A stretch of DNA of 61,124 nt, filler included, from Sphacelaria rigidula (lineage: Eukaryota), in the NCBI GenBank assembly GCA_964200075.2. It is 6 parts of 6 records of this genome, joined end to end, with 100 filler letters (N's around TTAATTAATTAA, not from the genome) between each part and the next. Parts side by side here need not be neighbours in the genome. Positions count along the whole stretch, not along the records: positions 10,206 to 20,310 come from CAXNAA020007134.1; 5 more parts are not named here. The stretch is one strand, 5' to 3'. The position numbers were made by a program, and so were the translations under genes. The notes beneath the pieces were generated by a model. It worked only from the letters and a program-made list of their open reading frames with translations. It was not told the DNA's origin and ran no database searches. Every line of letters starts with the position of its first letter. Position 1 is the first letter of the stretch. Positions 1 to 61,124 of the stretch are shown piece after piece.

Positions 1-606
1 AGTATAGCCATCGTTTTCTCCCTACTGTCTAATGCATCCAACGATTTCATGCCACCTTTGTTCACGTTGGGGCGGGGGCGGGGGGGATTCTGAATAAAAA
101 AACTCGGCTGCCAGACGTAGATAGACTTCTGAAAGTGAAGTTGGTTCACAACATTGAAAGTACGTTCCCGGACTGGGAGAAAGGCTGCATGCGGTTGTCG
201 AGATGTCCACACGGGTTGACCGCGAGTCGGGAAGATCAAACTGACATGGTGGAAAATACCGGTAAGGTCGCTGAGTTTCGGAGTTCACTGAAGAGCGCGC
301 CGTACCCTGGCGGGAGTGGTGTAGGAAAATGTCAGTCTACTTCATCAGTTGTCTGCGTACGTTGGAGCACTTCTGTAGCTACTACAGCGGCTTGCAGAAG
401 CATTCATACTGCGTTTATGTTGTTTTCCGGGTAATATGTGTATATTCTTTAATATGGCCAAGAATGAGGGTACTGGGGAGGGGTACTGTGTTGCCTGGAC
501 GGCAAGATATGCCACCGCTTGGCGCACTAGAAAACGACCATAGCGAAAGCTATTCATACAAAGATGAACACAAACGTTCCGCGGCTTGTCGCATGCTCAT
601 TGTCAG

Positions 607-3600
607 ATCCGCAAGCAGGCGCACAGTATGGATATCGAGCTTGCTGCTTTGCGAGAATGGCGTGCTCAGGTGGAGAAAACCTTGGCCCTCGCACCAAAGG
701 TGAGCGTGTGTTTCGAAGGAGCGTGTTGCATCACTGGTAATAGCCTCTACTATATCTGCATTATTTGCAAAACTCATGCTTGTCAGACTCCTCATACTCC
801 AAAAACTATGAATCATGCATTCGCCAAGGTCGCAACGCTCCGAACACGACGCATGATAGGTTCAAGAGGCTACACAGAAACAACTCCAAGCTCTGGAAGA
901 AGAAGCACGCACAAGAATCCAGTCCGACGAAGCAAGAGCTCTGCGGTTTCGGCAATCGATAGAGCGGCTGTCTGGAGAAGTACATAAGATAGAGACGCGT
1001 TGGACCAGCGAAGAAAAAGGGATGCTCCAGCGCGTTGCCAATCTTGAGGCGAGTCATTTCCCCTGGAGAATCCCATACGTAAAGTAGGGTCGCCAGATAC
1101 AACGCCTGGGGTTTAACTAACCCTTGGCCGAAGGCCGCAGCCTTTGAACGTAAACTTTCATGTTGACCGGAATGACGCCAAGACTTTCATGAACTTTGAT
1201 ATTTCCACGTTGTCTACTTTGAATTTTTCGACTTGATGGTAACATGGAGCGAGGACGATGATCGCTGATTTCTAGTTGAACTACCAACTCACTCTTAACT
1301 TGGGTTGAAGGTCGCCCTCACAGGAGAATCCAAAGGCGCGCGGGAAGCGACCAACGAACTACGGCACCGGATACAGGAGCTAGCGAATGAACGGTCGGGG
1401 TCAGCAGACAACATGATCTCACTTCAGCAGACTTTGAAGTTGGTGCAGAGCCGACAGCAGGATACTCGGTCCATGTTCATGGCCTCACGAGAGCAAGACG
1501 AGATATCCAGGAAGGAGATGCAGGTCAGGTTATCTATTTTGCCTTCAAGTCAGCACGCTACCTTCCACCGCCGTCAGTAGTCTTTCCGTTAGCACTCCTT
1601 TGGACTCGTCAATTTGTTTTGGGCGGCGGGTGTATATCCCCTCGCCGAAACCCCCCCTTAAGCTGCTCGCTGGTGCTGCCGAGCCCACTTGCTCTGGTGT
1701 AGCTTGGCACATGCCTTTGAAAGGCACTCAAAGATGAACAACAACGTTGGCGACGTCGAACCACGCTAGTGCGGACTATTCACTACATGATAACAAACTA
1801 ATGTTGCTCTAACTCATTTGTTTTTCAGCAACAACTTGCCACGCGATGTTGTATGACTTTCTCTCGACCATTCCCTGCCCGCGGAATGTCGCTGCTGCAT
1901 GTAACATTGTTTTTTTTTCTCCAGAACTCCTTGCGGGCGGCTACAGGGGAACAAGTAGCAGCTCTCAAGAGATCCCTTATTACGGAGGTTAGCACAGCGT
2001 GCGCACCGTCCGAGCACAGTCGAAACACAGGCTGCTCATCCTGCATTGGCTTCGCTAGTAGGACGAGCGGTTGTCGCGTGGTAGAAGGGAGTGCATTCAA
2101 ATACTACCCAAGAGTTTACCGTTTTCTGTGTGATTCGTATACAGGGGTCGGACAGGTTAACTGCGCCCCAAGGAACAGCACATTTACATTTTGCCGTCTT
2201 GAGGCAACAGGGCAGCCACAAGATCGAGAGCACGCCTGATACCCAACGCAGCACACCGCACAACGCACCTGCAATGCTATGGTGCTATCTTATTTTGTTT
2301 TTGACAGAATCACAGGCATCGCACGATTACTGCATGAAACTATCTTGCATTTCCCGACAACGTGCGGTGTTTCCGAAAATTCAATGGAACGCATGCAGCT
2401 GTCGAGTTTGATGGGAGGTACAGCGAAACATGAGGTGGAACGTACCGGTGTGCCTCAAGAAGTATCGGCTCTCAGAGGCCGGGTGGAGGTCGCAGAGGAG
2501 CGGCTCAGCATGATATCTGACAAGAGCTTCAAAACTTTACAGGAAGAGCTCAGCCACCTCCGTTCTGAGGTACAGTACGTTCTTGTCGTCGCTGCCTATT
2601 AACAGTACTTTTGACGCGAGCGATCGGTGCTCAAATGCTCATCCAACTTGCTAGGACCAATTCAAACGGCATTTAATGTATTGAGTTTGACGATTCGAAA
2701 TGTAAGGTAACATGAAAAATGATATAAATAACCTCGTCCTTAAGTGTTGCTACTCCGTGCGACCTAACATGAATTGGATATCGTACGCATGGTGGCGATG
2801 GGTGATGAAAGGTGATGCGATTACACCATCAACCCGAGGTCGGGCCTGTTGCTGCCACTGTGCGGGAGTTGGCTCAAAGGATGGCGTCAACACAGGCCGC
2901 AGCTCAAACTCAGCTCACCGAACTCCAGGTATCGTTGACTCTTCCATGTCATTAAACAACATACCGATATAATCTGGTTGTTGAACGTGTGCATGCGTAT
3001 TAGCTCTTGCTCATCTCACTGTACTCAAGTGGACTGGGGCTAGCTTGGCATCGCCGCATATACTGCTCACAGATGACCGTGCTTAGCAGACAACGTATCA
3101 CACAAGACTTACCACTCGGTCGAAATAGTGAGTTGAATACATGTAGAACTACGTCTATATTCTTGCAGTTATACTCGACATGTGCACATATCTCTTCTCG
3201 CCCTTGTTAATGGTATGCCTCACGAAAAGCTCCACTCCTCGTATCACGATCAATGCTATCCCTACGAAAATCTGCACGGAAACGAGTTCCCCGTCTCGCC
3301 CCCCCCCCCCCAGGGCGCGCGCGCGCGCCCACACACACACACCCACCCACACCACTGCGGACGCCCAACCCGGGCCGGACGGNNNNNNNNNNCCAAAACC
3401 GCCACCCCTCGTATCACGATCCAGCCTATCCCCCCGAAAATCTGCACGGAAACCAGTTCCCCGCCTCCCCCCCCCCCCCCGGAGCGCGCGCGCGCGCGCA
3501 CACACACACACACACACATACACAACTGCGAATGCCCAACCTGTGTCGGACGTTATACTTCCGTTGCAGGATGCCCTATCAGCTGAGATCACCGCGCGTC

Positions 3601-6600
3601 GAAGGAATGCCGTTCGACTAGCAGAAGCACAGGCAGCGACTAAGGAGGGGGGGAGAGAGTGTGTCGTGCAGGCCACAGCAAACTTGAAATCGCGTTGCTT
3701 TGAACTTGAAGAAGTGGTGAAGGGTCTAACGGCAGATATGCGGAGGACCCAGGAAGAAACTTCCTCGCAGACGCAAGTGAAGATGGTGCGGATGCATGAA
3801 CGTAACTCGAAAGCAGTCGGCAAGCTGGAAGACAGTCTGGCAGGCGAGAGTACGTACTAGTGATAGTCTTGCGGTGTTCGCGAGTGCGTTTAGATTAAGC
3901 GGACTAAGGTCGTTCGACTGCTGCAACCGATTGCTGTTCGCGATCTAAATTCTTGCCCAATGACCTGTTCCATTCAGGAAGGGATCATTCACGCAAGTGT
4001 TCCTGGCATGAGTTTATCGATACTGATAAAACTTTTTGTTAATGCAATCCGTGACGTTCCAATGAAGTCGCTGGTATGCACTGGATATCTCCGACTGTCG
4101 ATTTTCCCCAGGAGTGCGTGCTTTGATGGTGGAGCGCGAGGCAGATCTGGAAAGAAGTTTGGCCAAGGGAAACGACAGAGCCGATGAACTGGAAGGCTTC
4201 ATCAACAACAACAAAGACCTCGTGGGTGAACATTTTTAGAGTTCGCGCAAACAGAGGGTACATGTCGAACCTGCCGTCACACCGTGGTACTCGTGTCAAT
4301 AAAGTGATCAAATGTGGTGCTCAGCCAACGTGTTCCACTGGGTACGTGCTTTTTAAGTTTCCTACCATGAAAACGACGTTTTTTTCTCACACAAGCCCGC
4401 TTATGCAGGCAGGTTTTCCCACAGCCGTTCCCCGTATGGTTCTACTACGTTTTCGATGGTACCCTCAAAGTATCCCACGGTATCAACGAATTCCCCCCCG
4501 CCCCCCGAATTTCTCCTGTCAGCTACGAGAGGCTGAAGAGAGAGCGCGAAATGCCTTGACCGCGGCTGAAGCTCGTAGGCAACTGCAGGGTCAGCAGCTG
4601 AGCGACAAAGTCGACAGTGTTGTGTCACAGGAGGCTGTGAAGAGGGAAGAGCTAGAGCAGGCCATGCGGGAGCAGGCGCACGGACTCAGGGAGTCCGTGC
4701 AGGCTGGAGATCGAGCGAATAGTAGTAGGCTAGAAGCGCTGCAGGAAGCGCTGCAGAGTTTGGGACAGAAAATGCATGATGTGCTCGCTGAAGCTCTAAA
4801 AGCAGAACGCCGCGGCGTCGAAGCGATCCTCGGAAAAGCACAAGGGCAGGTAACAATAACGGGCGTAGCGGATGGCTGTACCGTTCTTGTCTTGTAGTTG
4901 TATCTCCCCCCCAAAAGATTGCAGGATACATGGTGCTGGCTCCCTCTTACACCCAAATGGCTGTTTCTACGCTATCGAGATTTTGTGAAGGTATTTTGGT
5001 AACCATTTAGACTGTCATTATCATCAAGCAAGCAGTATCCTAGTGGCATACGCGGCGCGTGCCAAAACATCGCTTTGCGCACCATATCATGCCCCACAAT
5101 ATTGAAAAGCCTGCCATACCCTGAGGAAAGTGGTGAGAAATGCACCGTTCGCAATGATCTACAAACCCCACACCAATATCTGATTTTTATTATAGCAAAT
5201 CAGCGGTGACGCCTACGGGATAATTAACAATTTCTTCCCTACTACCGTCTCCAACAGAAATAGCTAATCGGCGTAGCCTGGGCCACCCTATACGTTTTGC
5301 CCCGTAAGAAATACCAATGGTACCAACTAAGTAGCGTCCGATATGTATACCAGAACTTCAAATCAGTCTGAAAGTATGATTCTGCGTCGTTGATCCGCAA
5401 ATGTTGACTGATTATCCCCACATTAGCCGATTCGCTACAAGTTCAGCCGCGGGTACGAGATTTACTCGCCCAAGGCGAATGGGATAAACGGAAACGCTCG
5501 CTGAGGGGACCTCGAGTAGAGAGAGGACAGACCAAAAAGAGAAAGAAAAACAAGCAGGACAGACTGACAGAGACGCCAGGCTGAGATTGGTCCCGAGCAA
5601 AACAACCAACAGCCCCTCGCCAGTGCTCCACATGTTCGGCCGTGCGAAAAGCAAGGGTATGGGAAGAAGTTGGGACGTGGCTATCTGAAAAAAAAAAATC
5701 GTCATCACTTCTTCACTACCAGAAGTGAAGGAAAAAACACAAACTGATTCGAAATCGGGTTGAAAACCTGACAACGCTAATTCTTGACTTTTCTCCGTTC
5801 AGCTCGTGCGAGACTTGGATATGATTCGACTGGGCACCGATCGGGCCGCTGCCGACGGGAATGTGAGTGGACCAAGCGTTCTGGTTAGGGGCGCGGTGGA
5901 TAATTGGCACCCTTACTTTCCATCCCCGGATAAGCGTTTGAAGTTGATGATACACAGCTTGTCGTGTTTTGTGCTCCGGGGTGAGGGGTGAGCGGGGGGT
6001 GTACTCATTTGTTGCTTGCCTGAGTATGCCCCCCCGCTCACCCCTCGAGCGGGGGGAGGTCATATGAGGATGTGAAACGTTCCAAAAGCTAAGTTGCGTT
6101 TTCGTCTATATTGGAGGCATTTTTGTTTTTTACCGTATTGATTTGCATATGGTAAAATGCCGGTCATGGGTACATTTGAACTGTCTTTCGAGTCCCTCGG
6201 AGCTTTGTGTAGAGTGCCGGGGTGCTCACCTGACCGCAAGTATGAGTCACACGTTCGACGCACAAGAACATTCTGGGAAATGGTTTTCATTAAATATCCC
6301 CTCGGTCAGCGTAGAAAATTCGAACAAGATTCATGTGCGTGCGCCTTGTTCCCATTATGTAGTAGCCGGAGATCTGACACGTCCAGACTTCAGTGTCACA
6401 TACCTGCGTTGTGACAACAGTCACAGAAAACGTCACTGCAGTACAGTCGACATGTGTCCATGTATAATCGACACACTGAAGAACAACCAACATTGCATGA
6501 TACAAGCGACGACAATCGTTTTTTATCAACCTTCAATACTTCAAAGTTCCATGTGTGATTGATAGGTCACATGGGCTCCATTTCTCTAGGACGCCGCACT

Positions 6601-9600
6601 GTTGCTCTTGCTCCTGATCCAACCGTCACCAGCGTTGTTCAGTGCTATGGAGCGTTGCTACAGCGACTGTAGAGCACGCCTACCGAAACCGATAGGGAGG
6701 AGAGATGACTGCACTGTACCCTACGTATAACTTACACAAATAGATCGTCGCCGCAGGTGGGGTGAGTTGTAGAGGATTGTCCCTTCTGGATCTAAGTTTC
6801 TCGCTCGAGCTCCTTCGCTGCATGTTACGCATCCGTCATGTACACACCGCCATCCGATCGCGCTTGGAAGTAAAATATCGGTTCATCTCAGTGTGCAACA
6901 AAACTTAAATGGAGCAAGAGGAACACGGAGAGCTGAGTATGAGTACCCTAGCAGTGAGATTAATACCACGCCCGCACTCCGCGAACCAACAGACAATGCG
7001 GCAGCGCATTCAAGCCGAGGAAACGGCACGGGTAAACGAAGTGCAGAGTTTATGGCATGCCTTATCGGGGCAGGGAGATCAGTCGGAGGCAAGGATACGC
7101 TTTTGGACGGAGAACCGTCTGCAAAAAGAACGAGCAGGTGCTACACACGAAGGACAATCCAGAGTGCTGTGGGGCGGGCGGGCGGGCGGGGCGGCGGGGG
7201 AAAGGGAAGGGTATCAATATCTTGTATGCCATAGCTGTTAGACTGACCGCGCGTCCTCCAGCAAACGAGGTACGACACGGGGGCAAGCTACGCCACTCTC
7301 GAAAGTCCTGAAGATACACAAACATATGATGAATCCGCGTTTCGATTTGTTCTTGCGTGAAGCCTTAATCGAGACAGCACATCTCGAGTCGCCATTGTGT
7401 AGCGAAAACGGAGGCTGGGTGGTCATGAATTTCGTGGCCGAACATGCTCTCCCCGGAACGAGAGTAGAATTCCGCTTACCTGTGTGTCGTCGAGATTTTT
7501 CAAGGGCCTAGTAAGGTATATTTTCTCTAACTGGACACACGAAAACCGGTTTCCCCCGTGGCTCAGTTTGTAACCTCGAATCCCCCTGACGGGTGGGTCG
7601 TGGGTTCGAATCTCGGTGCAGTCACCCGATACTGGGTTTTTATCACAATCCTCAACAGTGGAGAGCGACTATGTCGTGGGGACACGAAATTCGGCTTCAC
7701 GGTCGACGAGGGAACGGGAAAACTGGAAACCTCTCGCGATAAAAAATAAGAGAAGCACCATAGAAGGAAGGTGGAGAACTACAACAAAAGAAAAGGGTGA
7801 AGAAGAAATTTTGTGTTCGCCTTCCTCTTGTGTGACCCCGGCTGATGCGCTTACATATACCGAAAGGTGAACACTGGCGTCCGCAATATATGGGATGACA
7901 ACAACAACAACAACAATAACAACAGCAACAGCAACAGCAACAGCATTTGTGAATTAGTCTGCGAGACAGAAAATACAGGGATAGCCCAGTCCCGCTTATC
8001 CTCCCTTCCCCCCAGCTCCCCAGCAGAAAAACAAGTACCCAGCCTTCACACGGCTTTGTCATAAAATCGTCTATGTGTGGAATGGTTGTTACCCTGGTCA
8101 TGACGGAAGCACTCTGTCAAACCCATGAGATGACCGCAGACACGGCGCATTTTTTCTTGTCGTCACCGTTGAGTTACGCCCTCCATGCCCCCCCGTATCA
8201 ATGGGCGACCTTCGACGGTAAGGTACCGAGGAAGCGTTGCAGAGAGCTCAGGCGCACAGCGACATTGTTCGAGCGCTGCTCGACGAAGCCGTCAAAGCCG
8301 TAACGAAAGAACTGGGCACCGTTCGATCAGAGTGTAGAGGTCGAGACACCATGCTTGAACAAGTGCTAGACGAACGGTTTGCAGTGGTGGAGGAGCGAGT
8401 TACTCAAGTCGACAGTGGGGCGGCGAAGAAGCGCCGACTGAGCGACATGGGAAAAGAAACAGGGTTGCGTTTTGGGGGCGTGGAGCGCAGATTACGACAG
8501 GTATACAGTACCAGAACTAACCTACTAGCGGTGAGCACTACAGTAGCGACGAACTAGACTGCCGTAAGCATTACAGTAGCGATCAAGTAGACTGCCAGGA
8601 TTACAGGCCTTACCGCACGCGTTGCCAGAGGGGTACTAGCGAGACTTTGGCAACATATTTTTGTCTGCAGGATGTGTGAAAACGCCCAAACCTCCTGTTC
8701 AACGCACACGGGCCTCCAATATACTGGTGCCCCCGTGGAAAATTTTTACTCTGGCTGGGTAAAGACAAACATGATTTTCGAACCGAACCCAAGTTAGGTT
8801 CTGTATGCTGAGAAGCATGATGATAGCGAGTGATTGACTGAGGGCCTTCATATTATGGTGATTGATTGATTGGTTGATCGATTGTCGCACTTCAACTGAG
8901 TACAATGCTATCCCCATATCAACACAACATAGCACCAGGTAGAAGTCAGGCATACTGTCCGCGGGTCACACAACGTCTGATTGAATCGTGCGAGTCGAAG
9001 CGCGACTCACCTTGGTGTACAGAGCCAGGACTTACTCTGACCTTCTCTAGAGTCTGTCACCATGAGAAAGGGGTTCTAACGAAAAACAACAGAATTATGT
9101 AATCTATCAGTTCTGCAAATAATATGAAAGCAAGAGATATGTCCGAACTGTACGACTTGTTTTCCTGTCATCAATCCACTTTTCATTACACGCAGGCAGA
9201 GCAGGATCTCAAAGACGAGCTGGAGGTAAAGCTGACCGTCACATCCCTCGTATGCAGCGTCACCGAACGCGACTCTGACCAAAGACTAGTAGACCGTACT
9301 GCGGAAAATTCGCACACGGAAGCACTACACGAGACCAAGACCACGGTAAGAGAGGATGACTTGAGAGCAGAGTTTGACAGCATAAGCGCCCTCGTTAACA
9401 AAGTCCAGATCGACCTTGCCGCAGCGACGGGGGATCAAAAACAGGCCATTCATGATTTGAAGACGGACCTAGTTGGGCGCATCAACGAGCTCGAGGCTAT
9501 GGCGGAGGTATGGCGTTTTCAAATATACGCAGTCGTGGTATCAGCGGACAACGCATCTCCGGATGAACTGTGGATTTCGGTCACGAATACCCAACGTACT

Positions 9601-9972
9601 CTAAATCTTCTAGCGACATTCCACGTTGACTACGTGCATGCGATATCATGAACGTTTTGACAGCAGCGCAAGAAGTGCGGTGAGCTGACTCCATTACTCT
9701 CTGCTGTCTCTGACTTCTGCTTTCCCCGCACGCCATAATCGCAGACGGTCAGAGTTGAAGCCAAGGCAGCAGCTACCCAAGCTTTTTCAGCACGGAAACA
9801 AGGCAAATCGTCAGCCGCTGGAAGTGAAGGGACCGATCCGACCAGACCAGAAACAAACGAAGAGGTGGCTGAGAATGAATCTACATTCGGGTTGAAAGGC
9901 CGGATGCATAAAAACGGTGCTCAAGAACGGTGTACACCAGCGGAATCGACCGTCCTTCAAGTTCTAGGTTAA
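607..9972 (+). CDS. Multi-exon gene (5'-partial) for a long alpha-helical coiled-coil protein of unknown function
   Basis: Phase-compatible exons assembled by eye: 607-699, 860-1048 (GC donor GAG|gcgagt), 1311-1523, 1925-1987, 2399-2569, 2812-2928, 3570-3849, 4112-4221, 4523-4849, 5803-5862, 6993-7137, 8223-8500, 9196-9507, 9745-9972 (TAA). The spliced product is E/Q/R/L/A-rich heptad-like sequence (e.g. VQEATQKQLQALEEEARTRIQ, LREAEERARNALTAAEARRQLQ, DALSAEITARRRNAVRLAE). Some boundaries and possible extra exons are uncertain. Confidence 0.8.
3232..3540. other. Duplicated ~150-bp segment flanking a 10-N gap (probable assembly artefact)
   Basis: ctcgtatcacgatc...gaaaatctgcacggaaac..gttccccg...(gc)n(ac)n..ctgcg.a.gcccaacc occurs on both sides of the Ns at 3383-3392, around homopolymer/dinucleotide runs. 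Confidence 0.7.
5983..6046. repeat. Intronic inverted repeat (~25-bp stem, 13-nt loop)
   Basis: gaggggtgagcggggggtgtactca ... tgagtatgcccccccgctcacccctc. The internal actcatttgttgcttgcc also occurs at 40819-40836, so it derives from a dispersed repeat end. Confidence 0.7.
7546..7945 (+). mobile_element. tRNA-derived SINE, family 1 (full-length copy)
   Basis: Pol III A-box-like gtggctcagtttg and B-box ggttcgaatct. Conserved body ttcacggtcgac...agcacc..agaaggaaggtggag...tgtgtgaccccggctgatgcgc...atgggatga, then a (CAA/CAG)n tail. Homologous copies at 21773-22160 and 33226-33450. Confidence 0.8.
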
Positions 9973-10105
9973 CACATGATCCTGTTAACAACCTTTCCTC
10001 ACGTTCGGTAGGATGTACAGTCGAGCAAAACGCGGTATTTCACCACCCCCACTCCACCCCCCCCACGACACCGGCGCACTGTCGCTAAACGACAACAACC
10101 ACATC

Positions 10106-10205
10106 NNNNNNNNNNNNNNNNNNNNNNNNNNNNNNNNNNNNNNNNNNNNTTAATTAATTAANNNNNNNNNNNNNNNNNNNNNNNNNNNNNNNNNNNNNNN
10201 NNNNN
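10106..10205. other. Artificial contig linker N44-TTAATTAATTAA-N44
   Basis: 100-bp six-frame-stop spacer repeated identically five times in the window. Confidence 0.97.
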
Positions 10206-10636
10206 GGTCGTGTAAAAGCTTCAATGACTTCGTCCGCGAGCACCTCGAGGCGCGAACACCACGCCGGGGGGGGGGGGGGGGGGGGGGGGGGGACCCGTTA
10301 ACCCTCAGCCAGCGACCCCCTCCCCCGCAGGAGGGCTGAGATGGACTATGCCACATTTGGGGTTCAGAGCAGCTCTTTTGTCGCTACACAAAACGCTTTT
10401 CTTCATAGACATGAGAATGTTGGAAATCACCATAGAAAATATTCGCGGAGACCTCACCGGTTTTGACCTCGCAGCCAAATTGCGTGCAGGGTCAGCGTGT
10501 GTGCTGCATGTCTCGGCTGGATGGAAGAAACAGTCAGCATGCCATTGCTTTCCACTGAACATAGTCTACTTCATGCTGTCGATGTTTCTGCTTCGCAAGA
10601 AAACTAGTGTCGAGATATACTGGCAACCCGCTCGTT

Positions 10637-11792
10637 CAGGGATGAGTGCGGTGCTAGTCGTGAGGAGTGTGGCCCCTCGCGGGCGCCGCAACCAACCCGC
10701 GAAAACGAAATCAGCGACGACGATCGCGAGATGGATCCAGCACCAGCAGCGCCACAAAGAGAGACGAGTGAAGCAGGAGCAGCAGGCCCGGACCCCGTGA
10801 TGCCACGAACTGTGCAAAAGTCCTGAAGTGCGTTTTTTCAAATCCCGGAGGCCACCACCAAGGCGCGCGACAGGGCAATAGCGAAGAGGACACGAGAGCG
10901 GGCGGCGACCGTGATTGGCAACACTGAGACCTCGTCGGCGCCTGCCAAAGACGCCACCATCAGCAGACCCCGCAAACATGTCTTCAGCGCGAGCAGGAGA
11001 GAGGAGGGGCAGGTCAACGCCAAACGGCGCCCGTTCAAGTCGAAAGGTGGCCCGACGCCTTTCAAGCACAAGCCCAATTCAAAACTCACCGTGTTCGATC
11101 GTCTGAAAGAGTTCCCGAACAACAGCTTCGTTCGGTTCGAGAACGGAAAGCTGGCATGTTCGGCCTGCACCCACAAGTTCATCGACCGCATCAGGAGGAC
11201 CAAGATCAGCTTGCACTAGTTGATCTTAGTCTTTCTGATGTGGTCGATGAACTTGTCGGCGCAGCTCGACCACACTAGCTTGCCGTTCTCCCGCCGAACC
11301 AAGCCGTTGTACGGGAACTCTTTCAGACGATTGAACACGGTGAGTTTTGAATTGGGCTTGTGCTTGAAAGGCGTCGGGCCACCTTTCGACTTGAACGGGC
11401 GCCATTTGGCGTTGATCTACCCCTCCTCTCTCCTGCTCGCGCTGAAGACATATTTGCGGGGTCTACTGATGGTGGCGTCTTTGGCAGGCGCTGAAGAGGT
11501 CTCAGTGTTGCCAATCACGGTCGCCGCCCGCTCTCGTGTCCTCTTCGCTATTGCCCTGTCGCGCGCCTTGGTGGTAGCCTCCGGGATTTGAAAAAACGCA
11601 CTTCAGGACTTTTGCGCAGTTCGTGGCATCACGGGGTCCGGGCCTGCTGCTCCTGCTGCGCCCGTCTCGCTTAGTGGCGCTGCTGGTGCTGGATCCATCT
11701 CGCGATCGTCGTCGCTGATTTCGTCTTCGCGGGTTGGTTGCGGCGCCCGCGAAGGGCCACACCACTCACGACTAGCACCGCACTCATCCCTG
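10637..11792. repeat. Spacerless long inverted repeat (2 x 578 bp) of a transposase-gene 5' region
   Basis: cagggatgagtg (10637) pairs with cactcatccctg (11792). The axis is at 11214/11215 in aagatcagcttgc|actagttgatctt. The arms are colinear with no net indel and roughly 93% identical by eye. Confidence 0.95.
10700..11219 (+). pseudogene. N-terminal fragment of a hAT-type transposase with CGGBP1-like zinc finger (left arm; mirrored on - strand in right arm)
   Basis: LTVFDRLKEFPNNSFVRFENGKLACSACTHKFIDRIRRTKISLH resembles, from memory, the DR..EF...GKL.C..C......RK..I..H zinc finger of CGGBP1/hAT transposases. There is an in-frame TGA upstream in both arms, and the ORF is truncated at the palindrome axis. 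Confidence 0.55.
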
Positions 11793-13909
11793 CTGCTGCT
11801 CCTGCTGTACTCTCCCTGCTCATCATTGCTATGATTGACGAGCAGGCTTGTTATTGTGCTGCACCATATGCGTAGTGTGTACTGTAGTGTCTGTGTGCGG
11901 ACTGCTGTATATTGGTATATATTGCTGCAGATGAAAAGATGAGAAGGTCCAGGGAGGAGGAAGAGAGGGGGAGGAGGAAGAGGAAGAGGAGAAGAAAAAG
12001 GAGTAGATTGAAGATTAAGCAGGGAGGGCAGAGACAAAAGTAGAGGCTGAAGGAAGCACGGCGGTGATTTTTTTTCGAGGCACCGGCGGCGAGGCGCGCA
12101 GAGTTGGCTTTTCCAAGTATCGATGGGCTCAGTCATCCAGTTCGGGCGATCTGTCGCCCCCTCTTTGTTCTAGTTTTTCGAAGTTTTTCATGTTGTGGGA
12201 AGAAACCCTTTGTTCAGTATGCGAAGGTCATGGCGAATTTCACAGCACGGCTTCAATTATTTCTTTTAATAAGTAGCGGCGCGCGGAGAGGAAGTAAAAA
12301 CATTAAAACAATGAAGCTCGGCCTTCGCTTCCTACGCGTTTTTGCCGAAAAAAATATGCGTCCAAAAGGGGGTCATTATGAAGCGGAAACCTTGCCGAGG
12401 CGTTACAATTACTAGATTTTAGTGTGTAACACCGAAAAGCAAGAACGCACAAGTTATGGGAATTATGCGAAAGCATCAGGAACATAAGCCTCAATGATGC
12501 TGAGCTTTTTCGATCGGAAACATGTGGTCCAAAGGCACGAAGCCCCATTTGACTCCCATCTTACAGACCATCATGCCAGATATCACCCGTTCACAGAACA
12601 AGGCGACCTTCACAAAACTCGTTCAGTTACCACCGCAACCCTGCAGCATAGAGCACGAGTGAGCTCAGGGATAGTATATTTTGAGCTATTTTTACTGTGG
12701 CGCAAGAATGTTTTTTCCTGAAAATCTTTTCCCGGCACATGTTGACTCCTTCTTGAAGCCCAACTAAGGCACCAGAGAGGTCCGTGGAGTTCAACCCGCA
12801 CCCCGATCACCATAGTAGAAGACAGAGAGACAGAGAGACAGAGAGAGACAGTACGGACAACACAATTGGATGCCATGTACAAATGCTTGATCGCGCCAAG
12901 TGCACCCGAGAAAGGCGAGACCTATGCTTCACACCTATTTCGTGCCGCAAAACCACTAGACGCGATGTGTGCAGTGTAGTACAGTTGTTCTCGCTCAGGG
13001 GTTCCAGAGGATGGTATGTGCTTGCCTCCCTGCCGGCCCGAAGCACTGGACTGAACTTCCAATTGTACCTCTCTCCTAGTCTCATAAAACGGCGAAGTAA
13101 TCTCTATGCGATGAATCAGTGTAATCAAATAAGAAATGTACCCTCACCTTACGCTGTGTCTTCTCGATCACCTCCATCATGACTCCCGTGGGCAGCGAGA
13201 TGCTCAAGACCGGGGTGTCGTCCTAGGCTGTTGCCAATATTTGTTTTTTACATGAGGAATATTTTCCGTGATTCAGACCCGCGGTTGAGCACAAAAAACA
13301 AACATACCAACAGACGACAAACACCCTCTTCTACACGATTAGGGCAAAGTAGATAAAAAATTATTCTTCGCCCCTCTGGGAGTTAATCGAAAGCATATCC
13401 CATGCTATTCTGCGCAAAATACCGCGCTGGTTAGGAAAAAGATGAACTGCGTCCGAAAATTAAAGGCGTTGGATTTTGTGTGGCAATTCCGCCGCATTTT
13501 TTGGGGTAAAACATGTACAGTACGTTTAAACAGGAGACGTAAATTTAATGTTGCTGATGTATCTCCAGGGTAGTGTGGATGTACCGCTGTACCGCGCACA
13601 TCCCCTCGTGGTTGATCGCCATCTTGAACTTACAATCGCTATCATGAGCTCGTGAAGTATGTACGTTGTGGTGGAGTCTTTCGTAGACGGGCGCCGAGGA
13701 AGTGCTGCAATTGCAGGTATCTTTAATGTGGGACAACGATATTTTGGAAGTGATCAAGTGATCTATGTTGGAACTTGCTGCGGCGGTTACAACTTCGTGT
13801 GCGTCGGGTATCTTTCGCACTTCTTCGGTATCTCGGAATGGGGTCGGCAATTCCAGCCACCGCCTCTGCAGCAGTCACTAGCGCGGTAAAACTCAGGTTC
13901 ATCGGCAGC

Positions 13910-14907
13910 ATGAAGCACCCGCGAGTGGCAGTTGCCCTTCTCGGAGCAGCCTGCATCGCCGTAACCCGATCGGCAACAAAAAATCGTACACCATTCCACA
14001 ACCACACCGACAACGATATCGGTGTCCCGTCTGGCGGAGTAACCGAGATACGTCGGGGCTTGCAGACCATGGATGTCGAATCCATGGACTGGAACAAAGT
14101 GCCCCGAGTAGGTCTAACGAACCAACTTCTTCTTTGCACAACTACAGCGGTGCCGAGCTCTCATGTTAGGCCGGCGTGCTTGAGCAGTAGTCCTGTTGTA
14201 CAGGCTTTCGAGGACGACCCGCGAGTCACCGGTAAGTACATGCGATCGTTGGCTGACGTGGTGCTTTATACATGATACAGTCAATATTGTACACACACGC
14301 AAGTTATGTTGAACTCTCCTGCGCCGGGAAGCGACACAGGAGTTTCTGGCACGTGCCATCCCAGATGACTCTAGTCGATATCACGTGTCTCGCGTGCTGC
14401 GGCGGGATTGATTGACATCAATGAGCGCTTTCACCACCCATTAAACAGCGTGTAATGCGTGAGAGGACCGCGTGCTTAGAGGACCGCGCCGTAGTTCAAA
14501 ATACTTCAGGATCGACGTTTTTCGAAATCAATCGGGCCAGTCCCTGCAGGCACCACGCCCCTGACCCTAACCCTAACACTAACCCAAGCCCTAACCCTAA
14601 CGATAGGGGTGTTCAAATTGCGATGCGGTCCTCTAAGCACGCGGTCCTCTCACACGCATTACACCGCGTGCCATCGCATACGCCATAAATGAAGTCGCAT
14701 CTCCTCGTCCCACCTAGACCGTGCGTTTTGATTCATTGCGATTTGTGAACAGCACGATGTGTCAAGTTCATGGTTATGCCTCTACCATGCTCACGCCGTA
14801 GCTTCCTTCCTACAGATAGCGTAGATACGGCGCCGTCACATGGTGGTGTACGTTACCGAAGGAGTCGTTCCAAGATAAGCGCGGTGAAAATCGCCTTTTT
14901 TGACAAG
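13910..14907 (+). CDS. Putative secreted-protein gene fragment (3 exons), possibly decayed
   Basis: Exons 13910-14107, 14204-14231 and 14816-14907 are phase-compatible with GT-AG ends. N-terminal hydrophobic signal-like MKHPRVAVALLGAACIAVTRS is followed by an RRGLQ motif. No clean continuation was found. Confidence 0.4.
14450..14664. mobile_element. MITE with ~38-bp TIRs and internal (CCCTAA)n telomere-like tract
   Basis: gtgtaatgcgtgagaggaccgcgtgcttagaggaccgc ... gcggtcctctaagcacgcggtcctctcacacgcattacac. Internal cctgaccctaaccctaacactaacccaagccctaaccctaac at ~14560-14601. Confidence 0.8.
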
Positions 14908-16162
14908 GTGGGAATGAGGCACTTCCCGGTATACTACAGTCAGTAGGTTGTTTTATAGAACAATCGTAACCTTCAACACAGACACTGCTGTGATCGACTA
15001 CGCGGGAGGGGGGAAAGAAATTTTGTGGGCTCCCCCCCCCTCCCCCTATATTGTTGAAGGGCGTCAGGTATCTTCCGTAAAACGCATAATTCGGCAAGGA
15101 GTTTCTGATGAGTGGGATGTTGGATACCACCCGCCCACGCATTCTCGGGTGGGCAAGTCTACAATTTCTTTTTTCTTGGTGCCCAAGAGTTAAAACCATG
15201 AAGAACCGCGCCAACAGTCGGTATCTCAGCTGATGATGCGCATGACTCTTTTTGCGTCTCTTATTCGTGTAGTACCGTGAGCCCTCGGTTTCCAAACGCG
15301 TAACAAACGCACCAGCTAATGATCTGGGCGCATACAAGGGTCTCAGGAATCCAGTACCACATTGTATCACAAAGAACACAAGTACTCCTTCCTTGTCTCG
15401 TGGGGCTACTGCTGCTGTCGCATTATTAACTATAATGCTGTATCCTCCCACCCCCAGCTGCGTTTTTGCGAACGAGGCCGCCGCACAGTAGCCAGCATTC
15501 GGTTCACCCACACCGTGCCAACGGCATATATATGCCCCTGACCGGCGTAGACGGCCTGGGACGAGTGCATTTCCCCCCTCCCACTTTGGGTTCAGCCAGT
15601 TTCAGCACGACAGTACTGCCGATGCGCAATACCATACGGTCTCCAGATGACACTACGGCAAGCTATCGCCCAAGATACAGACAGGAGACGTGTGATAGTT
15701 AATGACTACGTGTGAATATTTCGGGGGGGAGGGGCACGGCATCATTTGAGAAAGATTTCAAGATTCACGAGGACATCATGTTTCAATTGGCTCACCATAA
15801 GATATATGAAAAGAACCATCGACATGCATGTCCGGGGTGCTCCTGCAAGCGCCGACCCCATATATGTGGGTCCTTACACGAATGTTTGAATCAATCAAGA
15901 GAAATATTGCGTCTCTCAGTCAAGAACAGTAGCCGTGTGAGCGCTTCAGAAGATTGTCCATACCTGACCTACACTGCATTCAGGTGAAGAATAATGCCGG
16001 TACCGTATCCAAACGCAGTCTACTGTGCGATACCAAAGTGAAGTCGATCGGCTGAAAAGTGCCCACACACGTGACCCCTCCAAATTACTCAAGATTATGT
16101 TATTATTACTTCGAAGTATTATATATACTCAGCAGGATATATTACACATAATCTTGAGTGTT

Positions 16163-16991
16163 CAGGCCGGATGTCATGGCAACAGATCTTCGGCCCCGGA
16201 TCTTCAAAATTCGTGTGACAGTCATGTTTTGGGTACAAATTTATCGATTTTTTGGGTAAAAATATCCGTGGCCAAGATTCGGGGCCCGAGTCCCACAGAA
16301 TTTTGGGCAAACTGGCGGGGGGGGGGTCAAGCACAGATTTTTGCACACGGATTTTTGCGTTTTGGACGACAGGCCGTCATAAAGGGGTCACGCCGCGTTT
16401 TTCTGGATGTGCCGGCGTGCTGGCGGCGCCTTCGTGAGTGATCCTGTCGACAACAACCAACAACACACGAAGTAAAGCACACACCGCAGCCGACACGCCA
16501 TGAGGCCCGCTTCGCGCGTACGAGACGAAAACGACACGCCTTGCTCGTCCGTCTCCTGGCAAAACCATTGCAGAGACGTTGAGAGAGTAGACATGTGATG
16601 CGCACTGTCGCTGTCTGGCGGGTAGTTCTGCGATCCTTCGATGGATGAAGGATTCAACTTTAGCAAGAACGAGGGGGGCACGGTCGCTTACTTATGTGCT
16701 CGAAAGAACCGGCACTGGTGTCAGTGGGGTGGTGATGACCTCTCTGCGGCAGTGACGCTACATTACTACAGCACGCCACAGCACACGAGACATCTACGGG
16801 ACTGTGAGCTGTTGAAACACGCTAAACATAAAACTCGAAACCCTGGTGGAGGTATACAAATCAGAACAGTATGGTATGAAAATCTGTGTGCTGCCATATT
16901 AACGCTCCCGAAACCAAATTTGCCGCGGACTTGTTTCACCAGGATTCCAAAATCTGTGGGCCAAAGATCTGTTGCCATAACATCCGGCCTC
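16163..16991. mobile_element. Non-autonomous TIR element (MITE, hAT-like CAGG end)
   Basis: Left end caggccggatgtcatggcaacagatcttcggccc; right end gggccaaagatctgttgccataacatccggcctc (~34-bp TIR, few mismatches). No TSD recognisable. Confidence 0.75.
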
Positions 16992-18444
16992 AGATTCTTA
17001 TAGAGAACACAGAAACAGCTATGGGGTGTAAATATTCCTCTGGATTTTCTTGCCACGACGAGGATTGTACTTCGAGAGTATTTCAGAAAAATATACTCTA
17101 CAGTAGAAGGTCAAAATTGCTCTAGAGTATACAGTATGTGAGGCGTCTAGAGGGCATATTCCTCTGGGGGGAATCAAGCCCTTCATAGGATGGAAAGAGC
17201 CGCAAATGCTCACGAGTAACATCGGCCAAAGCAGAGTATCACGAAATACTCCGAGGGTTGAAGAAATACTGCGCTGGATGGGAGCCGAGTGGCCACGTGT
17301 GTAGCCATTCAGTGCGTACCAAATTGGACACACCCATCCGCTAGAGGGACTAACATACGCAGGGGCAATGCACAACAAAATGCAGGGAATATGAACCCCT
17401 CAGAGTCCCACCCCCCCAAATCGACGGAATGTAAACTTAGGGCCCATATTTGTTGAAAGCTGAACTACGTGACGAGCTGGGGATTTTGCAGGGCTAGTAC
17501 AAGTTTCGAGTTTCCATTCACTCGATTGGGAAGTTTGCGAATACTGGTTGTCACCATCACCCGAAAGTTTGAGGGTCAGTAGGCGTTGAGAAAAGAATCA
17601 GGTTGTGCTCGTGACAAATTTCGCAGTTTTGTGCTTTCGTAACAATACGGAGTAAAGCACCGTCAGTCGAGGGGGTGTTATTGACCGTATAAAGGGTGCG
17701 GACTTTCGTCTGTAGCGCGATTAAAATCCGGAAAACAAAAACTTTAGGGATAAACGTGTTCATTATCACGATCTTGATCGGTTTGGTGGAGATAAAATAT
17801 CAAAGAGTGAGGACCGAGGTCTGTGCACTCGTAGGACCCCCAACGGCCGGTGAGCCCGTAACTCTTGCAGAAGTGGTCATGCAAAATATTTTTCATGAAG
17901 ATTGTGTCAAGTACTCATTTCTCTCGATTCCAAGACTTCAGGATCAAACAGAAACCGTGATGAGTCGTGGTACCGAAAACCTGGAAAAAACGATTTCAAT
18001 CGGGGGAAAAGGTTTGAACTTGTACCACAAAAACGCCATGGCACAATTTGGCGGACGATTCTGACCGGTTATACCATGTTCTACCCGCCTGTCCGCTGCC
18101 GCGGTGCATCACGTCTACGGGGCATGTGGAAGGGAGTCCTTACCCAAATAGTCTGGTCAATTAGTATGAGCTTCTGACAACCAAGGCGCAACTTGCTCTC
18201 ATGGTCTTGTGTGTTTTGCTTTGTTTTGCTTTACTTTTGTGCGGCCTCCTTGCCGGAAGCCATGCGGAACGATTCGTCTTTCTCCGGGCCGATGCTAGAC
18301 CCTAGCCAGGCGGACTTCTTTGCATTTCCCTTCCGTTCCCTTCCTTTCCCTTTCCTTCCCACTCCTCGCTTTTTCTCCTCGTTACGAGGTGGCTGTGTTC
18401 GTCCTGTCCTTTCTTCTATTTCCGCTTTCTCGAGCTTTTCTTAG

Positions 18445-19120
18445 AGAGTGTTCCCGTCCTTTCACCTTGGGTAAGTACTTCGTATGACTGCAAGCGGATT
18501 CACAGCCCATCGCAAGATGCGCGACATCAATCAAACCAACCAATCATTTATGTGGGATAGAAATATACGCAATGTAACTGTGGGCGTTAAACCGACCTTG
18601 CATTTTGCATGAGGCTGTGAGAAACTGAACGAGTAATGCATCGGTGCCCCCTGCATTTTCCGCTGTCCCTGCAGTCTGGGACGTGGAAGCGGCGGAGCTG
18701 ATATGTGACAATCTTGATATGGTGATCGACTCTGATCTGCTGCGCGTCACCCTCACGGCAGAAGAGGTGGTTACAATACGTACAGGACTCGAGTGTAGTG
18801 GGTGTACGCGCCCAGGTGATGCGTGATATTATGGGCCCACTGAATCTGGAACAACTTTTGTGCAGATGCATTCGTGACCCCTCGGATACTCTCAGCGTTC
18901 TCTGCGCGCGCCGAGCACCGTGAAAAGCAACGTGCACCGACACCGAGAGTACGTAGTTCAGCGCATAGGTGCTTGACATTAACCGTCCCAAATTACCTCT
19001 CTTCCTTCTCCGCTGCCGTACCCTGGTCTTGTATTTTTGCTGTACCAGACGCTGCACGTCAAAAAGAAGTCGAGCAAGTCTTGGCCGGCAGAAATCTTCA
19101 ACAACGGGCTGCCCCGGAAG
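18445..19120 (+). CDS. Possible internal exons of an unidentified gene
   Basis: Exons 18445-18470, 18675-18766 and 19049-19120 follow polypyrimidine tracts and join in frame (ECSRPFTLVWDVEAAELICDNLDMVIDSDLLRVTLTAEETLHVKKKSSKSWPAEIFNNGLPRK). The last donor would be GC. No family recognised. Confidence 0.35.
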
Positions 19121-20310
19121 GCGAGATACTCATTTTTCTAAACATCACTAGTTTTTCGTGTTGTTATGCGTAGCCGTTCATCGCCTACGCCATAGGGGTT
19201 GTGAAGGGTATGATCACTTTCGGGCTTCAAGAAAAGGTGGTTTCTTCCGTTTCTCGAACTTGACCGACCGCTCAAGCGGGGTCGCGGAAAACCGTCTTCT
19301 TGTAGCGATGTTTGTGTAATATGCCCAGTTGATATATGACGCACTGTTTAGCGATGGAAAATGTGTTTTAGACTGATACGATACTTTCGAGTAGTTTTAC
19401 TGTCAACCTTCAAAAGTAGTGCAACTTTTTATGGCGCCGATGCGAGCATTTCGCTCGATTGATGACAATTTTTCACGCGAATACCACTTGACACGTTAAA
19501 TATAGGGTATGTATTACTCATGTAGCAGAGAAACCGGATACGTCACAAGTGCGACGTTTTTGCGCTGCCATGCCGAGTGAGATTTTATGTCTGATCTGCT
19601 CATCAGGTTCAGTTCGAAGATGAACCATATGCGGCGACGTGTCGAGGTCGTTCAACTGTTTCTGATGTTGATCTTCCAGCCGACAAGTGCTACACCTCAC
19701 GCGGTAAAGGTACCATTGGGTACGAATCAACATGCTATCTCGGCGATATATCGTCTGAGTTAAACGATCTTCTTCGAGGATTTTCCATTTTCCCCCCATC
19801 ACATCCCCAACTCTTTCCCTTCCTCGGGAGGAATCCGTGGTCTCAAGCGATCAACCCATCTTTCTCCCGGTAGACGCCACATTTCGGTATTGCAGGTTGA
19901 GGCTGTACTCCCAAACAGCGTCGATTCTCGTCATAAACTACTTTTTCTACTCACATTATGACATCCTCAACAACGAAAAATCAGACAATCAGTTACCAGC
20001 AATACACCTGAATATATTTACCGGGAATCGAACCCGTATTCTTCCAGACCAAATGGCTTTCAACTAGACATCTAGGTGACGGGGACGCGGGGCGATATAT
20101 GCCATGCAACTCGGGCTTGCAGGACCTCCCTCGGTCACGGTGGCCACCATTGATGTCACACAGTGTCGACTCTCCCGAGCAAGTTCTGTGGGCTCTACAC
20201 CCCCCCCCGGTCACGGCAAAACAGGACGGGGATAAGATATGTAAGAGGTTTTTGTGTAATGTAACGAAGAGACGTAAAGAGGTGCGGAAGAGACTGAAAG
20301 AGCGCCGGAA

Positions 20311-20410
20311 NNNNNNNNNNNNNNNNNNNNNNNNNNNNNNNNNNNNNNNNNNNNTTAATTAATTAANNNNNNNNNNNNNNNNNNNNNNNNNNNNNNNNNN
20401 NNNNNNNNNN
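20311..20410. other. Artificial contig linker N44-TTAATTAATTAA-N44
   Basis: Same 100-bp spacer. Confidence 0.97.
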
Positions 20411-20632
20411 GTATTATCTTTGTTTTTTTTTTTGTTTGTTTTTTAGGGGGGGGACGCGCAAAAAAAATTTGTTCACCTTTTCACCCCCCCCCCCCCCCCC
20501 CCCCCAGAGGGCATTTTTCGAAAATTGTCATGATATTTATTTTTTGGTCAACTTTGTTGCGAGAAGTTCATTAGTAAATGCTGTTTTGATTATTTTTCTG
20601 TTAATTTTGTTGCAAAAAATTGATCAATAAAC

Positions 20633-20878
20633 CCTGACAAAAACCGAAGAGTCTGGTGGGCTTTGCGGGGTTCGTATAATATTGTATCTACTTCTGCTCC
20701 TTGCCCGCTCTGTCCCGATGACCTCAGATGCCGGAGGACATTTTTCGAGCATTGTCCTAACTTTTTTTTCTCGCTATTTTTGTTGCAAAAAGATGATGAA
20801 TAAACACTGACAAAACCGAAAAGTCTGGTGGGCTTTGCGGGGTTTTGATACTTCTGCTCCTTGCCCGCTCTGTCCCGA
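20633..20878. repeat. Direct repeat (two ~75-85-bp copies, ~175-bp period)
   Basis: ctgacaaaa(a)ccgaa.agtctggtgggctttgcggggtt...tacttctgctccttgcccgctctgtcccga occurs at ~20633 and ~20807. Confidence 0.7.
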
Positions 20879-21772
20879 AAGGATCTCTGTCCACGGCAGC
20901 TTACCGCATCCGACAACGCTTCGGCAATGAACCAGGGGATAGACGCTGGGTGTCCCCCCCCCCCTCAAAACTCAATTTTTCGATCTTGGGGCCTAGGTGT
21001 CCAGAATTTATTTTTACGCTGCGCCCTGGGATAACGAGTGACGAGTTACGTGTCTCATCAGTGAGCCGCATACACTTATGCACGTGCCAGGCATACTCAT
21101 AAAGGCAGACACGACAGCGCTAGAGGGACGACGCGTCCAAACGCTGAAACGCTGACATGCAGAGCAAACAAGTAGAAGAGACAAAACACGCCTTCAAGTA
21201 ACGGTAGTTTGTGTTGTTGTCATTTTTTTTTTCTGTGACTATGTTGGTGACATTACTTTGCTGTCCAGATGCAGTGCTATTGGCTGGGGTGTCGACCGGG
21301 ACTTGCTCATCGCACATGTGTGGTGTATGTGGTGTGTGGTGTGCAGTGTGTAGTGGTTGTTTTTTGTGTGCACGGGTGTGGTGCGGCGACACCACTGTTA
21401 CATGCGCGCCAAGGATCTGGAGTCTGGAGACAACATATGATAAGGCTGATTCTGGTATTTAAGAAGACATATCGCGTGATATCCGCGTCCATATCCCACA
21501 TATATTGGGTATATTGGGTATATTTGGGCAAGATATATCATGTATATCTGGAATATCTATGCGAGAATGTGGGGATATATTGGGTAATTTTGGGAGATAT
21601 TTTCTCGCACAAGATTGGCCAAAACATCTTCAAGTTAGGGCCTAAAAAGCATGCTTGGAATATATGAATATCCTATGCGTATTGGGGGCAATATATTTTC
21701 GACCCAATACCCAAAACCCAACTCTAGAAGTGTGGGTCATGCCGGGCCATCAAGTATTATTTGACATCTATA

Positions 21773-22160
21773 GCCGGTCGCCCCGGTGGCTCCGTTGATA
21801 ACCTCGAAACCTTCTGACGGCTGGGTCGTGGGTTCGAATCTCGGAGCGATCTGGGATTTTTTCTGACGCCCAATAGTCGAGAGCTACTATGTCGTGGATA
21901 CACAAAAAAAACTCGACTTCACGGTCGACGAGAGAAAGGGACTGCTGAACCCCTCTCGCGATAAAAATAAAAGTAAAGCACCGCAAAAGGAAGGTGGAGT
22001 AGCAAAATAAAAAAAACAAAAAAAGCTCCTGTGTTGACCTTCCTCCTGTGTGACCCCGGCTGGTGCGCCCACATATATCGCAAGGGGTATACCGGCGTCC
22101 AGAATAGATGGGACGACGACGACGACGACGACGACGACAGCAACAACAACAGCAACAACA
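21773..22160 (+). mobile_element. tRNA-derived SINE, family 1 (full-length copy)
   Basis: ggtggctccgttg (A box), ggttcgaatct (B box), same body as 7546-7945, (GAC)n(CAA)n tail. Confidence 0.8.
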
Positions 22161-22196
22161 CCCTAGCAGCCTAGGTGAACAGAGTCGGTGCTCGGA

Positions 22197-22787
22197 CCAG
22201 TCATGATATTTCCCCCCCACCGGTCGCTGCAGTTCAACTATTTGATTATTTCGGCCACACGAACTTTTCTGGGTATCCCTCTGACACATCGATGCTTGTT
22301 CTGTGAGGTGTCGTGGTGTTGGTAGCGAGATGCAGGTGGCGGGGAATTCAAGCATTCATGCTCCACCCCCCCCGGTCATGATCTTTACACCCCCACCGGC
22401 CGCTGCAGGCCAAATACTGGGTTGTTCTGGTCACAAATATTTTCTGGGCAGCCCTCTGTCACAGAAACACATCGATGCTTGTGCTGTGAGCTGTCGTGGG
22501 GCTGTTGGCAAGATGCAGGTGGCGGGGTAGACTACGTTCAAGCATGAAAACCCCAGCACCCCGGTCACAATCTTTTCACCCCCACCGGCCGCTACAGGCC
22601 AAATACTGGGTTGTTCCGGCCACATAAAACTTTCTGGGCAGCCCTCTATCACAGAAACACATCGATGCCCGTTCTATGAGCTGACGTGGTGTTGGTGGCA
22701 AGATACCTGTGGCGGGGTCGATGATATAGGCTTAAATACTCCATCACCCCGGTCATGATATCTTCACCCCACCGGCCAGTTTTTCGC
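22197..22787. repeat. Tandem array of ~185-bp units (3+ copies)
   Basis: Units begin ccggtcatgat...ccccaccggccgct at 22197, 22372, 22561 and 22749. They share gccctct.tcacagaaacacatcgatgc and gatgcaggtggcgggg. Confidence 0.85.
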
Positions 22788-23811
22788 GTGCCACCGCTCA
22801 ACCCAGCGAGTGGTTAATCCCAGTGCTTGGGACTCGAGAGATACAAGGCATCCGCTCCACATTCCAAGACAAAAATCGTCTTTGCGCTCAGTATTAAACA
22901 ACTCCGAACTGAACTGCCAGGTGGTGCTGTTGATCCTTTTCGGTGACATTTCTAATCGGTTCTAGCCCAATGAATAGGTAAAGACGGAATAATGAGGCTC
23001 CGTATAATCATTAATGAGAGTGATCGGAGTTGGTTCACCCCCGCCTGTGCTATGCACGGCTCGACTCGGCAATTTCCGTTTTCGGGCATTTTTCAGAATT
23101 TCTCATGAAGTATCCGCCCTTGGCGCTTGAAAGTTCCAGCGCCGAAGTATATTGGGAAAAGAAGCAGGTCGTACTCAGAACACAATCCTCAATTGGTGTT
23201 GTAGGGGTGGTACGGCGTAAGTACGTTGTTCATCAGGCGGTGTTATCGATCGTGGTCGGTCCAACAAACACAGTGTTTCTGCTCTAGCGTAATAAGCAGG
23301 TAAAAAATAAAAGGAGTAATTATTTCACTCACTTACGAAAACGAGTGGGATTGCTACAATCGAGCAACAATACTCAAGGGTCATAACCTGGAGCTGGGTA
23401 GCCTCAGGACACCCGAAGACCAGTCAGCCCGTATGTCGTTCAATAATGAGCGTAGATGTGATCTTATTTCGGAAGGTCGAGGGGATGCCTAGTATCTCCC
23501 GATCCCCAAACTTTGGGATCAAAGATTAACTGGGAGGAGCGGTGGCACGCGAAAATAATTTCGAATGTCCCCCGCTACGAAAAAAGTAGGAAAATCTCTT
23601 TTCCAGATATAAACTACTGTATCAGCGCGTAAGTGCCGAAACGACGAGATATGCCCACGGCACAGTGTACATGTATGTACGCGTGCAAAGTACTGCAGGT
23701 TATTGTTATACTGCAGGAAGGGTATATTCACGGTGACATGGATGACCATGCACCTTTCCTTTGAAAGCCAGCCAGTCACGATAGCCGTTCCCTGTGTCTC
23801 GCTCGTAACAT

Positions 23812-26760
23812 TGACTTGATTATCGCACGCACACATGAACCGACCTTATCCTCAAGAGAGACCCAGCCGTGTTTACAAGATAGATGCACCCAAGGTGAAC
23901 AAAACAGAAACGCTCGCTTTAAAGAGCGAAAAGTAGAGAAAAAACCAAAGAACAAAACACAGGAGTAAAGAAACAATAACCAAAACAAACAAAAAAAAAG
24001 GGGGGACGTAGGAAAGGAACGGAGAAAAATTGAAAGGACACAAAAAAACGCATGATATGGAAATAAACCTAGAAATTAGCTAGGAAATGACGGGCCCCTG
24101 CCGCACGGCTTCAGGTAAAAAGGGAGAGGCACATGCACCCAGACATGAAAGAAAAGGTCGTGGGAGCAAAGTGTGGCTCAATTTCGGATCATACTATTCG
24201 GCAATGAGCTGTCACCACCCATTAGCCCTATGGAGGCAAGGCACCAAACGGATACTATAGAACACTGAGATGAGAGAAATAAACATCACTGAACAGATAA
24301 ATATGGAGAGAAGAGGATGGAAGAAGAAAGAGAGAACGCAGTAGAAGGTAACTACAGCAGCGATAAAACCCAACGACACAGTAAAGTAGGTACAGAGCGC
24401 TACCAGGGAACACCGCATAAACACAGGCAGAGAAAACACTGAGCGACAGATGAGAGAGGACGGGAGTGGATCAGTTTCCGTGCTAATCCAGCTGCGCCTA
24501 CTCAGCCCTAGTCGGGCGCAAAGCGGGACACTCTATCAAGCATGTCCGCCCTGGATTCCGCGGGAGCTGGTGCTGTTGTTGCATCAGCAGTGGCGGCTCT
24601 CTGATCGGCGGCTCATACAGGCGCCTTCCGTTCATGACGGAGATTCGATCAGCGTGTGTCTCCGCGTCGCCGCCCCTCCTCGAACTCTTCCACCCCTCGC
24701 TCGACTCCAATATGTCATTTACCCATGTTCTTCACCGAAGAGATTCAATCTTGTGCGCCTTGGAACTCTAGTCCATAGACTCACTATTTCCGCCGTGACC
24801 CCTTGCATGGAAGAGCCCATAGTGCCCGTAGGTTCCCCCTGGAGGTGGTCCCCCCAGTGTTCGGGGCGGCGGCCAGCCTCCTTGAGCCCTTTCCGGCTAG
24901 CCATCCGAACATGATACGCTTTGGAAGGCGCGTTTCGTCCTGCCGGACAAGGGTCCCCGCGAAACAGAGTAGGCGCTTGCGGATAGTCATCTCCTTGCGG
25001 ATCGTAGACTCAATACGCTCGCAAATGGTCATATCGAGCACATCTCTGTGCGGAAGAATCCTGTAGCCAGCTCGCCCTTCCTTGCGGAATCTAACCACTC
25101 GTAGCTAAAAAGCTTGTGGTGGGAAACGCGCAGACTCTTGACCTCCTTGGAACGCAGTGTCCGTGCAGCATACGTACAGCATAGCTACCACCACCTCCGC
25201 CCTAAGCAGCCGGATCTTCAAGGGTAGTTGGGTGTTGGGCTCATCGTAGATTTGGGAACTATAGTTTCGGAGGCCCTCTCATGAAGCGCTGATGCGGCGG
25301 TCAATTTCGAAGAAAGTATTCGCATCTGCGCGTACAGCACCAAGGTGAACGAACTCGGCCGTCTGCTCGTACCCTTGGCCTGGCGCCTTGATGTGCAATG
25401 CAATCTCAGCGGAACCTGGTACTGATCACCGGAACATGAAGGCTCTCTCTTGCTGTTCGATACCGCCAATTCGAACTCCTGACAGGCCACCACTATCACT
25501 ACCATCATTCTAGCAAGCCCGTCTGTGGACTTCGAGAGTTTGCTCGCGTCATCCGTGTATAGCATTCCCCACACCGCGCGCCGCATCTTCTCCAGCGGCG
25601 TGTTTTCCAGGGATTCATCATCCTCACCATTCGGCGAATCATCTAGATATATACCGAGTCAACAGTAAGCCCATGGCTGGCAAAATCACGTCAACCAAGG
25701 CTGCGCCACAGAAGTTGAACAACAACAGGGGCGAAATACATGCTCGCCGGAGGTTCATCTATCTGCCATACGAAATACAGCTGAATGATGGAACCCGTTT
25801 CTGGCAGACGAGGAACCACGTTAATGCTTCATCATCCAGCTGTACCCGAGCCCGCATAACATCGTGAAATACGGAGAGCCTTGACAATCCGCAGCGTGAC
25901 TCCGAATCAGGCAAACAGCTCCCACAGGGACGTGCGGTTGTCTAAATCGTAGGCCTTTTGCAGGTCGATGAAGTACGTGTTTGTGGAGACAATTCTCGCC
26001 CGCTCCCTCTTCTGTAGTCGGCATACGACGAACATCATGCCCGTGGCCGCTCGTTGGCGCCGGAACCCCCACCGTTTTCCCCGGAAAATTCTCTTCCTTA
26101 TCGCGGCAGCTACCGTGCCTATTGGCTACGATTTTGAGAGAAACTTCATCAGCATATGTCACCAGGGAGATGCCCCTCGAATGACCACACTCGGCCCTGT
26201 CCTTTTTCTTGTGTCACACTTTGATAGCGGCGTCTTTCCACTTCTGCGGCACCTCGGTAGATATCCAAACCGTAGCGATGATGTTGTGGATGTGATGAAG
26301 AGTTTTCGGAGGCTCCCTGACCAACACAAGCTTGACGAGTGTAGCATGTAGGCCAGCCGGACCTGTTGCTTTGCCGTTCGCCACAGCTCCTAGGGCATCC
26401 TCAGTCTCAGTTGGGCTTTGCGGGTCTTGAAGTAACCATGCTGCCGCTCACGGCGGTGTTGTCGATGACGGCTCAATCGATCATTACTGATATCACTTTC
26501 AGCAAGGTGGAGGAGTTCCGTTCCCTTTCTCGAAAGTTGGACATTTGTCCCGCAGTAGGTTCCAGCCCTCGTCTTTGATACACTGCTCGCTCTCTATATT
26601 TCGTCCCGCCAGACTCCACCCTCCTCTCAGTCGTCTGCCCAATCCTCTCGTGTCCACAATTTCAATCTACTCCTCCAACTGCCTAGCATCAACATTCAGG
26701 TACCTGTCCACCCCAGCGTGGATACCCTCTTTGAGTTCCCTGCCGGCTGCACAGGGCTAA
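23812..26760 (-). mobile_element. Decayed RTE-clade non-LTR retrotransposon (LINE), reverse transcriptase region plus 3' UTR
   Basis: Frameshifted minus-strand RT motifs GFRRQRAATGMMFVVCRL, YFIDLQKAYD, RRAVWGMLYTDDA (YxDD) and C-terminal RKRLLCFAG..VRQDETRLPKRIMFG. The 3' end near 23815-23890 resembles the (CAAT)n-tailed repeat seen elsewhere. Confidence 0.88.
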
Positions 26761-27137
26761 ACGCGTTTTTACCTGGAAGCTTAAATTCCCGAGGAAACTC
26801 TCCCGACTGTAATTTCACCTACTACAACTGTGCACGTGTATAGTATAACATTAAGTGCAGAACGCACAAATATTTTGCCAGTGGCCGCACGAGTTAACTC
26901 TAACAGCAATTCCTCGTACATACATTACGCTGTGCTTTGCGACAACAAAGGTCGAAGAGGGTTGCACATGCTTTCTGAACACGAGATATACACAGCGCTC
27001 GGGATCAGAGCACTTTAAGGGAACGTTCGAGCCCAACTCCTCCATGACGATGTTGGGTGTGTTACTGTAAATACAAACATCTTCATCCTCGATTTGAGAA
27101 TATCTATCTTCGCGTATCGAACGCGTCTCACACTCGA

Positions 27138-28761
27138 TCACTCGTTGAATGCGTACAATTCATCCCCCCCAGTGTCGAGTGATGGTTCAAAGTCCTCAGA
27201 TCCTTGACCGGTCGTCACCACAAGCTCTTCCGCGGCCCCCCGCACGAACTGCAAGCACAACGCGAGCACCGAAGATGACCCGGGAAACGTTCAGGGTTGT
27301 TTTAGCTATTGCTCGATTTGCAACTACAGAAGAACGCAAAAGTTAAAACGCGCTGTGGTCGCGCTGGTTTGTTCCCCGCCGACGTTCAATGCACTCGGCA
27401 CATACTGATAATCCCTTAATGCGCAGCCACCAAGTCAAGACACGAACATGGAGACTTTCGTACTGCGATATGAAAATATCTATGAGCGTGTTTTCTGGTC
27501 GTCCAAAGATAGGTGTACCCATATACTTTGCGGTCCACGGAAGAGTTCACACGGTAATGATGCTGCAGCTTACCCGCTGTTGCTTGATACCGCAAGCCTA
27601 ACTTGCTATTGTGACGATACGAGTGGTACAACAATGTGGTCACCGTGAGCCAGGGCCGACGTTTGCTAGAGTAGAAGATGGTAAATGACCCTTCAACCCG
27701 GAGCGCAGACTTCTAGCTGCTCCTATGGTCAGGCCAAGTTTTCCTACTTCTGGTCGCTCAACATATTTCCTTACCCGCGGATAACAAGACGCAGGAAACA
27801 TGAACTCACGGGGTGCTGCAGCAGCTTCTTGACCTTCATTCGTTTCTCATGATTGATGTTGAGGCATTGTGACAGAAAATTCGTCGCGTCGTCGGAGATA
27901 TGCTCAGGAAACGCTGGCGGCTGGAAAGGATAAGCACGTTCAACGAAGATGGAGCGGCGGCGAGACGGTGTGATGGGGTGGCAACACTATGGCAGGGAGG
28001 AAGATGGGTACAAGGATACGAGCATGAAGGCCAACCGTCGTTGTGAGGAAGATAAGCTTCGGCCGCCCAATCTCCCCTCCGATTTCTGTCGAGGTTTCCA
28101 TCGACCTTGCAACTACTGTCCATCGCTCTACTAGCGTGCTCACTTTTAGTGGCGGGTGTGCAAAAAGGACGGGGGATCGCTGTTCTTGAACGGGTCGAGA
28201 AACAAGGTTGCACTTCCGCGAACCGCGCCCCACTCTGTATTTGTCTTTAGCTTTAACGTTTTATCCCCCGCCGTGTTGCTTTGACGGCACGACACATCGT
28301 CGCCACATTGTCGGAGACGTGTCCAAAACGAATCCCGGTCAAATCGACTCCAAACGGAGAAAAATCACCGTGTCGCATACATTACTATGCCAAATACGAA
28401 GTCGACAGCTGCAGTATTGAAAATAAAGGACACTTCTAGTATATACATGGATATGGATATGTATCCTCATTTGTACAGAGCAACTTTGTTTCTGTTACGA
28501 CTTAGTCTGCGATGTCGTTCTGTCCGACTTTTTTTATGTTCCCCTCTTTTCTTCAGGGCATGTTTCAGTGTTGTTTTTGTTGGGTACATCTATCATGTCA
28601 CTATCATGTCACTATCATGTCACTATCATGTCACTATCATGTCACTATCATGTCACTATCATGTCACTATCATGTCACTATCATGTCACTATCATGTCCC
28701 TATCATGTCACTACCATGAGACCACGGCTGGACCCCTGGGGGGTCAGTTAAAGTGCGACAG

Positions 28762-28793
<32 letters not shown>

Positions 28794-30360
28794 GGAACGA
28801 CGTGCATTCGACGAAGCGCAACCTGGAAACAACGCGTGCATACCTCTGTTGCTACGGCGATATGATACATGGCCGCCATCGTGTTGGAGAACGGAGGCCA
28901 CGGGTATCTAGCAGTGCACATCTCGATCATGGTAGCTCCAATGCTCCACACGTCTGCGCTGAGGCCATGACATGTCTGCTTAATGATCTCCGGCGCCATC
29001 CACGGCACTGACCCTTGAACCACTTGAAGGTTGTCGTCAAGGATCTGTTTTTCGTTTTTCGGAGAGAGTAGGCGATCGATAGACTCGGAAAACTAACGGC
29101 TTTTCCCGAAGCGGGACTATATGGGAGTTTTTCAGTAACCTCCTACGGAGTGCATTTCAGTTGGGAGTAGGGGTGACCTTCAGCAGTATCGTATTGTAAT
29201 GTTTTGTGATCTCTGCACCATTCTCCGCGCTTACCGAAATGTTGCACTCGAGCCTCGGCACCTTCGAGAGATATGGACAGAGTAAACCATTCAGAAGACG
29301 TCTGGTAAAATCAGACTTGCGGAAAGAACTCAGAAGTAGTGTCTGGATTGGGATCATCACCCGTTTCATGAGGAATGACAAAAACTTTACCGCCCATCAA
29401 TGAACAACTGACTTACACAACTTGGAAGGGTATCCTCTAAGCTCTGCCTTTGTGTCTAAGGGACAGCACGAAAGCTCGCTCGGCTGGCGTCTGGAACTAA
29501 AACAAGGGCAAATGAGCAAGAAAGCATCGTGCACCTCTTAATTGCGAAGAAACTGCTCCGACAAGACCGACCAGTCTGTATGGTATCAGCTTGTCTGGTC
29601 TGTAGGCAAACCTGTGAATCCGTGAAAGCGTAACATCAAATAACCCTTGGACTCTAACCTGGGCTTGAGCTCCTTTCGTTCGCCGAGCACACCCGAAGTC
29701 CGCCAGCTTTGCGATTCCCTGTGTATCACACGCGGGAAAACGAGAAACGTCAACGAAGAGAAAAGGTGACTGCCAGCACACCGATACTCACGACATAGAC
29801 GAGCTTGATAATGGAATGGACGTTCAGTTACTCAAGCCTAGGAGGATTTTTCGGTCCTTCAGAGCCAAGCATAGGTCACTCCCCACACCCATCCCAACGC
29901 CAATGGCGAGAAGACAAGGGGCGCACAAAGGGAGGTTGCAGTGATGAGCACACGTAGGGTTGTGGAGGAGAGCACTGCGAACATTTCAGGAAATACTCCC
30001 ACTCAGAATCAGCTTCTGGTTTTTGGGGAGCAGGAGTAAAGAAGCTACAGTAGACGATACAGTGCCGCGGTATGAATTCACCTAGATACGTCGAGGCCTT
30101 GGAGATTACCGTTGCTCTAGATGGTCTAGAGGACCAAGGGTTTTGATGTGTCTCGCGCAACGAAACATTTCAAATGTGTTGTGGTACTACTGCTGGTCCA
30201 GCGCTGGGGCGTCTAGTGCCCTTCACCGTCGTGGCACACAAGCACCTCTTACTCGTGATGCAGCAGCAGTTCTCACCTGGTCTGTGACGAGGATGTTTGC
30301 ACCTTTTATATCCCTATGGATGATGCCTCTGTCGTGAAGATAGTCGACCCCCAGCAAAAT
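27138..30360 (-). CDS. STE11/MEKK-type MAP kinase kinase kinase, C-terminal kinase half (5'-partial)
   Basis: GT-AG phase-0 exons: 30360-30277 ([28 protein letters not shown]), 29718-29659 ([12 protein letters not shown]), 29044-28844 (GSVPWMAPE...[20 protein letters not shown]...AAMYHIA), 27920-27810 ([20 protein letters not shown]...LLQHP), 27248-27138 (FVRG...stop). Confidence 0.92.
28485..28793 (+). mobile_element. 5'-truncated LINE 3' end with (CAAT)n tail, containing an 11-bp minisatellite
   Basis: ...gggtacatctatcatg[..]gagaccacggctggacccctggggtcagttaaagtgcgaca-type end followed by (caat)n. Matches the reverse complement of 33770-33960. Confidence 0.8.
28590..28710. repeat. Minisatellite (CTATCATGTCA)x11
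   Basis: Eleven near-perfect 11-bp units. Confidence 0.95.
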
Positions 30361-30451
30361 CTGGACAGCAGATCATGGAATCAAAACGTTTTGAGCAATA
30401 GCATTTGATAGCGGGAAAGAACAAAGTGCCTCATACGGCTAACATTTAATA

Positions 30452-30486
<35 letters not shown>

Positions 30487-30514
30487 ATTATTACTATTAT
30501 TATTATTATTATTA

Positions 30515-30614
30515 NNNNNNNNNNNNNNNNNNNNNNNNNNNNNNNNNNNNNNNNNNNNTTAATTAATTAANNNNNNNNNNNNNNNNNNNNNNNNNNNNNN
30601 NNNNNNNNNNNNNN
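30515..30614. other. Artificial contig linker N44-TTAATTAATTAA-N44
   Basis: Same 100-bp spacer, preceded by an (ATT)n microsatellite at the contig end. Confidence 0.97.
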
Positions 30615-30761
30615 ACTTTGTAGGGATGCGAGGTCAATGGTCTTATGACTATGGCATGCATGATCATGAGTACACCCCTCCCCCCCTACGGCTGTGTTCT
30701 CATTTGGCGATATCCTACGTGTGTACATCGGCGTGCTTCTTGTTGGTTGCCGCTGGTACTC

Positions 30762-30900
30762 TGATTGATTGATGAATTGACTGATTCATTGATTCATTGA
30801 TTCATTGATTCATTGATTCATTGTCGCACTTGAACTGACCCCCGAGGGGTCCAGCCGGGGTCTCATGATAGACGTACTCAAGAAAAACTGAATTCAAACA
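30762..30900 (-). mobile_element. 5'-truncated LINE 3' end with (CAAT/GAAT)n tail
   Basis: (attgattc)n-ttgtcgcacttgaactgaccccc..ggggtccagccggggtctcatgatagacgtac is the reverse complement of the same tail family. Confidence 0.8.
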
Positions 30901-32940
30901 CGCTCGAAGGGAAACTAATTTTGCCGTACGTTGTTATGGAGTTTTGTTCCTGTCCAGTACTTTTGTGCACATCATAGCGTCATAATTGTACACGAACGGA
31001 CTTCTCCTTCGCTGCGTTACGGCCCCTCACTGGTTTTGGTACCGTGTCCTTTTGTGCCGAGTTCGCCTTCTTGGTGACTGCGTTCCTAGTACGCGCAGTC
31101 ACATTTCTTGTCGCTGACGCAGCTCTGTCCGTGTCCCCTGAGCGTCAAGCCTTTTTTTTTCTTGTCTTCGAGGTTATTCACGCGATGAGAGGACTGTAGA
31201 TTTATTTAGCCCAGCCTCTCACATGTTAGGAATTTTGATGACTCGTTCTCTGGATGTATTCGTTGTTGTCACTGCTCACCCCCCCTGCCGCCAGCCGAGA
31301 GAGCTCGCCGCACAGGAGTACTCCCTTGCATGGTCTTGTAGCGCGGGTCCTTGGTTACAGCATGTACTGCTAATTATACCGCCCTTGTTGTAGGCAAATT
31401 TTATGCCTGACGACTGTATTTGGTCGAGTTGAGTTACTGCGTTTTCGACAACTCATCCGGATGTGTTCGTATGTCTGTTCTACCCCTATCCCTTGGCGCA
31501 GCTTGGCGAGCTTGATTGAGTCGGGTGTTTTCTCCTGTGTCATCCCGTTGCTCGTGGTCCAGAGTTACCGCGGGAATCACCAATCTACCGCCCTTATTGT
31601 AGGCCGTATTTTCGCCGAACGATCGCTTTGAGTTGGGTGTTGCGTCCTCATGAAGGCTCTTTTTTAATTTTACACTCACTTTTGCTCATAACGCGCGATG
31701 GATAATCCGCCGCGCTGGACGAAACACTCTCACCAATGACCCTTCACGTTTTGCCCTGAGTGTCGTCTTGGGGGGCTTGTGCCCACTCCCGCAGAGTTTT
31801 TGAATCTCGCACTTTGGACCCACCAAACCTGAACCTGGCCTGCACCCCCGTTTTTATCTCCCTGTTCCTGCGTAGTCCCCCCCCCATCGCATTGTACTTC
31901 ACATCGCACGCCTTTTTCAAGGCAGGTTTTATACTTCAAACGCCCTGCCACGGAAACGAGCGATGTGCCACTCTCGCCATACGCGACGGATGTGTCGGGA
32001 CGGAGTCGGACAAAGACGTGAAGCTTACTTGTGTCTGCGTCCGACCGATGCAGTTGCCGCGATGCTGCGTCGTAACTGCGTTTTCCCTCCCTTGTTCCAG
32101 GATTGTTTGGCACCCCCTCCTTGTTACGTTGGTATATAGAGTCTACGCGTGCGTTACCATTTAGTGCTTTACTTTGTAGATAGACTTGCGTTTTTGTTGT
32201 CTTGGTCAACACAGGTCGTGAGTGTCACGTAGATAAAACGTCTTCTTGTGGATTGAACGTTTGATGTAACGGGTCGCAGCGATGCTTGCCCATAGAGGTG
32301 TGGGAGAGAATTTATTTATATATGCATTTTTATTCGCTTGCGTGTTTTTGTACGAGTGTAGGAAGAGCCCTTTCTCGTTGAATTTCGAACTTCCCCGGCG
32401 CAATTATGTTGTGCCGAGGCGATGTCGATTCAACTGCATAAAGACGCGTCTAGTGTGGGCTAGTGTAATGAAGCTAAGGGGCGTTGAAAGATATATCGAT
32501 GTGCGGGTCTGCTCGTAGACGCTGGGTTCCGTGACGCGTTGTTACCGCGTTTGTTATTGTCATTATTTGGGTTGTTCCGGCGTGGCCAGATGCCACCCCG
32601 CCCACCTTGGCAGTTGTTGGCTCTGCTTCGCTTGCTGGCCTAGTCATTTCTGCTTCTCTGGCACCATCACTACGCTCTGCTCCTATGGTTACGCCCCGGT
32701 TGTACTGAGTGACAGAGCTGCTTGTAGATATAATATGATGCTATCAACGTGTGAGTCTCCAACCAGCAGTTTACATAAGAAAAACCTCCTGTGTTGGGTG
32801 CATGATGGATAGCCAAGGCCTGTATGATGTACCCACGTCGGGAGCTTGGGCAGCTGGAAGCATGGTATCCCCTGGTGCTCATACTGAGAGACCCCAGTCA
32901 ATACATAAGCTATACCCCGTCATTGCGACACAACGGCCAG

Positions 32941-35722
32941 GTTATTCGTGGTTTGGCGACCGGACGCTTCACTGCAGACACGGCCTGTGCGATACGGGTG
33001 ATCGGCGATCAAGCGCTGGTAGGGCTGATCCTTGGTACTGCGTTGTCTGCGGGGGGATTTATCCGAGTCATGGTGACCTCGGGTACGACGCTCAGGTGAG
33101 TGCTTCGTGTTGGATGTGTTGCAGTGAAAGAAAAAAACAGCATCCCTCGCACGGACGGTCTCTGGGGAGTTCAGAGATACGTGCGTACTATATATCAGAA
33201 TAGATGACGCAAATATGTCTAATAATTCGACTTCACGGTCGACTAGGGAAAGGGACCGCTGGTTCACTTTCGCGATTCGAAATAAGGAAAGCACCGCAGA
33301 AGGAAGGTGGAGTACTAAAAGAAAAAAGAAAAAACACCTGTGTTGCCTTCCTCCTGTGTGACCCCGGCTGATGCGCCCACCCATACCGAAAGGTGTAGAC
33401 TGGCTTGCGGCAATGATGGGATGACAACACACAACCGCAACATACAACAAATGTGTCGTCACGCCCCGATGGTGGAAAATTTAAATGGCACCGTTAGTTA
33501 AGGTGGGAAGAATGTGGGTTCAATTCCTCCCTGATGAATCTACTTTGACTTTTTCTTCGAAATATCTGATCTCCGTCGTTGAAAGGCAAATGTGTACTTG
33601 GGTACCGAAAACGAGTTTGTTTGATGAGAGTCGACGCGATGCGGGAACGGTGTTGGTCATGATGCAATCCGCGAGGCCAAAATGCAAGGCGTTCGCTTGG
33701 GGACAGATGGGTCCATCCCTTGAAATCACGGACGTCATTCGGAGGAAGCGGGAGGGGTTCAAAGTTTAACGATTGATTGATTGATTGATTGTCGCACTTT
33801 AACTGACCCCCCAGGGGTCCAGCCGTGGTCTCGTGATAGACGTACCCAAAAACAACGAAACCGAAGAAAAACGAAACTGAAACACGCCCTGAAAAATACA
33901 AAGGAACAGAACAAAACAAAAAGACGAACAAAACGTCATAGCAGGCTAAGTCGTAACAAAAAAAAATTAACACAAGCAAAGCACGGAAAAAAATGGTCGA
34001 CCTGAAACAAGAAAAGAAAAAAAAGGAAGAGGAAAGTACAGAGTAAGTGAAATGAAATACAATAAAAGGAAAAGGCCCAAGGGATTCAGGGCATCAGAGT
34101 AGATACAGATACACGCCGGTGGGCATCGCAGAGCCACCGACTAGGGAAATAATCAACAACCGATATGAGCACACAGGATTGTCCGATTGGCAGCCCTCGA
34201 CGCAGCAGCCTCTCGCTTGTGACGGCGGTCTGATTCTCGCTTGTCCGCACGTCGCCACGATGGAAAAGAAAAATCCGAAAACAAAAGGCCCGACGTCATT
34301 TCATTATATTTCGTGCTCGACGGACAGTGCAGGAGTTTGGGGAAATCATGCTTGACGTATCAGCTCATGTCGGTGTTGTGATGAATCAACAATAGTAGAT
34401 CCATTCTAATGCTTGATACGCATCGCTAGAAGGGGCGCACGGGTCGCGATGGCCACGGTGACCTCGGGTTCAACGCTCAAGTGAGTAGGTACGGTATGCG
34501 TTGCATTGCAAAAATTGGCACCCCTTGCACTATTTCCGGGGAGGCTCGTGTGGGTCGCGGTGGCCTCGAGTACATCGCTCAGGTGAAAGCTGTACAAACT
34601 ATATCGGGGTGGAATCAACCCCTGTACAAATGGACGAGATCGGCAGTACAATATCGGCGCTTAGGTTTCTCCTGCTTGTGTGTGATAGTCATAGGTTATG
34701 GAAATTGTGATAATATGAGCGCCGCCTACAGGCAAACCAGCGGGGCGGGAGAAGTGCACCTTCAAACCTGGCCACGGAATCGCACCGTCCTGGTCCCTTT
34801 GCGCTCTCGTTCCCCCTCCCCCCTCCCCTCTGCAGTTTACCGAGCTACGCGATTTTTGTGCAAGTTTCACCGACCTGCTCCAAATTGAAGTAGCATCCGT
34901 AGCAGCCCAGTAATACTCACTGCACCTCAAAACTGTCACTGTTGGCGAAGTGCGCGGTGGTAGGCGGTATAAGTCTCTCAACGAGCGGTTTCAGCTCCCA
35001 TCGCCTTGTATGCAGACCACACGACAAGCTAACTCTGGAACCCATTGTTTTCCAGCGTGGGGTGGGGAAAAACGCCAAACCCTCCGACCTGAAAACGATG
35101 CACCCGAAACACGCCACTACCGGTGACAATTGTCACTCCTTAGCCTCCTTGGTGTTGATTAGTCTATTGTCATGATTGATCAGAAGACAAGGTGGATTCG
35201 CCACCGCATCCCCACTCCCCACTCCCCACTCCCCTTCTATCCAGCCGTCGTCTTCCTTGTTAATGGACACGGACATCAGAAATCGCAACCACTCAAGCTT
35301 CGAGAACACTCCCCCCTCCCTATGGTATCGTTTGTTTGTTTTTTCTCGCCAAGAGTCGTGTTTGGTTTGGGTGGCCGTGCCTTCCCTCCGCCCTGTCCTC
35401 TCTCACCTTCCCTTCCCTCCCCCGCATCCCGCGCATCGCACACTGCACTCGCTAACAGGGATGGCGTGGCGATTTCCATGAGCTTGTTTCTGATCGTCAT
35501 GACTTCGATTCTTCTGGGGTCTGCTCTACCTTTCGGCTTCGCGAGGACTGGGGTTGACCCGGCAAACGCGGGAACCAGCATCCAGGCAAGTATGACAACG
35601 TCCAGCCATGAGTGTCGGGTCGAGGATGTGCATGTAAGCATATGTATAGATGTCCATCATGTGACCCCGGCTGAACCCCTGGGGAGTCAGACAAAGTGCG
35701 ATATCCATAGAAAATCAATCAA

Positions 35723-35798
<76 letters not shown>

Positions 35799-38700
35799 CT
35801 GCACTGGTAGGCAGCCACGGCTGCGCCCCTCTAAGTGTCCCGTTGCTGCACACCCACGAAGCGGTTTATCGGGCTACTCATCGGTGCGTGGTACGGTCGA
35901 AGTACCGCGCAGGGCTACGCTGCTTGTAGGAATCAATGAGATGTAGTTCAGGCCGTCCGCCTATTGTTGCTTGCGCTCAAAGGGCACCGCGGGTTGCACC
36001 GAATGCTTTACCGCACTGCTGTGTGTGTGCCTGGTGTTTCGAAGAAGAAATCTCCCATGAGTCTCGAATAGCTTCATTTTGTGTTGTGGGCTTTTGACCT
36101 GGTACTGTGTGTGGGGTGCACCCAGCTCACTGCTCCGTTCGTACCCACACGTGTACACAGCTTACTGTGCCTGCATTTGCAAATGCCGTGGAGTTTGCAC
36201 GATTCAAACTGCCGAAAACCCCTCCCCGTGACAGGAACAAACACACTACACCTCATACACCACGCCCGCCGGAACAGTATTTCCACGCCACTACTAAAAA
36301 TTCGCGGGTTTAGGTGTTGGGTGAAATGTTCGGTTGTGTTTGAGCCCCGACGTTGCGACCGAAACGTTGCCTGGCCATCGAAAATGGAGGTATATGGTGC
36401 AGTCAGAGTGGGATGCGAGGAAGGCGGACGTACTGTTATGCCTTGATTTTTGGATAGAGTGTTTCTCCGGTAGGGGTGCACTTTTTAGTCCAGGAGTTTT
36501 TCGAGGCTGCAGACGAAGGCCCAGCTATGTGTCGTCGAGAGACTTCCAAAGTGTAGAGCCTCCGAAAAACGATTGGGCACCTCTACCGCAGAATCACTCG
36601 ATAGCTTGCACAGAGGGCACTCAAAATCTATTTGCTGAAACCGCGATTTTTTTGGTGGTTCCAGCAATCTTTTCACGTCAGCAAAGGAAAGAAAAGAAGC
36701 GAAGAAACGGAGTTACGCACAACTTCTGTCTAAATTCACTTCTCTGCATAGTATTCATCGAGAACTAGACGACCACCCCGACGAGCCAAAGGCACTTGAA
36801 CGGCTTCGGTCACTGCTGCCAGTCGGTAGGGTAAGCAATGTCTAGCGTCGGCTGTGTCATCATGACTTGTACACGCTGACGACGCCGACTGCTACTAGAA
36901 CGGGCTGTACGATGCTGTTTTCAAAAGCTACTTCGAACTTATGTAGTGCCTGTGAAACTTCCTGCCCTGCCCTGTCCTGTATCCTGTGCCGGGCCGGGCC
37001 GGGCTAGGCCTCCAACCTCGCTCCTCGCGCGCACAATTCGTCACCGTACAAAAGCTAGGTTGTACTCGCGTAGGACGTACCTATTTTCCATGTGTGTAAT
37101 GAGTCTACTGTAGCTAGTTTTGTTACGGTGTGTCTATACCATTATTTGGACGGCCTGCGTCATCTTTCCCTTTATTTCGTAGCGCCACATAGCCACTAAT
37201 CCCTCACTCTTTCTGCGGCCTTCTCTAGCGCTTCAGACACGCAGTCGTGTCATGGCATAAGACCGTCCCGCGAGGGTTTTGAAGAATGACCGCTGTAGGC
37301 GTAGATGCCCACCCGTTGTCCGGGTGAGCACCAACTCGATTTCTCGCCAGCTTCACTTCCTGGCCGATAATGTTGGCAGTACTGATGATGGGCCCATGGT
37401 TGAGCGCGCAAGTCAGGCTTCCGTTTCTGTTTTTTTTTCAAGCACCAGTCCTGGTCGTGTCAGACAAGAGGGGGGTATCGGCACGATGGCCGCACCCGGT
37501 ACACCTCGGCGCACACCATGCTACATGCACCAGGTGCACCATCAGGGGTGACGGTGATCTTTGACCGTCATCGTGGGGTGCTTATCGTAGGTCGGCACTG
37601 CTTTTTCATTAGCCTCGAAATATATCGGGGATAGCGAACCCAGACCTCCGTGTTTTGTGTAGGTTTCGCCTCTTTCACCCACATCAACTCTTCCGAACCC
37701 TACGAAAGCAGGCGACCATCCGGCGACCGGGCGCTGAGCGGGTGGACGTTTAGGGAGGTTTTTGTCTGTTTTTTTCCGGAGGATTGAGTTACTCGAGAAT
37801 ATAGTGAAGAATGTATATCAAAGAACCGTCACACGACGCGATCATTTATTGGAGATATGTTACCCTGGCGTTTTTTTGCTCTCCCTTCTTTTTTTTTGCT
37901 TCCTTTTTTTTTGCTTTTTTTTTTGTAAGGATCTCGTTGCTGACATTCCTGAGGTTCCGTGACTTCAGTTCCCTAGACAAGACCCGCAGGTCATTCCCGA
38001 CGACCAACAGGTCGGAAGGTATTTTGGCCCCTCACGGGATACTCACTCTCTCAGGGGCTGTCAACCTGTGCGCTCTCTACGCTACGCCACAGGACCCACG
38101 CTCTACAACTAGAGCACCGACACAACGCCCCCGGTAGCCAGTCTCCATCTGGGACAATTTTGTTCCCATTTAGCTTCAATGGCTGTGAGCCTCACTTTTT
38201 TTCTCAAATAGTGTAGTCTGCTTTTTCTCTCTTTCCGTCTTCCATTTTCCCCTTCTCTCGATTTTTTTTTCATTAGCTAGTGTTCTTCCCGTTTGTGTAT
38301 CTTGGGCACGCTCATCTCATGACCAGGCGGCTGGGATTCGTAGAAGATCAGTTGATGTGGGGCAACCAATCAATCAAACACTCAGAATCAAAATGTTTGA
38401 ATACATGTCTCAAACGCGGATATCGATACTTTTCTTCTTGCCAGCCATCGATCTCGGGGGCAACTAAAGAGGGGTAGATATTTCGATGACGATCGGTGAA
38501 GCGTTGATCTACTCATCGACCATGGTGTGCAAGGTAGGTTGATTGATCTCCCTCCGCATTTTTCATTTCGCCAGGAATGTATCTTATAACTTTCGATCTC
38601 TGACTGATTTCTTTATTCCATTTTACGCAGGGCTATACACGTTACACGTGCCATAGCGTTGCACGTTACGTTCATGTTACGTTTTGGCCGAAACGTAACA

Positions 38701-39184
38701 TATGATTTTTTTTCACGTGATGAACGTAACGTAAACGTAACGTTATATTTTCAAATGTTACGTTAACGTAACGTTATTTTTTTACGTGATAAACGTAGGG
38801 TGAACGTGAACGTGTACATGTGTAGCCAGGGCTATACACGTTACACGTGTCATAGCGTTACACGTTACGTTCACATTACGTTAATTTTTTTTACGTGATG
38901 AACGTAAAATTTTACGTGACACACGTCACGTAACGTGAACGTTAAATGTTTTTTTTCGCGATGAACGTATCGTGAACGTCAGCGTGTACCGTGTATAGCC
39001 GTGATTTTATGCGTATTTGTGTGCTGTTTTTCGCGTGTCCGACCGTGCTATGCTATGCTATCGTTACCTTCGTGCCTGTCTGCAGCAGGTGGCGATGGAC
39101 ATCGTTGGAGTCGCGGTTACGTGCGTCACGTGCTCAATTGTTTTGGGGCAGCTGGACCAAGCGGTGTCGACCGTAACCCTTTGA
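32941..39184 (+). CDS. mgtE: MgtE/SLC41-family Mg2+ transporter, C-terminal membrane domain (5'-partial)
   Basis: Exons 32941-33095 (VIRGLATG...VGLILGTALSAGGFIRV), 35459-35585 (DGVAISMSLFLIVMTSILLGSALPFGFARTGVDPANAGTSIQ, GC donor) and 39089-39184 (VAMDIVGVAVTC...stop). IRGLA.G, DPA and the TM5 Asp (MDIVG) are MgtE hallmarks. Confidence 0.88.
33226..33450 (+). mobile_element. SINE family 1, 5'-truncated copy
   Basis: Body ttcacggtcgac...tgtgtgaccccggctgatgcgccc...atgggatgacaac without the tRNA-like head. Confidence 0.75.
33455..33765 (+). mobile_element. tRNA-derived SINE, family 2
   Basis: Head cgccccgatggtg...gggttcaattcc. Body gagtttgtttga...caatccgcgag.ccaa.atgcaaggcgt...atcccttga.atcacggac...gaggggttcaaagt. 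Homologous to 58362-58670. Confidence 0.75.
33770..34160 (-). mobile_element. 5'-truncated LINE 3' UTR with (CAAT)n tail
   Basis: (gatt)n gtcgcactttaactgacccc..ggggtccagccgtggtctcgtgatagacgtaccc followed by A-rich UTR sequence matching 28485-28590. The far end is approximate. Confidence 0.75.
35724..35796. repeat. (GT)n microsatellite adjacent to another LINE-tail copy (35655-35722)
   Basis: About 36 GT units. The preceding catgtgaccccggctgaacccctggggagtcagacaaagtgcga matches the LINE tail family. Confidence 0.9.
38628..39003. mobile_element. hAT-type MITE tandem dimer with 8-bp TSD
   Basis: Two units each starting cagggctatacacgttacacgtg (38628, 38827). The right end is gtgtatagccgtg. Flanks attttacg / attttatg form an 8-bp TSD with one mismatch. 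Interior rich in acgtta/acgtga. Confidence 0.85.
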
Positions 39185-40718
39185 ATGCAAAGCCGTTGGA
39201 TCCTGCACTGCGGGAGTGCTAGGACAGTAAGGCGAGCTCATAAAGCGTCCGTCCTGGCACACATGCATGGGTTCGTTGGAATATGACTGTGCTTCATCGT
39301 CCAAGGGATGCCCCTTTTACTGTGAAATAGTCTATTTGTATAGAGGGTGCGCATTATTCCCACTGCTGACTTGTCACGGCTTGATCATCATTTAACCAAC
39401 GCTCCTTCAGTGAAACTCCCCATACTGCTGAAGAGGCAAGGGGTAAGTCGACCACGTCAGGCGCGCTGCAAGGGTGAGAATGGAAACCCATGGGCCATTT
39501 GTGAGGGCCCTGCCGTGTGTTGATAGTGTACAGGGTTTGCCTCCTGAGGGTTTGTAACATGTCTGCTGCCTTTGCTATCTAGAGGCAGAAAGTGTGTTCT
39601 CGAGGGCAACCGGGATCCGCATCGGTGTCTCATCATCGACGCTCAATATTGTAAGACCCAGGGATGTATGCTGGAGCTTGGCTTGTTCTGATGGCGACGT
39701 GGTGCTGTGTGCGCTGCTCATGATTTCGATGTTGATATTGGAATGCTAAGAATCAGCTGGAGAGGAGAATAAAACGTTCGGAAAGTTCATGGAGCAGATA
39801 GATCGAAGAAGCGGATTTCCTTACTCGGGCCATATTAGATCGTAACAGCCGTAGTGTTTGTCAGACACTTTCAGCACACTAAAGTGAGGCGCCCTACCCG
39901 TAAATCACGGATAAGAACGTGTCCTGTGCTTGACTGTAAATCTGTTCTATCTTCAGGGTGGTTGTATAGTTAATTGGTTAGAACTGTAGCAGGAGCTGTG
40001 TGGGTACCCGGGCAACGGATAATTGGGGTACGGTACCTGTATTTGTGACTCACTTTCCGAAGGATTTCCACAGGAGCTTGGGGGCGGACTTGTATGTACC
40101 TTCACTCGTCGGCAATTTTCGCCGGGGGCATAGAGTGTAGAGCTATCACTGTTGCTGTGGGGGATAAGTGGGGAGCGGGGAGCGATGGATGGTGTCCTTG
40201 TTTGTTACTGCATTGTGAGGCGGCACACAATTTTACGCAGACTTAGCATGGCTGATTCTTTTTCGCGGACCACGGTATCCTGAGGTCGTCCACAAAAATG
40301 ATATTTCCTCGACTGTACCTCACTGTCGGAGTTTAGACTTGTAAAAGCTCGTCCAGAAGTTGATGCTCAACAATGTCGACGACGCACGAGTACTAATGTG
40401 TCATGAGAAAGCTCTCGTGTGGTGGATGTGTCCACAATTCGTTCGGAGTTCCTTCTAGTGGTGGTGCCAGGGCGCTCTCTCTGTCGAAAACATCACGCGA
40501 ATGGTAGAGCATCACGGGCTAGTCTGCCGCAAAAGGGCCGTCAAGACTGCCACTCCCGCTTCCATCCACCCTCCTTGGGCCATTCCCAACGACAGCTAAC
40601 AATAAATTGTGTGAATTGAGGTTTAATTTCGAGATGAGGTTCAAGCCTGAAACAGTGCTTTCCTCACACTATCAGCGATGGTGCCTAATAGCGTTTTTGT
40701 CGGCCTAATGCCCCTCGA

Positions 40719-40818
40719 NNNNNNNNNNNNNNNNNNNNNNNNNNNNNNNNNNNNNNNNNNNNTTAATTAATTAANNNNNNNNNNNNNNNNNNNNNNNNNN
40801 NNNNNNNNNNNNNNNNNN
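40719..40818. other. Artificial contig linker N44-TTAATTAATTAA-N44
   Basis: Same 100-bp spacer. Confidence 0.97.
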
Positions 40819-40899
40819 ACTCAATTGTTGCTTGCCTTAGTCGTTTGACCATTGACCACGCATCCCTTTCGAGACGGAGCACGCGGAGGGGGGGGGCGA

Positions 40900-43100
40900 A
40901 CATTGTATCACGACTCATGAGATACAGAATTATGATGAAAAAGTGCGTCGTCGATAGGAAGTAAAAGCGCATGTTCATTACAGTACGTAACGTGGATCAA
41001 CGCTACATCGTTCACGCGAAGGATAGTGGAGGCAACAGCATCGAGCGCTGCTCTTACTGACTGAAGCGACGCCCATCTGAGCTCAACCTGTACAACACTA
41101 CTACGATCCATATGGATCGGGTGAACCGCGTACTGAACCAAGCTGGGGAGCACAGTGTGGGATTTTTTACGGGTAACAGTCCCACACAACCCCGGGGTAT
41201 GAGTTCCACATGTCCATGACAAAACAGTAAGCGGGCGTTCGGGTTACCGGTGCACGTGCTTGCCCAATCGGGGGACATGCGAGGAGAGGGTTTCCTCTCA
41301 GCTAAAGGGAGTTGAAAACGGAAGTACAGTGATGTTTATTATCGAAAATATGGAGGCGGTGTTTTGGCAGCTTAGGCGTGAAGAGCATCCACACCCCGCG
41401 TCAGATTACGCCGAAACTTGGAGGATGTGTAGATTGGTATTAGAGACAGGTGTCACTGTCACAGCTACAGCAGGGGAAGTCGCTTATAGCCCGGTCTGCA
41501 TTCATACGGTGGATAATCATAGGGTGCACGATCACGATTTTCAACACCCTGCTGTCTGATGACGATTATAGTGGGTACAGTGGCAGTTGAGCACGCTGAC
41601 TATGCAATGGATCCCGCCGGCCTCGCATAAATTTTTGCCCAGTTAGGGATGAACGCTCGAAGAAACCCGACAAACAAGCATTTTTTATGGTTCGCTATAT
41701 ATCTGAGGGTTGGGAGGTCAACGTTCCGGCTCCAGAACGGTCGACAGCCAAAGGTTGAGCTCCTGTCGCGCGACCAGTGGGTTGCGCGACGGGCCCTTGC
41801 CGGTGTACCTGGTACTGGAGGCGCGACATCCCGGTACAGACAGTCCCACCGCTACCGACCCGGCCGTGCAAACAGGCTGGCAGCCGGAGTGGGCGTTGCA
41901 CTGGTATTCTTCTAGCCTTATCAACTTGAATTATCTCCGCAGCGGCTTTGCACGTGAATATTTCGGTGATTTCCTCACTTCCACTTCGGCCATATTTTGA
42001 CGACAACGCGACGGTCCCACTGCCCAACTTTTTATGTGAAAATATGCCAGGATGGACAAGATACTTCTGTTCAGCTTAAAAAAAAGTGTACGGCGCACAG
42101 TACTGAAATCTGTTGTCGAGTACAGCTGCAATACGGTCGGGTTACGAAAATCTGGACCTGCGACGGGTGGTATTTCGCGTACACATGAACGGCAGCAGAA
42201 GCGGCTGGGTACATGTTGTGGTGAACTGCGGAAGACAGGTGGATATCACTGCAGGGCAGAGATATACGAAGGATGTTACGTTCTGCGGTGTGCCATATCA
42301 CCTTGCACGTTGCTCCTGTGCATCGAGCACGTTGTGCAGCTACAGGCGTCACTGATGCGGGTTGTGCGCAGTCTCTAACGCAGGCGGCCCGCAGTATATG
42401 ATGTGCTGTACTGTATCACTTGTGTTCAGACCAGTGCAGACGGGGTGGAGCCCGCATGTACATAACCCTTCGCGAACTTCGTCGTGCACTACCGAGCCGG
42501 CACGTTTTCCCAGTAGAAATCGCTTGCAATCTATGCTGTTACATAACTCGCAAGCGATGCAGCTTTCTTCACGTCCGCAGACCGCCCGTGAGACGAGCTC
42601 TTGGTGGTAGAAGTGCCCACCCCTCTTCCCGTGATAATCTCCAGCCTTGGTCTCAGACGATTGAAACCTTCGGAATATGATAGTATCTACTGGAAGTTAC
42701 ACGTCTCGTGCCCCAATCCCTCCATATTATCGAAAAGGAACAACACTGAGTAAGCACTGAGTAAGCACTGAGTCGTGAACGCAGACGCCGTCTTTGACAC
42801 GGCCATGGCACTATCATTTGGGAGGAACTCTCTACCTGAACATGGGTCATGGCAGGTAGAGTTCGAGGCATGGTGGGTCCGTTCAAAGGCAGCTCGAGTA
42901 GGTCAAAGAAATCAAGGTTCAAGGGCGCCATACATAATATTCCCGGGTAGCGACCAGTCTCGACTATTGTGCGACAATCGTTCCAAGCCTTGGGATAAGT
43001 ACAAACAATGCTGTCAAGTACGAAATAATGTGGGCCGAGAGAGGAAGGGCCGAAGCTCTTAAGCGAAGGGCGTCGCGTGCACTGCGTCATGTTGACAGAG
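40900..43100 (+). pseudogene. Heavily decayed intronless transposase-like relic, possibly KDZ/Zisupton type
   Basis: Fragmented + strand ORFs include AVQTGWQPEWALHWYSSSLINLNYL, GGARMYITLRELRRALP..VEIACNL and LSRERRRRL, loosely reminiscent of CxC and GE..Y/YDIAC motifs of KDZ transposases. Recognition is weak. Confidence 0.3.
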
Positions 43101-43337
43101 ATTTTCAGTTTTTTGTGGGTCGGACCCCCACACTGCTTTGAGCCGAGCTCGCGAGCGCTCGAGGCACCTACCCCACATCCACATGACTGCCGCGAGGCAG
43201 TCTAGCCGACCCTTCAGGAAATCGACACACGAACTCGCTTGCGGGATAAGTGTTCGGTCAGGTTTCCCCCTTCCTTCAAGGAAAAATAAAAGAAGAAGAT
43301 TCGTGCGCAGGACCAGGGGTCGTGCATGTGGACTCAC

Positions 43338-44735
43338 CTGCTGACGCCGTCGGCAAGCCCGAACGTCCACGAACCAAGCCTCCCGTAGATATCTGTGCAG
43401 AGAGTTGTTCACCAGCCGAAAATGAAACGAGATGAGAGACCAGTGGGGGTGATCTTATCATCCGTCGCACCCGCAGATCGTCTCTACACATTGTTGAGAA
43501 AATAATCAAATTGCGAATTCGTTCGTCCTCATCTAAGCATTTTGGATGCGATACGATGTTGATGTTTTGCAGCTGTGACAACTGGGGGTGAGAGCGTACC
43601 GGGATAATTTCCCAGTCAAGGTACTCCTGCATTCGGACAGCCGGCTGTTCCTCTTCGGTCTAGAACTGTGGCTAAAAAGACACGATATTGTACACTGATT
43701 GATTCGACAACAAAAAATGCAACACCTAGTGACACCTTCGCATTTATATCCGCGGCAGAGATCGTGGCCGGTAATATCATGGACTGAGTCGTTCGGTATC
43801 AAAGACAGCAACGCGTATTTTTGTTGGCTTCTGTGGACACAGATAACGTCTAATTAAAGGGGAAAAATAAATCAACAGTAAAACGAGGACAAACACAGAC
43901 ACTACTGCTCACTTGTCGTTGTCCTGTACACCTCTAAGCAGCATGTCTAACTCCTGGTCGGCAAAGCGGGCTTCGGAGTCCAGGAACCTGAAGCACTGCT
44001 CCGCTACCTTGCGCTGGTAGGGTGGTGGTTCCATGTAGCTGCACAATAACCGCGAAAGTAGCAAAGGAAGGCACGACGGAAAGCGCATGGGGGTGAGTGT
44101 GAAACGCGCAACAGTTGGAGTTGCCACGCTCTAGTAGTGCAACAAATACATAATAGATACCACATAGCCCAGAAACATGGTGTATACGGGGAAACGGTGT
44201 TGAAACGTCTGTTCTCATCCTTGAATCCCTAGCGGGAGCGAATATTCGCGTCTCCAAAACAAGAACAAGTTTGCAGGACACTAACCTAAATAGTCACTCC
44301 TCATATCGCATCAATCCTACGACCATTTGGGGCAATCGCATCTGGAAAAAATTCGACTGGAAAGGTACTGCGGTTGACATGGCTATGTATACCAATGGGC
44401 TTTTCGTTGGAAACATGATTATCATATCCCAACATGCAATGGGCCCCTGCATACAGCAAATGCCCGCAAAAGGTTCACTGTTGAACGGTTAGAACCCTTA
44501 TAACGATTGTTACCCTTGCGACGAGTCCAGGCAGGTGCCATCCGTCAGCCTCAAGGCCGCAGTAGCAGGCGCGTTCGGCACCAACCCAACACCCTTGCCC
44601 GCCACGTGCAGATAGCCCCGTAGACTCTCAGCCTCTTGCAGAGATAGCGCCACAACGAACCTACCCTGTTGGGCCTGAATGTGCGCTTGAGAGCGCATCA
44701 GCTCGCGGACCTGTGGCCGTTATTATCACCATCAT

Positions 44736-44766
<31 letters not shown>

Positions 44767-47542
44767 AGAAACATATCAACACTAGTTGCAAATGCAAAGG
44801 CACCATTAAGGACACTTGGGCACGCGAATCACAAGAAAAAAGGGGGAAAAGGGGGTCACGGTGACGTCCATTTCATGCGGTATTGGATAGAACTTTGACC
44901 AAGCCATACTGAGAGGATGAAATTTCGTTCCCTACTTTTCCAATCTCATCATGCCCTCCTTAGTCGCCAAAACACGACTCAATCACGGTGGGACGGTGTG
45001 AGGTCACCGTGTGTCTTACCTGCTCGTAGGTAACCAGAGGAGTCGTGACCCCTACCGCTTTTGCAATGGCCACAAGGTTCGCTCTTCCAGTCAGAGGGTC
45101 ATCCACATCCACATCCAACACCCTGACAAAACAGAAGTGCGAACAAAAAGGCGGTGAACCCTCGAGTCGTATCAGGCGAACCCGACTCTCCGGGGCGATT
45201 GACTACAGAGATGAGACAGCGCCCCACCACATTCCGTACATACCATGCATGCAAGAACCGCGGGGATATCGCAATCGATGCATTCCTACACGTGGCCCCC
45301 GCCTTTCAGCATGTCTGGAGGCAGTTCAAAAGTTGATTCAGGTGAAAGCAAGGAATTGGCACCCAATACACTCTTGCTTCGGCGGGCGACTTGCTCTCAC
45401 TCGGTGTTCCGACAAATGCAACAGTACGATGCTACTCTATTGGACAACCGCAGTAGCCCATGTTTCAAATGGCATATGGTGGGGTACAACAACACAGTAA
45501 AGGTCTGCATGGGACGTTATAACACCATCCTATCTGGGGTCTTGTCACCTCAGCAAAGCCCGGAACTCATCCTCCCCTAGCTTGCCGTCGCCATCAAAAT
45601 CGATCAGAGAAAACGCATTCTTCAGCAAGGAATCTTGCTCTGTTGTCACCTGCGTAGCGCGACACGAAATGCAGCACACACGGAAAACAAAACAAAACAT
45701 GCATATATGCATAAAATCACGCAGCAACTCTATCGTATGACGTTCATGAATATGGCTGCGCCGCGCCAGCAATGAGCCCGACTTTGCCATCTACATTTCA
45801 CTCCTCTTTCGTCGCTCACAAATCGAAAAACAAGTACGGTATCCTGAGTGTCGGGTCCCAGGTTAGCGATAGATGGTATCGGCACATATTCCTTTTAACG
45901 CCCAATGACACGATGCTCCGCTCCCTCCCCGCCTCTTCATGTACTCGGCTGGGGGGCAATTGTAATGACTTTCACACGCGTATGACCACAACTGTTTGGG
46001 CGTTCCCGCACCCTCTCCATACATTCGGGCATGCAGCATGCAGCAGATTAATACTGCACGCATATAGTGTTTAGTTAGCGTAGCATCAGAAATCTACTCG
46101 TACTGTAACAAAAGTGAAAAACGTGGTCGACAAGTACCCCAGAGGAAGAGACATGCGGTGCTAGAGTTTGACAATATATGGCATGACAGTACCATGGACG
46201 TTGACTCACTTGGCGGCCAGGAGGAGGAAGACTTGGCTTGAGGGCGGTAACGTCCGGCACCCAGTCCATGAGCACGATGATGTTTTTGATGCGACGGAAG
46301 GTCTTCAGACTCCACGATTGCTTGTAGTGATTTCGCGACACGTGCATTGCCTCAGGGAACACCAAGTGCTTCGGCTGTCAACAGCAGCATCAACATGAAC
46401 GGTAAAATCAGTTGAACAGTAGAATCAGTACTGACGGTTAAAACATGTACAGCATGCCACGCATAAGAGGAAATGCCAATTTGGCACACCAAGTCAGCGT
46501 TACCTTTCTTCGTCAACCGTTATTGTCATCGTCATCAACATCAGCTAGCGTTAACGTCAACATCAACATCAACATCAACATCAACATGAGCCCCAGAAAA
46601 CTGAGCAAAAGTCGCCTCGAAAACGCAGAGAGCGTGGGCATAGCAGCAGGAGGTGACGTCGTGTTTCATCAAGCCACGGCTACGCGCATCTATGAGCACA
46701 CCCGAGATGCTGCACAGTAAGAAATAAACACTTGAAAGTACCGCACGCGCGGGATTTGAGCAATCGCTTGGTTGCAGATTGATCACATGTTCCCCTTCGA
46801 TAATGTGTAGGACATGGAATTCGAAATAAGCTTGCAGAGGCCCCTCACCTGCTGAATGAGCTTGGTGAGCACCCCGAACTCGGTGGCGGGGTAGAAGCCG
46901 AGGTTGGACACGATGGGACGACCGAGGTCTTTGATGGCCCACGGTCTGATAGCTTCGTCATCTCTGGAATATTTCATCCGCACGTACTCTTCGGGGTCCT
47001 CGTCCATCACCACCTCCTCCTTCTCTTGCTCCTGCTCTTGCTCTTGCTCCTGCGATTTCAACATTCCACATCACGTTTGGCCGGAAAAATAATCGACTCT
47101 CAACACTTGCCAAACATGTCTCCATGCTTGTTCCTGCACAGTACATGGAAAATACGACAACGTCTTTGATTGAAATACATTTTTTGTCGCTCTTGTTTTG
47201 ACCCGTTTCCGACCAACTGTTTTCTCATCACCGCGTTAACGGACAGCGTATACTTGTACAAAGGTGTGTCGGAATCGCACCATTTTCATCAGATACGTTG
47301 AGCACACAGCACATCCGTCGCGGTTGTGCAGTGCGCCTTTGTGCCTCCGACACCACCCTCGGGTGATACATGCTCAGATCCAAACTATTCATCAACTGGA
47401 TGTTTCACCGTACATCACGTGGTTTATCACCCGGGGCGATCAAACCCCCGATGTGTGTGTATCCTACAAGCAAGACTCCTGGTCGTACCTGTTCTTGCTC
47501 CTGTTCTTGCTCTTGTACCTGTTCGCCCTCGAAAGCCCGCTC
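43338..47542 (-). CDS. Internal/C-terminal exons of a large EF-hand, EQ-repeat protein (resembles giant protist DUF3638/DUF3645-associated proteins)
   Basis: Phase-compatible GT-AG exons: 47542-47489 (ERAFEGEQVQEQEQEQEQ), 47049-46849, 46374-46210, 45649-45549 (EF-hand loop DFDGDGKLGEDEF), 45122-45020, 44710-44514 (GRFVVALSLQEAESLRGYLH), 44038-43913 (QCFRFLDSE), 43392-43338 (ACRRRQQ). The family label is from memory and tentative. Confidence 0.82.
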
Positions 47543-48699
47543 CTGCATGCGTCAAAACACACGATCCAAACACATATCCGTCAAAATCACAGCGCACGCA
47601 GGACAACGAGCACAAAACAAGTGGCACGAACTGCGACACAGGGGCGGGGGGAACTTCTGGGTTCACCAGTCATTGGCTAGGCTTCTGCTCGTGTATGGAA
47701 ATAACCGGCAGCGAAAATGTACAATTTCCCGCATCCGACCTGCGTTGCCCGAAACAAGGGCGAGGTAGATTCTGGCTCTAGGCCAAAACTTCCTTCATCT
47801 CCTTGCCGCGAGCAGGATACGAGAAGAACTAAGCAAAAGCAAGCTAAAGCTGGAGCGAATACAGCAAATTTCTAGCGCAAGTACTTTCGGATGTATGGTG
47901 TAATTTCAGTGCAGAGAGATTTTTTGTTCGAGTTCTCAGTTCAACAACTCAAACTATTTTTTTGGTTTGCAGCCCAAGGTCCACACCCGGCCCGAAGTCG
48001 AACTGGATGGACTAAAATAAGCAAAGTGAACTCGAATCCTCTCAGACAGTGACGTCATTCCAGGAAACAGGACCCGGCGTCGCCCTCGTTTCAGGCAACA
48101 ACCGACGACCGTCGTGGACGCCCCTGGATAGATTCTTCTACACAAGTTGTCGAGGAGTGGTCTCACCCACATCTCATGACCTCTCCACAACTACATGGTA
48201 ATCGGTATTGCTCCGAATTTTAGTTCGGTACTGCGCAGTGCTACACATTAAATCGTCATAAACCAACCAGCAGACACCCTCTTTCCACCCACGAAACAAA
48301 CGGTGTGTTAATCGGGCTGGAGGCCGTAACTCCATATTGTGAACAAGAACATTTCGGGACAGCCAAGGACGAAACGCAAATGCTGGTGTGTGTCATGAAA
48401 TGACCAAAACCGGAACAAATAACTCGACAGAAACTCCGCAGACACTCGGTTGCGTACTCACAGTCATTTAGAACTGAACAAGCGTCCTGAAGAAACAAGT
48501 AAAAGCTCGACGGCGCATCAAACACCACAAGTACAATCAAACAAACCAAACCACAAGGTTGGGCAGACGAAAATAAGTCAAGCGCTGGGTGGATCACTGA
48601 ATTAATAAAACCTGGAAGAGGAAACGCATGGGGATTAAACCACCCGAGACACAACAAATAACTCAACCTACTGGAACTGAAACATCAAAAACGTTGGAT

Positions 48700-50250
48700 G
48701 GTCAACCAAAAAATCAAGCAAACACGCCTGCTTGCCTGAGCCACTTGAGAAGGGTCCCCCAGGCCCTCCCCGCCCTCGTCATACGATACCCCAAGTCGCC
48801 CAAGGGAAGGAAGTGGTGCCTCCGTGCCGTCCGCACCGTTGGAAGGGATTTCACGAACATAACTTCCTGCATTTTTCGGTGTCCGTCCAGTTGGTCGAGT
48901 TCGCGTCATGATTCAATTCATCCATTTGTTTTGGCGTCGATAAACCGAGAAGCCATGTCAACAATAACTTCCGCTGCAGTTGTACGTGTCTCCTCTCAGC
49001 TGCTCAGAGCACTCCGTTTTTCTGACCGTCTTTTTCTGTTTTTTTTCGTGGCCACTTTGATATTTTGACTTTCATGTGTTCCGTTTGATGTGTTTCGTAA
49101 GGCGCGCGACCAGAAGGCAAGTGCGCTTGGGCAAGTCTCGAGACCATCCACAATTGAAAAGACCCCATGAAAAATGAAAGTATGATCAACTGATGCAGTT
49201 AATGAAGGTCAGAAATTTGTCAACCTCAAGTCGCGTGTCGACATGACATGCTAGGCAAAACGGCTTGATGTTGTGAGTCCAGCAGGTCTTTCAAGCGCAC
49301 ATCCAGCAGGCACAGACGCGTAGATTGCAGTTAATAAACCGGCGAGACGCGCTCGTGTTATCGTGACTCATGTTCGTCGACACCATGGCTAAGGTGCAGA
49401 TGTTCTTCCTTCTCCTTTTGAGAAACTATTCTCCCTGCCGTTCATAATGCGTTCAAGGGAATCAAAGCGTACCTAGGGGTAAGAAGCAAGGATAGGGATG
49501 GGACTTGTGCTACGTGTACGGTTGAGTGTGACAAATCCTCAAGCCGACAATCACAACGTGAAGCCTATTAACCTTTTTGGGGCCGGGCCTCCAGAACGAC
49601 CAACGGGGCTGGTCAGGAATGAAGTGTTTGGCGTCTGCACGAAACAGACAGTGGCGTGTGAAAATCCGCGGATGTAACCGCAGGGTTATGACGAAGACCG
49701 AAAGTTTCTTCCAATCTATTTTCAGGTCCAGGGTGCGCATTAGGTACGTGGGTAGTGTACACCTGATGTAGCAAGCAGTATGGGTCGGGGTAGAGAGCTT
49801 CCAACAGGATGCGGCAACCGGCGGGCCGCTCGCAACTTGTGGCTTTGGATGATATTATTGTCCTTATCAACTTGCCACACAGCCCCTTGTGGTCGGGGTG
49901 GCCCGCCATTCCCCTCTTTGTTGCATGCGGCAAACTCTCTTCGCATACATACAACAGTATACTTCAGTGAAAGTACAGTACGCCTCTCCGACTGCCGCAG
50001 CAGCTACCGTTGGATACTCCCTTGCACGTTCTGGGCAATTCTCAGCCACCGAGATCAACTGCCTATATACCGCTTCTTCATCCCCGCCTACGACATACAT
50101 GTTAACTGCACACTGCAAGTCATCGGCAGAGGGATAAGCAGAATTCATTATGGTAGCTCCTTTTGTTTTTCCACGGCCCACCTGGGTTAAGTGCCTCGTG
50201 AAAATGACCACATTGTAGCATGTACACTCCTTCCCGGTTTTTGCGGTCCA
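48700..50250 (-). pseudogene. Decayed intronless coding relic, probably transposon-derived
   Basis: Several overlapping broken minus-strand ORFs (e.g. YLMRTLDLKIDWKKL...FRADAKHFIP; MYVVGGDEEAVYRQLISVAENCPERARE) with no splice pattern linking them to the neighbouring gene. Confidence 0.3.
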
Positions 50251-50724
50251 CCCTGTGTTAGTGTAAATTACTACGTTTCAGTATTGATCTGGAACCCAAA
50301 AAACACTCCGGAAAAACTCGGGAACGCTGTACTGAGCGCAAATAGTACTATAAAACCAAGCTGCGACCACCCTGCACTTGGAAACCTGGGGGGGCTTATC
50401 TGGGCCAGGGATAGGGCCTCCACACGATTTTTACAGTGGCATCACCCTCGACAACAATCCCCGCGCTAGTCGTTTGGGTCTGGTCGATAAATTTCGCCTC
50501 GCCGTGATTGGGCAGGTCGCTCGAAGACTTATTTTTTATTAGCCCACTGACAAAGGGCCAACCCTGCGTAAGTGGGAGTCCGGTCCCAAAAGGGTGAAAA
50601 GGTATATTTGAGGACCGAGCGTAGGGTTCAGAGAGCTAGGAGTGGCCATGCGTATGGGAAGTAGCTCAGACCTGTGTTTACCAAACGAACTCACGGTGCC
50701 TCCCACACAACTCATCAACATGGC

Positions 50725-50790
50725 GCAGCACAGCACAGCACGGCACGGCACGGCACGGCACGGCACGGCACGGCACGGCACGGCACGGCA
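50725..50790. repeat. (CACAG)/(CACGG)n pentanucleotide microsatellite
   Basis: Direct reading. Confidence 0.9.
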
Positions 50791-50921
50791 ATATTAAACT
50801 TGAAACTCAGTGCCCCCCTCGACTCTAAACGTCCCGAGATTCTCTGAGACTTTCTACGATAGCCTCCCCCCCAAAAGTGCATGGTTTTGGGAGACAAAAT
50901 CTTCACGTAAATCGAAATGGG

Positions 50922-51021
50922 NNNNNNNNNNNNNNNNNNNNNNNNNNNNNNNNNNNNNNNNNNNNTTAATTAATTAANNNNNNNNNNNNNNNNNNNNNNN
51001 NNNNNNNNNNNNNNNNNNNNN
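50922..51021. other. Artificial contig linker N44-TTAATTAATTAA-N44
   Basis: Same 100-bp spacer. Confidence 0.97.
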
Positions 51022-51044
51022 ATCAAACCCCCACGACTAAAATT

Positions 51045-51134
51045 TGTGACGGTTTCAGAGACAACCAACTAGACTACTGACGAGTCAGCGCTGACTAGTC
51101 AGTAGTCTAGTTGGTTGTCTCTGAAACCGTCACA
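51045..51134. repeat. 90-bp near-perfect palindrome (one mismatch, no spacer)
   Basis: tgtgacggtttcagagacaaccaactagactactgacgagtcagc|gctgactagtcagtagtctagttggttgtctctgaaaccgtcaca. Confidence 0.92.
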
Positions 51135-52145
51135 GACTGGATACCTTGCATATATATAAAAATACTTTTCCTGGCCATCCCACAAATCTGACAGGTCGTA
51201 ATTCATGCTCCTTTATGCTGTTTCAACCATCTTGACGTTTCAACTATTCATGCAGCAGCAGCCTCCATTGCACGTCGACGAACGTATTCCAACAACCGGA
51301 TGTGTCCAACAATCCATCCATCTTACACTTCCTCTGTGCCATAAGTAAAGTCCGTGGTGGGGGGAAGATCGTATATCGCCAACGGAGTTGCCGACCATGC
51401 TATAGTTAGGTTTTACTGAGAACTAGTGGGTCAAACATGGCCAAATTTCGACTAAATTTCGCTACTCTTTACATTGCCAGCCGAATTTCGACGAATTTGG
51501 CTTATTTTGAACCAATTGAAGGCTACAATATAAACAAGTGGTTTCGGACTAGGCGTAGCTATCGTATGCCAGCGATGAACCGGAGAAAAAGAGCCAGTTA
51601 TAGCTGTTTTTGCCATTTTTGCCGTTTTTCGGGTTGTCAGGATTCTTCTCTGTGTTATGGAATAGGGGCGAAATATTGCCATTTCGGAGCCGACTAATCG
51701 TTTATTGGCCATTCGCGCACGCTGGCTGCTGCGCAAACAGGAAAAAGAAACACGACTCAACTAGAAAAACCCTGAAGATTTGAAAAAAAAAATCGCCTAC
51801 GGCATTGGACACGGTCAAGGGTCCGTGCGATCAATACGGACTTTACTTGTGGCACAGAGGAAGTACATATATATATATATATATATATATATCCTAGAAA
51901 TCCTCGTTTACTCACCGGTCATATTCATGATAACCGCAGAGTGTGAAGCCAGGTCAATTCACAATAATGGCCCGCCTTTTGAAAGCGACTTTCCCTCTCC
52001 AGTTCGCATTTCGAGTAGCTGTAAGAGCTCGGATTAACGGATGGCCTACACAATTATTGAATAGAGAAATACCCAGATTTCGGTACTTCTTTATCCTCCT
52101 CTAGTGTGAAAAGGTCGAAGCTCAACTTTGGTAGCTAGTAGTTAC

Positions 52146-55100
52146 CTGCCGAAGCAGCTGCTTCTGTGGTTTTTTTCCTGTGCTTCGCGGGAGGACGGAA
52201 GACTGGATCTAGAGCCAGGCTGAGAGTGTCGTCGATCACGGTAACGATCATGCTTTCCAGTATGGGGCATGCGAATTCCAGGCACGGGTTGGAGTTCACC
52301 TGCACATACAGTAAACAACCAAAAGAAAGGGGAAAGATGAACAGAGAGCAGACGTTAGAGTTGACCGTGTCTATCTTCTTCACTGCTAGGTCCCAGATTT
52401 CTTGTCGGCTGTTCCTTGTCATCGCAGGTTTGCTATCTGCTGCTTTCGGCTGTTGAGGTAAATTGTGTAGCATGTTCCATGATGCTGATATTGTCTTGCT
52501 GCCCCGTCTTTCGCTCTCTTTGTGATTTGCTAATCACCATGGCCGGCAAACGTCAATTGTCAGGGGAGAACAGAAAAATTGATTTCGAACGACAGGGCTT
52601 TACGTTTGTATAGGTAAGGGTCATCTGGAGAGGGACACTGATTCCGCCAATTTTCTCCCATTTGTACTCATGACACGAAATTGTAGGTGCTATTCAGTTT
52701 AGTGGCCACTAAATTTCCAGGCAATCTCCAAGCGTTGTACTCTAGGCACAAATTGTTCCATGGTTATGAAAATCGTATTCACCGCGTCCACTCTGTTTTA
52801 TCTTTCTTACTCCACCTTTGCCCCATCTCAAGTCTTTCCTGTAGCCGATGAAGTCTATCTCCTCGTTACGGCTGAACTCGTTCCCAACTAAGTGATTGTG
52901 CGAGAATCAACCAACCAACAAACCAACCAATCAACCAACTCCCCAGCCTTTTCAGTTCATGTCCGTACATGCTTCCGACACGGGGGTGGTACAATTTTTA
53001 CAAGGTAGCGGAGTTTTTTTCCTGCACAGTTCGGAATAGCAGGATGCTTAATGCCAGGCAACAGCTGTATCGACATGCATCACCAATACCTCAACCTGGA
53101 TGACTGTAACTATCCATAACTATGTATAAGGTGAGCAAGATTTCAATAGTTTTTCGGAAATACTATATTTGCGGGTTACCTCTGGCAGTTCGGCTTCTGT
53201 TGCCTCAGCCTCAAACGGAAACCGAATAATGCTGTTATTTCTTCTCGAATAGATGTCCTCCTTCAAGATGAGTATGTCTACCTCCACGCCCTGCTCACGT
53301 TGTTCGGACTGCCCATTAGCGCCACGTCGCACAAAAAACGCCTCGGTACTTTTAGCAACACCGGGGGTGCTGGATAATCGTCCCCGGGCTCGCAGTTTCA
53401 CGAATACAAGGTAGTCACCAACCATTCGCTTAATGTTTTCCCCTGCAGACTGACGGCCCATGACCTCAACCCTCTCCCCTTGAAGAGTTCGATATACTTA
53501 CTGCGGCAGCAGTGGCATAGAACTCAATATAAAAATGATGTATTGGCCTACATAAATACGTGGACTTGCGTGGATGTCATTGCCAACCCCAGTCCTAGCC
53601 TTCGCCCTAGGTCTAAACTTAGCCCTGACGCTAGCCTCAACCCTGAACTGAACTCTATGGCCACCACAGCCAGAAGACCGGAATCGTGGGGAAAGGGGCG
53701 AGCAGCACGCAACACACGAACGCGGCGACATCGACTGGCCCGAATTTCCGATAAAAAGAAGGTTATCAGATTTTCACGGGGGAGATATAACAACTCCGCT
53801 CAGCTTCACCAAGCAGTACCGGAGTTGTATACAGTTGATATGTCTTGCTGCTGTTGCAGTTGCCGTGGCGGTTGCCGTTGCCGATATCAAAACGAGCGAA
53901 CCTTACAAGGTTGTGTTCTGTACGGTACGGTTTTCTGTATCCTCGGGGTATTTCGCCGGGTGTTTACCGTACCCGACAGTTCTGTGACTTCTGTAAGACT
54001 TTCATACCGGTACCCGGCAGTTCTGTAATCTCTGTAAGACTCCCGTACCGTTACCGGGGGGCACGGGTACGCTCTTGATAAGATACCTGATTGCCGGTAC
54101 GGTTTTCTGTGCAACCTCCATACCCTACCTGACAGTTTCTGTGAGTTCTGTAAGCCTCTCCTACCCTCACCCGACAGTCCCATGAGTTATGTACAGAATG
54201 TTTACCTGTACTCGGAGCGCGGGCATGCTCCTGAAAAAATACCCGAGTGCCGATCACTGTTTTTCTGTAAGCCTCCCATAACGTTCCCGACAAGTTCTGT
54301 AAGGTCTGGAAGACTTTCATTCAGTACCAGTACCCGACAGTTCTGTGAGCTCTGTAAGCCTCCCATACCTTTACCCGGGGTTAGGGTATACCGTTGTAGA
54401 TATACCCGATTGCAGGTTGAGCATAGGTGTATACCTTGGGGAGGTACGGATACAGGTTCAATCCAAACGCAACCTCATGACCTGAACAGGTACCTCCCAT
54501 CGATCAACCCACCCAACCACTTCATTCAAAGCTGCACACCAACGATAATTCAATGTTGAAAAGTTCGTTACTTTGGGATCTGACGGGATACAAGGTACCA
54601 CTGAGTGGAAACACGAAACATGTACAGCCCTGCAGACCGTCAGGATGGATCACCCCCAGACTCGAGTGGTGGCTCGAGGGGGGGCGGTTCATCTGCGCTA
54701 CCAGGGGATCAAGTAACAAGACGCACGCCATCGACGTTGATGGTGATTGTGCTGTCGTCATCAAACCCCAGGCCGTTTTCGACATGTACAGCACGGAGTA
54801 TGAGCTGCCACCGAAAGTCGTCAAGGCCGTCGGCGATTTTGTCGCGTGCTGAAGGGCTTCCAGAGAACGGGCAGCCGTTAATGCTCCTTCATGTACTCTC
54901 TGGGAATGTTCGTGAAGCCGACAGATGTTGACGATTCCGTGCACATGTACTGCTGCGATTGTTCGTGCAATCTTTCTCTGTCAACCCCGTGAAGCCGTTC
55001 AGAGTTTTCGTGAACTGTCATCTACATTTAGCTACTGTTGTAGTGACGTAGCTTCCACCACAGGGGCGATGATACTACCAAGGTCGTGTTTTGTAGGGTA

Positions 55101-58100
55101 CGGTTTTCTGTAAACCCGGGGTATTTTGCCGGGTGTTTACCGTACCCGACAGTTCTGCAAACTCTGTAAGATTGCTGTACCGGTACCTGACAGTTCTGTA
55201 ATCTCTGTAAAGCCTTCATACACGTACCCGATAGTTCTGTGAGTCTCTGTAAGCCTCCCGTAGCGTTACCGGGGGGCACGGGTATGCTCTTGAGAAGGTA
55301 CCCGGTTGCGGGTACGGTTTCCTGTGCAACCTCCATACCCTACCCGACACTTTCTGTGGGTTCTCTCAGCCTCTCATACCCTTACCCGACAGGTCTGTGA
55401 GTTTTGTACAAAACATTGGGGTTAGGGTTAGGGTTACCCGATTGCCGGTACTGGTTTTCCGTAAGCCCCCCATACCGTACCCGACAAGTTCTGTACTTTC
55501 TGTAAAAGTTGCATACCGGTACCCGACAGTTCTATAAAGAGTTTTATACCGGTACCCGACAGTTCTGTAAGTTCTGTAAGGAATATCATACCCTACAGAA
55601 CGTACCCGTACCTTACAGAACACAACCTTGGAACCTTAGGTCTGAAGTCGCGAAACTGGAGCTGCACGCGTGAGTGATTATCAGGCATCGTCAAACCTGA
55701 GTCTTCCGATGAAACGACCTCCGAGCTAGCAAAACCCAGTTGAATAGCGCACTTCACGTCGTCCCAAAGCGATCGTTATGACTGTCTGCACAGTCATCAT
55801 GAACAAATAAGCATACAGTGGATGAGAAGAAAGAGCATTCACCTCAATTAACCATACTCGCAAATCGTCGTCCACCATAAAGTCATACCCCAACAGCTCG
55901 AATGCGTGGGGCCGTCCCTGCCGATTTATGCCGGCCGCCGCTGCCGCCGCCACAGAGGTGCTCACCAATTTGTGCATCCGAGGGCGCAGGGTATCCTCCA
56001 CCCACCCAACCGCTCGTCCCTGATGATTCGACCTGCCAGCGCCGAACACGGTTGCCAAGGTGTTGTTTTATTTATTCAGAATTCTGCCTAATTTCTAGCT
56101 CTATCGAGATCCGAAGAATGACCGAGCAAGGAAAAAAATGCGAGAAATAATAAATTCATGGAGAAAACAGCACCGACAAAAACCCGTGTAGGGCGCGGTG
56201 TGGGATTGAAGGTGTGGTGTTTCGTCCCGTGGTTGATTTTTTTCGAAAACAAAAGAAACAATGCGGGATCATTTCGGATCCAGGCGGGGAAGACGGGGGC
56301 GGGGTGGAGGTTCATCCTTAAAAGCATCCGCGACAGTAGTGCTGTACCCACGGAATCTACGTGGCGTCTGTCTTCAGCGAACCTCACCGGTGGTGAGCGG
56401 CAAGAGGCAACGGAGAACTGTGTCGAGATGCTGATCTGAAGGAACGTCCGCGTGCCAAAGGGTTGACAGCGAGGCCCAAGCGTTGGTTGAAATCTGGCAG
56501 ACGAAATGTATCTGGGAAAGACTGCGTGCACTGCCATGCCGATTGTCATTTTCCATCCTCGTTTCCATTGGGCATAGTGGCACTGTATTTATTCTTACTT
56601 CCAGTGGTAGGTCACCACGTCTGTGGTATCTGCTCCATGCCGCGCCTCAGCCAAAAAATGTTGCCCTTAGTTATCTACCCGTTAGACACATTTGTCGATC
56701 GACCAAATAGTTTTCGCTTCCATATCATGGCCAGGGGGCATCTGGCATACGTACACACAAGGATTTCGGAGGCTTGCGCTGCCACGCTCAGTGGCTCGAC
56801 CTTCCATGATACATGAGCATCGGTGATATTTATGTGCGTTGCGCAATGACACGCGTCATACCTATTAGTTCAAAGAAGAAGGCGCAGCTGCTCATCAGCT
56901 GAGAACGTTGTGCGTGACCTTGCACGAATCAGTTCAAATTTCAATGAGACCTGATCCGAACATTATGCCCATTGAATTTTCAGCAGAAACAGTGCCTAAG
57001 AAACATTTTCAAGCTTCAAGAGGAAGTGAAACCTGCTATTTTCAGCGACTCATGATGAAAAGAAATCGCGTGCGTACGGTAGAGTAGTAGCAGCAGCTGC
57101 TGCAGCAGCAGTACAGAGACAATAGACAAGGAAGGGCAGCTGAGACGATGCGATATGCGTGCAAGGTCAACGCACGCTCGAAGTGTGCCAGCCCTGCCCC
57201 GAGAGTAGACTGTCAATTCTCAAGTGAAGATTATGCCGATTCAATTTTCAAGTGAAGACGACGCCGATTCCACAAATGACTGTGGTCCGTGAGCGATCGA
57301 GAGAGACGACGGCACCTCCGACGGTCAAAGGGTCCACTGACCACTGACACGTCGAGAGAGGAAGCATATCGAACAGAACGCATCGCAACACCATAACGCC
57401 GTGCGGAACACAGCGCGGAAAGCAAATGTACTCTAAACCCGAGCGGAACCAGAATCACGATACTCTCAAGCGAAATGCCGGCGGAATGTTTGCCGAAAGA
57501 TCTCAAAGAAAACGATGTACTCTCTGATATATCTTACAGACGAATTTCGGGGCTGTTAGAGGTTGAGACAAGGAAATGGCACCTGTCTGAAGGAAGAGTT
57601 GCCCCTCACGTGGCAAATATTAATGTTGTATCCATAATAGTAATACTGTCCTCATCATCGTCTACAGCTGTCTGAAGGAAGAGTTTCCACTCACAAGGTA
57701 AGTAATAATATTGCTTTATAATGGCAATAATATCATCTATCTTTCGTCTGAAAATTAAGCAGGAATTTCTCTGCCATACTGACAGGCCGGCATTTCATTT
57801 TTCAGTCTGAGAGTCCTGCATTTCCTCTCTACTATTCAGATTACGTTTCGTGCCTGTAAGAGCTTTCAGCGCTCGAGAGACCATTCGCTTGACTCTAGGG
57901 TACGTTCTATCCCTTCTTGTGCCTTTTTAGTAAATTCGCTTTCGCGCTCATTCTGAATGGTGTTGTGGTGTTGCGATGCGTTCCGTTTGATGCCTTGTCC
58001 ACGTCGACGTCTGCATTCTTGAAACTTGACGTAGCCTACGACTAGTATTTTGGCTGTGGCGACACACAGAGACCGTTTTGACCCTTTGGCCGCGGCGTCG

Positions 58101-61021
58101 TCATCTCTATCAAGCGCCCACAGACCACGTTCATTTGTGGAATCGGCATCAGTTTCACTTTCAGATTTAACGGGCATAGTGTTCACTTGAGGACCTGAGA
58201 AAACACTTGGCTTCAGTTTAACGATATGACGCGGTCAGCGTGCCATGGCTCTCCACTGAACAGTCTACTTTCGGGGCAGAGCCAGCACACCTCGAGCGTC
58301 TTTTGATCTTGCACGCATGTAACATCGTGCCAACTGAACTTCCTCGTGTATTGCCTCTGTAGCCACCGCGCCCCGGTGGTAAAATGGTCCGACTGCCGCC
58401 ATTACGGTGGAGAGAACGAGGGTTCGATTCCCGATGCGTTGGTTTTTTTCTTCGTCATATATTTTTTTTACCGTGGAAAGCGTGAGAACGTGAGTGAACA
58501 AAGTAGTCGACTGAGTTTGTTTGACGTGAGTTGACGCGGTGCGGGAGTGCTGATAGTCATGGCCCAATCCGCGAGACCAACATGCAAGGCGTGTACCGAG
58601 GGAGAGATGGGAAGATCCCTTGAGATCACGGACTCGTTCCGAGGAAGGAGAGGGGTTCAAAGTGCGACAAATGAAAAAAGTACTGCTGCTGCTGCTGCTG
58701 CCACTCTACCCTACCCGCGATTTTTTCTATCATGAGTGGCTGAGTACTGCACACAACTGTATGGATCATTCAGCGTGTCATCACCCTTCACTGGACACAG
58801 TCTGCTGCACGCTGATGATGTCGCTGCTTAGTGTCCCGCACAAACACTACACACAGTGTGAAGCTATGCTGGCAAGGCGGGAGAAGGGATCAGGGAGGCG
58901 GCAAAGATTACGAGAAGAGCAGAAAGCACACCCTTTACCAGTGTTTTTTCTATGGTTGGGTAGTCCATACCCAAATGTTCAAACGCGGCTTCGCTGCGAG
59001 GTACTGTTCATCTGAGCGGGAGCAACGTGACCATTCTGATTACTGATGGATATACCATACCAACAAATCTTGATACATAATATAAATACTTTTTTGACAA
59101 ATCAGTATCAATATAACGTTTTCATTATATGTTGATACCACATCATATCACGCGTCATGTGTTATATCACATGTTACATGATATTTCACATGATAGGTGA
59201 TATGATATGTGATACGATGTGGTGTTTAGGAATGTTTATTGACAGGCCGTGGTATATCATATCATATATCATGTTATACATCACGTATCGTGGCATATCG
59301 TGTCGCGTATCCTCTTATATTATGGGATATTATGATTATTACTTATTACTAGGCGAATATCATAGTATAATATATCATACCATATATCATCTTTGGACCC
59401 TTTGGCTGCGAGCCTCGCCTCGGAACACTTTCGCCCGCTGGCGCTATTCCCTCGGACCAGTGTCTCCCAACTCAGACTCTTGTGCTGCACTTCATCTGCA
59501 CTGCTATATGAGTACTGTCTACACCGACATGTGCTGCCCTGTCCGGGAAGGCAAAACGGCTAAGGGTTGCTCGGGGCGATTAGATTTCCAGGTGTTGCTT
59601 GGGTGGCGTTTCAACGACACACCGCAGCCAGTACAGTATACAGGACCCTGCAGTTGCATATCCTAAGCTGTGGTGTATGTGGTTGGACGTATTTTATCAG
59701 CAGCGTGGGGATGTACTGCACTGTTACAGGATAACGTCGGATACAACGAACAGTTCTCCCGTATCTTGCAACTCGATCCATTCAGCGTAGTGGCGTAAGC
59801 TGCCAAGACCCTCACGTACACGTATTTCAACTCTCCCCGTTTGCTGTGTACCCTTCCCTTGCTGTGTCCAGATTTTCGCACTCACTCGTCTCCATCGAGC
59901 CAAGACTGGAGATCTTCCAACGTGAGCTTGTTGCCGGGCTCACCCTGCCCATAGGTTGAACTCCTTCGCTGCACAGCATCGTTGGTGAGATGCACATACT
60001 GAAAAATAAAGTGTGCCCCCCGAGTCCATGTTTTTGATCGCGTTTGGTATTGGCGGAGAAATACAGCAAAGCGTAGTCATAAGTGAGGTAATGGCCAAAG
60101 TAGGTGGAAAGAATAAAATACTGCAGGGCGCAGGGGCGGCTTAATATTGCCTCAAGCGCTCAGCGTTTTCGGCGGCGAAATTTTCAAACAATTTCATGGC
60201 CACATGCTGCAAAATGCGTAAAAAATAGCATGAAACCTCTGAGCGGCGACGTGGTTGTGTAGCAGTATGATTAACTCTCTACGGCACGACAAAAGGGGAA
60301 GTGTACACTGCAATTTCTGGAGCGTGAGTGGTGTAGATCAAAGGTCCTACTTACTGCATCTTTCGATTCATGTCGTCACAGATCTTCTCAAAACAATGTG
60401 GAGATCTTTACTCACCCGATCTTTGACCTTCTCTGGATCGTTGCTGTACTTCACCGAGCTCATCCGGACGTAGGCATTTCGGTGGCACCAAGCGGTCAAC
60501 GGCGAGGGTTCAGACCCGGCCGGGTTTGATTTTCGTCGATCAAAGGTCCTTTCCTTATACGCTCGCGCTACGTTCGATGTTTTTTCTATTTCCGGCGTCC
60601 CCACGTTCCCATGCTCGGCCCACGCACGGCAGCTGCCCAGATTAGAACATAACGCGGATCCACCCCCATTAGAGGCCAACCCTGCACTATTGCCATTTGC
60701 GGTCAATCCCGAACCAATTTCGCCCAGATCTACTGCTCCTCCTGAACCATCTCCGTATTCATTTAGCACCGAACCTTGTTCTCTTTGCATAAGTACAGGA
60801 CCAGGAGTGATTGTGGTTCGCAGGACAGTGCTTGCCGCCGATGTAGAGGCCGACCGGCGGCGTCGCCAGGATCGAGTAGACGGATCGGCCACAAGCAACA
60901 CGAACATTCGAATGTCGAATTTGCGACCACGAATTAGAAGAGGGCGCTCGATGTAACGTTGCACGATCCACCCACTCCTGCCGACTTTGCGCCCACGCTC
61001 ATCCACAACGTCTAGGACTTC
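52146..61021 (-). CDS. Tubulin-tyrosine-ligase-like (TTLL) ATP-grasp enzyme, C-terminal part (5'-partial); subfamily uncertain, TTLL3/8 glycylase-like
   Basis: Exons 61021-60416 (WIVQRYIERPLLIRGRKFDIR...AYVRMSS), 59998-59886 (YVHLTNDAVQ...GNKL), 56032-55843 (FELLGYDFMVDDDLRVWLIE) and 52299-52146 (VNSNPCL...), all phase-compatible. The last exon near 51950-52020 is uncertain. Confidence 0.92.
53906..55630. mobile_element. Composite non-autonomous hAT element (two left ends, one right end, internal cargo) with perfect 8-bp TSD
   Basis: TIR caaggttgtgttctgta (53906) / tacagaacacaaccttg (55630). TSD gaacctta at 53898-53905 and 55631-55638. Second left end caaggtcgtgttttgta at 55079. Subterminal tacccgacagttctgt repeats. 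Unrelated DNA at ~54415-55078. Confidence 0.88.
57582..57750. repeat. Degenerate ~87-bp tandem duplication
   Basis: ctgtctgaaggaagagtt.cc.ctcac occurs at ~57582 and ~57668. Confidence 0.6.
58362..58701 (+). mobile_element. tRNA-derived SINE, family 2
   Basis: Head gcgccccggtggtaaaatggt (A box)...gagggttcgattccc (B box). Body homologous to 33455-33765. Ends ggggttcaaagtgcgacaa, then a short (CTG)n. Confidence 0.78.
59045..59392. repeat. AT-rich degenerate (ATATC/GATAT) repeat tract, probably internal to a non-autonomous element
   Basis: Many atatcat/atgatat motifs. A compositionally similar tract lies at ~21465-21715. Confidence 0.45.
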
Positions 61022-61124
61022 CTGTGATCGTTGCGTTCCGGTCGTGGGGGGGAGAGGAGGGGAGGAGGGGGGCAAGTTGGAGAAGGTTGATTTGGAGGGA
61101 GATGAAGGGAAGAGGGGAGGGGGG

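What the first reader, a model, noticed from the sequence alone, without database searches (positions are those of the whole stretch)
10637..11792. Spacerless 1.16-kb foldback made from the 5' end of a hAT-like transposase: a candidate 'Mu killer'-type silencer or young hairpin-RNA gene
Seen: two 578-bp arms meet head-to-head with no loop and no net indel. Both carry the same in-frame TGA, so the ORF was dead before duplication or the arms have been homogenised. The outer ~480 bp differ at roughly 20 positions and include 65-80-nt perfect runs, whereas the ~95 bp next to the axis differ at ~20 positions. The right arm continues (11793-~12400) into what looks like the element's own 5' region, with a CT-rich leader on the minus strand that could transcribe through the hairpin. 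Established: maize Mu killer is an inverted duplication of a transposon 5' end whose hairpin transcript silences the family in trans, and inverted duplication is a known route to new small-RNA loci. Inference: this locus could make siRNAs/miRNAs against active hAT/CGGBP1-like copies in an alga, with the stem preserved while the loop region erodes.
Basis: partly seen in the sequence, partly recalled or inferred. Interest (0 to 1): 0.78.

Follow-up and report, generated by a model that had tools for sequence, protein, structure and literature searches.

The report
Self-copying foldback of dead algal transposon
This is a real, old mirror-image duplication inside a dead DNA transposon of a brown alga, built like the 'killer' loci that silence maize transposons, but its arms seem kept alike by DNA copying rather than by a function and it appears to have no active target left.

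Summary
The foldback is real: 578-bp arms, 41 mismatches (19 in the outer 481 bp, 22 in the inner 97), no indel. Contigs of two other DNA samples bridge the axis. It is the broken core of a non-autonomous hAT element (about 20-bp TIRs, 8-bp TSDs) of a brown alga. One other copy shares that unique junction and stops about 8 bp from the axis, dating the foldback to the family's burst (each arm 8-10% from the ancestor). The inner 97 bp show that age; the outer 481 bp are about five times more alike, best explained by arm-to-arm copying. G·U pairs show no strand bias (12 vs 15); no intact or close transposase target and no host gene were found. Verdict: a fossil with Ac-killer-like architecture, function not shown. 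This scan noted the same centre-diverged, arm-homogenised pattern before on other DNA (red alga).

The parts
10298..10627 (+). 5' half (~330 bp) of an unrelated high-copy ~700-bp MITE with TTAA-type termini (piggyBac-like by recalled signature); replaces the hAT's lost left end
   Evidence: 40 of 662 candidates scored, all match; opposite terminus 680-730 bp downstream in 6 of 14 loci; none in this contig
10624..10634 (+). 11-bp remnant of the hAT leader (B), showing that the left arm once reached further out; 2 of 11 bases differ from the right arm
10637..11214 (+). left arm: decayed N-terminal transposase coding region, ending just after the CxxC of a BED-type finger (CxxC at 11157-11168)
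10637..11117 (+). homogenised outer stem, left half (19 mismatches in 481 bp against 11312-11792)
10824..10826 (+). in-frame TGA shared by both arms (mirror 11605-11603); Leu in P0001 and P0002
11118..11311 (.). non-homogenised core around the axis (11214/11215): 22 mismatches in 97 bp; against copy L010, 8 left-private and 10 right-private changes in 98 bp
11215..11792 (-). right arm: inverted copy, with an extra TAG (11417-11419) and a broken CxxC
11312..11792 (-). homogenised outer stem, right half
11793..11950 (-). segment B: native leader and start of the transposase ORF (the ATG near 11868 is out of frame in this copy)
11951..12251 (+). segment X inner part: CT/GA-rich native opposite (3') end of the hAT, fused to B at 11950/11951; truncated at 12251, TIR lost
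12320..12491 (.). unrelated dispersed repeat to the right of the truncation (another follows at 12492-12674)

Best explanation
A relic of an internally rearranged, non-autonomous hAT element. Shown: family identity, anatomy, age contrast. Inferred: during the family's burst, repair of one copy folded back just after the zinc-finger CxxC, recopied about 740 bp (finger, N-terminal ORF, leader B) and rejoined the 3' end, giving TIR-Y-B-ORF|ORF-B-X-TIR. A derivative of this founder transposed at least once (C1618, which lost one arm). The window copy later lost both ends by deletions into neighbouring repeats. Both arms then decayed neutrally, but the outer 481 bp were re-equalised by DNA-level arm-to-arm copying (intrachromatid gene conversion or fold-back template switching; one long tract about a quarter of the family's age ago, or a steady state), while the ~97 bp either side of the axis stayed outside the tract. 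No present function is needed; if read through, it would give a long dsRNA, but one with almost nothing to silence.
For: hAT: TIR-to-TIR copies with 8-bp TSD at 6/8 or better in 7 of 11 distinct elements; relative P0002 (Ectocarpus sp.) resembles CGGBP1/zf-BED clusters, cosine 0.93. Orientation: B joined to Y in 13 of 18 loci examined, to X only in the window and C1618. C1618 finger ends within ~8 bp of the axis and has a perfect TSD. Age: window X 24/277 (8.7%) from consensus, ten other copies 6.6-14.5%; inner arms 8/98 and 10/98 private changes; outer 19/481, p=4e-15 against 15%. Outer mismatches are spread at random (longest run 80, random mean 84). No G·U strand bias. Control: the family's own 213-bp hairpin in Y, 10 copies, 18.3% arm mismatch, 8 double changes against 8.5 expected, i.e. 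neutral decay like the core. Both arms share 10 changes, a stop among them, at 57 outer residues where P0001 and P0002 agree. IR homogenisation by template switching is described (PMC8604942, passages).
Against: Direct proof that shared changes arose after the foldback is weak: in the outermost 99 bp only 2-4 sites are shared by both arms against paralogs, with uncertain polarity, and 4 are private; the protein-level contrast (10/57 outer vs 1/12 inner) is not significant and could predate the duplication. A second control cuts against a simple 'too close to the axis to be copied' rule: a young 90-bp perfect palindrome family shows 6 compensatory double changes in 495 pairs of 11 copies, against about 0.5 double changes expected (3 of the 6 at one variable site; assembly symmetrisation not excluded). 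The tie to C1618 rests on one copy.
Confidence: 0.66

Rival explanations
1. A transcribed hairpin-RNA locus (Ac/Mu-killer-like or proto-miRNA) whose stem is held by selection on pairing and which yields 21-nt RNAs.
For: Very stable fold on both strands; founder architecture matches Ac killer p1-ww-id4 (10.1101/2020.01.07.897926, Discussion); this is the only copy found that kept both arms; Ectocarpus has 21-nt TE-associated sRNAs (PMC12477816, passages).
Against: No G·U enrichment on either strand (12 vs 15; outer 5 vs 9) and mismatches spread evenly rather than sparing one 21-nt duplex; native 5' end Y absent from the contig; no second close copy of 10800-11300 in the assembly or in laid DNA runs at 85% or more; exact 21-mers shared only with two short non-autonomous copies; nearest transposase locus C334 is broken, 36-39% to P0002, with no DNA match.
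Confidence: 0.15
2. Two separate family copies were joined tail-to-tail later (or by alternative transposition), the 23% core being paralog divergence, with later copying of the outer arms.
For: Core divergence equals ordinary paralog divergence.
Against: Both arms stop at the same base with no spacer or TSD; C1618 shares the unique B|X junction and ends at the axis. It still needs arm-to-arm copying for the outer stem.
Confidence: 0.1
3. A young duplication (4% old) whose core is hypermutated as an exposed loop.
For: Sharp change-point at 97 bp.
Against: Each arm's core changes (8%, 10%) match the family's age; spectrum is mixed (13 transitions, 9 transversions), not deamination-like; C1618, 24-27% away, already carries the founder junction; the remnant outside the left arm is also diverged.
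Confidence: 0.06
4. Assembly artefact (chimera or artificial symmetrisation).
For: Fragmented assembly; short-read contigs collapse the arms into mosaics; no piece spans the whole structure.
Against: Axis and junctions are bridged in independent samples; contig ends fall exactly where shared runs begin; right-arm alleles are seen in X2.
Confidence: 0.03

Closest known systems
Ac killers p1-ww-id1/id4 of maize (bioRxiv 10.1101/2020.01.07.897926; abstract and Discussion read)
   Same: Inverted repeat of the 5' part of a hAT element; the inferred founder had its own 5' end upstream, as in id4.
   Different: Here 578-bp arms without spacer, inside one TIR-bounded element, old (8-10% per arm), both ends lost, no dsRNA, siRNA or silenced target shown.
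Mu killer of maize (PMC3440606; abstract read)
   Same: Partial inverted duplication of a transposase 5' region.
   Different: Mutator superfamily, two TIRA copies, read-through from a flanking gene, demonstrated silencing; none shown here.
Inverted repeats homogenised by arm-to-arm gene conversion or template switching (PMC8600007, PMC8604942; passages read)
   Same: Arms far more alike than their age allows, without need for selection.
   Different: Intermediate size (0.5 kb), no true spacer: the unconverted core is itself palindromic and records the age.
Non-autonomous hAT (Ds-like) deletion derivatives; CGGBP-like hAT N-termini (PMC8097297; listing and start of abstract)
   Same: Short TIRs, 8-bp TSD, BED-type finger followed by a CGGBP-like domain in relatives.
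   Different: This copy has lost both TIRs; the transposase interior is replaced by an inverted copy of its own 5' part.

Membership tests
hAT transposon family (non-autonomous) | short terminal inverted repeats | tested here: met
   about 20-bp TIRs at both ends of family copies; absent from the window copy itself
hAT transposon family (non-autonomous) | 8-bp target-site duplication (recalled criterion) | tested here: met
   6/8 or better in 7 of 11 distinct TIR-to-TIR elements, 5/8 in 2, 2 or fewer in 2
hAT transposon family (non-autonomous) | BED finger / CGGBP-like N-terminus | tested here: met
   P0002 (55% to the arm peptide, E=1e-26) nearest to CGGBP1-like and zf-BED clusters, cosine 0.92-0.93; no Pfam hit passes
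hAT transposon family (non-autonomous) | DDE catalytic and dimerisation domains in an autonomous parent | tested here: inconclusive
   no autonomous parent found; C334 is distant and broken
Mu/Ac-killer-type silencer | inverted duplication of the element's 5' part | tested here: met
Mu/Ac-killer-type silencer | promoter that reads through the repeat | tested here: inconclusive
   native 5' end absent; no host gene found in 50 of 237 ORFs scanned
Mu/Ac-killer-type silencer | dsRNA and siRNA made | not testable with these tools
   no small-RNA or stranded data held
Mu/Ac-killer-type silencer | homologous active element to silence in trans | tested here: not met
   none in the assembly or at 85% or more in laid DNA runs; assembly is fragmented and searches score only best candidates
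miRNA locus | precise miRNA/miRNA* duplex | not testable with these tools
   no reads; no Rfam match in the window; stem much longer than the 170-nt mean Ectocarpus foldback (PMC4513859, passages)
arm-homogenised inverted repeat | arms more alike than their age allows | tested here: met
arm-homogenised inverted repeat | post-duplication changes shared by both arms | tested here: inconclusive
   2-4 candidate sites in 99 bp; shared stop and 10/57 residues cannot be dated

The most novel reading that the evidence does not exclude
The founder foldback, read from the element's own 5' end on the + strand, was a naturally arisen 'hAT killer' in a brown alga: its age equals that of every copy examined (7-14% from consensus, none younger found), so it may have ended the family's activity; the surviving copy still yields 21-nt RNAs and has been kept paired by arm-to-arm copying after its targets died. 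That would be a dated fossil of killer-mediated transposon extinction outside plants.
Probability: 0.12. Interest if true: 0.72.

Novelty: new member of a known kind. Interest (0 to 1): 0.33.

Why it matters
As it stands, a tidy natural experiment: one palindrome records both its true age (core) and later homogenisation (stem), warning that near-perfect long hairpins in TE-rich genomes need not be young or selected. If it proved to be transcribed and diced, it would give a source for TE small RNAs in brown algae, where the trigger of TE silencing is open (PMC12477816).

Tried and rejected
First idea that all family copies derive from the palindromic founder: rejected, since most carry the native B|Y junction and X sequence beyond the window's junction. 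12251 as element terminus: rejected, other copies run on to a TIR about 330 bp further. TIR-like match at 17183: chance, no X or Y sequence near it. RNA: no RNA holder listed; X6 (RNA is a guess) shows only one exact 176-bp piece of the left flank and no cover of the stem; not used as evidence either way. Pfam on arm peptides and relatives: no passing hit. Host gene: 0 of 50 ORFs pass Pfam (50 of 237 scanned). Homolog search with P0001 returned only itself; metagenome scan found none of 255 pattern matches, so no outgroup DNA for the stem. Rfam: no match. X translated in six frames gave no clear transposase C-terminus, so 'X is the 3' end' is inferred from junction counts. A pure distance rule (arms within 100 bp of the axis cannot be copied) fits one control but not the other and is not claimed. 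PMC3176832 passages were read and not used.

Full report
Observation. The inverted repeat is at the stated coordinates: arms 10637-11214 and 11215-11792, 578 bp, no indel, 41 mismatches. A change-point fit puts a step at 11118, with 19 mismatches in the outer 481 bp and 22 in the inner 97; 0 of 500 permutations reach it. Both arms carry the same in-frame TGA; the right arm has a further TAG and a broken CxxC. The central 400 nt fold at about -341 kcal/mol on either strand. The window is a join of contigs; this one is G000:C7134 of a 244-Mb, 27,214-contig assembly. The lineage is inferred to be a brown alga from the relative P0002, an Ectocarpus protein.

Is it an artefact? I laid 4 of the 10 runs listed. 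X2 and X3, other samples from two studies, each have one contig across the axis (0 and 2 differences). X2, X3 and X5 bridge the left flank-arm junction; X3 bridges the right one (X2 has only 22 letters inside the arm, X5 only 23 left of the axis: not counted). These contigs end 30 nt inside the perfect runs shared by the arms, and the collapsed arm contig of X2 carries right-arm alleles at five sites. No piece spans the whole structure, so the phase of the outer variants is not confirmed.

The element. The arm peptide has 5 relatives at E<=0.001 among 1.84 billion representatives. P0002 continues past the finger, and its nearest Atlas clusters are CGGBP1-like and zf-BED (cosine 0.92-0.93); CGGBP-type proteins derive from hAT elements (PMC8097297, listing and abstract start). 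Pfam gave no passing hit. The right flank matches a repeat family whose copies end in about 20-bp TIRs with 8-bp duplications at 6/8 or better in 7 of 11 distinct elements; the 8-bp criterion for hAT is recalled. The family has two ends, X and Y, and a leader B that runs into the ORF. B is joined to Y in 13 of 18 loci examined; B joined to X was seen only in the window and in C1618, and a genome-wide pattern search found exactly these 2 places. So Y-B-ORF is the native 5' end and the CT-rich 11951-12251 is the opposite end, fused at a derived junction (inference from counts; no transposase C-terminus was recognisable in X). C1618 is a 973-bp TIR-to-TIR copy with a perfect TSD whose finger fragment stops within about 8 bp of the window's axis and jumps to the outer 45 bp of Y. 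An 11-bp piece of B lies just outside the left arm. The simplest founder is TIR-Y-B-ORF|ORF-B-X-TIR. In the window, Y and the outer X are gone: the left side is half of an unrelated TTAA-type MITE ('piggyBac-like' is a recalled signature), the right side other repeats.

Age and homogenisation. The window's X part is 24/277 (8.7%) from the family consensus, ten other copies 6.6-14.5%; ten Y copies 6.7-13.6%. In 98 core bases alignable to C1618, 8 changes are private to the left arm, 10 to the right, 15 separate both from C1618. The core therefore shows the family's age, and the outer stem is about five times too alike (p=4e-15 against 15%, 6e-7 against 10%). Control 1: the family's own 213-bp hairpin in Y, in the 10 of 30 loci that span it (20 dropped as partial), has 18.3% arm mismatch and 8 double changes against 8.5 expected: neutral decay, like the core. 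Control 2 points the other way: a young 90-bp perfect palindrome family (11 of 12 fetched copies counted, one dropped for an indel; 40 of 629 candidates scored) has 6 compensatory pairs in 495, about 0.5 double changes expected by my arithmetic, 3 of them at one variable site. Arm copying thus seems to act in this genome, but not by a simple distance rule; near-identity, or the priming stem of a fold-back template switch, may set the inner limit (inference; template switching between IR arms: PMC8604942, passages). Outer mismatches are spread at random (longest run 80, random mean 84), which fits one long tract or a steady state.

Copying or selection? Mismatches that would be G·U pairs number 12 on the + strand and 15 on the - strand (p=0.70; outer 5 vs 9), so there is no sign of selection on one RNA strand. 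Both arms share 10 changes, the stop included, at 57 outer residues where P0001 and P0002 agree, against 1 of 12 in the core; this fits shared decay but cannot be dated. In the outermost 99 bp, 2-4 sites are shared against paralogs and 4 are private. The case for copying is thus strong on age contrast and weak on direct polarity.

Targets and transcription. DNA searches found 3 short paralogous pieces of the outermost ~100 bp (one search adds only B matches); protein searches found C1618 and a distant broken locus, C334, with no DNA similarity. Laid DNA runs show no second copy at 85% or more over about 10800-11300, though one further paralog reaching 11620 appears in X2 and X3. Exact 21-mers of the stem occur in only two other contigs among 88 locus records tested. 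No host gene was found (50 of 237 ORFs scanned). Expression could not be tested.

Comparison. It is built like the maize Ac killers (10.1101/2020.01.07.897926, abstract and Discussion) and Mu killer (PMC3440606, abstract), but the defining target test is not met and the RNA tests are open, so it is not filed as one. Ectocarpus has 21-nt TE-associated sRNAs of unclear origin and 4 hAT families (PMC12477816, passages; supplements not read, they may already hold this family); its miRNAs showed no TE origin (PMC4513859, passages). Arm-to-arm conversion is documented in Y palindromes (PMC8600007, passages). My nine paper searches listed no report of such a hAT foldback in brown algae; the library is partial. 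Earlier notes of this scan describe the same centre-diverged, arm-homogenised pattern in a red alga; I had stated the conversion reading before seeing them and did not check them.

Verdict. Real, old, mechanistically instructive, most likely functionless: a new member of a known kind, interest 0.33; probability 0.12 for the killer-fossil reading.

Noticed in passing
window 51045-51134 (G000:C7138): 90-bp spacerless palindrome, one of a high-copy young family (629 candidates) preceded by a B-box-like motif (recalled label), perhaps the tail of a tRNA-derived SINE; copies show an excess of compensatory double changes (6 in 495 pairs).
   Followed up: partly
L017:2018-2229 and about 30 other loci (segment Y of the hAT): The family's native 5' subterminal region holds a 213-bp hairpin (92 pairs in consensus), itself a possible dsRNA source in many copies; it decays neutrally.
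   Followed up: partly
L078:3680-4930 (G000:C334:13690-14932): Distant, broken hAT/CGGBP-like transposase remnant (36-39% to P0002).
   Followed up: partly
window 10106-10205, 20311-20410, 30515-30614, 40719-40818, 50922-51021: Artificial N spacers with an all-frame stop linker: the window is six contigs of about 10.1 kb.
   Followed up: yes
L003 and L004 (G000:C26410, C23705): Two copies 7% apart that share flanks beyond the TIR: a segmental duplication or carriage in another element, not independent transpositions.
   Followed up: no
window 11097/11332 and 11135: Run X3 lacks the 11097/11332 mismatch and has a new one at 11135: the palindrome is polymorphic between samples.
   Followed up: no
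window 28579-28718; 53900-55600: 11-bp tandem array, and a degenerate ~41-49-bp repeat cluster duplicated at about 1.2 kb spacing.
   Followed up: no
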